A DNA stretch of 64,000 nucleotides from Squalus acanthias (taxonomy: Eukaryota). A program made the translations under genes and the position numbers. Location: contig CM059431.1 in the NCBI GenBank assembly GCA_030390025.1, forward strand, positions 115,632,001-115,696,000. Reading direction: 5' to 3'. Below are positions 1 to 64,000 of the stretch, one piece after another (within the stretch, counting starts at the first letter, position 1; the number at the start of each line of letters is the position of its first letter). The notes beneath the pieces are model-generated. The model searched no databases and had not been told where the DNA came from. It was given only the letters and a program-made list of their open reading frames with translations.

Positions 1-381
1 TAGAGGTCTTTAAAATTATGAAAGGTTTTGATAGAGTAGATACAGAGAGAGTGTTTCCACTTGTGGGGAAGAGCAAAACTAGAGGCCATCAATATAAGAT
101 AGTCACCAAGAAATCAAATAGGAAATTCAGAAGAAACTTCTTTACCCAGAGAGTGGTGAGAATGTGGAACTTGCTACCACAGGGAGTAGTTGAGGCAAAT
201 AGTATAGATGCATTTAAAGGAGGCTAGATAAGCATATGAGGGAGAAGGGAATAGAGGGTTATGCTGGTAGAGTTAGATGAGGAAAGACGGGAGGAGGCTC
301 GAGTGGAGCATAAACGCTGGCATGGACTGGTTGGGCCAAATGGCCTGTTTCTGTGCGTATATGCTATGTAATCCTATGTAA
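1..381 (+). mobile_element. CR1-clade LINE 3' end (ORF2 C-terminus and 3' UTR), cut by the window edge
   Basis: ORF 18..227 has CR1 C-terminal motifs (TRGH...RRNFFTQRVVRMWNLLP). The 3' UTR has GGGCCAAATGGCCT and a CTATGTAA-type tail. Confidence 0.9.
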
Positions 382-691
382 AATTATGAGTTGCAGGCTT
401 GCATTTTCCCAAGCTGCACTCTCTGGTAGCATAAAGAGGGGCAATGGAGGAAATAGCGAGTCCTCACGAACTCTGATTTTTCTTTGCACAAGTCAAGCAT
501 GCCTGATAATTTAGTAGCAACAAAAATTGCTCGTAAGTTATGGAATGCTTTATGTGCAAAAAATATTTCACTTCACTTGATAGAAGTGTGTTCTTTTCAT
601 ATCATAACTTGTGGACAGTTGATCAACTGTGGTCCTTCGTGTGTGTTGCACTTGCAGTAATTGAGGATGGGGTGAGAACAAGGATACAACA

Positions 692-789
692 GATTCTCTC
701 TCCACAGGTGCTGCCTGACCTGCTGAGTATTTCCAGCATTTTCTGTTGTTATTTCAGATTTCCAGCACCCACAGTATTTTGCTATTGTA
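692..789 (+). mobile_element. Penelope-like element (family A) 3'-terminal remnant
   Basis: TCTCTCTCCACAGGTGCTGCCTGACCTGCTGAGTATTTCCAGC... matches the tail following the hammerhead motif at 3760, 37210 and 57262. Confidence 0.7.
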
Positions 790-2870
790 TCCATATGGGA
801 TCATTGGGCCAGTTAGAGTGAGGAAAGATATGATAATGGAGAACATGGCGTTGAGAAGATAAAGTAAGAGCAGGAACAGCAACAGTGATAAAGACACGAG
901 ACAATGAAGAAGAGAATCTAAGTTGGACCTTGTTGAATGCTACGGGTCTGAAGACTCAAGATTGTTGTTTGAACCTATGAGTCTCAAAGTTATATTGGAG
1001 GAGGCAGATGGATAACATTAAGGTTATGAAATATAACAGAAAGAAAAGAAAATCAGAGTGCCTTGTCCATTAAAAACATTGGCATTGTGCTCTCAGTGGG
1101 CTAGGCCTCCAGCCATATGTTTCGACTGAAATCCGTGAAGGCCAGAATTTTTTTCTAGGAGTTCAAAACTGGCCCAGACTTTCCATCCTCTACTCTGCCA
1201 GCAATAGTTGAGAAAAAAAAAATATCTGCCGCAATAACTAATGGTTCCTGGCTGCATAACTATGTATTTAAATTACCACATTGCTGCCAGCTTGGAAACA
1301 ATGTTGAACTGGAGTGGAGTTGTTTGCTGAGAAGCCAGCTATTGCCCATCAGAGGAGTCCAGCGCATTCAGAAGTAATTGTGAAACGCAATTAAACTCAC
1401 TGTACTGATCTGAATGGCAAAATATGTGAGGTTTCAGCTTGAATGTGATAATTAATCACAAGGGGTTCTTCTTCTATATATTAGTAAAGAACAGTCTGTG
1501 ACTAACAAGTCTGTCCTTTTATACTAGGATTCTTTTCCATATGGATTCAGTACTTGTTATTGTAAATTAGAATTGGCTGCATTTCACAATTTACAGCATT
1601 CCCAGCATAAACAAACACGTTACATTCTCAGGTTTAGACTAACTTCCTGTGCTTTCCACTAAAGGTGGCAGCTGCCAGATTAATATCTTGAAACGACTGC
1701 CCTTTGGTGCTTTGTGACAGTTTACGATAGATGCATACTACCCTCGCTTTACAGGCCGCAATGGCCAAGTGCAGCCAGGTGTTAGCCAAGTAGCAGCTAA
1801 GTTGCATAAGCATTGTATTGTGCTCCCATTATTATGCTGTCCCGCTGAGACCACGACTCCAGTTGTGTTTTAAAAGAGATGGATAGACGTTTTATAAATT
1901 GAAAACAAAATTGCAGAATAAGACCAAGTTCCAGTCCATGTTGGCTGATTTTTCAAAAATGGAAAAGTGGTGGGCAAATCTGAATAGCTATTTCACTCGT
2001 TTGACAATAAAGCAATGTGAAAATCATTTTACACGCTGGCAGTTGCTACTAACTAATACTTTAAAAACCACCAAGATCTATGCTTTTTTTCAGTTTGGTG
2101 CTGGACTCAAGAGTCTTTCTTGATAAAGTTGAATGATGTCCTGGTCTATGCACTGGGTGTGTGCTGATGGGATCTGCAGACAGTCTAGTGCAGTAGTGTA
2201 TTGCAAATCCAAGGAGAGTATCAATGTTTGAATGCTTCCTATCCATTAGGAAGCAATGCGGGGTTCTTTCAACTACCCAGAAACCTGCTGATATCATGCT
2301 GTCTCAGTGACTACAGAAGCAACAGGGATTACAAGACATCAAACTGGAATCCTTTATCCTATCTTCTGTGTGGAAAAACAAGAAACCAGGTTCCCTTTGA
2401 AGTACTAATTGACTGTCTGTATCAATCAGCAGCTAAGCTCTTTCCTGCATGCATTTGGGTCTCCAGAGTAACTGAGCTGTGATCTCCCAATGCCCATCCA
2501 TTGCAACACATTCAACTACGTTACTATACAGTGCACCGATGTTTTCAATGCAGTCTTTTCAACTTTCTTGACTGCTTATATCTGCTATAAAGTATTGAAA
2601 TATATAAAAGGTTGAAGACTTTACTGATCTTGGTATTTTCTTGTTAAGAAATTAAATGCTGAAAAAACAGTTCCAATTACGTCATATCTAATTTTTTTTT
2701 CAAACTGCAGTAATGAAACTTGCTGGTTAATTATCACAATGTAGGCTTTTATTTGTTATGGCTTTATTTCAATATAGTCCCTTCTCGCTCTCCATTATTC
2801 CTCGGAATTCAGTTTTAGGTGGTTTTAAAGGGTCCTGTCAGGGTTAAGAATTCTTATTGACAAACACCGT

Positions 2871-3150
2871 CAACAACAACTTGCATTTATATAGCGCCTT
2901 TAACGTAGTAAAATGTCCCAAGGCGCTTCACAGGAGCGTTATCAAGCAAAATTTAACGCAGAGCTACATAAGGAGACATTAGGATAGATGACCAAAAGCT
3001 TGGTCAAAGAGGTCTGTTGTGTGTCTTAAAAGGGGAGAAAGAGGTAGTGAGGCGATGAGATTTAGGGAGGGAATTTCAGATCTTAGGGCCTAGGCAGCTG
3101 AAGGCACACCCGCCAATGGTGGCGCGATGGAAATCGGGGAGGCACACAGT
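2871..3150 (-). mobile_element. L2 LINE 3' fragment
   Basis: Reverse complement of the L2 end at 30160-30437, with (GTT)n tail and the TIGGCAFSCLGPK motif. Confidence 0.85.
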
Positions 3151-3544
3151 AACATGTTTAATATTGGAGATGCAGACAGGTAAATCGAGTCTGCTACAAT
3201 TCATAACCAAACTTATTTTGGACGAGCTGTGTTCCAGAATATTGGTGTAAATATGGAGTTCAGTACCACTTACCCCCATAATGATAGAATTTATACAAAA
3301 GCCACTGTTATACACTTACTTAAAGGCGCCATCTCTGTTCTTCAGTTTCTTTGTCTGCATAGTAGCTTGGGAATCTCCCAGGGACTTTAATTTTGGGTCC
3401 ATGAGGTTTCCCTCTGCTGATGTCAGACGTGGTATCCCGAGACAGCCCATTTCCTAACCAGTGAATTTTATCAGAGACAGGCTCAAACGTGCATTGGCAG
3501 CAACTAATTGGCAGACACAGTCAGGGGCCTTACCACGGCAGCTG

Positions 3545-3858
3545 TCTCTGATTCTGCCAGCATTTCACACCTTACCTTTTGTTTCTCAACCTGTCCCATT
3601 ACCATCTCGTCTTGCCTTGAGCATCTCTCAATGTCTCTACTTACCATAGACCATCCCTTTTGTTCTTTTATTCCTCCCCCCAGCCTCCCCCTTGCATTTT
3701 TATCTGTTTATTTCCTGCTCTTTCAGTTCCGACGAAGGGTTTCGACCTGAAACGTTAACTCTCTTTCTCTCTCTCCACGGATGTTGTCTGGCCTGCTGAG
3801 TTTTTCCAGCGTTTTCTGTTGTTATTTCGGATTTCCAGCATCCGCAGTATTTTGCTAT
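3545..3858 (+). mobile_element. Penelope-like element (family A) 3' UTR with a mutated hammerhead motif (3725-3760, core CCGACGA)
   Basis: Similar to the reverse complement of 21640-21930. AGTT-CCGACGA-...-GACCT-GAAA-CGTT-AACT is followed by the family A tail. Confidence 0.75.
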
Positions 3859-4294
3859 CGCCTTACTAATTGTGATGCTCTGCTGCTGGGCTACCTTCAT
3901 GGGGAATCCCCATTCAACATCAGTGGAGCACATCCACATGGAGTCTGATTGTCGAAATGAAAGACTGCTGTATTTGCAGGAGTGCCTTGACCTGAGGCTA
4001 ACTTATCTAAAACCTACTGCAGTAATTCCATACAGACAGGATAACTAATTTACTTGTAACGTACATATCCTTACACTAATCTTCCCCTTAATAGTAAATT
4101 CAGTCAGAGTAATGTCCCTTGTAAAATCACAATGGTCTTGATCTTATTATTCTAAAAAAAATGCTGCTATAGCAGTAACATGAAGTTTGCATGGGGTGTG
4201 TTTACTGTCTGCAGGGAAAGGTGGAGGGAGCGCAGATAGGGATCGCCCCATGCATAGTGTCACAGCTGTACCCAGATATCTGACATATATTAAA

Positions 4295-5099
4295 TGGTGC
4301 GAAATTCGGCTGCTTTGCGCCTGCCGTTAGCGCCTCCATGGGGCGCTAACAGGGTGCAAATGGGTTTTTGCCGCTGCGTGGCGATATTAGCGACCCGCGC
4401 TAAATTGGGCCGGGTTTTTGCGGAGGCGCTAAGAGTTAGCTCCCCGCTCCTGTAGGTACTGCCCCGCTGGGCCGTGCCTGGCGATGATGACGTCATCGCT
4501 GTGCGCAGTGTCCTGTTAGCGCCCCAGATGCAAAATTCGGCTGCGCACCCATTAACTACCGCCCGCCGCTAACAACGACGGCATCAGCTGTCGAGTTGCA
4601 GTCGGGAGTCAGCTCCGCGCACGCTATTTAAAGACGCCACCTTGGGGAAACTGTTTTGTCGGCCATAACCCTGCTGAGACATTGTCAGACAAGCTGCTGA
4701 ACATATCCAATTCCACATCGCTGAATCGAGTAGCCCTCTCCCTCTCCCTTGCAGCAGCCATGGCACAGAGCTGTCTCAGTCGCTGAGAGGTCGCACTCAA
4801 GAGCAGCAATGCTGATAATGAGCAGCTGCATCTTGAAATGACCTCCCCTTTAAGAGCTGAAATAAGCTGGAGTCAAGGCTTGAAGGCTGATTGCTGAACG
4901 CAAGTCAGCTGAAATTGGGCAGCGCTCTGGCAATAGCGCCCCTGCAGCGCGCCACTTAGACCATTGGTGCTTCATTTACCGCCCGCTTCACTCCTGAGGC
5001 GAAAAAGCCCAATTTTGCAACATTTTTCAATGGATTTCGCTGGGCACTAACTTTTCAAAAAGTTAAAAGTTAGCACCCCAAAATCCGAATTTCGTGCCC
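4295..5099. mobile_element. Harbinger-type MITE
   Basis: Imperfect TIRs TGGTGCGAAATTCGG / CCGAATTTCGTGCCC, repeated TAGCGCC/GGCGCTAA motifs, TGACGTCA at 4488. Confidence 0.7.
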
Positions 5100-6198
5100 A
5101 GAGACTTTGTATTGAGTCTTTGCCTGTCTCCTAACCCCACCTGGGGTTATTTGCTTCATACTTGAGACCAGATTCACTATGCTCTCCTCAAAAGAATCAG
5201 TGGGAACAGAGCCTCTCTGTTATTTAACTAAAAACTGATGCCTGATTAGACATGCTCATTAATCAAATTGCATTGTAACTGTAGCATGCTCACCATTTTT
5301 TAAACACGGTAATATTTCTGCAAAAGCATTCTTTGGGGAGTCATAATAATTAGCACAGAGCAAACCAATGCTTTTTTTTTTCAGATGACAGCCTTTTAAG
5401 TATTCTTATGGGAAGAGGGTGAATTATTTTCCCTTGTTTATAGGAAGAGACACATCTATCATTAAATCTCTGTATGGAGCTCAATAGACTTTTACCTTCT
5501 CTGTGGTGTTATCAGGCCTTTTCATCAGTAAATCAGTTAATTTACACCACTGCTGTCTCCCTGTCAGAAACAGAAGAAAGGAGTTGTAGTAACCTGAAAC
5601 TTAAACCTGCTCATTGCCAATGGAGAGCCAATTTGCCATACCAGTGTGCACTGAATGTAAAGACATTTTAATGGAAAACCACTGAAGGATACCACATTGC
5701 TTTAGACGGCAGCAGTAAACTATACTCTACAGGTAACATAAACACCATTTTCTTCCCTCTTGGTAATGCTGGTACCTGCTTCTTTCCTGTGTCTGGATAA
5801 GGTAATGTTTGGTTTAAATTATCTTTAACTGCCTCCTTTCAATACATTGTGTAGTTAAGTGCAACCTTTAATCCCCCAGTTGCAGTAACGTTTATGCACC
5901 ACCTCAAAATAAGTTTAACATTTTAGGTGATTTGAATTTAGTTTCCGACTGCTGGACCAGTACTATATAAAGCTACACATTTATTTCTCTAAGATCCTGA
6001 TTAAAATCAAAAGGTTGGTGAATTTTTAATGTTCATGAGCATATTCTGAGGATTTTAATCTGCAAGGCCGAGGTGCATCCTGGCTTAAGTGCCAGGATGC
6101 ATTTGCCTGAGATTTACGCTGCTGGCCCTGCCAAATTTTACTGCCCCCACCGAACCCCACCCCAGTAATATACTTTAATAGCCCCCTCACTTTATTAG

Positions 6199-6597
6199 GG
6201 GTACAGTAGCACCGTGGTTGTGTTACTGGTCTAGTAATCCAGAGGTTTGGACTAATGGCAGCCGAGGAATTTAAATTCAGTTAATTAAATAAATCTGGAT
6301 AAGAAGCTAGTAGGTGACTATGTAACTACTGGATTGTCGTAAAAACCCATCTGGTTCACTAATGTCCTTTAGGGAAGGAAATCTGCCGTCCTCACCCAGT
6401 CTGGCCTATATGTGACTCCAGACCCACAGCAATGTGGTTGACTCTTAACTGCCCTCTGAAATGGCCTAGCAAGCCACTCAGTTGTTTCAAGAAGGTGGAT
6501 CACCACCACCTTCTCAAGGGCAATTAGGGATGGGCAATAAATGCTGGGCTTTCCAGCAACGTCCGCATCCCATGAATGAATAAAAAAATAAATAAAT
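6199..6597 (+). mobile_element. Short non-autonomous retroelement: degenerate tRNA-like head, LINE 5' segment, LINE 3' tail, A-rich end
   Basis: 6366-6485 matches LINE 10760-10878 and 6486-6590 matches LINE 14397-14506. It sits in a decayed MITE ending AATTTCTGGCCC at 6844. Confidence 0.8.
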
Positions 6598-8189
6598 TAT
6601 TAATTTCCTTGAAATCTCTGGGGGTCAAGTCCATGATCCTTCATGATGGCGGTTGGGAATATGGTAACTCTTGGGTTTGGGAATCCCCTATCCCTGGTCT
6701 CTCACCCACTGCTCCCCACCCCCACCTCCAATACCACTGGCCTTGTAGGGCGAAGGCAGAGGCTCTGCCTCTTACAAGGCCCCATGGAATCCCATCATAA
6801 GGCCGGGACCTGCCATATTCAGGTCGTGACCTAATTTCTGGCCCTTATGACAATGTAAGGTTGCATTGCTTTTTGTCCCTAATATCTCTGCAGATACAAG
6901 GGGTTAGAAAGGGGTTGTATACTACAGTACATAGATGATACAATAGAAAAAGGATTACAAGAAACTCAGCTCTGCTTTCCCTTTGACGAATATTATTAAT
7001 TACCCTGATAAATTAGAACTGAACTACGCCATTTCTTGGATTCTGCTCACTGAAACTTACAAACTTATTATTGTACATATCCAGGTGTTAAACTCTGAAG
7101 TAACTATGAGTATCTTCCTCCACTCAAAAAGAGTTAGAAAACACAATCAAGCAATTAGGCTTTTCTTTTGCAACATACTCATGTCCTCTCAAGTATATTT
7201 TAATGCAGATTTACTCATTTTGTCTTTTTATTTAAAAAAACGGGCAACCTTCACCTCTCAAACAGATGTTGCCTGGCGCTAGAATGAACAAAAGCCTAGC
7301 AGGCATTCAGAGGCCACCTGGGTACCTGGACACTGTGCTCTGTTTCTACAACAGCTTTATCCCCATCAGACTGACTGCCGCCACCTGCCACTTCTCCAAA
7401 GCACGCAACTTACAATTAGGGCCGATTGACTGGCTGATGGGGGCTCAAGAGGTGGGGAGCTAGGATTACAGCGTGCACTGAATGCCAGCATGTAATTGGG
7501 TGCAACCTGAATCTCAGGGCTGCACAGGTGTTTGATCATAACCAAAAATAAAGCTTACAGCAAACAAAAAAAAAGGGAAAATGTTCTTTGCTGTTGCTGT
7601 TTGGATTTTCACACTAACCTACTTCACCCCCAGCCTTCCTAATAAGGGTTTAAGCTTTTCAGTTCTTTTTCTTTTATTGGTGCCTGTCAAGATTTAATCT
7701 GGACTTGATTGATTGTGAGAAACTCTTGAACAAAATGCCTGTTGAATTACATCATGCGTCACACTAACGCTTCCTCTAACCCTCTGAATTCTGTCCTTTC
7801 TACGCTGAGCCCCCCCGCATGCCTGAAGAGATTGCGTCATCACCAGTGAACAAAAGGGTGTGCTGCTATGGTTGATTTTAGCACACTGTGTCCATTTTGG
7901 CACAAGATGAAGACAGTCATCAAAATGGACCCTGAAATCCTCCAAAGCTGCGCGCTTCAGAAGGCACTGAAGTCAGTCGATTGGAGTATGCGGCAAACTT
8001 TGTTATTTTAAAACTCTTCATTGTTAAAAACCTTTTTATCTGACTTTTTATGAGCTGTAATTTAAAGGGACAATGTTCCCTGAATGGGCTCGGGTCCTTG
8101 AATATCGAGGGACTACCTCATCTGCTCTGAGAACTTCTATACAAAGAGGTTGGCAGTCACAACGTGTTATATAACTGGAAGCTGACAGT

Positions 8190-8560
8190 TTTATTTTTTT
8201 CCCTTTTCTCCTTATGAAGGCACACAGTTGCACGATGCTGGCAGCTCTCCAGTACCTTGTCAAAGTGACCATTCTTTGTGTAGGCCAAGGCATGAGTTTC
8301 AGCAGGCCACTGGGATGTGTCACAGCCAATCATACCCACACACATCTTTCCAGCAGGGGTCACTGGATAGCAATCAGGAGCAGGAACTCCGGGTGACTTT
8401 CTTTACCTTCCCTGGCCCTAGGGAGCTGAAGCCCATTATAGCGGCTCTGCCATTGCACTGGCTGATGATCAGCTATTGCAGCACATACTGGGGATCGAAC
8501 TCTGCAACCTTCCTAATCTGCATGGCTCCGAATCATAGAGGCTATGCGTTTACCCACTAG
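8190..8560 (-). mobile_element. Ancient tRNA-derived SINE-like repeat
   Basis: B-box-like GAGTTCGATCCC on the minus strand near 8490-8500. Diverged similar copies lie at ~22200-22400, ~30900-31030 and ~60790-61010. Confidence 0.5.
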
Positions 8561-8602
8561 TCCATGAGCAGTTGCATGAGTAAATGCACTGCAAGGTACT
8601 AA

Positions 8603-9292
8603 TGGAGAAAAATTGAGTCGCGGCCCCCTTGGGGCGCTAACTTCGCCGGGGCACTATTTAAAAAAATTAGCGCCCCCGCGGCCGAAATTGTGTGGTAGCA
8701 CTCCAAGAGGGAAGCGGGGCGCTTCTGGAAGCGCCCAGCCTCCCTCTTGGGGCGCTGCGAGGGAATATCGCGGCGCTACATGGCGAAGCGGTACTGCAGG
8801 CCTTCCTCCCCTTCTTAAAGGGGAGGTGCCTTGCGCAGCGCGACCCGGGGCCCAGCTGGGCCCCCGGGGATCGGTGTGCCGGCAAAAGAGCCCGGCACTC
8901 AAGAGAAGTGCCGGGCTCACAGAGCGCAGCTGGCAATCCGCGGGGGGTGCTGCAGAGGAGGCCGGGGACGGCAGAGGAGGCAGGTGCTGACAGGCGGCCA
9001 GCAACAAAAATGGCCGCCCGGCACCTCGCCTTTAATTAGCGTCACCCCGGCCGCAGGTAGGCCCCCGTGACCCCGTCGGAGTTAGTGTCCAGTGGTAAGT
9101 CAGGGGGCGCTACCGAAGATCGCGGCTGGGGCGCGAGCGGGGCGCTGGGCACCGCGATGATGTCATCGCCGGCAGCGCAGCGCCGCGGGGCGCTAACGGT
9201 TACCGTCGCCGCTAACCTCCCGCTGAATTTTGCGCCCAGGCACTAGTTGCTTTGCGCTAACGGGAGGTGCAAAGCAACCAAATCTTTCCCCC
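8603..9292. mobile_element. Harbinger-type MITE (CpG-rich)
   Basis: TAA on both flanks (8600-8602, 9293-9295). Ends TGGAGAAAAATTG / CAAATCTTTCCCCC. Same family as 16330-17036 in opposite orientation. Confidence 0.8.
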
Positions 9293-9347
9293 TAAGACGC
9301 TCAGTTTCTGTTGTTATTAAAACAGATAAAAACAACATATTTGGAGT

Positions 9348-9652
9348 AAGAAAGAAAGACTTACATTTTATTTAGAGCATTTCGTGGCCTCAGGACGTCC
9401 CAAAGTGCTTTACAGCCAATGAAATACTTTTGAAATGTAGTCACTGTTGTGATGTAGAACACACGGCAGCCAATTTACGCACAGCAAGCTCCCACAAACA
9501 GCAATGTGATAATGACCAGATAACTTGTTTTAGTGATGTTGGTTGTCGAAATAGTGCCATGGGATCTTTTACGTCCACCTAAGTGGGCAGACGGTTCAAC
9601 ATCTCATCCGAAAGACAACACCTCCAACATTACAGCACACACTCAGTACTGG
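9348..9652 (-). mobile_element. SacSINE1/Deu-domain SINE, truncated and internally deleted
   Basis: Minus strand has TCTTTCGGATGAGA...GTAAAAGATCCCATGGCACTATTTCG and an L2-like tail ending (TTTC)n. Confidence 0.8.
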
Positions 9653-10314
9653 AGCAATAGATATAATTGATGGGACGGTGATAATGTAGTCAATGAAGTA
9701 AGATGTCATTACCAGTCACAGCATTGTGCTCTCAATCTGTTTAGTAACCTGCTGAATACCTTGACAAAATAATCTGCCAGAAAAGAATGTCCCTTTAAGA
9801 ATATAAATGTGACTGCACTTTTTCATTGAAATACATAAAAATATAACAAATGTCTGATAATATAAAAAATGATATTGAATATATAAAAATAGTTGAATGG
9901 ATGAAACTGAACGGTTAATTCCAATTTCAATGAAAAAAACCAAGATAAATTCCTGCCAGGAGCGAATAGGATAGTATGGGTGAAACAGGAAAAATGGCAA
10001 AAAGGGACAATTTTAGACTGGTGGGCTGGAATTTTCTTTACCTGGGCGGGTCCGGTGTGGGCGGGGGCCATGTCGGGTCCAGAGCCCGTTGCCACCTCCA
10101 TCCCACTGTTGAAAATTAATTTACCTTAATGGGGTCTATTAAGCCCACCCAGCGCATTACCCGGCCCAATGAGATGGAGCAGGTCTGGTGACATCATTCA
10201 TGACGCGTTTTCAGACGGGATCTTTAAAGGGACCATGGCCACATTAGATTTGAATGTTAATCTAACATAGTGCTGTCAGTGCGCTACAGCATTGGAGTGC
10301 TGCAAACACTGACA

Positions 10315-10554
10315 ATGACTGCACAGAGGCAGAGGGCTGCACCCAGATTCTCCGATGACGCCCTCCATATGCTTATGGAGGGAGTCAGAGCATGCAGGGG
10401 GGTCCTCTTCCCTTCCGATGGACAGAAGAGACCTCCCCAGGAGACCAAGACAGCCTGGTTGCAGGTTGCAGAGGAGGTCACAAGCAGGGATGTGTTCAGG
10501 AGGACCTGGGTGCCGTGCCTCAAACGTTCCAATGATCTCATTAGATCAGGAAAC
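10315..10554 (+). pseudogene. Harbinger Myb/SANT-like (trihelix) protein exon 1 remnant
   Basis: MTAQRQRAAPRFSDDALHMLMEGV...LFPSDG...AWLQVAEEV...RRTWVPCLKRSNDL parallels 44092-44328. Later exons are deleted. Confidence 0.8.
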
Positions 10555-10759
10555 ATTAGTACAAAGCCACACTCACCTTTATCCTGCTGTGCCTGTCATC
10601 ACATCACCATCACTCTGCCTTCCCAAACCGACTCCTGCACATCCTTACTCACACCAACATACCTTGCATGTCCACCCATCCCTCTCTATCTACCTACATG
10701 ATCACAGCCCCATCTCACTAGCCACCCCTCACACTCACCCTCATCCTAGTGCAATCATA

Positions 10760-13700
10760 CCTTTAGGGTAGGAAATCTGCCATCCGTACCTGGTCTGGCC
10801 TATATGTGACTCCAGAGCCACAGCAATGTGGTTGACTCTTAACTGCCTCTGAAACAGCCTAGCAAGCCACTCAGTTGTACACAACTGCTGCAAAAAACAA
10901 TAATAAGAATAAAACCGGATGGACCAGCCGGCATCGACCTGGGCATCGGCTTTGGATACGACAAAGGCACACCCAGCCCAGTTGACCCTGCAAAGTCCTC
11001 CTCACTAACATCTGCTGACTTGTGCCAAAATTGGGAGAGCTGTCCCACAGACTAGTCAAGCAACAGCCTGACATAGTCATAGGGCTGGATTTTGATACTG
11101 GGGCAGGTTGGGGTCGTGTCATCCACCCGACTGCAATTGGATGTGGGAGATTGATGCAATTTTCACCTAATTGGGCAATTGAGTTCCAGCATGTGGGAAC
11201 CCATGAACCAATTAGTGTTTTCAGTCTGAAAGTCGCCTCTGATGATGTCATCATTGCTGCTGCATTGAAGGTCTTCAGAGACTGCCTGGCCTTTGCTGTG
11301 AGAGGACCTGGATGCAAAATGAGCAGCAGCAGTCCTAAGTCTGCTCCCAGATATTTTTACACCACCATTCCTAGATATGTCTCCTCTCCATCCATCCATA
11401 TATACACCCATCCACACAGCTATCCATATATGCATCCCCATAGCCAGCCAGCCAGCCAGCCAGCCAAATGTGCTCCTGCCGTTTCACATTCGTGGTTCAG
11501 AACTGGCGTGCTTCACGTAGAAAAAGGGTTAAAATCACAAAGGCCTTTCAAAATGGTATTATACAGGCAATTTAGTGCTTGTTAAAGGCCTTAACAGCCT
11601 ATCCAGCCTCTAAGAGGCGGGAACATCGGGACCATCAGACACGATTTAATGAAAATTGCGCCAGTTTTCACAATTTTAACCCCCCACACGTCTCCAAACC
11701 CACCTCCATGGGTCAATGAAAATCCAACCCATACGCACAGAAACATATCTTTCAACCCATATCCCTGATTCTTCCATCACCACCCCTGAGTATATCCTGT
11801 TCCACCGGCAGGACAGACCCACCAGAGGTGGTGACACAGTGATATACAGTCGGGAGGGAGTGGCCCTGGGAGTCCTCAACATTGACTCCGGACCCCATGA
11901 ATTCTCATGGCTTCAGGTCAAGCATAGGCAAGGAAACCTCCTACTGATTACCACCAACCATGTTCCCTCAGCTGATGAATCAATACTCCTCCATATTGAA
12001 CACCACTTGGAAGAAGCACTGAGAGAAGCAAGGGCACAGAATGTACTCTGGGTGGGGGACTTCAATGTCCATGACCAAGAGTGGCTCGGTAGCACCACTA
12101 CTGACTGAGCTGGCCGAGTCTCGAAGGACATAGCTGCCAGACTGGGCCAGTGACAGGTGGTGAGAGAACCAACACGAAGGAACAACCTACTTGACCTCAT
12201 TCTCACCAATCTACCTGTCGCTGATGCATCTGTCCATGACAGCATTGGTAGCAGTGACCACCGCACAGTCCTTGTGGAGACAAAAATCCCGTCTTCAGAC
12301 TGAGGACACCCTCCATCATGTTGTGTGGCACTACCACCATGCTAAATGGGATAGATTCAGAACAGATCTAGAAGCTCAAAACTGGGCATCCATGAGGCGC
12401 TGTGGGCCATCAGCAGCAGCAGAATTGTATTCCACCACAATCTGTGACCTCATGGCCCGGCATATCCCTCACTCTACCATTACCATCAAGCCAGTGGACC
12501 AACCCTGGTTCAATGAGGAGAGCAGAAGAGCATGCCAGAAGCAGCACCAGGCGTACCTACAAATGAGGTGCCAATCTGGAGAAGCTGCAACACAGGACTA
12601 CATGTATGCTAAACAACGGAAGCAGCATGCTATGGACAGAGCTAAGCGATCCCACAATCAATGGATCAGATCAAAGCTCTGCAGTCCTGTCACATCCAGT
12701 CGTAAATGGTGGTGGACAATTAAACAACTAACAGGAGGAGGAGGCTCCAAGAATATCCCCATCCTTAATGATGATGGAGTGCAAAAGATAGGGCTGAAGC
12801 GTTTGCAACCATCTTCAGCCAGAAGTGCCGAGTGGATGATCCATATCAGCCTCCTCCTGAGGTCCCCACCATCACAGAAGCCAGTCTTCAGCCAATTTGA
12901 TTCACTCCATGTGATATCAAGAAATGGCTGAGCGCACTGGATACAGCAAAGGGTGTGGGCCCTGACAACATCCCGGCTGTCGTGCTGAAAACTTGTGCTC
13001 CAGAACTAGCCGTGCCTCTAGCCAAGCTGTTCCAGTACAGCTACAACACTGGTATCTACCCAACAATGTGGAAAACTGCCCAGGTATGTCCTGTCCACAA
13101 AAAGCAGGACAAATCCAATCTGACCAATTACCACCCCATCAGCCTACATTCAATCATCAGCAAATTGATGGAAGGTGTCATCGACAGTGCTATCAAGCAG
13201 CACTTACTCACCAATTACCTGCTCAATGATGCCCAGTTTGGATTCCGCCAGGACCACTTGGCTCCAGACCTCATTACAGCCTTGGTCCAAATATGGACAA
13301 AAGAGCTGAATTCCAGAGGTGAGGTGAGAGTGACTACCCTTGACATCAAGGCAGCATTTGACCGAGTGTGGCATCAAGGAGCCCTAGTAAAACTGAAGTC
13401 AATGGGAATCAGGGGGAAAACTCTCTACTGGCTGGAGTCATACCTAGCACAAAGGAAGATGGTTGTAGTTGTAGGAGGTCAATCATCTCAGCCCCAGGCC
13501 ATCGCTGCAGGAGTTCCTCAGGGCAGTGCCCTAGGCCCAACCATCTTCAGCTGCTTCTTCAATAACCTTCCCTCCATCATAAGTCAGAAATGGGGATGTT
13601 TGCTGATGATTGCACAGTGTTCAGTGCCATTCGCAACTCCTCAGATAATGAAGCAGTCCGTGCCCGCATGCAGCAAGACCTGGATGACATTCAGGCTTGG

Positions 13701-14506
13701 GCTGATAAGTGGCAAGTAACATTTGCGCCACAAAAGTGCCAGGCAATGTCTATCTCCAACAAGTGAGAGTCTAACCACCTCCCCTTGACAGTCAACAGCA
13801 TTACCATTGCCAAATTCCCCACCATCAACATCCTGGGGGTCACCATTGACCAGAAACTTAACTGGACCGCCACATAAATACTGTGGCTACAAGATCAGGT
13901 TAGAGGCTGGGTATTCTGCGGCGAGTGTCTCACCTCCTGACTTCCCAAAGCCTTTCCACCATCTACAAGGCACAAGTCAGGAGGGTGATGGAATACTCTC
14001 CACTTGCCTGGATGAGTGCAGCTCCAACAGCACTCAAAAAGCTCGACACCATCCAGGACAAAGCAGCCCGTTGATTGGCACACAATCCACCAGCTTGATC
14101 ATTCACTCCCTCCACCACCGGTGCACCGTGGCTGCAGTGTGTACCATCTACAAGATGCACTGCACCAACTCGCCAAAGCTTCTTCGGCAGCACCTCCCAA
14201 ATCCGCGGCCTCTACCACCTAGAAGGACAAGGGCAGCAGGCGCATGGGAACACCATCACCTGCAAGTTCCCCTTCAAGTTACACATCATCCTGACTTGGA
14301 AATATATCGCCGTTCCTTCATCATTGCTGGGTCAAAATCCTGGAACTCCCTCCCTAACAGCACTGTGGGAGTACCTTCATCACACGGACTGCAGCAGTTT
14401 GAGGTGGCGGCTCACCACCACCTTCTCAAGGGCTATTAGGGATGGGCAATAAATGCTGGCCTTGCCAGTGATGCCCACATCCCAGGAACGAATAATAAAA
14501 AAAAAA
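10760..14506 (+). mobile_element. Near full-length single-ORF APE-RT LINE (CR1/L2/jockey-group RT), inactivated by stops and frameshifts
   Basis: APE motifs (PKLGEL...PDIVI, RQDRPTRGG, VGDFNVH). RT motifs (GPDNIP, QFGFR, LDIKAAFDRVWH, GVPQGS.LGP; ATGTTTGCTGATGAT = MFADD after a frameshift). A-tail at 14497-14506. Confidence 0.92.
11082..11730. mobile_element. Harbinger MITE inserted in the LINE endonuclease region
   Basis: TIRs GGGCTGGATTTT / AAAATCCAACCC with ATA TSD (11079-81, 11731-33). Subterminal sequence is shared with 49107-52318. Confidence 0.9.
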
Positions 14507-16329
14507 CTAACAACACACAAGGGTACATCTTGGGTGTTTTATCCAATGTTTATGTAAAGTTTCTGTTAATGTGATGTGAAACATAAAAATCTTTCCTGTC
14601 TTGGACAGATTTGTGTGCACCTTTGGAAGTGGCTTAGTGAGTTGCAGTGAATGGTGAGACATAATGATACCTCCACCAATGATGATGAGTGTGAAAGGAA
14701 TGGCTTGGTCATTGTAGGGATGCTTTATGGTGTTGGTGTGGGGTGGTGCCAACCTGGCACATCATGTGGCAGCCATATGGGTGTACAGCGTAAAGTTAAC
14801 TAATTCTGGCCATGATGAGGCCATCCCTGGCCTCCCAGGTAGAAATGTGCTCAGGTGCTGATGCCCTGTGTCCTGTGCAGCATCAGGTGATTGCGGAGAA
14901 GGTTGATGTTGTTGTTGGTGCTGCTGGTGTTGGGGCTCATCGTGATCCGATTCTGAGGACCAAGGTGAGACAATATAAATGGCACCACTGTTGATGGAAT
15001 AGATGGCAGGTGAAGTACAGATGACAGAAGCATTCTGTCAATGGTGAGAGAGTTCTTCCAATGAGGTGAGACTGGATGGAGACTTTGCTGGAAAGACTTG
15101 CAGCCTGCAGAATCTGTGCTGGAAATGGACTGAGCAACAGCTTCTGCCTGAGGAAAGTGATCATCTGTCAGGTGGGAGCTTTCACTGTACATTTGATGCT
15201 GTCAAGTAATCAGCTGGAGCAATGGCCACAGAACTCCCGCCTCAGGTTGACAGACGTGGTCCCTGAGCTGCGTGAGCCCCGTGGCCTGCAGGGAACTTCA
15301 AATAGTAAGTGAAAAAAGGCTCTTAAGTGCCTGTAAACTACCTGAAAATTATCTCAATTGGGTCGCCCGCCGCTGCCAGGTCGGGTCGGCTCCGCGATGA
15401 CAGACGCGCCTGGGGGAAAGGCGTGTGGGGGCGGGATGACAGCGGGTTCCCGACCCGCTGTCAAAAATAACAACTATCCCACCCGACCCGCCACCGATCG
15501 TGCCCGCTACCACCCCGGAAAATTCCAGCCATGGTGATTGCACTATCAAATTTTTACGCACCTAGTTAAAATAACTTTTGCAGATCGTGGAACTGTCAAT
15601 ATTGATAAATCCTAAGCGTGAGATTTGCAGTCGGGAGCCATATGCCCGAGCCACTGACTTGTGCCAAAAACAAACATTGTTAAAAGCAGTAAGCTGCATC
15701 TGTCACAAGGACTGCAGGCCCAATGAAATGTCAAATTTATTATTGAGATCCGGTGTCACAACCCAGCACCAGTGAACATATCAGTGAGAGCAGACGGTGC
15801 TGCATTTATCATTCACTCAGACAGGTCTGCTGCCTTAATTATGACTGACCTATTTTTGTTCCTGTACACATTCATACATAAAACAAAGCATTCATATGTG
15901 CATATATTCACACGTGCATATGTGTGAATAGTCTCCTCTCTTCCTCTCTTTTCCCATCTTCTTCATTTTCTCTCTTTCAATCTTTTTCTGTAGTTTTGTT
16001 CTCTCTTCACAGCCCTCCTGGCTGTTGGATTGACATTACTGAGGTAAGGGCTAGCTCAGTATTTTCAGGGAGGTAGTAGAAATCCTCTATTAAAACTCTA
16101 AGGCATAAGATTAATAGAGGACTTTAATTGTATCATTTGAATGCTGCGATAGCTACATGTCTCTTGCCCTCCAGTGAGAGAAATTAGAAGAACTACTGAG
16201 AGTTAGCGATATAGTCAAAACAGGTGTGAGATTGCAATCCTCAGGTGGGAGGGCAGATCTCAAACATGAATCTCTCAACCAATGTAGGGGAGTTGGTAAT
16301 TCTACATATCAACACAGACCAAACACCAA

Positions 16330-17036
16330 GGGGGAAAAATTGGGTTGCTTTGTGCCTCCGGGGCGCTAACAGGGCGCAAAGCCCCTAGCGCCTGGGCGCG
16401 GCGATGTTAACGCCTCGCGTGAAATTCAGCGGGATGTTAGCGGCGGCGGTAGCCGGTAGTGCCCCGTGGTGCTGCGCCTCTGGCGATGATGTCATCGCAT
16501 GCGCAGCGCCCCGCTCGCGCCCCGGCCGCGAACTTCAGTTGCGATCCCTGAACTATCGCCGGACGATATGTCCGACAGCGTCAGGGTGGCATTTTTGCAG
16601 CCGCTGGCAGCGCAAATTAAAGGGCAGGTGCTGGGCGGCCATTTTTTTTGGGCCGCCTGCCAGCACCTGACCTCTTTCGCGTCCTAATGCGGGGTGCCGG
16701 CCGCGATCGGCCAGCTCGGCACACCTCTTGAGTGCCGGGCTGTTTTCCCGGTACCCCGCTCCCTGGTGTACTAGCAGGGCCCCAGTGCGTGCTGTGCTAG
16801 GCCCCTCCCCTTTAATCAGAGGAGAGAGGCCTGTGATACCACGCGCTACGTGCTGACATGCGTGGTGCTGTTGCACGTAGCGCCTGCGATATTGAATGGG
16901 AGCGCCCCAGGAAGGAGGGGGAGTGCTTCCAGTAGTGCCCCGCCTCCTGCTTGGGCGCTGCCACTCAATTTACAGCGCGGGGGCGCTAACTTTTTTGGGG
17001 CGCTAAAAGTAGCGGGAGGGACCGAATTTTTCCCCC
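16330..17036. mobile_element. Harbinger-type MITE (CpG-rich)
   Basis: TIRs GGGGGAAAAATT / AATTTTTCCCCC, CAA TSD (16327-29, 17037-39). Confidence 0.9.
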
Positions 17037-18180
17037 CAAGCACCTTGTGAAAATTTTTAAATGCCATTGAAGTGTATACCTCATCATTATTAGTCCATTT
17101 GATTGTCTATTGTAAATTATTAAAAATGTCAACATTTCTCACTATTTATTCCCATAGCAGTTTAATCGCTTGTGTTCAATAATTTATACTATGGGTCCCT
17201 TCCCTTTTTCTGTACTGGTAGACATTCTGCCATGATACTCAGCATTTCTATGGATTGGTCTCTTACTTTCCACCACTGATGCTGACAATCAGTGCTTGGT
17301 GCATTATCATTAGGAATGAGCTGAGGTTTAGGCTGTGATACATAAATGTTTTGTGTTTACTCCCAAGTAACAGACATTGTGATATATAATGGCAGTCAAT
17401 ATTGCGTGGTGTTGCACAAGGGGAATTGCGACCATGTGCAATCTTAAGGTAAAGTGGGGATAGAGGCCAGGGTATAATTGGACCAAGGCACTCAGACGTA
17501 ATGTAGTCCTGATTTTAAAGTCAGGCATTCTGTTCTCAATTTTGTATTTTCATTATACACTCTTTTGTCCACATTTATAATTGGAACCGCCTATAGAAAT
17601 GTGTCATGCTATAATTACACACTCCTGCAAGTGGTGGCACTGCAGCATCTTTGGGAGGGGGGTGCGAAGCTATAATTACAGCATGACAAGTTTTACACAG
17701 GCACTTGCCATTACAAATGGGGGGCATAGGAATTCATAATGGTACAAGTTGAAATCAATGGGATGAAAATTGGGCTGGTTCTATAATGGACGGGTGATCT
17801 GCTCCATCAGATTACCAATCAGGCAGTGAACTTGAAAATTATTCCATTGTCTCTGTCAGCTTAATGCATGTTCTGCAATTCATAGAACATAAAACAACAG
17901 CTACAACAGGTTTATACTTTTTTTTCTCGCTCACTCACACACACACAGCCTCTCTGCTTTAAAAAAAAGCACATAGTGTAATTGTGTCCTCTAGCTTTAC
18001 TTTAAATAATTTTGAAAATCCTTTGAGCAGCAACTGCTAGCAAGTAAAAAGACATACTCCATTAGTTCAACTAATTGAACACTGCTGATGAATCCTGGGA
18101 AATTAGGTACCCCCCCTCACATGCTCAGACTTCACAATAGAATTTTAGCTAGCTGAATCACAGCTCTGGCTGAACATATG

Positions 18181-18944
18181 GGCCCGAAAATTAGACCTAA
18201 TACGCGAGAGTACGCACTGTGTACTCTCGCGTATTAGTTCCAGAATTGCCGGTTTCTCGCATGCACTGCGCATGCACGGGAAACCGGCACTTCGTGTATT
18301 GCAAAGGGGGCGGTTCCTAAGTGAACCGCGTGCGCGCTACAGGCTGTGCGCACGCAGTGCACTTAGTTTTTTTTTCAGGTTTGAACGCGCAGGTAAGTGG
18401 TGAAGATTTTACACATAAAGAAAGCAGGCGTAGGACCCCCTTTTAACAAGGTAAGTAGTTAATTAAGTGTTATTTTAAATTTTTTTCAACAGGTTTATCT
18501 TTTTTAGAGACTTTAAAGAAAGGTAAGTTTATTTTTATAACTTTTAAAAAGATTTTAAATTTTTTCAAAAATTTAATTTTTTGTTTAAAGTGGTTAATTT
18601 ATTTAACTATAGTTATTTTATTAATGTGATGGCTTTTTAAAAAAATTAATTGAGGTTTAGCTGTTCTTTTGGGGGCTTGTAGTATTCATAGCTTTGACAG
18701 CCCTTGCTGTCAAAACTATGAATGAAAGATGGTGTGCTGCCATTGGCTCTAACTGGCCCACGTGATCCCAGAGCTCGCACAAACTAATTGCGCCTCTGGG
18801 ACACGCAAGCACTGCACGCCGGCAACAGGGAGAGGCCCTGAAACTGAAGTTCGTGTGGGCCCGAAACAAAAAGGTAGGCGCGGAGTGCGATATCGCGGGG
18901 AATCCTTACCCCCGCGGGAACAATCAATGTTTAATTTCTGGGCC
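18181..18944. mobile_element. Harbinger-type MITE with hairpin-rich ends and an AT-rich core
   Basis: TIRs GGCCCGAAAATT / AATTTCTGGGCC, ATG on both flanks. Confidence 0.8.
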
Positions 18945-19289
18945 ATGAAGTCCAAGCCTAGGCTTTAGGGAATGCTAAGGCCTTCAAGTAAACACTAAAA
19001 TCTTTAATTAAGGCTCTAAAAGACACTAAATAAAATTACATTGATAAATGTAATCATGTTATTATGAAATATGTAATTTTCAAACTTTATATTTGGTATA
19101 AATCCTTATTTTGGATATTAGAAATGTCAATTACTGAGAAAGAAATCATGGATTTTTTTTCCAGGAAGCATCTTGGCCAGATTGTGGAACCAGTGTTGAG
19201 TTTACATAGGCAAACCCCATTGTAAGAACAGACATAGAAATATATAATCGGGAAAAGTCGACACAAAATGTGTGACAAAAACAAATTTG

Positions 19290-19845
19290 CCTAACAAGTA
19301 TCTACCAATCTTCATACTGAAGATTTCAATTGACCCAGCATCCACAGACTTTTGGGGGAGAGTTCTAGATTTCCACTACCCTTCATGCGAAAAAGTGCTT
19401 CCTGATTTCACTCCTGAACAGCCTAGCTCTAACTTTAAGATTGCGCTCTCCTTGTTCTGGATCCCCCCCCACCAGAGGAATATGTATCTGAATCTACCCT
19501 ATTGAATCCTTTTGTCATTTTCAACACCTCGATTAGATCACCCCTCGACCTTCTATATTCAAGGGAACACATGCCAAGCCTATGCAATCCGCCCTCATAA
19601 TTAAACCCTTTAAGCCCTGGTATCTGCACTGTATCCCCTCCAAGGCCAATATACCCTTGCTGAGGTATGGTGCCCAGAACTGAAGGTGGTAGCCCAGATG
19701 GGGTCTGACCAAGACTCTGTAAAACTGAAGCATAACTTCCATCCCAACCCGCTCCGCCCCCCCAGTTTATTCCAACCCCCTTGAGATAAAGTCTAATATT
19801 CCATTAGCCCTTTTGATTGCTTTTTGTACCTGTCCACTAGCTCTT
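19290..19845 (-). mobile_element. Decayed CR1 LINE 3' fragment
   Basis: ORF pieces EVMLQFYRVLVRPHL...QFWAPYL and SLEYRRSRGDLIEV. Confidence 0.85.
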
Positions 19846-19922
19846 AGATATGGTGGGCACCCCAGAAAAGAGGGCAGGCGTGACAGGAGATGTAGCTGAC
19901 CGTACCTGGCTGTATTGGTGGA

Positions 19923-20307
19923 TCATCAAAACATATAAAATTCTGACAGGTCTGGACAAACTAGATGCAGGAAGAATGTTCCCGATGGTCGGAGAGTCCA
20001 GAACCAGGGGTCATAATCTAAGGATAAGGGGTAAGCCATTTAGGACAGAAATGAGGAAGAATTTCTTCACCCAGAGAGTGGCGAACCTGTGGAATTCTCT
20101 ACCACAGAAGGTAGTTGAGGCCAAGTCATTAAATATATTCAAGAATGAGTTAGATATATTTCTTAAAGCTAAAGGTATCAAGGGATATGGGGAGAAGGCA
20201 GGTACAGAGTTTGGATGATCAGCCATGATCTCATCGAATGGCGGAGCAGGCTCGAGGGGCCGAATGGCCTACTCCTGCTCCTATCTTCTATGTTTCTATG
20301 TTTCTAT
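19923..20307 (+). mobile_element. CR1 LINE 3' end
   Basis: YKILTGLDKLDAGRMFPM...TRGHNLRIRG...FFTQRVANLWNSLP, with a (TTCTATGT)n tail. Confidence 0.92.
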
Positions 20308-20802
20308 AAGGAAGGTGGAATAGAGAACCCAAACCCATCTACCTTTTATATTGTCTTCACTTCAAATGATTCCGTCTTGGATTCTATTGTGCACTTCAAG
20401 TTACTTATTGTCAGAGCCAGTTCAATATGCAGAATTCATAAACTCCATGTCAACAATTGGACACCAGAATTTGGGGCAAATCTGACCTTCAGCTGCTAAT
20501 GTTGACAGCATATAAATATCATGGTTTGAAGCTGTTTTATTTATTAATTGCTACTTAGCAAAATAACATCTCAATTGTGAATTTCCTATAATTTCTGAGA
20601 CTCTATGTTTTATAGAGCACATGAATATTTTGATAAAAGATGGATTCAAAGCAGGCAGCCTTTTGAAGTTTACTTTTTTCTTAGAGTTCAAATTTAAAAA
20701 AAGAATAATTCAGACGAACCATTTGACTGTTTTCCTTTCAGCAAATTCAAAAATGCTTCATTTAAAAACAAAATTCTTTTAAAAATGGTTCCGTTATGCT
20801 AT

Positions 20803-21069
20803 CATAGAAACATAGAAACATAGAATCTAGGAGCAGGAGTAGGCTATTCGGCCCGTCGAGCCTGCTCCACCATTCAATACGATCATGGCTGATCATCCAA
20901 ATCCAGTACCCTGTCCCTGCTTTAATCCCCACAGTACACATATCCCACCCTACCCCCGTATTTAATTCCCCCTAACATATCCCATCCTATCCCCACATAT
21001 TTAATCCCCCCCTAACACTAAGGGTCAATTTATCATAGCCAAATCAACCTAACCCGCACATTTTTGGAC
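20803..21069 (-). mobile_element. 5'-truncated HE1-type SINE
   Basis: Reverse complement of the 3' half of the SINE at 24839-25253, with a CR1-type (CATAGAAA)n tail. Confidence 0.85.
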
Positions 21070-21250
21070 CCGCACTAACCTTTCCCTGGGTTGAGGTGCA
21101 AACACAAATTTCCAAACAAGGCTCCCCAATCAGATTGGTCAGGAAGGTACAAGGTATGTTGACCCACCACATACTGTGCACATGCTGGTTAACCTGTGAA
21201 AGGGATCGATTTGTATAGGCTTGTGCAAATTTCCCAGGTCAAGCCCAGAG

Positions 21251-21564
21251 CAACAACTTGCATTTATATAGTGCCTTTAATGTAGTATAATGTCCCAAGG
21301 CGCTTCACAGCAGTGTTATCCGACAAAAATTGACACCGAGCTGAAGAAGGAGTCATTAGGATAAGTGGCCAAAAGCTTGGACAAAGAGGTAGGTTTTAAG
21401 GGAGTCTTAAAGGGGGAGAGCGAGCTGGAGAGGTTTAGGGAGGGAATTCCAGAGCTTAGGGCCTAGACTGCTGAAAGCATGGGCGCCAATGGTGGAGCGA
21501 AGGAAATCGGGGATGCACAAGAGGCCAGAATTGGGGGCATGCAGAGTTCTCGGAGGGTTATAAG
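21251..21564 (-). mobile_element. L2 LINE 3' fragment, interrupted by a hAT MITE
   Basis: CAACAACTTGCATTTATATAG tail, similar to 2871-3150. Confidence 0.85.
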
Positions 21565-21639
21565 CAATGATCCCTCTAAGCTGCGGGGCCGCGCAGCTCT
21601 CAGCCGGTCCCGCACTGCCTGGGACCAGCTTTTCTTAAT

Positions 21640-22103
21640 ATAAAAATAGAAAATGCTGGAGATACTCAGCAGGTCAGGCAGCATCTGTGAAGAGAGAAAC
21701 AGAGTTAACGTTTCAGGTCGATGACCTTTCATCAGAACTGGAAAAACGTAGGAAATGGAACAGATTTTTAAGCAAGTGTAAGGGCAGGGAAATGGGGGAG
21801 GGGATGAAAGAACAAAAGGGAAGGTCTGTGATATGATAGGAGGCAGGAGAGGTTAAGAGACATTAAGAGATATTCAAGGCAAAAGGAATTGGTAATGGGA
21901 CAGGTTAAGAAACAAAGGATGGCTCGAGATGAAGTGTGAATTGCGCTGGCAGAATGAAAGACAGCCGTCATGTGGGAGGGAAGAAAAAAAGGCACAAACA
22001 AAAAGTGTGGATAAAATATATATATGTGATAGGGGCCGAGGTTATGATCTGAAATTGTTGAACTCTATGTTGAGTCCAGAAGGCTGTAAAGTGCCTAATC
22101 GAA
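21640..22103 (-). mobile_element. Penelope-like element (family A): end of the GIY-YIG ORF plus 3' UTR
   Basis: Minus strand reads FRLGTLQPSGLNIEFNNFRS* (PLE endonuclease C-terminus). Flanks AGCTTTTCTTAAT / AGCTTTTCCAAT look like a TSD. Confidence 0.85.
21703..21739 (-). ncRNA. Minimal type I hammerhead ribozyme motif (family A, intact)
   Basis: AGUU-CUGAUGA-A-AGGUC(AUC)GACCU-GAAA-CG-UU-AACU: stem I AGUU/AACU, 5-bp stem II, palindromic AACGUU in place of stem III. Confidence 0.8.
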
Positions 22104-24838
22104 AGCTTTTCCAATGTTAAGTTTTGCGCATGCGTGAAACTTAAAGGGGCCACGCACTCAAAAAAAATTAGAGGAACATTGGTTGCAAGGCTGATGTTTT
22201 ATGGCTAATTTTGGTTGTTAGGTATTCAGTGACCCCCTGAAAGTGTATGTGTGCATATTTGATGAGTACAGGATTGCGCTCAGATAGGATACCCCTCCTC
22301 AATCAAATAGGCTACTGACTCTCTTACGATTCTCACATAAATAATGGTTAATTAGGTGAGCTACAAGTGGGTGCCAGATATTCGTGGAACCGTATACCTG
22401 TTTAGAGCCAATGCCTTTGCTCCTCTATCCTCCCTTCCCGAAGTATGCTCTCAGCTTCTCCCGCCATAGTGCTGCTCCCAATTTCGCCCATCTTCTCCCT
22501 CAAAAAAAGTACTTATCCTATTTTCTCCCGCTCTCGTCCCTCTGAGGTTTTACCTTCCATCACTGGTGCTGCCACACAATCTTGGCAGAAATTCCTGATC
22601 CTGTTGGTAAAGAACAGGAGGAAGCAGCATAGAGAAGAATAGCAGAGAGTGAGTCACACGATCCAGTGAGAAGTTTTAACCAGGTTACGGCAGGGAGCAG
22701 TGGAGAAAATGGTCCAGCCCTGAACAAACTGGTGAGTAAGTAATACATAATAAAAAATGATTCCATGGTGAGTGTTTGTAGTGAAAGCAAATCTTTCTTG
22801 ACAAGGATTTGAATAATAATTCAAATGCAGAACTGACCCTACGGGTTGGTAGAAAAGGAAGTCCATAAACAGAAAAGATTTTCTACGCAGCTTGCGTGCA
22901 ATGCCTGGACCCAGGTTGGACGTTGCAAACCTTTCAAAGGAAAACAATTTTTGGAAACCTTCACTTTTCCTGCTGCGTGGCAATCCTTTAGTTGGGTGTC
23001 GCTTCCTCCTTCAGCCACTTTAGTGATATGAGTTATGAGGAGTGTCCAGCAGTGCCTCTATTGTAAACAGTGAAGACACAACTTTAAACCGGCCTGGGTC
23101 CCCTCTACAGCCTATGCTAAAAACCGGAGCATTTAAAGCCATGAACTGCAAATGTGCAATTCTTATGCCATCGATGATAGCACATCTGAACATAAAAGAC
23201 CTAACCGCTGTAGAGTCGATGGCTTTTTATCGCATACACAGTTTCTTTTTTCCTGGCTCTTCAGAGATGGCCACCCCTGAGATAAATGAATTAGAACGAC
23301 AGTTAATCTAAGGTCACTGTAACGGGATCAGTGCTTAACTGCTCCAGTTTCCGGGTCAACTTATCAGGTTTTTAAATGGTATGTATATGTCCTATTATGT
23401 TTCGTATGGGGGAAGCCTATGACAACAAAATGGAAGTGAACTATTTTTGAGGGGAGGAAGAGGGTTGGATAATGGTATTTGGTAATGCAGTTTATTAGAG
23501 GCATCTCTAGAAGGGAAAGAAGGACAATCAATTTACAAAGGATCTATTGCTTTATAACCTAATTACACCTGCATGGTCTGGTGTTGACCCATGATTAGAT
23601 CAACCTTACTACATCAGGTTGATCAAGCAGAGAATCATGGGTACCACCTGGTCAGCACAGTAAAGCATCCACTGTGACTGACATATTTACTTTAGACTGC
23701 CAGTGATGCTATCTGGAGCAGTAGCACAAACAATGGCTCGTCATTTGCACTTTTTTATTTGCTAGGCAAACTAGCTGGCTTTCTTGTGAACCTTCTGACC
23801 TACGGCTGACCTCTGTAATTGTGGGCCACGACCTTTTGTGTTCTTTCATGAATGTTTGCAAAGGGACCTGTCAGAAAGTGTCGCCATCACTTGCATACTG
23901 CAAGGTCAGGAACAGCATGAGATTTCCAACTTCCTGTTCAACCAAATAAAAGAGAGAGAAAAAAAAGGGGGTGGGGGGACAGGGGAAGAGAGAAAGAAAG
24001 AATCCCAGCTGTGGTGTGGTGATGCTCGCATCACTTTCCAGCAATAATAGTACCATCAGATTACCTCACCCAGAGGTGCACTGTCAGGCCATAGTTCATG
24101 GGTCAGTGCTCCCATGTAATGCCTGCTGAATCAGATGCAGTGCAATGGGAGATAGTGTTTCAGATAGCAATTACATAACACCCTACAGCAAATAACAGAC
24201 CGCACATATTTAAATGGGGTATGCAAAAATTACAGCTATGGTAAAGCTGACAATCATTCTGCCGATGAATCATTGACTGTTCTGTTTGCTCATGATTCCA
24301 CGTAGGCTAGTATTTCAGCTTTGGGAAGAGATTCTCAATGAACAGCTTAGCCAGTGATCGCTGAACCTTGAACCAGTTCCGGAATACTTTTCTGAGTCAG
24401 TAATCAGAATTCTGGATAATGTATATATGCATGGCATCTGTTTTGATAATCTCCAGCACTGTAGACTTTACAGCATTTTTCCACCATCTATATTGTAGTT
24501 AATCATACATGCCAATCAATTTAACACAACAATCAGCATTTTGGAATTAGTTTGTGGACTTTTATGCCACTCCCTGCTCCACTCCCTTACGCTTACCTGA
24601 AATCTTTGCCCTGGGGGATCAAAACTCTGTCACTCGCTGGATGGAAAATTGTGAGCAAAGCCCGATATTTCTTAATATAAGCAATTGGTGGGCTAATTTC
24701 CCTGCCAGCAGTGAAAACTCAGAAAATTGGCCCTATAATGTTAATAATATTGTTGCAAATTCCTGGAAATACCTGGAGTTCAATTTGAAGTACGGGCTGG
24801 AGCTTGAATTAATAGGTTGTGTTTTATCACCCATTGTG

Positions 24839-25253
24839 GGGCAACACGGTGGCATAGTGGTTAGCACTGGTGCCTCACAGCGCCAGGGACCTGGGTTCGA
24901 ATCCGGCCTCGGGTGACTGTCTGTGTGGAGTTTGCACATTCTCCCCGTGTCTGCGTGGGTTTCCTCCGGGTGCTCCGGTTTCCTCCCACAGTCCAAAAAT
25001 CTGCGGGTTAGGTTGATTTGGCTATGATAAATTGACCCTTAGTGTTAGGGGGGGATTAAACATGTGGGGTTACGGGGATAGGATGGGGTGGGGTTACGGG
25101 GATAGGGTGGGATATGTGTCGGTGCAGGCTCGATGGGGATTCTGTGTGGGAAAGCAGGGACAGGGTACTGGATTTGGATGATCAGCCATGATCGTATTGA
25201 ATGGTGGAGCAGGCTCGAATGACCTACTCCTGCTCCTAGTTTCTATGTTTTTC
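24839..25253 (+). mobile_element. Full-length HE1-type V-SINE
   Basis: A box TGGCATAGTGG, B box GGTTCGAATCC, V-domain GGGTTTCCTCCGGGTGCTCCGGTTTCCTCCCAC, CR1-derived tail. Confidence 0.92.
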
Positions 25254-26661
25254 TGTAAATGCCTTGGTTCTCTTCAATTGACTGCAGTCCATGTTAATCG
25301 TGGCAAGCTCCTTTGAAAGCACAAAATTCGTGAGGCATTCTGGTTAATTTTAACACTTCATATTTCACAACTGAATGAAAGTGAGATTTGAATTTTGAAC
25401 AGATCAGCCACAGCATCACTGACTCAAAGGTTACCTCAGCAAACACTCTCCCACATCCAGTCACTCATTGTTCCAGTTCACAAAGGCACTGTACCCACTC
25501 CAAGCCCAGTGACCAAAGACACTGGTCCCAATTCGGGTCCTGCTCTCGTCTGCTAAAAGTGCTCACTATTCCAGAATCATACTGGAATGCAAGGATAAAC
25601 CCCGGCTCCTATTCTCTACTGCTAACCATCTTCTTAAACCCCTCTCCCCTGTCTCCTCCACCCTCACCTCCGATAACAAGTGTGAGGAGCTCATGGACTT
25701 CTTTGTCTCTAAGATTGAGACCATCCATTCAGCTGCCTCTGCCACTTCCCTTCCTTCCCCATGCCCACTGGGCCAAACTTCCCCTAAGGTTCCCCCCTGC
25801 CGTAGCCCTGAACTCACATCTTTCTCCAGTTTCTCTCCGATCTCCCCTCATGATCTATGTGCGCTCATCTTGTCTATGAAACCCATTTCCTGCTCCCTCG
25901 ACCCTATTCCCACCAAACTGCTGACCACCCAACTTCCTTTTCTGGCTCCCATGTTAGCTGATATTGTTAATGGTTCTCTCTCCTCAGGTACTGTCCCCCT
26001 CTTCTTCAAATCTGCTGTCATCACCCCTCTCCTCAAAAAAACAAACCTTGATCCCTCCGTCCTTGCAAACTACTGCCCCATCTCCAACCTCCCTTTCCAC
26101 TCCAAAGTCCTTGAACGTGTTGTCGCCTCCCAAATCCATGCCCATCTTTCCTGCAATTCCCTCCAATCAGGTTTCTTCCCTTGCCACAGTACCGAAATGA
26201 CTCTCATCAAAGTCATAAATGACATCCTTTGTGACTGTGACAAAGGTAAACTATCCCTCCTCGTCCTTCTTGACTTGTCTGCAGCCTTTGACACGGTTGA
26301 CCACTCCATCCTTCTCCATCGCCACTCCACCGTCGTCCAGCTGGGTGGGACTGCACTCGCCTGGTTCCATTCTTATCTATCTAATTGTAGCCAGAGAATT
26401 ACCTGCAATGGCTTCTCTTCCCGCTCCCGCATCGTTACCTCTGGTGTCGCCCAAGAATCTATCCTTGGCCCCCTCCTATTTCTCATCTACATGTTGCCCC
26501 TTGGTGACATCATCCGAAAACACAGCATCAGTTTCCACATGTACGCTGACGACACCCAGCTCTCCCTCACTACCTCTTCTCTCGACCCCTCCACGGTGTC
26601 TAATTTGTCAGACTGCTTGTCCGACATACAGTTCTGGATGAGCAAAAATTTTCTCCAATTA

Positions 26662-29578
26662 ATACTTTGGTTCTGTCTTCACGGAAGAGGACATAAATAA
26701 TTTCCCAGAAATGCTAGGGAACCAAGGGTCTAGTGAGAAGGAGGAATTAAAGGAAATTAGTATTAGTAAAAAAAAAATAGTGCTGGAGAAATTAATGGGA
26801 CTGAAAGCTGATAAATTCCCAGGGCCTGATAATCTGCATCCCAGAGTACTAAAAGAGGTAGCCATGGAAATAGTGGATGCATTGGTTGTCATCTTCCAAA
26901 ATTCTATAGATTATGGAACAATTCCTGCAGATTGAAGGGTGGCAAATGTAACCCCACTATTTAAAAAAGGAGGGAGAGAGAAAACAGGGAACTACAGACT
27001 GGTTAGCCTGACATCAGTAGTAGGGAAAATGCCAGAGTCTATTATAAAGGATGTGATAACAGGACACTTAGAAAATATCAACGGGATTAGACAAAGTCAA
27101 CATGGACTTATGAAAGGGAAATCATGTTTGACAAACCTACTGGAGTTTTTTGAGGATGTAACTGGTAGAATAGATAAGGGAGAACCAGTGGATGTGGTGA
27201 ATTTGGATTTTCAGAAGGCCTTTGATAAAGTCCCAAATAAGAGGTTAGTGTGCAAAATGAAAGCACATGGGATTGGGGGGTAGTATACTGGCATGGATTG
27301 AAAATTGGTTAACAGACAGGAAACAGAGAGTAGGAATAAATGGATCTTTTTCGGGGTGGCAGGCGATGACTAGTGGGGTACCGCAGGGATCAGTGCTTGT
27401 GCCCCAGCTATTCACAATATATATCAATGATTTGGATGAGGGAACCAAATGTAATATTTCCAAGTTTGCTGACGACACGAAACTAGGTGGGATTGTGAGT
27501 TGTGAGGAGGATGCAAAGTGGCTTCAAGGTGATTTAGACAAGTTGAGTGAGTGGGCAAATACATGGCAGATGCAGTATAACGTGGAAAAATGTGAAGTTA
27601 TCCACTTCGGTAGGAAAAACAGAAAGGTAGAGTATTATTTAAATGGTGATAGATTGGGAAATGCTGATATACAAAGGGACCTGGGTGTCCTTGTACACCA
27701 GTCACTGAAAGCATAGAATCATAGAAAATTACAGCATGGAAAGAGGCCATTTCGGCCCATCGTGTCCGCGCCGGCCAACAAAGAGCTATCCAGCCTAATC
27801 CCACTTCCCAGCTCTTGGTCCATAGCCCTGCAGGTTAGAGCATCCCAAGTGCACATCCAAGTACTTTTTAAATGTGGTTAGGGTTCCTGCCTCTACCACC
27901 CTTTCAGGCAGTGAGTTCCAGACCCCCACAACCCTCTGGGTGAAGAAATTTCCCCTCAAATCCCCTCTAAACCTTCCAACAATTAGTTTAAATCTGTGCG
28001 CCGTGGTTTTTGACCCCTCTGCTAAGGGAAATAGGTCCTTTCTATCCACTTTATCTATGCCCCTCATAATTTTACACACCTCAATAAGGTCTCCCCTCAG
28101 CCTCCTCTGTTCCAAGGAAAACAGACCCAGCCTATCCAGTCTTTCCTCATAGCTAAGATTCTCTACTCCCAGCAACATCCTTGTAAATCTCCTCTGTACC
28201 CTCTCTAGTGCAATCACATCTTTCCTGTAATGTGGTGACCAGAACTGCACTCAGCACTCTAGCTGAGGCCTAACTAGTGTTTTATACAGTTGAAGCATAA
28301 CCCCCCTGCTCTTGTATTCTATGCCACGGCTAATAAAGGCAAGCATTCTGTATGCCTTCTTAACCACCTTATCTACCTGGCCTGCTACCTTCAGGGATCT
28401 GTGGACATGCACTCCAAGGTCCCTTTGTTCCTCTGCGCTACTCAGTGTCCTACCATTTAATGTGTATTCCCTTTCCTTGTTAGCCCTCCCCAAATGCATT
28501 ACCTCACACTTCTCCGGATTGAATTCCATTTGCCACTGTTCAGCCCACCTGACCAATTTATTGATATCTTCCTGCAGTCTACAGCTTCCTTCTTCAGTAC
28601 CAACCACACAGCCGATTTTAGTATCATCTGCAAACTTCTTAATCATACCACCTATATTCAAGTCTAGATCATTGATATATACCACAAAAAGCAAGGGACC
28701 TAGTACTGAGCCCTGCGGAACCCCACTGGAAACAGCCTCCCAATCACAAAAACACCCATCAACCATTACCCTCTGCTTCCTGCCTCCAAGCCAGTTTTGA
28801 ATCCAACTTGACACTTTGCCCTGGATCCCATGGGCTTTTAACTTTGTGACCAGTCTGCCATGTGGAACCTTATCAAAAGCCTTGCTAAAGTCCATATACA
28901 CTACATCAAATGCACTACCCTCATCTATCCTCCTTGTTACCTCCTCAAAAAATTCAATTAAGTTTGTCAGACACGACCTTCCCTTAACAAATCCGTGCTG
29001 AATATCCTTGATTAATCCGTGTCTTTCTAAATGAAGATTTATCCTGTCCTTCAGAATTCTTTCCAATAATTTTCCCACCACCGAGGTTAGGCTGACTGGC
29101 CTGTAATTACTCGGTCTTTCCTTTTCTCCCTTTTTAAACAAGGGTACCACATTAGCAGTCCTCCAGTCCTCTGGCACCACACCTGAAGGCGTATAAAATT
29201 CTGACAGGGCTAGACAGACTGGATGCAGGGAGGATGTTTCCCCTGGCTGGGGGGTCTAGAACAAGGGGTCATAGTCTCAGGATACGGGGTAGGACATTTA
29301 GGACTGAGATGAGGAGAAATTTCTTCACTCAGAGGGTGGTGAACCTATGGAATTCTCTACCACAGAAAGCTGTGGAGGCCAAGTCACTGAATATATTTAA
29401 GAAGGAGATAGATAGATTTCTAGACACAAAAGGCATCAAGGGATATGGGGAGAGAACGGGAATATGGTATTGAGATAGAGGATCAGCCATGATCATATTG
29501 AATGGTGGAGCAGGCTCGAAGGGCCAAATGGCCTACTCCTGCACCTATATTTCTATGTTTTTATGTTTCTATGTTTCT
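26662..29578 (+). mobile_element. CR1 LINE (5'-truncated) inside L2, itself interrupted by an antisense CR1
   Basis: PGPDNLHPRVLKE, QHG..KGKSCLTNL, GVPQGSVL, KFADDTKL. C-terminus 29187-29473 and (TTCTATGT)n tail. Confidence 0.93.
27712..29186 (-). mobile_element. CR1 LINE (5'-truncated, different subfamily), almost open RT
   Basis: ORFs 28251..29180 and 27795..28250 are in frame and separated by one stop. (CATAGAAT) tail at 27712. Confidence 0.93.
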
Positions 29579-31099
29579 AAATATTGGGAAGACCAAAACC
29601 ATTGTTTTCGGTCCTCCCCACCACAAACTCCGTTCCTTAGCCAGTGACTCCCTCCCTCTCCCTAACATCCGTCTGAGGCTGAACCACACTGTTTGCAACC
29701 TTGCTGTCATATTTGACCCGGAAATTAGCTTCCGACCACATATCCGCAGCATAATAAAGACCGCCTACTTCCACCTCCGTAACATCGCCCGTCTCCGCCC
29801 TTGCCTCAGCTCATCCACTGCTGAAACCCTCATCCATGCCTTTGTTACCTCTAGACTTGACTATTCCAACGCACTCCTGGCTGGCCTCCCACATTCCACC
29901 CTATGTAAACTTGAGGTCATCCAAAACTCGGCTGCCCGTGTCCTAACTCGCACCAAGACCCATTCGCCCATCACCCCTGTACTCGCTGACCTACATTGGC
30001 ACCCAGTTAAGCAGCGCCTTGATTTCAATATTCTCATCCTTGTTTTCAAATCCCTTCATGGCCTCGCCCCTCCCTATCTCTGTAATCTCCTTCAGCCCCA
30101 CAACCCCCCCGAGATATCTGCACTCCTCTAATTCTGCCCTCTTGAGCATCCCTGATTATAGTCGCTCAACCATTGGTGGCCGTGCCTTCTGTTGCCTAGG
30201 CCCGAAGCTCTGGAATTCCCTGCCTAAACCTCTCCGCCTCGCTACCTCTCTTTCCTCCTTTAAGACGCTCCTTAAAACCTACCTTTTTGACCAAGCTTTT
30301 GGTCACCTGCCCTAATTTATCCTTATGTGGATCGGTGTCAAATTTTTTGTCTTAAAATACTGCTGTGCAGCGCCTTGGGACGTTTTACTACGTTAAAGGC
30401 ACTATATAAATACAAGTTGTTGTTGTTGTTGTTGTTGCAGTGCTTTCCTAGCTGCAGCAGCTTAATGGGACAGGGCAAATGACTTCCTAAGGAAATAAGC
30501 TTTGGAAAATTGATACGTAGCTCTCAAGGAGCCCCCTTTATGAAGAAACATGGGGAGAGGTGGGAGGCAGCAGAAGTGGACAAAGAGAGCAACCCGCTGG
30601 CCTCACCATTCATACCGACTTGGCTACCACTGACAAAGAACTCCGAACGTTTCTTCCATAGAGGCGTTGTTCCCAGGAGGCAGAGCATGGGTAAAAGGGG
30701 AGGTAAATGTAAGAGAGCACTAAGCCCTGACCACTCACCGTCAAAAATGAGAGTCGGCGTTTCTAGGGGCGGACATTCAGTGGAAAGCAATCCCGCCTCA
30801 TTTCCTTTACTTAAACACTTGCGAATGACCGAAAAGGAGTGGAGATGAGGGTAAATCCTGCCCAATGATTTCAGGGGAGGAGGTGACACCAAAACATATG
30901 CACTTTTCAACAGGAGTCACTGGATTATGATAAGGGGGACAAACATAGCTGATTTTTCCCTTCCTAGTCCAAGAGCAAGAAGCCCAAATATGGCGCTTCA
31001 ATTTTTATCCCGGCTAAGATCAGCTAACTCAATAGAGAAACTGCAACCTTCTGGCCTGCATGGCCGCAGTGAATGGTGCCTGTACTCAGCGAGGCTGTC

Positions 31100-31860
31100 T
31101 CTGCTGAGCAGGACAGAGATGCTGACTTCAGGGGCCCAGTCTTGAAAAGAAAACTGCATGCCCCACACAAGAAATTATAATAGGTATTGGAAGGCCTGCC
31201 ACAGAGTTTCGAACCATTGCTGAAAGTATGGAGCAGCCCACTTCCTGCTTGCGTGGCATCCTTTTGCACAGCATAAGCATTCTACAGTCTACTTTGGGGC
31301 ATGTGGCCACCTCCAGGGATGCTGCTATATGACATGTGGAGTCTGTGTTACCAGCCTTTGCAACTTTAAATGAAACTCAAACGGCCACCATCCAGACTAT
31401 GGGCCCCAATGTATGCTCAACCTTGGAGAGACTGGTGGACCACATAGATAGGGGCTTTCAAGGCAGCTCTCATCTCCTACAGTCTGCTCTGCCGTAGATC
31501 AGTGGAAGTAATGAGCTTCGACCCAATGGGAGTGGCACTGGTGCAATGGGAGCAGCACGTGCTGCCCTCTCTCAAGATGTCAGTAAGTCTGCCCCTTCAC
31601 CATCCCCTCAACCAATATTCACCATGGTTCCAGAAAGCCAGCGAGGCCAGACTGCCCCAGAAGCTGCTGAAGTGCTACGGTCTGCAGCAGGGCCATCACA
31701 GGTCCGAGCACCGGGAAATCGCTGGCCATGAGCATCTCAAGGGTCCTAACATGAGCATCTGCAGCCTTCCACCAGCTTTGCTGATGCCACGGGGGGAGCA
31801 CCTTATAGGAGTAGTCGAATTTAGTCAACCTTCTTTTAAGAAAGGTACTGTGGGTTGACA
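31100..31860 (+). pseudogene. Probable decayed C-terminal exon of a Harbinger Myb-like gene
   Basis: Pieces such as AALSQD and RSAAGPSQVRA resemble AVLSQD and QSAAGPSRPRA in 45350..46072. Convergent with the transposase remnant. Confidence 0.55.
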
Positions 31861-31989
31861 CTTGGGTGAGAAATAAATTCAAGGCAATTATTGTCTTTGA
31901 CATTAATCACCTTTACCACTTTTGGCACTTTGGTCTGTAGCGTCTTTAGATAGCAGCTCCTGAATCTGCATTGTCAGTTTGTTATTCAT

Positions 31990-33791
31990 ATGAAAGTTGG
32001 TGAAATGGTTTTCGTGTTCTTTAATGCAGGATTAAAGAAGTGGTGAAAGATGTAACAAGGACTATCCAAGCACCTGAACCTTTGGGGGCGGTTTTGCCAG
32101 CCCTGGGGAGGCGGGTTTGGAGGTGGGACTGCCGGGAAAATGGCAGAATCTGGGGGCGGGTACCCATCCCGCGCCCAACTCGCCTCCGTGCCACCTTCCC
32201 AGGAGGCGGGTACCTGACCCACACCGGGTCCCATCTCCTGGAGGCGGGTAGGGGATTACATCCACTTAACTGCCTGTTAACAGGTAGTTAGCAGGCAGTT
32301 AAGAGGATTATCCCCATTTTTCCATCATAGGTGCGGGCTTCCCGACGTCGGGAAATCCTGCCAGGGTCAGCGAAGCGAGCAGTGAGTCTGCGGGGGTCGG
32401 AGGGGTCCAAAAGTGCACTGTGGAGGTGATTGAGTGGAAAGTGAGAGAAAAAGTTTACTTACCTTTGTTTCTTCCTGCAGGCTTCAGTCGTTGGGGATGC
32501 GAAGGCTCCGGCATCTCAATGGCAGAGATGACAGAATGGCTGCTGCATTCTCCCATGCAACAGCCATCTGCTTTCTGCTCACAAAAGAGGTTTGGTGAGC
32601 CTTGAGTACAAGAACTCACCAAACAACAGAGAATGTCAGTGTTTGACAACTTCGCAAAGCTGTCGAACGATGACAATTCATCTGTCAAAATTTTTTGACA
32701 GATGAAACGTCATACGCTGACGTTCTCTGTAACCAGCTTCCCCTTAATTGCCCTACTAAGCCCACTGGGCGGGCTTAACAAGGTCAATCAAGGGAAAATA
32801 GCGTGAGTTGGCCACAATTCGATGGAGGTGGGACTAAAACCCGACAAGCAGCAGTCCCACCTCCAACGCGCCCCCATTGGCAAAATCACCCCCAAAGTGC
32901 CCTAGGGTGTGTTCAGTGATGTTCCTGGTGGTCCCATGACTGTTGTTGTACCTGAACTGTGCAGGCATGGTGGGGTTGCGGAGTGGTGTCATTACCCATG
33001 TGTGGAGGGGATAGCTTTTGTCCCTAAACAGCCAACATCTAATATTCCTAGAAGAGTGTAATAATGGGAAAATGGTTGACTTTCACAGGACAAAGGTATA
33101 GTGAGAGCGGCCTGCAAAGGTGGCACAGACTTACGCTATTCTTTCGCAAATATCACTGACCAGCTGGACATTACTGGAGTGAAAGATCTTCCTCTTGATG
33201 ATATCTCCTGGTTGGTCTTCTGGTACCTTAATGGCTACATGAATGCAGAGTATAACCTCTTTGGACACAAGGGAAGCCAGCCAATGCAGCAAATCCCAGA
33301 TCTCTCTCATTTTGACTGAATGAAAGGTGATATATTGGACGTCCCTGGCAAGTAGGCCACTGGTGATCTGCTTGATGCATTTGTGCACTGTGAGAGATGT
33401 CCCCCGGGGCATCCTGGAAGGAGTCTGAGACAAAAAAGTTAGGAATGGTGGTGACTTTGACAGTCATCGGCAAAGTATGGCCAACTGGCCTAGCAGGCAG
33501 TAGGTCTTGTTGCAGGAGGCAGAACAACCAGAGAGAGCCTGCCTAGAGATGTACAGTCTTCTCATGCACTCCCGCCTCAGAGATATCAAGGAAACAAATT
33601 TTTGGCCTACAGACCATGTGGTTTGGGTAAGGCCTTCTTGAGCAGGCCAACCCCCTCACCTGTTGCCTTCTAAAAGGCCCGCATGCTGCTTCTCCTGGTT
33701 GTTACGGCTGCTGCAGATGTCCTTGCTACTGCTGCTCCTCTTCCTCCTCCTCTTAATCCATCCACAGCCATGGAGCAAGAATAGCACCCAT
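31990..33791 (-). pseudogene. Decayed Harbinger transposase, split by a MITE
   Basis: Minus-strand fragments MGAIL..., TLPMTVKVT..NFF.SDSFQ, RYNNSHGTTRNITEHTLG | QRFRCLD, with many stops and frameshifts. Confidence 0.8.
32085..32893. mobile_element. Harbinger-type MITE with a multi-hairpin core
   Basis: TIRs GGGGCGGTTTTGCCA / TGGCAAAATCACCCC. TSD not cleanly resolved. Confidence 0.75.
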
Positions 33792-34380
33792 GATGGGCGG
33801 TGAGTGCTTCTGCAGAATAAGAATCAGAGGCAGGCAAACTCCAAGTTCAAAAATCCCTTGGAAATCCAAAAAGGACAATAGAACACAGATCCCTATGATC
33901 TGAGTGCTTGCACCTGAAAGGCCCTGCAAATAGTGTTCTAGTGCAACTCTGAAACCAATCCCACTACTTTTTACTTAGTGGGTTGGGCGCTGGGCGGGAC
34001 TTCCAGTTTTTTAAGTTAAAAATGCATCGGGGTCATAATGACATTATAGGACCCTGATCTGCATCTATTCATGAGGCATCCTCCTGAATCCACAGAATGG
34101 GCACCTCGAAAACCTAATGGAAGCGCTTTGGTAAAGTGGTGGCATGCAGGCATCGAGCGGGCAAAGGGTGGTACATCTTTGGAGGTGATTTTAACTTCGC
34201 GAGCACCATGTACCCGCCGGACAGGGTGGGTTACCCCCACATGTGCACAGATACTGGTAAGTGAATTATAACCCAGTTAAAAATCACCCAGTAAAGTGTT
34301 GTGTTGTGTGGATGTCAGTCCAAAACACCACAGTTCTTTATTGTACCATTCATCCATTGGCCCACTCACAAATCAGGATC

Positions 34381-35230
34381 AAAAACAAACTTACATTCAT
34401 AGAGCAACTTTAATGTACAAAACATTCCAGGGCCCTTCACAGAGGAGTAAAAGTGGGCACGAAGGGAACGATTTTAACCCTACCCACCCAGGTTACTTAC
34501 CCGCCCTGGAGCCGCCGGGACCTGACCATTACAATCTTAAGCTGCTCAACTGAGCAGGTGGCAAGGACACCCGCTCAAAGCTAATAGGGTTCTTTCTTAC
34601 ACCTGCATTCCGGAAGATGTCATCGTGACCCGACTGCAATTTTAACTCAGCGGCCTTGAGCGGGAAGCTGCAGGATGTTTCCTGCCTGGCCAACCGAGAG
34701 GCGAAATGGATCTGGACCAGAAGAGGCCCAAAAAGGGCTTTCCTTGTGAGGCCAAGAGGAGCAGGATTGCGAGACCCCCCGTGGCATGACCCTCGCAGCT
34801 GATCCCACCACTTACCTGGTCTCAGCGGGTAGCCTCCAGGACGTGCGATTTTCTGCTCCTTCCCGCACGGAATGGGATGGAAAGTAGGCTCATGGGAATT
34901 AAATGAGGCTCGGGAGTTAAAATATCCTGGGCCTCGTTTCTGGAGCAGCGGGTGAGTTTCCAACTGGCTCAGAGTTTAAATCGGGGTCCTAGCTTAAGTG
35001 AGGAATTAGGATAGGTGACCAACGATAGGTGGTCTTTGAGAAGGCGATTTAAAGGCAAGCAGAGAGGAAGTGAGTCAAAGGGGTGTAGGGAGTGAGTTCC
35101 AGAGAATAGGGACTAGACAGTTGAAAACTGAAACCAATGGTAGGATGGGCAGGGGGTGTGGAGACACAGGAGGGCTCAAGTTAAAGGAGCAAAAGTGCTT
35201 GGGAGAGGGCAGAAAGGTGAAGATCGCAGA
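34381..35230 (-). mobile_element. Old L2 3' fragment interrupted by a MITE remnant (~34464-34989)
   Basis: AAACTTACATTCATAGAGC tail and TAGGATAGGTGACCAA...GGGAGTGAGTTCCAGAG resemble 2871-3150. The insert shares GGAGCAGGA/CCTTGTG motifs with 56857-57260. Confidence 0.55.
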
Positions 35231-36014
35231 GGCAGGGTGGCTTAATAAATGCGCACCAACTACAAAGACTCTCGGACAATCTCAGTAATCCTTCCTCCTA
35301 GCTTTCAGCAGAGGGAGGTGAGCAGAAACCTGTTCCGTGTCGGTGCTGCCACTGGCTTATGGGAAGTGTCATGGGCATTGATCCTCATTTGAAACAGTGA
35401 ACCGGTGCAGTTAATTAAAGTACTATTGACAGAGCCCATTTGCTGGACTGAAGTCAGTTCGCAATGAAGTCCACCACCTGAACAAACAGCAATGTTCTGT
35501 GTAGATAGAAGTTACCCACGACTGACACGAAGCCTCCCACAACATATTTTTTACAATGTATTTTTTTCTCCCTCTCTTTTAAATGTTTTTATTGCCATTG
35601 CTGCTGCTGCAGCTACATTCATCAGCTGTCAATCATACTTCCACTCTGTGAAGCACAAAAAACAGGCACTTCAATTGCAATTACTACCATCGCATTTCCC
35701 ATAGCACTACAACACAATCCTAAAAAAAAGTTTTGATGCAGACTTTACAAGGGAATATTGTTTGGGGTTGAGTGCCGTCACTGATTTATTGGATTTAAAT
35801 TTATCAATGTTAGCTCCAGATTTTGACAACTTTGCGACAAAGTTTTTTTAATAGATTGGAATCAGGCTTCTCACTAATCTGGAACAGCGTTTTGAGGTAA
35901 AATTAAATAAATAGAGGGGTACCTGCAATGTATCTGGTTGACTAATGATTTATGAGATATAAGAAATTTTTAATTATTTTAAACTAACAAGTCAGTTAAG
36001 TAAAGAAATTCTAA

Positions 36015-36727
36015 GGGGGAGAAATTCATTATAGCCCCGTTTGGGCACTAACTTATAAAAGTTGAGAAAATTAGCGGCAGGCGCTAATGTTTTTCAACTT
36101 TAAAAAAATTCAGGGTTTGCGCTCCAGGAAGGAAGTGGAGCTAAATCAAGCGTTCCATTTCCTTCCTGGAGCACAACAGGCAGCAGGCGGGGTGGTAGGT
36201 GTGCAGCTCTGTACAATGGGCCGTGCAGCGCTGGCGCGTTGGAAGGCTCCTTCCCTCCCGTAAAGGGAAGGGCCATCGCTGCAGACTCTGCAAGGGCAAA
36301 ACTTACCTGGTCCCCGACTGCAGCAGAGTGCCGGGCTGATCGATCGCTGGCGAAGAAAAATGAAGAAAAAAACAGAAAGAGCATTTGAGATTTTTTTCCC
36401 ACTTACCTCGGCCACCTCGCCTTTAAGTATCGCCCCCGAAACGCCCGGCCTCCCGATCAACGCCTCCTGCAGCTGCCGGTGTTGTCGCCCGGCGATGTTG
36501 CAGGGGGCGGAACCGAAGTTGGGGTCCGGTGATGCGCACGGCGATGACGTCATGATCTCCGGGTGAAGGAGATCGGGGTGCAACGCCATACCGTCGTCGC
36601 AAACCTCCCACCGAATATAGCGGGAGTTGATCTTCTCGCCGCGCCCCGTCGATAAGTGCTTAGTGCCCCATTATCACCCCCACCGGAGGCGATAACGGGA
36701 GGCGCTAAGGTGTCTAATTACTGGCCC
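36015..36727. mobile_element. Harbinger-type MITE (CpG-rich)
   Basis: Left end GGGGGAGAAATTCA equals the TIR at 43731. The right subterminus resembles 47860-48044. TGACGTCA at 36545. Confidence 0.8.
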
Positions 36728-37175
36728 AAAGATCTTTGATAAAAATGGACTTTTAAATTTATATTTGGATTGTTTTATGATGACATTTAGAGTGCCTTCT
36801 CTTCACTCTTTCCCACCTTGCAGTTCTGCAGTACAGGGACTAACAGCAGTGGAGATCAGTGCTTCTAGTGTTGCATTAAGATATATATTTTTATTATTCT
36901 TTTCCAGTTCAAAAAAAAATAGTATTTTTCCTCCCTGTCCTTCACTGGCTCTTGCAATATTATGTACCTATCTGAACTGAGAGACCAGGCCTGTGACAGC
37001 ATAGCTTTTGATGTAGTTACTAGGAGCTGCATAAGACTGTCCTGAGAGTAACCCACCCATTGATTTTTCTTCTTTTCCTGCCTTTACTCTCAAATTTATT
37101 CAGGAATTGTAATCATACTACACAATATTAGCAATAAGGGAATGTCTTCCTTAAAATAGTGAGCAAAGAATTTTG

Positions 37176-37306
37176 TCTGATGAAGGGTCATCGACCTGAA
37201 ACGTTAACTCTGTTTCTCTCTCCACAGATGCTGCCTGACCTGCTGAGTACTCCCAGAATTTTCTGTTTCTATTTCAGATTTCCAGATTCCGCAGTATTTT
37301 GTTTTT
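37176..37306 (+). mobile_element. Penelope-like (family A) terminal fragment starting at the hammerhead core
   Basis: CTGATGA-A-GGGTC-ATC-GACCT-GAAACGTTAACT (37177-37209) followed by the family A tail. Confidence 0.85.
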
Positions 37307-37476
37307 GAAATAATTGTGTCTATTACAAATATTTCACAGCATCATTTAAACCTCACTATGTGAGAAATCACAGGGTGTAGATCCATAAAATAGCATGTTG
37401 GAGCACCAATGGGTGGGGCGAATGAAAAGAAACATATGGTTACAAGACCTTAAAAAATTCCAGAGTTTTTGAGGAG

Positions 37477-37690
37477 AACATCAGAACAGGGGTTGGCCAT
37501 TCAGCCCCTCGAGCCTGTTCCACCATTCAATTAGATCATGGCTGCTCTGTATCTCAACTCCATTTACCCGCCTTGGTTCCAGATCCCTTAATACCATTGC
37601 CTAACAAAAATTTATCAAACTCAGTTTTGACATTTTCAATTGACCCAGCCTCAACAGCTTTTTGGGGTTTCAGAGTTCCAGATTTCCACT
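37477..37690 (-). mobile_element. CR1 3' fragment
   Basis: GGCCATTCAGCCCCTCGAGCCTG...ATCATGGCTG 3' UTR on the minus strand. Confidence 0.75.
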
Positions 37691-39686
37691 ACAAAGACAC
37701 AATATGCCAAATGTATTTTACCATCTATGGGCAGTCCCGAGTGTAGGCCACATATTTACTTGTGGCATCGTGAGATGAGAATTCCTGCAGTTGCACCATG
37801 TTGGGCCATGGGACGTTTTACTGCATTGAAGCCGCTATATAAATGCAAGTTGTTGTTGTTGTTATTGGTAGTTTTCTTGCGTGTTTTTTTTGCGCAGTTT
37901 AAATCGCGAGTATTCAATTAAGCTGGGTCTTTAGCAACATAAAATGGGTAGAGAGGAGCAAATTATAATTAGGTAAATCAAGAAAAGTATGGTTTTTCGA
38001 GCACAGTTCTAATAGAGCCTCATCACCAATGCAGCCTTAAAGGCGATTTACTTACTAATTAAGTCAAGATGCAGCCCTTGTACCTGCAGTCTTGACTCCT
38101 ACTTTAACTGAAAGTTAATTCAGAGATGTCAAGGCACTTCTGGAACGTTTTTTGCTGGACTGTATAACGGTCTGTTAAATGGCCCGCTTAGGGCAAGAAA
38201 TCATCCCGACCACAACAGCGCACCAGTGACAGAGGTCTGAGTTGCAAAAGTGTTCCATTCTTCCCACTCTCGCAGTGGACAAAGCAAATACTGTTAAAGT
38301 GAATGTTCGAACCGTGCACGTTATGCACACCATCGATCCCATGATTCTTTCCCACTGGCCACTTCACCTTTTCCCTTCTGTCAGGTACATTTGTCGCCTA
38401 TGCCGGTGGTGTTCAGCTAATATTGAAATGGAGAATGGGGCCCCCGAGTAAAGTCAAATCTTGCTGAGATCACCTTTGGATTCGGCAATAATCTGATTAA
38501 AATTTGTACGTAGAGGAAATGATATACAGTACTTGCTTATTTTTGCATGTACTAAATGATATTAATTGTACTCACACTGCATTCTTCAGAATGCCAATCG
38601 GAATTGTTGACTCTCTGCCTGATAATGTGGTTGATTGTGTAACATAGTCTGAATTGAGATGATGCAGAAAATACTCTACTAGTCTTTTAAAAGCTGCAAT
38701 GACTATTAAAAGGCCAGTCTCCAAGTGGAGCTTATTGCTTTATCTCATTGGTGCTTTTTGCATTGATGCCACATTGTAAATTTTCACCATTGCTAAGCTC
38801 CACATCCAGCGCTAATACCTTATTTCCCTCTTGGAATGTCTTTAAGCTCACTCCCTCGCCTGATCCCTGACTCTTCTGCACCTATAAATCAAAAAAGTAC
38901 AACTTTGAAATTCCTCTCTGTCTTTCTGAATGAATGCTTGCTTTTCCTGTCCATTAACCTTCCTCTGGAATGTGCATTTACTGTCTGAGTCTCCGTCCGC
39001 CTTTATTCTCCTTTTAAAAACCGCCCTCCCTTCCTGGCACCAGGCTGCAAAGTAATATTTCCCCTTTTGCTGAATGAAGCGCACTTAACCGGGTGTTTGA
39101 TATGGTCTGAGGGCTCACAGAGAAGCACTGGAGCACAACCTGCTTTTATTTCACGGGGCTGTGGGAGTTCAGAGAGATGGGAGTCTCTTTCAAACCGAGC
39201 AGACACAGTGCTTAGCAAAAGAAAAACAAATAAAAGAATTATAATGGCTTTTTACATCACTTAATGCTTTTAAAATTCAAAATGTTAGCTGGACAGTGTC
39301 CTTTTTGTCTCAATGGCTAGATATGAAACATATACACAGTGGAGCATATCAAAATGAATATATATTACGAAGAGCAGGTTTTGTTATGGGTCAGCAAAGC
39401 AGTTACTAGCAATGTTAAAGAGGTATAGATGTTTGGTAAATCTCTTCTGTGTTTGCCAAGCAGAGCAACACAATGATGCATAAACGCACAATGAAATGTT
39501 CATTGCACTACCAGTGACGTGATTCTTTTCTGCCAAAGCAGATGATGAGGATCCCACCTGTTTCCCCTTCATGGCTACCAAATATCGTAGCATTTAAAAA
39601 TACAAATCTCGAAACTGCTGTCACTTATATTAGTGGGTGAATGTTTAAAGTATTTATATAACAAACTGCTACTATTTTAGTGGAGG

Positions 39687-39900
39687 AAAGAAAGAAAGAC
39701 TTGGGTTTATAGAGCGCCTTTCACAACCTCAAGACGTCCCAAAGCGCTTTACAGCCAATGAAGTACTTTTTGAAGTGTAGTCACTGTTGTAATGTGGGAA
39801 ACACGGCAGTCAATTTGCACACAGCAAGCTCCCACAAACAGCCATGCGATAATGACCAGATAATCTGTTTTAGTGATGTTGGTTGAGAGATAAATATTGG
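39687..39900 (-). mobile_element. SacSINE1/Deu-type SINE 3' half
   Basis: Closely similar to 9348-9545, with an (AAAG)n tail. Confidence 0.8.
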
Positions 39901-40148
39901 ATAATAGATATTAACCCATTGAGATTTGCAGGCGCTAAAATACCAGCCAGGGGAATGTCCCACGAAAGCGGTGAGTGTTTGCTCATTGAAAATGCTGACA
40001 ATAATTTTCCGGCTGCACTGTTTGCTTCCAGGCGATCGACTGAAGAACAGAGAGACCTGGGGGTTTATGTGCACAAATCGTGGAAGGTGGCAGGGCAGGT
40101 TGAGAAAGCAGTTAAAAAAACATACGGGATCCTGGGCTTCATCAATAT

Positions 40149-40376
40149 AATTGAGAGGTCGCACAACACCAGGTTATAGTCCAACAGTTTTATTTGAAAT
40201 CACAAGCTTTCGGAGCTATCGATCGCCCCTTCCTCAGGTGAAGTACTTCACCTGAGGAAGAGGCGATCGATAGCTCCGAAAGCTTGTGATTTCAAATAAA
40301 ACTGTTGGACTATAACCTGGTGTTGTGCGACCTCTCAATTTTGTCCACCCCAGTCCAACACCGGCATCTCCGCATC
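40149..40376. mobile_element. Penelope-like (family B) foldback insertion: 192-bp palindrome plus 3' tail
   Basis: Arms 40149-40244 / 40245-40340 match at 95/96. TSD CTTCATCAATATA (40137-49, 40376-88). The right arm and tail match 62719-62850. Confidence 0.92.
40200..40289. ncRNA. Pair of divergent minimal hammerhead motifs (40200-40241 minus, 40248-40289 plus)
   Basis: UCAC-CUGAGGA-A-GGGGC(GAUCGAUA)GCUCC-GAAA-GC-UU-GUGA. The plus copy has one stem II mismatch. Confidence 0.75.
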
Positions 40377-41825
40377 TTCATCAATATAGGCATAGAGTAC
40401 AAATGCAAGGAAGTTATGGTGAACCTTTATAAAACACTGGTTCGGCCACAACTGGAGTATTGTGTCCAATTCTGGGCACCGCACTTTAGGAAGGATGTGA
40501 AGGCCTTAGAGAGGGTGAAGAAAAGATTTACAAGAATAGTTTCAGGGATGAGGGACTTCAGTTATGTGGCTAGACTGGAGAAGCTGGGGCATAGAAGGTT
40601 AAGATGAGATTTGATCGAGGTGTTCAAAATCATGAGGGGTCGAGACAGAGTAGATAGAGAGAAACTGTTCCCCTTGGTGGAAGGGCCAGAGGACACAGAT
40701 TTAAGGTGATTGGCAGAAGAACCAAAGGCGACATGATGAAAAGCTTTTTTACACAGCGAGTGGTTAGGATCTGGAATGCATTGCCTGAAAGGGGGGTGGA
40801 GGCAGATTCAATCGTGGCTTTCAAAAAGGAATTGGATAAGTACCTGAAGGAAAAAAAATTGCAGGGCTACGGGGAAAGGGTGGGGGAGTGGGACTAGCTG
40901 AAGTGCTCTTGCAGAGAGCCGGTACGGGCTCGACAGGCAGAATGGTCTTCTATTGTGCTGTAGCCATTCTATGATTCTACATATGTGTCATTTTCAGGCT
41001 AGTTTCATGAACGCAGAAGTGTGTTCAGGCCAGCTGAGAAGCCAGAAGCCAATGCAGGACTATAATAAAAATGCTTTTTAAAAACTAAAATGGCGGATAT
41101 GAAATAAAGTGAGAAAATAACTTCCCGAGTGGAATTATTACACGTTTTACTTACTGAAGCTTACAATATGGACATGCAGAGGGAAGATTTCCTCTGTGTA
41201 GCAAAATCATAAACACATTCCTTATAAATGGGTTCATGGTTTTCTTGCACACAGAGGAAATTTTCCCTTGTAACTGGCTAACCAAAGGGGATATTGGTAC
41301 TTTAAACGAAGCTTCAAACAAAAGTATATGGAGGTTCTTTTGATGTTTGGAGTGAGGCTGATGGATTTCATTTTTTGGTACTTTTTGTTTATTATATTTG
41401 AGGGCCGTTGAGGGGTTTTCCGTGCAAAACTGGAGCAAATTAAACGATTCATTTTTAACAATGTTACATTGAAATGCAAGATCCAGCTCACTTTTCATTC
41501 ACCGGCTGGTTCCTTTCTGTAAAAGGAAAAATTGTACTGTTTCTTAGAATAAAAACACTGTAGATTCATCATTCACAGGAAAGGATGTTTTGACTTTTTC
41601 CCTGAGCTTCTGCAGCAGTCATCAAAGGGATTAGGATAAAGGGACAGTTCAAAACAAGTTCAGACCGCCATTTGAAACCCTTTTCAAGAGACGAGTCTCG
41701 GGAAATCCAGAACACTGTGGTTTTTCTGTACCAAAAAAAAATCATTAAATACTTTTACCTTATATGGGGATCTTTCATTTACCAACCGCTGCAAATCAGT
41801 GATGTTCCAAGGGCAGATTTCTCCA

Positions 41826-42718
41826 TTACTTAGCTGAAGGAATAGAGTGCCGTATATTCAAGTTTGCTGACGACACTAAGTTAGATGGCACAGTAAGTAA
41901 TGTAGATGGGAGCAGAAAGTTGCAAAGGGATATTGATAGATTAAGTGAGTGGGCAAAACTGTGGCAGATGGAGTTCAATGTGGGGAAGTGTGAGGTCATC
42001 CAAGTTGGACTGAGGAAAGATAGTTCAGCTTATTTTCTAAATGGTAAGAAGTTAGGAACTGTGGAGGAGCAGGGAGATTTAAGGTACAGGTACAGAAATC
42101 ACTAAATGCTAGGCCACAGGTACCAAAAAGAATTTAAAAGGCTAATGGAATGTTATTCTTTATCTCAAGGGGGCTGGAATACAAAGGAGTAAAAGTTATG
42201 CTACAGATGTATAAAGATCTGCGTTCAGTTCTGGACACTGCACCTCAGGAAGGACACATTGGTCTTGGAGAGCTTGCAGTGCAGATTCACCAGAATGATA
42301 CCGGGGCTAAACGGATTTTCCCTTGAATATAGAAGATTAAGGGGTGATCTAATTGAGGTGTTTAAGATGATCAAAGCATTTAATAAGGTAGATAGAGAGA
42401 AACTATTTCCTCTGGAGGAAGAGTCCAGAACAAGGGGACATAACCTTAAAATTAGAGCTAGGCCGTTGAGGGTTGAGGTCAGGAAGCACTTCTTCACACG
42501 AATGGTAGTGGATATCTGGAATTCTCTCCCTCAAAAAGCTGTTGAGGCAAAGTCAATTGAAAAATTCAACACTGATATAGATTTTTGTTAGGTAAGGGTA
42601 TTAAGGGATACGGAGCAAAGGCAGGTAAATGGAGCTGAGGTACAGATCACCCATGATCTATTTGTTTGGTGGAACAGGCTCGAAATGCTGAATGGCCGAC
42701 TCCTGTTGTTATGTTCTT
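41826..42718 (+). mobile_element. Decayed CR1 3' fragment
   Basis: KFADDTKL, QRDIDRLSEWAKLWQMEFN, RRLRGDLIEVFK, TRGHNLKI. Confidence 0.9.
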
Positions 42719-44091
42719 AGATACCTATAACACGGTATTTATCAAACAAAACTAAATATTTCATTGAAGTAGTCGATTCTGTGAAATTCTGACTGAGATT
42801 ATTGACAAAGTAACAAATAAATCTGGGCTGGGAAATTGGAGCTGTTTGCGCCAGCTGTTAAAGCCGGTTTGGGAAAAAAATGGCGGTCGGCTCGCTTCTG
42901 CCCACTTCCAGCACGGGTCGGCAGCGCTGCCATTGCCTGCGCTTGCTTCAGATATTTAGATGAGCCAGATTGTGACGTCAATCGGTGTGCAACACTGAAT
43001 TGACGCGTGATCTGGTATTTTGGACGTTGCTGCTCTTTTAAAAATTTTCATCTGCAGAAGGCAGCTCACCTTTAAGAGGTGCAGACTGCCTTTAAGAGGA
43101 GTGGGCTAGCTTTAAGTAAAGCTAGACTCGCTCGAACAACGGGAACTTCGGCCCCCTGCTGAGCACACAGCCTACCTGTCAGCAGCGCGTTCAGCACTGG
43201 GCTGTGCGCTGCAATCATTATAATTAGCAGGCAGCACAAAATTGACGTGTCGCTTTTTGTGAAGGGATAATTACTAGTCCTAGCCCCTTTAGGGCTACCC
43301 CAGATCAGGTGTATTCCCCAGATGTTCACTTTCAACTAAAGTTTGAGGTAGCTGAATCCTAAAGACGCTTAATTGGGTCGAACGGTCTGGACCATCTCTC
43401 CCTAAAGGAAAGGAACAACCTGAAGATGTTACCGTCCTCCAGATAGCACTTTTAATAAGTTTAGCTAGACTGTAACGTTCTGGATATTATGAGGGTTCGG
43501 ATAACTCCCCCAGAATTCTGCAACTCCTCACCAAAGAGCGTATAGAGATTGAGTTCGCAAGTTTGATACAGAAGTATTATGTGAGACAATTCTAAAAATA
43601 TATAGATTTATTAAAGAACCGACATATAATTACAGTAGGTGTTTCAATCGCAACATTAACAGTTCCAAAAAGAGAAAGCTTACAATTCTTATTTTCAGAT
43701 CTTAACTTCTCTACAGTTTTATAGTTCTTAGGGGGAGAAATTCAGTATCGCCCCATTTGGGGCGCAATTATCGGCCAGGCGCAAAGATTGGCGCCTGGTG
43801 CTAATTATCGCCTCCGACTGCAAACTTGACTTTTATCGCCCCTGGAGGTGATTGGAGCACTAAATCAGGTGCTACGCACCTGTCTTAAGGTGCAAAGGCC
43901 GAGGAGCGAGACGCTAACTCAGAGCGCGGGCGCAGCGCAGGTGCTGTCAGTTAGTGATGGAACACAGACACACTGCCGCCAGACAGTTCTTAAAGGGGAG
44001 GGTCGATCTTGCACTCCAGCCACAGCCTGCTCATTGGAGCCTTGAATCTCGGCCTGGAGAGACCTGTGCCTAAATCTTCCAGCCAAGGACT

Positions 44092-46072
44092 ATGGAGAGG
44101 GTGAGAGAACGAGCTCAGCGCTTCAGTGAGCGGGCCTTGGATGCTCTGGTTGGCGCGGTGGAGCGCAGAAGATCTATACTCTTCCCTGAGAGTGGCAGGA
44201 GGCCTTTGCCGCGCGAGTACAGAAGAGTGTGGAGGGAGGTGGCTCAGAGCATCTCCTCCAGGAGCATGGTGCCCAGGACCCATATACAATTACGAAGAAA
44301 GTTCAACGACCTCACTCGGATCGTCAGGGTGAGTGGCTTTTTTTCAATACCTCTCCATCCCTCCATCTTAACCTCACTCTATGGCCAGAGGGTCTTAAAA
44401 TCCCAATGCACAACACTCATCCATCACCTATGGCCCTCTCATGAAACATACACGCACGTTCCACACTTTGCATACAGTAAGGGCTATTCACCTATGGGAG
44501 GCACATCAGGCAAGGCCATGGCTGCATACAGTAAGAGCTATTCACCTATGGGAGGCACATCAGACAAGACCATGGCTGCATACAGTAAGGGCTATTCACC
44601 TATGGGAGGCACATCAGGCAAGACCATGGCTGCATACAGTAAGGGCTATTCACCTATGGGAGGCACATCAGGCAAGACCATGGCTGCATACAGTAAGGGC
44701 TATTCAACTATGGGAGGCACATCAGGCAAGACCATGGCTGTATATTTACTCAGACGCCATCCTTTTTCTTGCAGGCCAAGCTATCTCATAATAGGAGACA
44801 GCAGCAACGGACGGGTGGAGGGCGGCCTCAGCTGCAACCCCTCAGCGATCTTGAGGCACGCGTCCACAGGATTGTGGCAAGCCGGGTGATCGGTCCCGTC
44901 GCCACTGGAGACGCCGACCCCATTCTGGACAGCAATGGTAAGGTCATCACCTTTTTGTCCTCTGTCCTTCCACTTGTCCCTCACAACACCAGCCTTTGAC
45001 ACTTTCAATCCAACTTACTAAATCGCTGCACTCATTCCTCCCTTACTGCCCCCCTGTCTTCATGCTAAAGCCACTCTTGTACCTCCCTGCTTTCAGATGG
45101 TGATTCACCAGCTGAGGAGACGGGCCCTCAAGCTGCCAGTGGGAGTGAAGCTGCAGCCGAGGAGGAAGATGAAGGCGGAGCATCAGCGCCACCCTCTCCC
45201 TTGAAGCCCATGCCCACACTGGGAACACGCCTTCCCTGGAGGGGAGCAGGGGGGAAGGGTCTGATGAGGGTGAAGCTCCAGGACCCAGCGGGCTGCAACA
45301 ACGCCATGGGGTTAGGGAAGCTCAGGGGCCTTCTCCCCGGAGGGAGAGTATGCCAGCGAGTCCTACTGCACTGGACGCAGAGGAGGAGCGGCGCATCACT
45401 GAAATGAACACCCAGGCGGTGGACATGCACACTGAGCTCATGGGTGCAGTGGGAAGGGTGCCCGAATGCATTGAATCACTGGCAAGGCGTGTGGAGCACT
45501 TCGCTGCAGCACAGGCGGATGCCACGCAAATATTTAGTGCTGCAATTCAGTCAATGGCTGCCATGAACCCATCTCTGACTGCTCTCCTGCAGACTCATAT
45601 TGAGGCCACGCGAGCACTGACTGCTGCCATCCTCGATGGTTCGTACACATTTCCCCGGGGCTCTCACCGCGCCGCAGCAGGCCAGCAATCTGTGCTCCAG
45701 CAGATTGCTCCGGATGCTGAAGTGCTGCCCCGTTGGAGTGCCAGTGTGTCGGTCGAGCAGGAAGTTGCTGTCCTCTCTCAAGATGACAGCATTCCTGCTG
45801 CCACCACTGTCACTTCTCCACTGCACTTGCCACTGCCTGTAGGACAGACTGCTGCCGCCCATGCAGAGTTGGTGCAGTCTGCAGCCGGGCCCTCCAGGCC
45901 CAGAGCTGGTCGAGGCCGTCCTTCAAGGGCATCTGCAGTCTCAGGTTCTGACAATCAGCAGCCTTCCACCAGCCTTGCTGCAGCCACTGAGGTCCCATTA
46001 CGGAGGAGCAGTAGGGTGGGAAGGGGGGAAGTGCGCAAGGGAAGGAGATCACCCTCGAAGGGCAAAAAGTAG
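44092..46072 (+). pseudogene. Harbinger Myb/SANT-like DNA-binding protein gene; exons 44092-44328, 44775-44937, 45097-46072; frameshift near 45200-45240
   Basis: Trihelix-like RFSERALDALV...LFP...VWREVA...RTHIQLRRKFNDL, then AKLSHNRR...RTGGG. GT-AG introns in phases 0 and 1. The spliced frame stops at 45407 while another frame runs to 46072. Confidence 0.85.
44469..44740 (+). repeat. Tandem repeat, 5 x 54 bp, in intron 1 of the Myb-like gene
   Basis: Unit GCTGCATACAGTAAGGGCTATTCACCTATGGGAGGCACATCAGGCAAGACCATG, 0-2 substitutions per copy. Confidence 0.97.
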
Positions 46073-46388
46073 GAGGTGTGACAAAATGTTGGTCATTTTT
46101 TTATTAAAGGCTGAGGTTCGTGGTCAAACTTTTGAACATTATCTCCAGGTTATGAGAACCAGTTCTGTTAATGACTGTGTTTTTGTGTTTCTTTCTATTG
46201 GTTTGTCATGAGGAAATGACACACACAGAGTTTGCGAAATAAATAAGTTTTTGTATTCAAAATGTACATGTTTGGTCTTTGGAATCATTGCTGCCTTGGC
46301 CGGCTTAGGGGTTGCGGGTTGGTTTCATTCATGTTGTTCTCAATGGCAGAAGCCATTTCCTCAGCAGGGGCCTAGAAGTGGCTTGCTA

Positions 46389-47618
46389 TCAGCCGTTGAC
46401 GACGGCCCTTCCAGTTTCTACATTGTGGGCCTCCCTCCCGCCTTGGTGCTGCTGATGATCATCCTCCTCCTCTTCCTCCTCCTCTTCCTCCTCCTCCTCT
46501 CGTGGTGCTCTAAGGCCTGGTGGCATTGGCTGGGTTCTGAGGATTGCCAGGTTATGCAGCATGTAGCACACAACTACGAAGTGGGAAACTCGCTCAGGCG
46601 AGTACTGCAGGGCTCTTCCAGAATGATCCAAACAGCGGAACCGTTGCTTGAGCACGCCGATTGTGTGCTCAACGATGTTCCTGGTAGCTTGATGGCTCTC
46701 GTTGTACCGCAGCTCAGCAGGGGTATTGGGCGTACGGAGCGGTGTCATCAGCCAGGTGCTCAGTGGATATCCCTTGTCCCCGAGAAGCCAACCAACTGGC
46801 TGATGCGATGCCTGGAAAAGTTCTGCCACAGTAGTCTGGTGCAGGATGAATGCATCGTGGCAGCTGCCAGGATAGTGGGCATTGACAGCGAGTATCAGCT
46901 GTCTGTGGTCACAGACCAACTGAACGTTTAAGGAATGGAACCCCTTTCTGTTGCGGAAATCCTCGGCATTCTCATGCGGAGCACGCAAAGCCACATGCGT
47001 GCAGTCAATGGCGCCCTGCACCATGGGGAAGCCCGCTATCCTAGCAAAGCCCATTGCGCATTCTTGCTGCTTGTCTGGGGTCATGGTGAAAGTGATGTAC
47101 TCTCGTCTCCTTTTAAAGAGGGCATTTGTGACCTGACGGATGCAGCAATGCACCGCGAACTGGGAGACATTGGCGATGTCTCCAGTAGCTGATTGAAATG
47201 AGCCAGTGGCATAAAAGTTCAGAGCCACTGTGATCTTCACTGCCACCAACAGAGACGTCCTGGACCTCAGTTGAGGCTGCAGATCTGGCTGCAGCAGGTG
47301 GCAGAGCTCAGTGACTACCTCCTTGCTGAAGCGCAGCCTTCGCAAACACTGCTCCTCAGACATATTAATATATGTGAATTGTTGGCGATATACCCTGGGA
47401 GGGTAAGGTCTCCTGTACAGAGGCCTGTTGGCCCTCCTCCGTCTGGCCATGATTGCCACTCTCTCTCTGCGTCTCTGTGTCCTCCGATTCTGGTGGCGCA
47501 GGATGACGCCCCCAATCAGTGCAGCCCCTATAGTCTCTTGGCAATCAAAGTTATGAAGGTCAAAAACCAAAGTACCTGCAAAGTTATAATCAGTAGCCAA
47601 AACTATCTCACACAGCAT
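46389..47618 (-). CDS. Harbinger (HARBI1-family) DDE transposase, 409 aa open
   Basis: Motifs RLRFSKE, LNFYATGSFQ, FPMVQGAIDCTH, NRKGFHSLNVQLVCD, PGSCHDAFIL, LLGDKGYPL, RNIVEHTIGVLKQRFRCL, acidic tail. Confidence 0.93.
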   Translation of the reverse strand: MLCEIVLATDYNFAGTLVFDLHNFDCQETIGAALIGGVILRHQNRRTQRRRERVAIMARRRRANRPLYRRPYPPRVYRQQFTYINMSEEQCLRRLRFSKEVVTELCHLLQPDLQPQLRSRTSLLVAVKITVALNFYATGSFQSATGDIANVSQFAVHCCIRQVTNALFKRRREYITFTMTPDKQQECAMGFARIAGFPMVQGAIDCTHVALRAPHENAEDFRNRKGFHSLNVQLVCDHRQLILAVNAHYPGSCHDAFILHQTTVAELFQASHQPVGWLLGDKGYPLSTWLMTPLRTPNTPAELRYNESHQATRNIVEHTIGVLKQRFRCLDHSGRALQYSPERVSHFVVVCYMLHNLAILRTQPMPPGLRAPREEEEEEEEEEEEDDHQQHQGGREAHNVETGRAVVNG

Positions 47619-49638
47619 TGACTCAATGCAGAAGTCTCTCTTTCTCTCTCTCCGAATGTCTCTCTCTCTCTCTCAGAACGAGTGGTGCAAAAATGTCAAC
47701 CACAGAGAAGGACAGGAAGTAGCCCCCTTTAAATAGCGCCCCCCCAGCCCCACAGCAACTGGGGAGCGTTCCAGTCTTCCGGTCGTTGGTTGCGCCAGGC
47801 AGAAAGGATGGGGGCGCCTCTCAATTTCCGCTCCGGGGCGCCATAAGGGCGTTGCACCCTCGTATGATGTCAAGATCTGCGTGCGCAGGAGATCGCGGCG
47901 GTAAAGTTTAGTGCCGCCGCAAAATGTCCAGTTAATTTCGCGAGCGGCGCAAACATCGCTGCGCCCGGGCGCTAGTTGCTTTGCGCCCCATTAGCGCCCT
48001 CTTAAGGCATTAACGGGAGGTGCAACCAACTGAATTTTTCCCCCTTAGTCTTTATTCCAGGATATCCACCAAAATCAAATACAGTACAATACCTTGATCC
48101 CCGAGGTACAAAGAGTTGTAGACTTACAGAGCCGCCTCTGAAGCCTGAGAATTGCTTTGCCCCTTTACAGTGAGACTATCATCCCATTTGAAAGTTCAAT
48201 ATTTATATCCTTTTTCAGTGGTATTTCCTTTGAAGTTTTCTGCTGATGTAAGCTAATTATCTCTAGTCATTTTTCTGCTGACCCCTGCTATTCTTACAGT
48301 CACCTCAGCTGGTAGCAATGAAGAATTATGTCTCTACCTCAGGTGTCCCAAGCCCACCATAAAAAACAGTGTCACAGCAGGTGCATCTTTTACTTGATGT
48401 CATTTTTACAAAGGCATATGTTTCTTAATTTTATGTGTTTCTTTCCAAAGTGTAATTTAGAACACCTTAACAGGGTGTACCATTGTGTTCTTTCCAACGC
48501 TTCAGACTTCAGGAGCCTCCAACCTCCTGTTTCAATAAGGTTATTGATTCAGTGCCAACAACTTATCTTATCCCAATAGCCTGAATGCTGTTAACAATAC
48601 AGCTTCTCCATTGTTAGGTTTTTAGATTTTCAAGCCCAGTTTGTCATGTTTTAATAAGGCCAGAATTCTTTCATAGAATGGTGTATTTTTCTGAATATGG
48701 CTTATTCCTTCACATTTGAACGGGCGCCTGGCGGAACCCGCGCCCATTTTTTAGTCGTGTTGAATTCCTGGGCCCTGGAATGTCTGAATAATCGGCTCCA
48801 AAATGTTTGTGGACCTGTGTGTGGTACTTGTTGAATGAAACTATTAGTGCTATTAATGGTTCAAATTTTTAAAATTCCCTAAATTTGTTTTAATCTTACT
48901 GTAATAACATATTTTGTGTTCTTTTGAAAAGACTAATTTGAAATGTGTGCAAGAATTCAGTTGAGCTTGGAGTATTTTTTTCACTGTTAAAACTACCTTC
49001 AGCTTTTTACGTCTTATATTTGGTAAGATTTCTTCATTCAAATAGATGAAAAAATAGCAAGGTAAAAGGATTGCAATTATTTTTTTTCATGATTTTATCC
49101 CCCTAAGGGCTCGATTTTGCCAGGGATGAGGAGGCAGGTTTGGAGGCGTGTGAGGTGTTAAAATGGCAAAAAAATGGCGGGCGGGCCCGATCCCGCCTCC
49201 ATCCCGCCTCCGAGCAATTTTCCCAGAATTGGGGTTACAGACCCCATTTCCATCCCGCCTCCAAGAGGCGGGATAGGCTCTAAAGGCCCTTAACAACCAC
49301 TTAATTGCCTCTATAATCCAATTTTGAGAGGCCTTTCTGATTTTTAGACATTTACCCCATCCTACACGCCTCCTCTGGAACATGCCAGGTAATCCTGGCG
49401 GCCTCACAAGTGGATTGCTTAGTAATAGCTGCAGCTCCACCATTAAAAAGGAGTTTTCAGCAATCATCATTTGCAGGTGGCAGAACTTTGTTGTCTCAGG
49501 TCTGGGGGAACTCTTAGCAGGCCTACTCATTGTTGTGGATGTTTGTAGCCTGAGACCCATCTCCAGTGTGACCTCCTGGGAAACCTCTCTCCCCACCTTG
49601 ACTGAGCACTTCCTCATACTGAGGTATATAGCAGACGC

Positions 49639-49980
49639 ATGGGAACCATTTATTTCCTTTCCTCCTGGACATCAGATTCGGACGAAGACCAGCCGCGACA
49701 GCAGCAGAACCCTGAACAACAGCAGCACCAACAGCAGGAGCAACAACAGGAGCGCCAAACTACTGTTCACCCACCTGAAGCTGCACAGGCCAGAAGGCGC
49801 CAGAGTGCGACCACATTGCTGCCCGGTATGCAAGGGACGCACTCATGTTGGCCAGATTTGCTTAGCCTGCACAATCAAACACTTTTGCCTCGCACCTTCT
49901 TCCAGAGCATCGACAATGGACAAGAACTTGCGGATTCCTATCACTCTGACCACCATACCAACAATTGCAAGTCGCCCTAA
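49639..49980 (+). pseudogene. 5' remnant of a Harbinger transposase (Gln-rich N-terminus)
   Basis: MGTIY...SDSDED-QQQ. Position and orientation match the transposase of 43731-48044. Similar remnant at 55413-55661. Confidence 0.6.
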
Positions 49981-50133
49981 GCCCTCAATGTGGAAGTCCC
50001 ATTTGTGAAATGACACAGGCCACAACTTCAACAGTTTGCCATCAGAAATTTTTATCACAACAAGCAACTGATGGCATTTCAAAACTAAACACAACATAAC
50101 ACCCAAGTGACTACCCTTGTGACTACTTGTGCA

Positions 50134-52038
50134 TTATCTTCCTCTTACGCGTGCTCCTACGTGGTACTTCCCCTGTGGCTTCAGCAGATGTGAAGGCCCT
50201 TTACTCACTTTCTTGCTGCTCCTGTCTCGACACCTTTGGCGGCCGTCCTCTGGGGTTGCGAACCTGTGAGGGCTCGGCAACAGTCTGCTGCTCCTGCGGC
50301 TGTGCAGGGGAGGAGATGCCCATCTCAGTTGGGTGAGGACTCTGGTGGGGCTCTGACCGAGGGCTTTGCAGTGGCATGGTCGTGTGAGCGCTTGGAGAGG
50401 AGCCCCCACTTCCTATTTGTCTGCCACCAACATCCCTCTCATGGGTCAGTCCCACTTCAGAGCTAGCAAGTGGCTTGACAGCACCTTGATGCACTTCAGG
50501 GGGGCCATGAGGACCCGTTTCTGCACTGGAAGTCCTACTCCAGAGGACTTCCATGACGGTCTGGTTTCTATGCTCAATAGCTGACCATCACTCCTCAAGA
50601 GATGCCAGTCTATTCTGAACAATGACCATGTTTTCAACACTCTGGTGACTTAGCTCCTCCATGGTCATAGCTATCCTCTCTTCTACCGTAGCCATCCTTT
50701 CAACGGAGGTTGCCATCCTATCCGTGGAGATGCGTTCATGTGCCAATGCCTCCACAAAGGCTCTGCTCATGTTAGCGATGGACTCCTCCATTCGCTCCAC
50801 ACTCGCTGCGACCCTGGAGTCAAAACCTGCCAGAGACTCCTGCACCTGTTCCTGGAGTTCCAGCACCGCTCTCCTTCTGGATGGACCCGGAGGCACAGGG
50901 TTGACATGCAGCTGAGCCGAGCTGGCAGAGTCCTGCGCCCTCCGACAAGGACTCTCCACTGCTGTCCCTGTCTCCACCATCTGCTGATGCTCACTTGTGA
51001 GCTGTGATACACCAGGTGCCAACACTACTCTATCTCGCGAGGGTCCCACCGAGGTGTGAGTGTCTGCGCTGGTGCTGGGTGCGCTGAAAGGTGCTGATGC
51101 TGCACCCTCAGAGGTTGCAGCTTCCTCTGAGGAGTCTGGAAGCTCAGGCTCTTCCTCCTGGACAATGGGGACGGGGGCTTTCGATGGTCCTGTGGGGGAG
51201 TAAAGGAATGAGTTAGAGATGTGAGGTCAAGGTTACATGCACATTGAATAGTGCAGATGATCATAAGTCAATCTGTTAAAGCATCAGATTTATTATCAGT
51301 GACTCATGCAATGTCAATGAGAGAGATGTCAAACTATTACGTCACCAGCTTGCTGTGATGCGCCCGTCTGTCCGCCCCCCACTTGGGAATCCTCCTCGAT
51401 CCCGGCGATTTCCAGGGCCGCCTCCTCCCAGGCGGTGAGCTGGGGTACTAAGGGTGGCCCTCCCCCTGTCATGGCTCTTTCCCTCTTATTGTGGGCTCTC
51501 TTTTCCTGCAATGACGGACACAAGTGGAGTTTGAGTGAGAATGAAGGAGTGAGTGTAGAGAATGCATAGCATTGATGCTTAGAAGGAGACAAAGGGTCCT
51601 CCCTGTGTCTTTTACGTTCTTGTTGTTGTTGCATCACTGTGATAGGGAGTGCGAGGGCTACATGGTCGAATAGTTTAGTGAATGTGACCATAGAGAGGGA
51701 GCCAATGGGTAAGGGTGCAGGGTTGTAAGTGTCAAGTGTAATGTGGAGGAAGAGGTTGGCAAAGCAGAGTGCTGGTGAGGAGAGGCGATGGGGATCAGAT
51801 TGAGGGTGATGGGAAAGTCATACTCACTTTTCTAGTGTGGAGAAAGTCATGAAACCTCTTCCTGCATTGCAGCCAGGTTCTGCGGCTCATTGAGCCACAC
51901 AGCTTTAGTCTGCTAGGGTGGCTTTTTTCTCCCTGAGGAATGGGAGAGCACCTCCTTATTAGATCTTGCTCCCGGCACCAGAGCTTGGAGGGAGGGCTCA
52001 TCAGAGCGAGGTGCACACTTTTGCTTGCTGGTGGACAT
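50134..52038 (-). pseudogene. Harbinger Myb-like gene; exons 52038-51828, 51505-51346, 51189-~50134
   Basis: RRTWLQCRKRFHDF | EKRAHNKRERAMTGGGPP | long exon 3. GT-AG introns, premature stops. Confidence 0.8.
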
Positions 52039-52672
52039 GATCGGTAAATGAAATCCTTCATACAATTTCCAAAGCGTTTGCAGTCTCCAGAAGAAGCAAG
52101 GCTGCTTGCAGATCTTAAATCCAGCAGCATTGATGACGTCATCGGAGGCGACTTTCTGTATGAAAAGACTCATTGGGCCAGGGGTTCCCACACGCAGGAA
52201 ATCAATTGCCTAATTAGGGGAAAATCCCAATTTTTCAACACTTCACTTCAGAGTCGGGATCCTGACACAATTCCCTCTTGACACGCCCCAGCCCGCCCAC
52301 ACTGACAAAATCCAGCCCTAAGTCTCCTTGCCGAGAGGACATGCATGTGACCTGTTTTTAAACCTCGATCAAGAGTTAGGGTTTGTAGGTTTGAAGTCAT
52401 ATTCCACTACTGGATGGCATAGTAAGATGGAGTGTAAATGTGCTGTGCCACTATGCCACCTAAAACAAATGAATTTCAAAGGTTCAAGGCTCCAATTGTT
52501 CGTCTGTTTTTCCAATCTAATTGCTATTTGTCGTTTATTCCTACCGATGTTCACCTAGAAAAGCTGCAATTTGTTGCAATAATTTTATTACTAATGCAGC
52601 AACAAATAATTACACATACGCATGTATGTGTATGTATATATCACTCAGTTTTGAATCATAGCAATAGTTACA

Positions 52673-53296
52673 GGCCTAGACGCTTCCGCTCAATTGCGCT
52701 GATTTTTTTGTCACAATTCGTCCGAAACCGGTGTAACCACGCAAAAGGTCGCCGAATTTTAAGCGCAGTTTGCGTTCAGTGCAACTTGAGTTTCCGCAAT
52801 ATTTTGCGCCAGTTTTAAAAACATCGCGCTGGAAGCAGGCCCCGCCCACAAAATTGACCAGCCCCCCGGGTGAATTAATCACCATAACGAATTTCCGCTA
52901 ATTGAGCCCATTTGTAGGCCTTCAGGGAGGCTTTAAAAATTAAGCTGGTTCTTTTGGGCACACGGACACTCAAAGCTACTTTTTAAAAGCTTTTAAATGT
53001 GGTTTTTGTTTTAATTTACTAAGAAACTGACTAATATACCCCAATATAACTAGAAAAGTGTTTCATATATTTTTAAAAGTGAATTTCACTCATTTAAAAT
53101 CGGGTTACTCAGAGGTGTTGGATTGTCACTGCGATTAAAAAGGCTTATTTTTTGTGATAAACCTATTTTCAGCTGTTTTAATCACACTTCACCGAGTTGC
53201 CACTTTTAAATATCTGAAGGAATTTTTTTAAAAGCTAAACAGGAGCAATTTCGGGCGCCAGATCAGCCATTGCGCCCAAAGCAGAAACTCTACCCC
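52673..53296. mobile_element. Harbinger-type MITE with an AT-rich core
   Basis: Ends GGCCTAGACGCTTC / GAAACTCTACCCC, ACA on both flanks (52670-72, 53297-99). Confidence 0.65.
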
Positions 53297-54965
53297 ACAA
53301 TATATGAATTTAAAAACAATTTTATTCCTGTGTGGGATGGAAAATAGTGACATCTTTAGTACTCATATATAAACATGAACAGGAAGATATTTTTTTCAGA
53401 AAAAGTCGTGTTTGAAGCTGACTTTGGAGATTGATTCAGAGAGTGCCAGGAGATTTCCTTTTTAAAAAGACAACTTCTGTAAACTGTCAGATTTGTGGAT
53501 AAGGATGACATTTCACCTCGGCCTTTCACCCACATGACCTTGAGGTTACTCTTCAGGATGTGCTGTGGTAGTCTGGAGCTCATCTATGCTGGGGTTATGT
53601 ACTTGACACCTGTGCATACTGAAAGCTTAGTTACTTCCTACTTGGCAGAAACACTTAATCACCCAATCATCTCCATAATCAGAGTGGATTAAAAGCCAGT
53701 TTCTCTCGCGCTGCAACAGCTGGTATTTCTGACACAATAAAGAACATGCTAAATGAGGGACAGTGATAAACAGCTGGCCTCATCCTTCTCATTTGTTCCC
53801 TTGCTTGCTCTTGCAAAAACTATGGGCTAACTCAAGGGATTAGGTTAAAAATGAAATATTTGTTACATTCAATGTAGAGAAAAATAGTCAAGGAAAATAC
53901 AGCATCAGAACTTCAACTTTTCGCGTAGTCTTTTAAATGTTTACAGTTTCTATATTTAGCTAAGCATGTAATGGAAAGTATCACTGCCTTCTAGATTTAT
54001 AACTGTTCAGATTGAAACCATTCACTTACGAAACAGCACATGGTTATTGTGCACTTTAACTAGGTTGTTTGAAATGTGAAGTCCTCTATCAGACAACTTG
54101 GAGGGATTGGAGGAGGAGAGGAAAAGACTTTCCTCAGATGGTCTGATGAAATGTTACCTGCTACTCCAGTGTCTAGGATTCACTGGGAGCAGGGGACAAT
54201 GTTAAAGTTTGCAGTCTATTATAACAATGATATATGAGGCAGTCTGCAGCAATTCTCAGCCTTTCTTCAAAATGTCAGCCTCCACCTAAACACATGGTGA
54301 TGTTTATGGGGTGGGGCGGGGGGCGGTGGGGGCTGATCTTCCTCTGCTTTGTGCCCACTCAATTGGCTCTTCTCACACTGGCACCAACCTTTCAGATGTT
54401 TTGATGAGATCTATTCTGTTTGTTCTCAATTGTTCCATCCTGCTGTTATAATACAAGATCTTGGTCATCAATGTATGCAGCACAAATTATTCCTTTCAGT
54501 AATTTCGCCTGATACTTGCTCTGTATTTCCTGGTAGCAGTGGTTTTAAAAGCTGAGATTCTCAGTCAGCGTCCATCTTTTGCTCCCTTTTGTTGTACTCG
54601 AACTTTTCTGAAACTATTTTAATGATTTTTGGTTTGAACAGTTTCCTTGAGGTGAAAAGAAAGAAAGAAAGACTGACTTACATTTATATAACAACTTTCA
54701 CCACCTTAGGATGTCCCAAATCGCTTTACAGTCAATTAAGTACTTTTGAAGGGTAGTCACTGCTGTAATGTAGGAAACACGGCTGCCAATGTTGTGCACA
54801 GCAAGATCCCACAAACAGCAATGTGATAATGACCAGAAAATCTGTGTTTTTTTTAGTAGTGTTGGTTAAGGAAATAAATATTGACAAGGACACCAGGAAG
54901 AACTTAAAAGCAGAAAATGCTAGAAATACTCAGCAGGTCAGGCAGCATCTGTGGCGAGAGTCAAC

Positions 54966-56656
54966 CCACCGCCACGTGTCTTTCCCAGATGCCGGGTCTG
55001 TCAGCGCTGAACAGACCCGACACACGGGGGCGGGGGAGGAAATTCAGGTCATTATGAAATTGTTAATAACCCATTAAGAAGTATTTTGAGCTGGCCTTTA
55101 CATTTTACAAGGATGCCCACGAGGTTCACGCTGCTCAGGGATCACGTCAAGTAAGCAGGTCGGGAGTTGTATGACCATGGGAACATCTCATTACTTGACA
55201 GCTTGAAATGTGCTATAAAAGTTCCCATCTCACAGCTGTTCACTTTCCAAGCTCAGAAGCTGTTGCTTACTGCATTTGGAAGACAGATTGAGCTTTATGC
55301 AGGTTACAAGTGTTTGGAGTAAACTCTCTATCCAGTGTCACCTCATTGGAACAAACTTTCTCACCATTGATAGATCACTTCTATCATCTCAAGTTCACCT
55401 GCCATCTATTACATGAGCATCGTTGTCCTTGAAACTATCTCACCTTGGTCCTCAGAATCCCATCACGATCAGCCCCAATACCAGCAGAACCAGGTACACC
55501 AGCAGCACCAACAACAACACCAACCTTCTCCGCAATCAACTGATGCTGCACAGGACACAGGGCATCAGCACCCGACCACATTGCTGCCCGGGAGGCCAGG
55601 GACAGCCTCACCATGGCCACATTTACTTCACTTGACGCTGTACACCCTGGCTGCCACATGATGTGCCAGGTTGTCACCACCCCACACCAACACCCTAAAG
55701 CATCACTACAATGCCCAAGCCATTCCTTTCATATGCATCATCATTGCGGGGGGTACCGTTAAGTCTCACCATTCACTGCAACTCACTAAGCCACTTCCAA
55801 AGGTGCACACAGATCTGTCCAAGAAGGCCAAGTGTTGAAAATAAAGGTTTCTATGTTTGACACAACATTAACAGAAACTTTACATGAACATTGGCTAAAA
55901 CACCCAAGTGCCTACCCTTGTGTGTTGTTAGTTAGTATGATTGGACTAGGATGAGGGTGAGTGTGAGGGGTGGCTAGTGAGATGGGGAAGTGATAATGTA
56001 GATAGAGAGGGATGGGTGGAGGTACAAGGTAAGTTGTTGTGAGTGAGGATGTGCAGGAGTAGGGTAGGGAAGGCAGAGTGATGGGGATATGATGAGTGGG
56101 TACAGCAGGATGAGGTTGAGTGTGGCTTTGCAGTAACGTTTTGTGATCTACTGAGATCATTTATGGTTTGCGCCACTGCAGCCTGGTCCTCCTGATGATA
56201 CCCTGCTTGTGTCCTCCTGTGCAATGTGCAACCAGGCTGTGTTGGTCTCCTGGGGAGGTCTCTTCCGCCCATTGGAAGGGAAGAGAACATCCCTGCGTGC
56301 TGTGACTCCCTCCATAAGTATATGGAGGGAGTCATGGTAGAGCCTGGGTGCAGACGTGCACCTCTGTGCAGTGATTGTCAGTGTTTGCAGCACCTCAATG
56401 CTGTAGAACACTGACAGCACAACTGTCAAACTAAATTTGCGCATGGTCCCTTTAAGGAAATCGGCTGATAAAGCATCATCAAATTATGTCATCAGACCCG
56501 CTTCCTTCAATTGGCCGGGAAACGCGCTGGGCAGGGCTTAACAAGCCCAATCGGGGGAAAATCATTTTGGACAGCGGGCTGGAGCCAGCAGCGGGGTCGG
56601 GACCCGCCACCGATGTCACCCGCCACGGACCCGCCGAGGTTGGTAAAATCCAGCAC
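54966..56656. mobile_element. Internally deleted Harbinger, inverted second copy of the 10024-15530 family (left TIR lost)
   Basis: Myb exon remnant ~56140-56380 (-), Gln-rich remnant 55413-55661 (+), end AAAATCCAGCAC. Confidence 0.85.
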
Positions 56657-56856
56657 AATGTTTCAGATCGATGAATTTTCATCAGAACTGGAAGGAGTTA
56701 GAGATGTAACAGATTTTAAGCAAGTGCCGGAGCGGGGAAAGTGGGGAGGGAAGGAAAGAACAAAAGGGAAGTTCTGTGATAGGGTGATAGGGTGGAAGGC
56801 AGGATTGATTAAATGACAAATGGTATGATTGTACAAAGCAAAAGGAGATGGTAATT

Positions 56857-57260
56857 CCAGGGTGTTCCAGGCCCGGGGGGTCCGATCCCCGACCCCAGGA
56901 GGTGCGGGCTGCTGGTGGGTGAGCGTGAGTGGCCGGGAGGAAGCACTCCTGCTCCTCCCTGGCCACAAGGATTGCTCTCCGAGGCTGACGCCACCTTGTT
57001 GCAGCCACCGGGAATCTTGAGCCCCGGGATCTCTGGCCGCCTGCAGTAAAACCTGCAGTAAAGTAGAGGCTTCAGGCCTCATTATAATATTTAAATTGCC
57101 AACCCGCCTTCTGGCAGCGGGTTGGCAGCCTGCTTACCCCAGTCCTGCCTGAGTGAAAGGTGAAAGTGGGCGGGTTGGGGTCGGGTTTTACATTTTTACA
57201 ACTTTCGCTCCCCCCCCACACCACCAACCCACCCGCTCTTGCCTGTGAAAATTCCCGGCC
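56857..57260. mobile_element. Partial Harbinger-type MITE
   Basis: Right TIR GAAAATTCCCGGCC. CTCCTGCTCCTCCC..GCCACAAGGA core is shared with ~58290-58790. Confidence 0.65.
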
Positions 57261-57832
57261 CGTTAACTCTGTTTCTCTCAACACAGATGCTGCCTGACCT
57301 GCTGAGTATTTCCAGCATTTTCTGTTTTTATTTCAGATTTCCAGCATCCGCAGTGTTTTGCTTTTGTACCATCCCTGCTTTTGTTCGAAATAGTGCCATG
57401 GGATCTTTTACGTCCTCCTGAGTGGGCAGACGGGGCCTCGGTTTAACGTCTCATCCGACGGATGTGCAGCACTCCCCAAGTACTGCCCTGGAGTATCAGC
57501 CTTGGTTTTTTGCTCAAGTCCCTGGAGTGGGAACCCACAGTCTTCTTGAATGCACAATCTTCTGACTCAGAGGCGAGAATGCTACCACAAAGCCACGGCT
57601 GACTCACAATCTAAGTATTGTTCTTGTTCTACAGCTCATTAACAATTCTGCCAGAGATGATTAGACCATCTCCAGGCATGTTATAATAATCAAGCAGGGC
57701 CAGATGTGAATCCTGACCGTTAGTAATCTTCAACAAGTGTTGTGCAATTTTGAAGCGTTATCTCAGCTTTTCCTCTGGAATTTTTGGTACTCAGGTTACA
57801 AGACTACAGTCCCAATTTTTTGGGGTATGGGA

Positions 57833-58258
57833 CATAAGAACATAAGAACATAAGAAGTAAGAGCAGGAGTAGGCCATACGGCCCCTCGAGCCTGCTCCGC
57901 CATTCAATAAGATCATGGCTGATCATCGACCTCAACTCCACTTTCCCGCCCGATCTCCATATCCCTTGATTCCCCTAGAGTCCAAAAATCTATCGAACTC
58001 AGCCTTGAATATACTCAAAGACTCAGCATTCACAGCCCTCTGGGGCAGAGAATTTCAAAGATTCACAACCCTCTGAGTGAAGAAATTCCTCCTCATCTCA
58101 TTCTTAAATGGCCGACCCCTTATCCTGTGACTATGGCCCCTAGTTCTAGACACTCCAGCCAGGGGAAACAACCTCTCAGCATCTATCCTGTCAATCCCCT
58201 TCCGAATCTTGTATGTTTCAATGAGATCACCTCACATTCTTCTAAACTCCAGAGAGTC
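57833..58258 (-). mobile_element. CR1 3' fragment
   Basis: (CATAAGAA)n tail. Reverse complement of the 29200-29570 type sequence. Confidence 0.9.
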
Positions 58259-58289
58259 AGGAATCCTCCACAGAGAGTTCAGCATGAGC

Positions 58290-58790
58290 CCCAGGCAATT
58301 TTAACTCCTGGTCCTCAGCTGTACTGTTTCCCGCTCAAAGTCGATGGGAATGACGTCAGAGCCGGCAAGTGGAATTGGGAAATTGGCCGGGAGGTCGATG
58401 CTGCTGGGGACTCAAGGGAACAGACTCCAGCATAAGGATAGTGCTGGAAGAGGAAGCTGCTGGTGATGGGAGGGAGAGGGAAGGCTGGGGTTGTGGAGGC
58501 CCAATGATTCCTTGTGGGGCCCAGATAGCCTCCTGCTCCTCCCGGCCCACAAGGAATCCTCATTAAAAAAATGTTGTCAATACTTATCTTGACCTCTTCT
58601 GGCCACTCTGCTGCTTCCCGCTAGGTTTCACTGGTGGGTTGGTGCCATGCAGGCCTCCCGGGATTCAAATTAAAATTGTGGCGTTGATGAGATCATCGGG
58701 CCTCATTTTCAGACTGCCCTCCCGTGCCTGAAATGTTCCTGGTTAAAATGGCGGTGGGTGGGAACACATCGGGACTGCACCGTTGAAATG
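58290..58790. mobile_element. Decayed MITE remnant
   Basis: Shares core motifs with 56857-57260 and 34464-34989. TGACGTCA at 58351. Confidence 0.5.
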
Positions 58791-58865
58791 CAAGAGAGAC
58801 AGGAAGGGGAAAAATTGGTAGGATTTATGGAGGAATCCGATGCCCGTCATAGTCACAGAGTCATA

Positions 58866-59758
58866 GGGGGAGAAATTCAGTATCGCCCCAGTTGGGGCGC
58901 AATTATCGTCCGGGCACAAAGATTAGAGCCTGGCGCTAATTATCGCCACCGACTGCAAACTTGACTTTTATCGCCCCTGGAGGTGATTGGAGTGCTAAAT
59001 CAGGTGCTTCACACCTGTCTTAAGGCGCAAAGGCCGAGGAGCGAGGCGCTACCTCAGAGCGCTGGCGAAGCTCATGTGATGTCAGTCAGCAATGGAACAC
59101 ACACACAATGGCGCGGGCCAGTTCTTAAAGGGAAGGGTTGATCTTGCTTTCCATCCACATCCTGCTCATTGCAGCCTTGAATCTCGGCCTGGAGAGACCT
59201 GCACATCAAATCTGCTGGAAAGAACAATGGAGAATACCAGGGAAAGAGCTCAGAGTGCAGCCCCCACAGTCTCTTCTAAATCGTTACAAGGAAGGGCAAA
59301 TTAAAATGAACCTGCAAAGTGCTGCTCAGTACCCAAAACTCCTTCACACAGCGTTGAATCTCTCCAGAAGTCTCTCTCTCTCTCTCTCAGAATGCGTGGT
59401 TCTAAAATGTCACCAACAATAAAAGGCTGGAAGCGGTCACCTTTAAATAGCGCTCCCCCAGTCCCTTCCTGACTGCAAAATGCTCCCCTCAACCTGTCGT
59501 TGCTAGCGGCAGGCGGTAAGGCAGGGGGCGCCACTCAATATCTGCTCCGGGGCGATACCGGGGCGTTGCGCACTCGACTGACGTCACGATCTGCCGGTGC
59601 AGGAGATCGTGGCGGTAGTGTTTAGCGCCAGCGCAAAATGTCTAGTTAATTTCGCGAGCGGCGCAAACATCGCCGCGCCCGGGCGCTAGACGCTTTGCGC
59701 CCCATTAGCACCCCCTCAAGGCGCTAATGGGAGGCGCAAGTAACTGAACTTTTCCCCC
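58866..59758. mobile_element. Non-autonomous derivative (893 bp) of the 43731-48044 Harbinger family
   Basis: Same TIRs, ATA TSD (58863-65, 59759-61). 58866-~59253 aligns to 43731-~44118 and ~59254-59758 aligns to ~47519-48044. Confidence 0.93.
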
Positions 59759-60366
59759 ATAGAGTCATAACGGCACAGAAGAAGGCCATTCGGCCCATCG
59801 AGTCCGTGCCAGCTCTCTGTAGAGCAATCCAGTTTGTCCCATTCCCCCGTTCTATCCCCGTAGCCCTGCAAGTTGATTTCCCTCAAGTGCCTATCTAGTC
59901 TCCCCTTGAAAACATTCAGTGTCTCCGCTTCCACCACTTCCGTCGGCAGCGAGTTCCAGGTTCTCACCACTCGCTGTGTAAAAAAGTTTTTCCTCACGTC
60001 CCCCTTGTATCTCTTGCCCAAAACCGTAAATCTGTGTCCCTAGTCCTTGTACCATCAACTAGTGGGAAAAGCCTTTCCTCGTCTAGCCTATCCAAACCCA
60101 TCATAATCTTGTACACCTCTTTTGCTCTAATGAAAACAAATCCAGCTTCTCCAACCTGTCTTTGTAGCTAAGATCCCCCATCCCCGGAACCATTCTGGTA
60201 AATCTCCTCTGCACCCTCTCAAATGCCTTCACATCCTTTCTAAAGTGTGGTGACCAGAACTGGACACAATACTCCAGTTGTGGCCTAAGCAGCGCTTTAT
60301 AAAGGTTCAGCATAACTTCTCTACTTTTGTACTCAATACCTCTATTTATGAAACCCAAGATCCCAT
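59759..60366 (-). mobile_element. CR1 3' fragment; its tail continues at 58848-58865 beyond the MITE
   Basis: GILGFINRGIEYKSREVM...QRRFTRM and KNFFTQRVVRTWNSLP, with a (CATAGAGT) tail. Confidence 0.9.
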
Positions 60367-61657
60367 CAGTCCTATCTACAAATGTGACATCATGACTGAG
60401 GAGGTGCAACAGGAAGAAGTGCCTACACGCCCCTCCCCAGTGGAATTTGTCAGCGTTTACGCTGTTTTTCTGGGTTTCTAGCACCCTTCTGCCAAAGTTA
60501 CAATGGCCAAGCGGGAGAACCCCCACCCCCCACCCCCCCCCCCCCCCGGCAGAAATTCACCCCCATTGTTTTCCTCCCAATTCTATCCAATTCTCTCCTA
60601 ATGATTGTGACTCATGTTGGGACTGTTTCATAGTTATTGGCTGCCCAAACATTCATTCTTCATGTATGAGACAAATGGATTGTGGAGAACTTCATAGCTG
60701 TGCCCAATGTTGTCCTCACGCAAGAATAACAACAACAATTTATGTAGTTCCTTTAATGTAGAAAAATGTCCCAAGTTGCGTCACAGAGGCATGTACACTT
60801 TTCAGCAGAGATCACTTGATAGCCATCAGAGCACAAAGCCTGCCTGATTTTCTCCTCCCTATCCCAGAGACTTCCAGAGGTGAATTGTAGTGCCTTCATT
60901 TCCAGTCAGCTGAGATCAGACAAATGAACAAAGGTCAAAGATCGAACCTGTTGCCTCCCTGGCATACATGGCTCATGTGCTGCATTGTGTGGTGCATTTA
61001 CCTCCTAAGATATTGAGAAAGCAAAGACTTGTAAAGCAGGGAAGCCTTCCGAGCATTAAAACACAAACACAGTTGGCGACTGTGTTACTCCAGGCGTAGT
61101 CACTCAACCTGGAAATGGTAATAGAAAGTCAGGAGAGTGCTTGCGTGAAATTTCTGTCCCTTCCCCCAATGTGTCCATATCACTAGTTCACCCTCTTTAA
61201 TGTAGCTAAGATGCAGATGATGGGGCCCAAGAAAGCTAACAAGAGGGATCGGCCTTCGTCTTAAACTCTTTGTAGCAGTGAAACCTGAAGTGAAATTAAC
61301 AGCATCAAGTGGATTCAGCTGGTGTGCTCAGGCCAAATCCTCTGAATTGCCCTAAGGGCAAAACAGAGGACACAGCTAAGTAATTCCTGCGTAGATTTTA
61401 GATAGGGAATGGGGAGAAGGGTAACAGAGGCTTAGTGTAGGATTAGAACTATAGTATGGCGCTGTTCACTACCTATGCTGAATGACACCAGAGAGGGAAT
61501 GGCCATTATATCACTTACTGGTAAATTGTTTGCCATTTTTACTTCTGATTCTGTCCATCATTTAGTTTTTTGATTAATATGGCACCATTTTGCAACTTCT
61601 ATGACCTAGGGAAATGGCATATATAACCACGTTATAGTCCAACAGTTTTATTTGAAA

Positions 61658-61699
61658 TCACAAGCTTTCGGAGCTATCGATTGCTCCTTCCTCAGGTGA
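61658..61699 (-). ncRNA. Minimal hammerhead ribozyme motif in the inverted arm
   Basis: Exact reverse complement of 62722-62763. Confidence 0.8.
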
Positions 61700-62033
61700 A
61701 GTAAATTAGATACAGAATCGCCAAAGCATATATAGATAGAGAACAAAGCATGTGTACCTTACAATTGCAGACCACTAAATTAAATCATCCTGACTATCTG
61801 CCGAGGTGTGATAAAGTTAATCAAGTCAGCCAGGAAGGTACCACATCAAAGACATAGCAAGATACAACTGAGACAATGAGGTGTAGTTGCAGGGGTTCTA
61901 ACGTGCCAAAAGTTGCCGTCTGTATGTAAAACGAAAAGCTTTAAAATTTTTACTTTTTTACTGGGAAAATTTTTACTTTTTTACTGGGAATCACATCTGT
62001 GAACAAGCCAACGACGACTCGAGTCCGGATCAC

Positions 62034-62388
62034 TACCCACCAGGTACATGGTACATACTCATGTGACTCGGCCAACGTTGTCTACCTCATACGTTGCAGG
62101 AAAGAATGCACCGCGGCATGGTACATCGGCGAGACCATGCAGACACTGAGACAACGTATGAACGAGCACCGCGCAACAATCGCCAGGCAGGATTGTTACC
62201 TCCCAGTCGGGGAACACTTCAGCAGTCAAGGACATTCAGCCTCGGATCTGCGGGTAAGCGTTCTCCAAGGCAACCTTAGAAACACACGACAACGCAAAAT
62301 CATCGAGCAGAAACTGATAGCCAAGTTCCGCACTCATGAAGACGGTCTCAACCGGGATCTTGGGTTTATGTCACGATACATGACGTGA
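62034..62388 (+). CDS. GIY-YIG endonuclease domain, the C-terminal fragment of a PLE ORF (within ORF 61999..62388)
   Basis: SCDSANVVYLIRCRKEC..WYIGET..LRQRMNEHR..EHFSSQGH..RKIIEQKLI..GLN: VVY/YIG, conserved Arg, Glu and Asn, and a CCHH motif. No stops. No true start codon. Confidence 0.9.
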
Positions 62389-62721
62389 TCCGGACTCGAG
62401 TCGTCGTTGGCTTGTTCACAGATGTGATTCCCAGTAAAAAAGTAAAAAAAATTTCCCAGTAAAAAAGTAAAATTTTTTAAAGCTTTTCGTTTTACATACA
62501 GACGGCAACTTTTGATACGTTAGAACCCCTGCGACTACACCTCATTGTCTCAGTTGTATCTTGCTATGTCTTTGATGTGGTACCTTCCTGGCTGACTTGA
62601 TTAACTTTATCACACCTCGGCAGATAGTCAGGATGATTTAATTTAGTGGTCTGCAATTGTAAGGTACACATGCTTTGTTCTCTATCTATATATGCTTTGG
62701 CGATTCTGTATCTAATTTACT

Positions 62722-62763
62722 TCACCTGAGGAAGGAGCAATCGATAGCTCCGAAAGCTTGTGA
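62722..62763 (+). ncRNA. Minimal type I hammerhead ribozyme motif (family B)
   Basis: UCAC-CUGAGGA-A-GGAGC(AAUCGAUA)GCUCC-GAAA-GC-UU-GUGA. Predicted cut after 62759. AATAAA follows at 62769-74. Confidence 0.82.
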
Positions 62764-64000
62764 TTTCAAATAAAACTGTTGGACTATAACCTGGTGTTGT
62801 GCGACCTCTCAATTTTGTCCACCCCAGTCCAACACCGGCATCTCCGCATCATATATAACCACCGCAGGGGTTCCAACTGTGCCTGGATTTTATTGTTAGT
62901 TGCAGCAACGGTTTTACAATTACCTTTACTGTACACAACGGAAGGACCCAAAACAAATTCTATTTGTTTGCTTGGACAAGTGTGTTCTGGGCAGATTTCA
63001 AATAGCCATTTGAATGTTATTCCTTATGATCACAACCCACTTTTAGCATTGCCATCTTCTCACCTTTGTAAGAGTAATTCACTTGTTTAATGGATTTAAA
63101 TCATCTAACAAACATCTATCACCTCTCAATGCAAAATGTGGCAGTCTTTCTCTGTCACCAGAGGTTTGAATCCTGGCATGGATTTCTCAGACACGGCACA
63201 TCTTAGTGCAGCTTCTGGGTTTTTGTCCATCAGTTGCGAGCCGCACTCTGACTTCATCAGAATGATTGCTGAGAATGTTGACTCGCACAATGAGATGCAC
63301 CAGACCTGCCCCTCTCTCCATCCAGAACGCAGTTTGGAAACTGTTTGCCCTTTTCCATGACGTGTCGTGCTGGAGCTGCTCGTTATTGGTTGGACTTGCT
63401 TTCTTCTGCTGGCCTGGAGCAGTTATTCCGATTGGTCTGTCTCCATACAATGTTGCTGGTGATTCCATGGTGCTGAAATCTGGTGTTCTCACCCGTGTTA
63501 CACACCATTTTAGCAGATAATCAATTAGCAGTAACCAAGGAAGGAAAGCGCGCACAACGATCAAAAATCACTCGGACACTCAGCTTTACATCTTGCCATT
63601 TTGCCAACAAACGCACAAATAGATTAAAGTTCACATGCGTCATGTCGTGCAAATATGATTATTGAGATCATATGCCCAACGATAGTGTCTATTAATCATC
63701 TTTTATTTACTAATCAAAAATTCAATTAGCCACATGTGACTAATGGCGAATGTAATGGACATCACTCTTCTAAAGTGCCAATCCCTGAAACTTGCTATAA
63801 GAGCATCAGACAGCGTGTGGTGACTGACTCACATTGGAATGTGGCCTGATGTGCTCTCAGAGACAGGTATACTTGCATGAACTTCCACTAGTCTCTATCT
63901 GCCTCTTTTATTAGTGCCTAAATACTTCTTTCGCCTATACTGCAAATACTGGGGACGATGTAATAACTGAATCTTAAATAAGGAGGTATTGGACAGACAG

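Follow-up and report, generated by a model that had tools for sequence, protein, structure and literature searches.

A palindrome whose arms meet without a single nucleotide between them, with a hammerhead-like sequence on either side of its centre and the remains of another retroelement around it, raises the question of how its two halves were made. Such a palindrome occupies most of a small insert in the window, as the whole 64,000-nucleotide stretch of Squalus acanthias DNA analysed here is called. In the earlier note it was seen either as a snap-back product of Penelope-like element (PLE) reverse transcription or as a small retrozyme-like unit moved in trans. An origin in PLE reverse transcription is supported by derivation from the family of element B, located 22 kb away, and by the layout and 3' end that both elements have in common. 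The insert can be regarded with good confidence as a one-off, very short insertion of this family, an endonuclease-bearing, apparently Neptune-like PLE, whose mirror half was made during integration. This reading is based on the inverted 5'-truncated copy, the tail, the target-site duplication (TSD) and the opposite-strand minimal hammerheads, all of which are published features of PLEs.

The palindrome and its target site

The following features make up the insert and its surroundings:

40039..40961, + strand: host CR1-type LINE fragment, split by the insert; it covers the 3' part of ORF2 plus the 3' end
40137..40149, + strand: left TSD, 13 bp; its last base fits the element too, hence 11-13 bp
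40150..40244, - strand: inverted arm, reverse complement of family-B 62719-62813, with an intact minimal hammerhead motif
40244..40245, no strand: turn point T/A, a 2-nt self-complementary overlap with a spacer of 0; the B template differs just outside it
40245..40339, + strand: forward arm
40248..40289, + strand: forward-arm minimal type I hammerhead motif; helix I of 4 bp, core 40252-40258, unpaired A 40259
40340..40375, + strand: 36-nt PLE 'tail', in the forward copy only; identical to 62814-62849
40376..40388, + strand: right TSD; its first base fits the element end too

As had been described, the arms (40149-40244 and 40245-40340) are 96 nt each with 0 nt between them, and the turn lies 7 nt before each CTGAGGA core (40252 on the + strand and 40237 on the - strand). 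The sole mismatch between the arms is 40228 C vs 40261 A. Because the outermost palindrome pair borrows the final base of the left TSD, the insert proper starts at 40150 and comprises 226 bp (40150-40375), i.e., a palindrome of 95+95 bp and the 36-nt tail; it contains no ORF, and all of it except the tail is palindrome. The tail, which had been called unique, is so inside the insert, but it has the same letters as the 3' end of B. The longest exact run of the palindrome is 79 bp, vs 8-15 bp in 20/20 approximate dinucleotide shuffles of the window, and the arms of the remaining listed short-spacer palindromes of the window (n=5) do not exceed 23 bp. No direct repeats besides the TSD were found in 39800-40700. 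Other repeats of the window include small imperfect hairpins which do not belong to family B (8703-8750, 18192-18242, 18684-18723, 32670-32713, 36117-36176, 41180-41268 and 56300-56337), an inverted pair (20201-20307 / 20804-20910; 90% alike and 496 nt apart) that apparently consists of LINE 3' ends placed tail to tail, and a young tandem array at 44469-44744 with a period of about 54 nt and units 95-97% alike.

The two TSD copies at the insert are identical (13/13). The earlier claim that they split a CR1 frame is borne out, with the left frame ending in YGILGFINI and the right one reading FINIGIEYK. Two paralogs of the host element in the window, near 60352 and 28325 (74% and 67% like the host CR1, respectively), contain the unbroken site, GFINRGIEYK and AFISRGIEYK, which represents the empty-site sequence. 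Since the frame ends and restarts across the duplication and is unbroken in two paralogs, the duplication is a true target-site duplication. The two short pieces of the host fragment were unrecognised in a Pfam search, and we take the fragment to be CR1 from the paralog alignments together with general knowledge of the family.

Element B and its family

Element B, in a point missed by the earlier note, resembles the insert in its layout, which consists of a 13-bp TSD, an inverted arm, a forward copy and the common 3' end, and differs from it in having a spacer of 351 bp vs none:

61618..61630, + strand: left TSD of B, 13 bp
61631..62033, - strand: inverted arm of B, 403 bp, reverse complement of 62385-62790; intact hammerhead motif, core 61695
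62034..62384, + strand: spacer of B, 351 bp; holds the 3'-terminal part of the PLE ORF, which encodes a GIY-YIG endonuclease (stop codon 62386-62388)
62385..62849, + strand: forward 3' region of B; hammerhead motif intact (core 62726), 59-nt tail at 62791-62849
62850..62862, + strand: right TSD of B, 13 bp

The insert had been taken for the terminal part of family B, and its right arm and tail indeed match 62719-62850 at 129/132 nt; it is by this identity that the insert, with no ORF of its own, is linked to an endonuclease. Only two B-family copies, the insert and B, were compared. Both B-family insertions of the window have a 13-bp TSD (13/13 identical) and the shared 3' end, and in both an inverted 5'-truncated copy stands beside a forward copy, while their turn points and tail lengths differ (36 vs 59 nt). 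The inverted arm of B ends exactly at the endonuclease stop codon (62033 / 62385-62388), a position covered by a CAC/GTG overlap, and this end may, as a single case, mark a pLTR or transcript boundary.

The spacer of B matches the GIY-YIG domain PF01541 of Pfam with 23.5 bits (cut-off 22.6), and the best relatives of its ORF are shark RT-GIY-YIG proteins, at 85-88%. The reverse transcriptase domain PF00078 is present in the top relative (P0001) and absent from the window, B being truncated. A C-x4-C-x2-C linker occurs in 3/3 relatives inspected, in a region that is cut off in B itself; a CX2-5CxxC linker before the GIY-YIG domain is the mark common to Neptune and Nematis (PMC8557442). Judging from these relatives, family B appears to be a Neptune-like PLE. 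This piece of PLE endonuclease also occurs inside several shark gene models (P0010, P0015, P0024, P0025, P0029 and others) that bear host-gene names, e.g., septin 5a, XRCC5, FAM210B, PPP1R12A-like and a cytochrome P450, which would be either annotation artefacts or cases of exonisation.

Within and between the two insertions, the arms differ in an informative way. At the equivalents of 62736 and 62739 both insert arms have G and both B arms have A, and the third difference between insert and B is private to the right arm of the insert. Alleles are therefore shared within and differ between insertions, from which it follows that the arms of each insertion were made from one template. On these alleles the insert would be derived from a sister copy of B; for the part of that copy upstream of the turn, B and one related family serve as proxies. 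The insert arms differ at 1/95 sites (95% interval 0.03-5.7%) and the B arms at 5/402 sites plus 4 gap columns, one of which stems from an alignment offset. The youth ascribed to the insert holds relative to its surroundings, given this low arm divergence, an intact TSD and the divergence of the host CR1 from its paralogs. We thus consider with fair confidence that the insert is young compared with the host CR1, an estimate that gives no absolute age and in which arm conversion could hide age.

More information on the family comes from sequencing runs, of which a run search listed 24 (best share 0.51, no RNA run among those listed); 4 of the 24 were aligned to the forward strand of B (62034-62900). 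On this strand, the two runs consisting of raw reads contributed 13 and 0 reads. In the contig run X7, 13,344 contigs aligned to it, 4,277 of them at 99% or more, and 29/30 bins were covered; summed contig depth in these runs is not a copy number, and hairpins are poorly kept in contigs. The A>G change at 62739 is a common family allele in X7 (68 contigs). Because 146 X7 contigs (114+32) have loose ends at 62852-62853, the terminus located there is a feature of the family. Opposite-strand joints in the two contig runs amount to one (62084/62205) among the 5 joints listed. The other contig run, X1, represents a related family, with a depth of 0-1.5 over 62440-62700 that becomes high from about 62730 and a loose-end consensus that agrees with B from 62716. 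This related family matches B at the endonuclease end and again over the last 135 nt, without sharing the 330 nt in between, and the stretch from the hammerhead to the terminus looks like a conserved module. Further loose ends were seen at 62821 (X7, 17 contigs) and at 62805/62809 (X1), which could be second start sites or reflect family divergence.

Hammerhead motifs

Hammerheads were searched for with a descriptor of the minimal hammerhead that is purpose-built and not a curated model. It matches 4 cores in the window, two of them in the forward and inverted parts of B, one in the left arm of the insert and one in a copy of another family, and none in 30/30 shuffles. A search of the whole window with Rfam at E<=1 gave no hammerhead and one chance-level match elsewhere, and it is motif and context that point to these sequences as candidate hammerheads. 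The motif is built of a 4-bp helix I, an unpaired A before helix II and a palindromic AGCT that replaces helix III. The earlier note counted two hammerheads in the insert. The left-arm copy (core 40237, - strand; predicted cut after 40204) passes the descriptor, but the right-arm copy fails it at helix II, because the lone arm mismatch breaks that helix. In this forward-arm motif, helix II (40260-40277) is broken by the A at 40261, and the rest consists of GAA, the palindromic AGCT and position 17 at 40285. The value for the + motif, with its broken helix II, is -3.5 kcal/mol, vs -7.1 and -7.2 kcal/mol.

A transcript of the insert from either strand contains one sense motif. Unconstrained folding of the arms did not give a hammerhead fold (z -0.83, 0.01 and -0.32), and forcing helices I and II has a predicted cost of 74.9 (+) and 71.2 (-) kcal/mol in the whole insert and of 2.6 kcal/mol in the single 3' end of B, with a helix III dimer lying outside the model. 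According to these folding predictions, the hammerhead in an insert transcript would be locked within a long hairpin, and such a transcript, if any is made, would be a 95-bp double-stranded hairpin and not an active ribozyme. Ribozyme cleavage was considered as the cause of the turn and rejected, the predicted cut (after 40285) lying 40 nt away from it.

The window also contains a second, older hammerhead-bearing repeat family, found at 21735 (-) and in partial copies near 694, 3702-3858, 37176, 54905, 56657-56726 and 57261. Its copies are 80-94% alike and have a different helix III palindrome, one of them passes the descriptor, and in 6/6 copies checked no inverted arm of their own was found within 1.5 kb.

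Origin of the mirror half and relation to known systems

Several other origins have to be weighed against a one-off PLE insertion. Fold-back chimeras are a known library artefact, and a fold-back read could in principle have produced the palindrome in the library or the assembly, but this is very unlikely. Such chimeras do not make target duplications, and here the CR1 frame evidence and the true TSD, a clean 13-bp duplication whose removal restores the frame, argue against them, as do the arm mismatch, the 36-nt asymmetry and the existence of a second element (B) of identical build. Less improbable, yet unlikely as well, is that the insert belongs to a discrete non-autonomous family, in which a 226-bp hairpin unit would itself be transcribed and then mobilised by the PLE protein acting in trans, so that many copies would have the same centre. 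The forward arm approximates the stretch common to B and the X1 related family and has the appearance of a minimal conserved module; moreover, pLTRs on their own are able to mobilise DNA in trans (PMC3846280), and MRC1 is an example of a non-autonomous PLE derivative (PMC8557442). A single X1 contig joint also enters at 62719 (1/12 rows, depth 4.8, kind not given), which carries little weight, as this row may be an alignment edge placed where likeness to B begins. However, there is one copy of the unit in 64 kb, and neither a joint nor a loose end at 62718-62719 appears among the rows listed for X7, the run closest to this family, in a listing that leaves out 590 loose-end rows and in contigs that keep hairpins poorly. 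Exact-pattern scans gave 0 matches to the fold point in metagenome contigs and 0 to the family in viral, metagenome and prokaryote genome contigs, which is uninformative, since shark DNA is not expected in such collections. In addition, a re-copied unit would be expected to acquire another inverted arm, and the RNA of the anole PLE needs about 55-60 nt past its start site (PMC11167929), which a solo end would lack. This requirement suggests, across clades, that a solo end is dead on arrival, and the insert, which encodes nothing, is probably so. Were the family real, the 226-bp unit would be a hairpin-type non-autonomous PLE, of a kind not found in the literature searched.

The least probable of these origins is the retrozyme-like unit put forward in the earlier note, in which a small RNA would be cut out and closed into a circle by two hammerheads and subsequently reverse-transcribed. 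Its appeal lies in a well-formed minimal motif that recurs in the window and not in its shuffles, in a TSD of more than 4 bp as in animal retrozymes, and in the argument that the latter stem from PLE ends (bioRxiv 10.64898/2026.07.22.740005). Retrozymes nevertheless require direct tandem repeats (PMC7229834; bioRxiv 10.64898/2026.07.22.740005), whereas the copies in the insert are inverted; each strand has one sense motif, under a predicted folding penalty of 71-75 kcal/mol, the + motif has a broken helix II, and minimal hammerheads taken singly showed no cleavage in vitro (PMC4209133). With hammerheads that are inverted and self-locking instead of arranged in direct tandem, this part of the earlier proposal did not hold.

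Within the explanation as a one-off PLE insertion, we lean towards a two-primer route. The GIY-YIG endonuclease would nick AT-rich DNA on its two strands, at positions 13 nt apart (the TSDs are 77% and 69% AT). The 3' end of the bottom strand would prime reverse transcription at the 3' terminus of the element, and that of the top strand would use the same sense RNA as template from a point 36 nt inside that terminus (59 nt in B), thereby giving rise to the tail. Synthesis of both cDNAs would end shortly beyond the hammerhead, plausibly where the RNA is broken, and the two would be joined 3' end to 3' end via TA/TA (CAC/GTG in B, in which one cDNA would be 351 nt longer), after which repair would fill them in. 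At the turn, the insert and the B template agree only through the T/A, with no loop and no template hairpin; in B, the overlap is CAC, as judged from the loose-end consensus of the related family and the start of the protein match.

Self-priming or snap-back, as named in the earlier note, is a credible but less probable route to the same PLE insertion, and later loss of a spacer is an improbable one. The PLE part of the snap-back proposal stands, but the folding back itself is difficult to reconcile with a zero-base loop and a B template that supplies no hairpin at the turn. Since a strand cannot fold back without a loop, plain snap-back would have to involve bases added without a template or subsequent repair, and the zero-base loop would thus better fit two cDNAs joined via a 2-nt TA overlap. 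Against the two-primer route, two cDNAs that end at one base need an extra assumption, either that the RNA ended there for both or that they were trimmed back to the overlap, and junction palindromes are read in PMC3846280 as self-priming on an antisense template, not as the work of two primers. The anole PLE protein, for its part, cuts and extends both target strands in vitro, with two start sites that bound the tail and a predicted dimer (PMC11167929). A doubtful extension of the two-primer route is that there is a preferred shared cDNA end just 5' of the hammerhead, with a PLE dimer that uses a single RNA for priming from both ends of the target. If the centre were such a hot spot, or a family founder, the base 7 nt before the core would mark a programmed RNA end or stop.

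In all, the insert is a clean, small example of an already described PLE insertion shape. As a single locus it matters little, and its value is mechanistic: with no loop at the turn and an overlap of 2 nt, two-primer joining can be told apart from snap-back. Inserts of this kind may also seed double-stranded RNA and cruciforms. In L1 twin priming, internal priming on the RNA from the second end of the target results in a 5' inversion joined by microhomology; its pieces hardly overlap, whereas in the insert the forward piece is repeated in the inverted one. The making of PLE inverted ends is still called undefined (PMC8557442). The literature searched, a scope outside of which most subscription papers and the supplements fall, contains no title on shark PLE hairpins or PLE twin priming; the supplements of PMC4209133 and PMC11167929 may contain shark or spacer-less cases, and prior art also includes PMC6155905.

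An inverted 5'-truncated copy and a tail of 30-40 bp are standard for PLEs (Craig et al. 2021, PMC8557442), and inverted pLTRs, a TSD of 8-10 bp and palindromes of 18 and 38 bp at the inverted junction have been described (Arkhipova et al. 2013, PMC3846280). The insert resembles these endonuclease-bearing PLE insertions (PMC3846280, PMC8557442) in its head-to-head inverted copy on the 5' side, the tail at one end, the TSD, the palindrome at the inverted junction and the landing in another LINE. It differs from the Adineta insertions in having arms of 95 bp vs junction palindromes of 18 and 38 bp, and from the published PLE insertions in its TSD (13 bp vs 8-10 bp) and in the lack of an ORF. With respect to the published tail of 30-40 nt, the 36 nt of the insert fall within the range and the 59 nt of B outside it. 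For PAc, the Poseidon element of Anolis carolinensis (Frangieh et al. 2024, PMC11167929), cutting and extension of both strands from two internal start sites would give exactly the arm-and-tail layout seen here. Both systems have an AT-rich target, but they appear to differ in clade, the linker motif for family B, as judged from its relatives, being Neptune-like; the parts of the PAc paper covered hold no model of the inverted junction, and the target-element overlap at the junctions here is 1-3 nt.

Regarding the ribozyme motifs, dual minimal hammerheads 100-700 bp apart and on opposite strands occur in metazoan PLEs (Cervera & De la Pena 2014, PMC4209133). The motifs of the insert agree with them in being of type I, with a 4-bp helix I, an unpaired base between positions 9 and 10.1, a G10.1-C11.1 pair and a palindromic 15.1-16.1 segment. 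They differ in the distance between cores (14 bp here vs about 100-700 bp), in helix II (5 bp here vs 7-8) and in the forward copy, which is mutated here. With non-LTR retrozymes (PMC7229834; Li et al. 2026 preprint), the insert has in common its small size, the absence of coding capacity, a type I hammerhead and a link to PLE ends. Those retrozymes consist of canonical hammerheads in direct tandem and form circular RNA (Cervera & De la Pena 2020, PMC7229834), whereas the insert contains an inverted minimal pair.

Follow-up and report, generated by a model that had tools for sequence, protein, structure and literature searches.

A probable 5'-truncated Penelope-like insertion with an inverted copy of its 3' end in Squalus acanthias

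Results

Within a 64,000-nucleotide stretch of Squalus acanthias DNA (the window), the segment 61631-62852 is very probably a 5'-truncated copy, dead on arrival, of an abundant Penelope-like retroelement (PLE) of the kind that carries an endonuclease, together with an inverted copy of its 3' end. The right 816-819 bp form the natural 3' end of the element, part of which is repeated in mirror image by the left 403 bp (Table 1). By every feature that can be checked in the sequence of a truncated copy, this is an EN+ Penelope-like insertion, and the Penelope-like identity proposed in a preliminary description of the locus is borne out by nuclease motifs, homologues with a reverse transcriptase (RT) upstream, hammerheads, the inverted layout and the target-site duplication (TSD).

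Table 1. Features of the insertion at 61631-62852 and of a second copy in the window.
Feature	Position	Strand	Remarks
TSD, left copy	61618..61630	.	13 bp, or 10 bp with the right copy's first three bases assigned to the element
Left arm, repeating the element's 3' untranslated end in inverted orientation	61631..62033	-	403 bp; equivalent to 62385-62790
Minimal type-I hammerhead motif, left arm	61658..61699	-	own descriptor
Microhomology CAC at inner joint (3 bases)	62031..62033	.	common to inverted arm and natural coding sequence; contigs of 4/4 runs diverge at 62031, not 62034; also from relatives' in-frame upstream residues
3' end of element ORF, GIY-YIG core	62034..62388	+	no start codon, no RT; stop TGA 62386-88
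GIY-YIG core residues	VVY 62077-85, YIG 62122-30, R 62149, E 62305, N 62350	+	
CCHH residues of nuclease	C 62095, C 62107, H 62215, H 62233	+	
Right arm, natural 3' untranslated region of element	62385..62790	+	23-25 bp tandem duplication at 62428-62472
Minimal type-I hammerhead, right arm	62722..62763	+	stem I 4 bp, core from 62726, stem II 5 bp
Helix III remnant of right-arm hammerhead		+	2-base palindrome; predicted cut 62759/62760, U at cut position
AATAAA hexamer	62769..62774	+	mirrored in left arm; putative signal
One-sided tail, right side only	62791..62849	+	59 bp; 62 with ambiguous end at 62852
TSD, right copy	62850..62862	.	one contig record starts at its first base
Second insertion of same Penelope family	40149..40375	+	97-bp arms, no loop, centre at 62718 equivalent

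The near-identical inverted arms first described were confirmed by global alignment of 61631-62033 with 62385-62790, in which 398 of 406 columns are identical. The eight differing columns all lie within the inner 150 bp and comprise two A/T-run changes (five columns) and three point changes, the outer ~257 bp being identical. Also as first described, the loop (62034-62384) is a stop-free 351 bp, inside an open frame (61945-62388) that closes with TGA 62386-88, and each arm holds an AATAAA (62769-74 and its mirror). The range originally given for the unit, 61631..62850, holds for arms and loop but also takes in the 59-62 bp right-only tail (62791-62849/52). Eleven contigs of public run X3 diverge from the tail at a single base, 62821. 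No long direct repeat (direct pLTR or partial tandem) was found in 60000-64000, as expected for a truncated copy.

The claimed 13-bp TSD is present as a direct repeat (61618-30 and 62850-62) that abuts both insertion ends, with a chance expectation of ~4e-6 when 121 placements are allowed; because the right end is ambiguous by three bases, its length is 10-13 bp. Contigs of the family diverge from the reference at 62852-53 at their 3' ends (97 in X3; 17 and 9 in X6). The right TSD therefore begins with three bases that fit the element as well. On the left side, the element's continuation agrees with the target over four bases next to the joint, apart from one terminal mismatch. The inner arm boundary does lie at the stop codon, as had been noted, but to within three bases only: both inner boundaries share this ambiguity, 62031-33 being also natural upstream sequence in the contigs, and contigs of all four public runs continue upstream of 62031 with natural coding sequence.

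A second copy of the family at 40149-40375, 97-98% identical over its length, supports this explanation, since it is laid out in the same way, breaks at other points and is flanked by a clean 13-bp TSD (40137-149 and 40376-388). It interrupts an RT-coding LINE fragment, and its flanks are colinear with an RT-coding LINE at 28439-28125. Its left arm starts at the equivalent of 62814, which gives a 35-bp tail, and its centre is a perfect palindrome with zero spacer. Both of its arms end at 62718; a TATA-like run at 62682-62692, ~27-35 bases before that position, could mark a transcript 5' end near it.

The loop corresponds, by sequence comparison, to the last 117 residues of a Penelope-like ORF. 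It matched the Pfam GIY-YIG family at E 1.1e-4, its 22.9 bits lying just above the cut-off of 22.6. When a predicted model of the loop protein (mean pLDDT 67.9) was compared with known structures, the I-TevI catalytic domain ranked first (probability 0.99, TM 0.63, E 0.096) and no match reached the threshold of E<=0.001; a sequence search of solved structures returned a single match, at E 0.96. The CCHH residues (C21, C25, H61 and H67) are invariant in 24 of 24 aligned sequences. Searching longer proteins yielded 45 homologues at E<=0.001 among 102 candidates, and the best named ones are from sharks (Heptranchias 88%, Scyliorhinus 84%, Mustelus 83%). The best match, the 88% Heptranchias protein, has an RT upstream of the same domain; the RT domain PF00078 lies upstream in relatives P0001, P0009 and P0017 and is absent from the copy at 61631-62852.

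It is by these relatives that the family would be placed as Neptune-type. A C-x2-5-C-xx-C linker between RT and endonuclease is described as marking Neptune and Nematis elements (PMC8557442). Relatives carry this linker, as C-x4-C-xx-C, ~12 residues upstream of the point at which our copy breaks off; it is present in 21 of the 29 non-fusion homologues that extend far enough upstream. A literature search for Penelope or Neptune elements in sharks found no publication on this family among the 19 entries listed.

Of the intact GIY-YIG domain claimed earlier, the catalytic core stands; the upstream C-x4-C-xx-C is missing, and the first in-frame ATG of the loop frame comes after the YIG motif. With a GIY-YIG core that has neither a start codon nor an RT, the copy, judged from its reading frame, cannot produce the nuclease without splicing and cannot mobilize itself.

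In twelve of the 45 protein matches (including P0016, P0022, P0039 and P0041), a named host-gene model is joined to this nuclease sequence, and four of these twelve start to match at residue 22-23, at an AG/G acceptor-like site at 62099 (window 62098-62101). The family thus seems to have been exonized, or mis-annotated as an exon, in several shark genes.

Three other readings of the element were set aside. Selenocysteine read-through of TGA 62386-88 was dropped, as the proteins of relatives stop at this very position and a TAG variant occurs in the family too. A non-LTR retrozyme, defined in a preprint (10.64898/2026.07.22.740005) as non-coding head-to-tail tandem units each with a hammerhead, was rejected on the head-to-head layout and the PLE coding sequence. 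A MITE or fold-back DNA transposon, with fixed terminal inverted repeats reaching both ends, was rejected because the left ends of the two copies differ (62790 and 62814 equivalents) and the tail lies outside the inverted repeat.

The mirror arm is best explained, at somewhat better than even likelihood, by priming at both ends of the target. The RT-endonuclease of the element would nick the two target strands ~13 bases apart, and each target 3' end would prime a cDNA near the 3' start sites of the RNA, at 62849-52 on the right and at 62790 on the left, the offset between the two giving the tail. The cDNAs would stop after ~820 and ~400 bases and then be joined at the CAC microhomology. The loop would be the portion copied once, and its fit to the nuclease domain a coincidence of two truncation points in a high-copy family. 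We infer two-ended priming because purified PAc, the Poseidon element of Anolis carolinensis, is reported to cut and extend both strands and to start at two adjacent RNA sites, which delimit the tail (Frangieh et al. 2024, PMC11167929). Inverted 5'-truncated copies with a 30-40 bp tail are described as typical of such elements (PMC8557442, PMC3846280). Our tail of 59-62 bp exceeds that published length and so counts against the explanation, implying that the left start was not at a canonical site. Both arms carry an A at the equivalent of 62508, where nearly all contig depth has G, so both derive from one source element.

A fold-back of one cDNA could also have produced the mirror arm, and we regard this as a serious though less probable route: a cDNA extended to 62031 would pair by its 3' end with its own CAC at 62385-87, DNA synthesis would copy back to 62790, and the product would join the left target end. 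The three-base microhomology and the shared rare allele at 62508 fit this route equally well; moreover, the second copy has its zero-spacer palindromic centre, one loose end in X7 is a perfect palindrome, and self-priming has been proposed from such palindromes (PMC3846280). However, a zero-length loop would be sterically awkward without added bases, the left arm of the second copy starts 35 bp from the end, as for a second RT start site, and PAc extends both target strands in vitro (PMC11167929). We lean towards two-ended priming over fold-back.

The preliminary description had asked whether the coincidence of loop and nuclease domain is chance or marks a defined pLTR border at the stop codon. 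Seven of the 14 joints in the listed contig table are inversions, five via the left-arm stub and two labelled as opposite strands, with eight further joint rows of no stated kind left out of this count. The sense sides of the seven resume at 62205, 62215, 62657, 62766, 62817 (twice) and 62833; none resumes at the start of the nuclease domain or repeats the loop of our copy. Because the second copy and the contig joints break elsewhere, none repeating the loop, these sequences do not support a fixed arm-loop-arm unit with a border at the stop codon. Chance is the favoured half of the original question, with two truncation points among many copies. On the assumption of uniform ends over 1 kb and of an assumed copy number, both ends would lie this near the stop codon and the domain start in 4e-4 of copies (~4 per 10,000). 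The joint of the 61631-62852 copy itself was not seen among the contig pieces listed (32, with 32,538 more), and summed contig depth was not taken as copy number.

A softer form of the idea is that inverted arms tend to end in the stop-codon region, either because the RT pauses at a hairpin there or because a pLTR border is defined there. The right edge of the loop would then not be chance; this we consider improbable. Four of the five left-arm stub joints end within 62384-62392 (p ~0.04 within the 20 detectable places), a weak hint of a preferred stop that also counts against our overall explanation, and the lowest folding energy among 39 windows of 60 bases over the element's 3' end belongs to 62354-62413, across the stop codon. 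However, the hairpin there is no better than shuffles (z -0.83, 33/200 as good), the stub reveals only ends at 62384-62403, so that slightly longer arms pile up at its edge, several stub joints are flagged as having an intervening sequence that is not known, and one of the five continues into the ORF. Other copies end at 62718 (in the window) and at 62084/62205 or 62747/62817 (in contigs), and the family has two stop variants in the contigs, TGA and a TAG with five more bases. A soft hot spot for inverted-arm ends at the stop codon is possible; that the family's arms end preferentially at a stop-codon hairpin, implying a built-in RNA pause or template-switch site at the border of ORF and 3'-UTR, is a claim we would bet against.

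The outward-facing hammerhead motif reported for each arm was recovered by our own descriptor, which found four minimal type-I cores in the 64-kb window, at 62726 (+), 61695 (-), 40237 and 21735, whereas 40 Markov shuffles yielded 0.025 on average. An Rfam search at E<=10 gave four chance-level matches, none of them a hammerhead. The right-arm hammerhead of the second copy is a fifth core, missed by the descriptor, in which one change breaks stem II. Stems I and II appear in the centroid fold of the right-arm hammerhead at 62722-62763, and neither the hammerhead/tail region nor the stop-codon hairpin folds more stably than its shuffles (z -0.5 to -1.6). In X3, a joint from a different copy, of no stated kind, takes up again precisely at the predicted cut site, 62760, plus one extra base (one of the 12 rows listed), which hints weakly that the RT ran off the end of a cleaved RNA.

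Read-through RNA of 61631-62852 is computed to fold into a ~400-bp duplex (MFE -848 kcal/mol). That ribozymes would trim this hairpin, as had been suggested, was not borne out. Each transcript strand carries one sense hammerhead, whose bases (42 of 42) are all paired to the other arm, and the computed cost of imposing the ribozyme fold is ~72 kcal/mol; with the hammerhead locked in this predicted duplex, trimming would be unlikely. Minimal hammerheads are reported to require a same-sense partner and to be weak even then (PMC4209133), and the PAc ribozyme is reported to have required protein (PMC11167929).

The accompanying idea of double-stranded RNA and small RNAs from the locus is plausible, its principle having already been demonstrated in Drosophila, where inverted Penelope copies are reported to yield siRNA in transformed flies (PMC3681739). 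That the locus, as a source of hairpin RNA (siRNA or ADAR substrate), plays a part in controlling the family is a much stronger claim, and one we hold to be quite unlikely. The predicted duplex and the Drosophila precedent speak for it. Against it, the hammerhead would be unable to fold within the duplex, nothing distinguishes this copy from many other fold-back copies, and the 47 of 96 ORFs of at least 100 aa that were scanned contained transposon-type families only and no host gene, although short exons would escape such a scan. Contigs of run X6, only guessed to be RNA, cover bins of the element and not the unique flank 62876-63139, from which neither transcription nor silence follows.

The insertion had been called very recent. 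Its relative youth stands, with an apparent empty allele, but 'very recent' goes further than the sequence shows, as the arms differ by three point changes and A/T-run changes, and so does present-day activity. In a contig of run X1 (1,214 bp, depth 4.15), the match to the reference begins at 62850, where the right TSD starts, and the 872 bases before it do not match the element's end, so that an empty site is apparently the simplest reading. This contig differs from the window at three places in ~330 bp and may represent another haplotype or a close species. The empty-site evidence is that of X1; X3 (~55% examined) and X7 gave no coverage of the flank 62876-63139. A further X1 joint (depth 5.9) links 62852 to 62887, with ~21 letters like the right flank and 34 skipped, and is probably a chance similarity, since the 1,214-bp contig is unbroken there.

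Relative to the family state in contig 28 of X7, the left arm has two private changes (one of CpG type) and the right arm one private change plus A/T-run changes. The three point differences in ~400 bp amount to 0.75% (95% range 0.15-2.2%). With the rate reported for the epaulette shark, 7e-10 per base per generation (PMC10587355), this computes to 1-16 million generations, an upper-side estimate because it also takes in errors of the RT and of the assembly, and the rate comes from another species. In relative terms, then, the sequence suggests a young copy. That the inversion is an assembly artefact from a chimeric or hairpin read is very improbable: none of the contigs listed crosses the joints of this copy, some of the changes between the arms fall in A/T runs, as consensus errors typically do, and such structures are reported to trouble assemblies (PMC8557442), but the TSD is exact over 13 bp, the tail is one-sided, the inner joint has microhomology, each arm carries point changes of its own, a second such copy lies within a colinear LINE and independent runs also contain inverted joints.

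Other features were seen in the window. A minimal hammerhead of a different sequence family lies at 21705-21740 (-), inside a short repeat that recurs at ~694-790, 37176-37307, 54905-54960 and 57261-57372. A DDE_Tnp_4 transposase ORF (46389-47672, -) adjoins a Myb/SANT-like ORF (44074-44889, +), a pair at 44074-47672 that we take to be Harbinger-like, and another Myb-like ORF lies at 10261-10701. Two short palindromes, 18194-18240 and 41180-41268, contain no hammerhead core.

Discussion

By itself the insertion adds little, since truncated Penelope-like insertions laid out in this way are already in the literature. It is nevertheless a clean specimen, with all four joints readable to the base in a family that is abundant and young, and the apparent empty allele would make it usable as a presence/absence marker. 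A catalogue of the family's joints could decide between two-ended priming and fold-back, a point left open in the literature cited here. Were the stop codon a pause site after all, the thousands of joints in the genome would be a direct read-out of how inverted repeats are built, and would separate the same two mechanisms at a step that has had no experimental demonstration so far.

The layout (PMC8557442), pairs of hammerheads on opposite strands (PMC4209133) and the dsRNA consequence (PMC3681739) are already published. With the canonical EN+ Penelope-like unit as described by Craig et al. 2021 (PMC8557442) and Arkhipova et al. 2013 (PMC3846280), the insertion has in common the 5' truncation, the head-to-head inverted terminal copy, the one-sided tail, the TSD, the terminal-repeat hammerhead and the C-terminal GIY-YIG with CCHH. 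It differs in having no direct pLTR or partial tandem, in its tail of 59-62 rather than 30-40 bp and in its TSD of 13 bp, compared with 8-10 bp in the Adineta examples. The Neptune-type shark PLE proteins P0001-P0010 are 70-88% identical over the domain and have the same C-terminus, whereas 61631-62852 retains only the last 117 residues.

As in the published account of PAc (PMC11167929), the target is AT-rich, both strands are used, the tail lies between two start points and the hammerhead lies upstream of the tail. In contrast, PAc belongs to a different clade, judged by the cysteine linker of our element's relatives, and is an active ORF, whereas ours is a truncated genomic copy known from sequence. 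The minimal hammerheads of metazoan PLEs described by Cervera and De la Pena 2014 (PMC4209133) resemble ours in being type I, with a 4-bp helix I, an extra base before stem II and a palindromic helix III remnant. In that study, opposite-strand pairs ~100-700 bp apart are reported in Schistosoma and tied to truncated PLEs; the motifs here, predicted from sequence, stand ~1,030 bp apart, with a U at the cut position.
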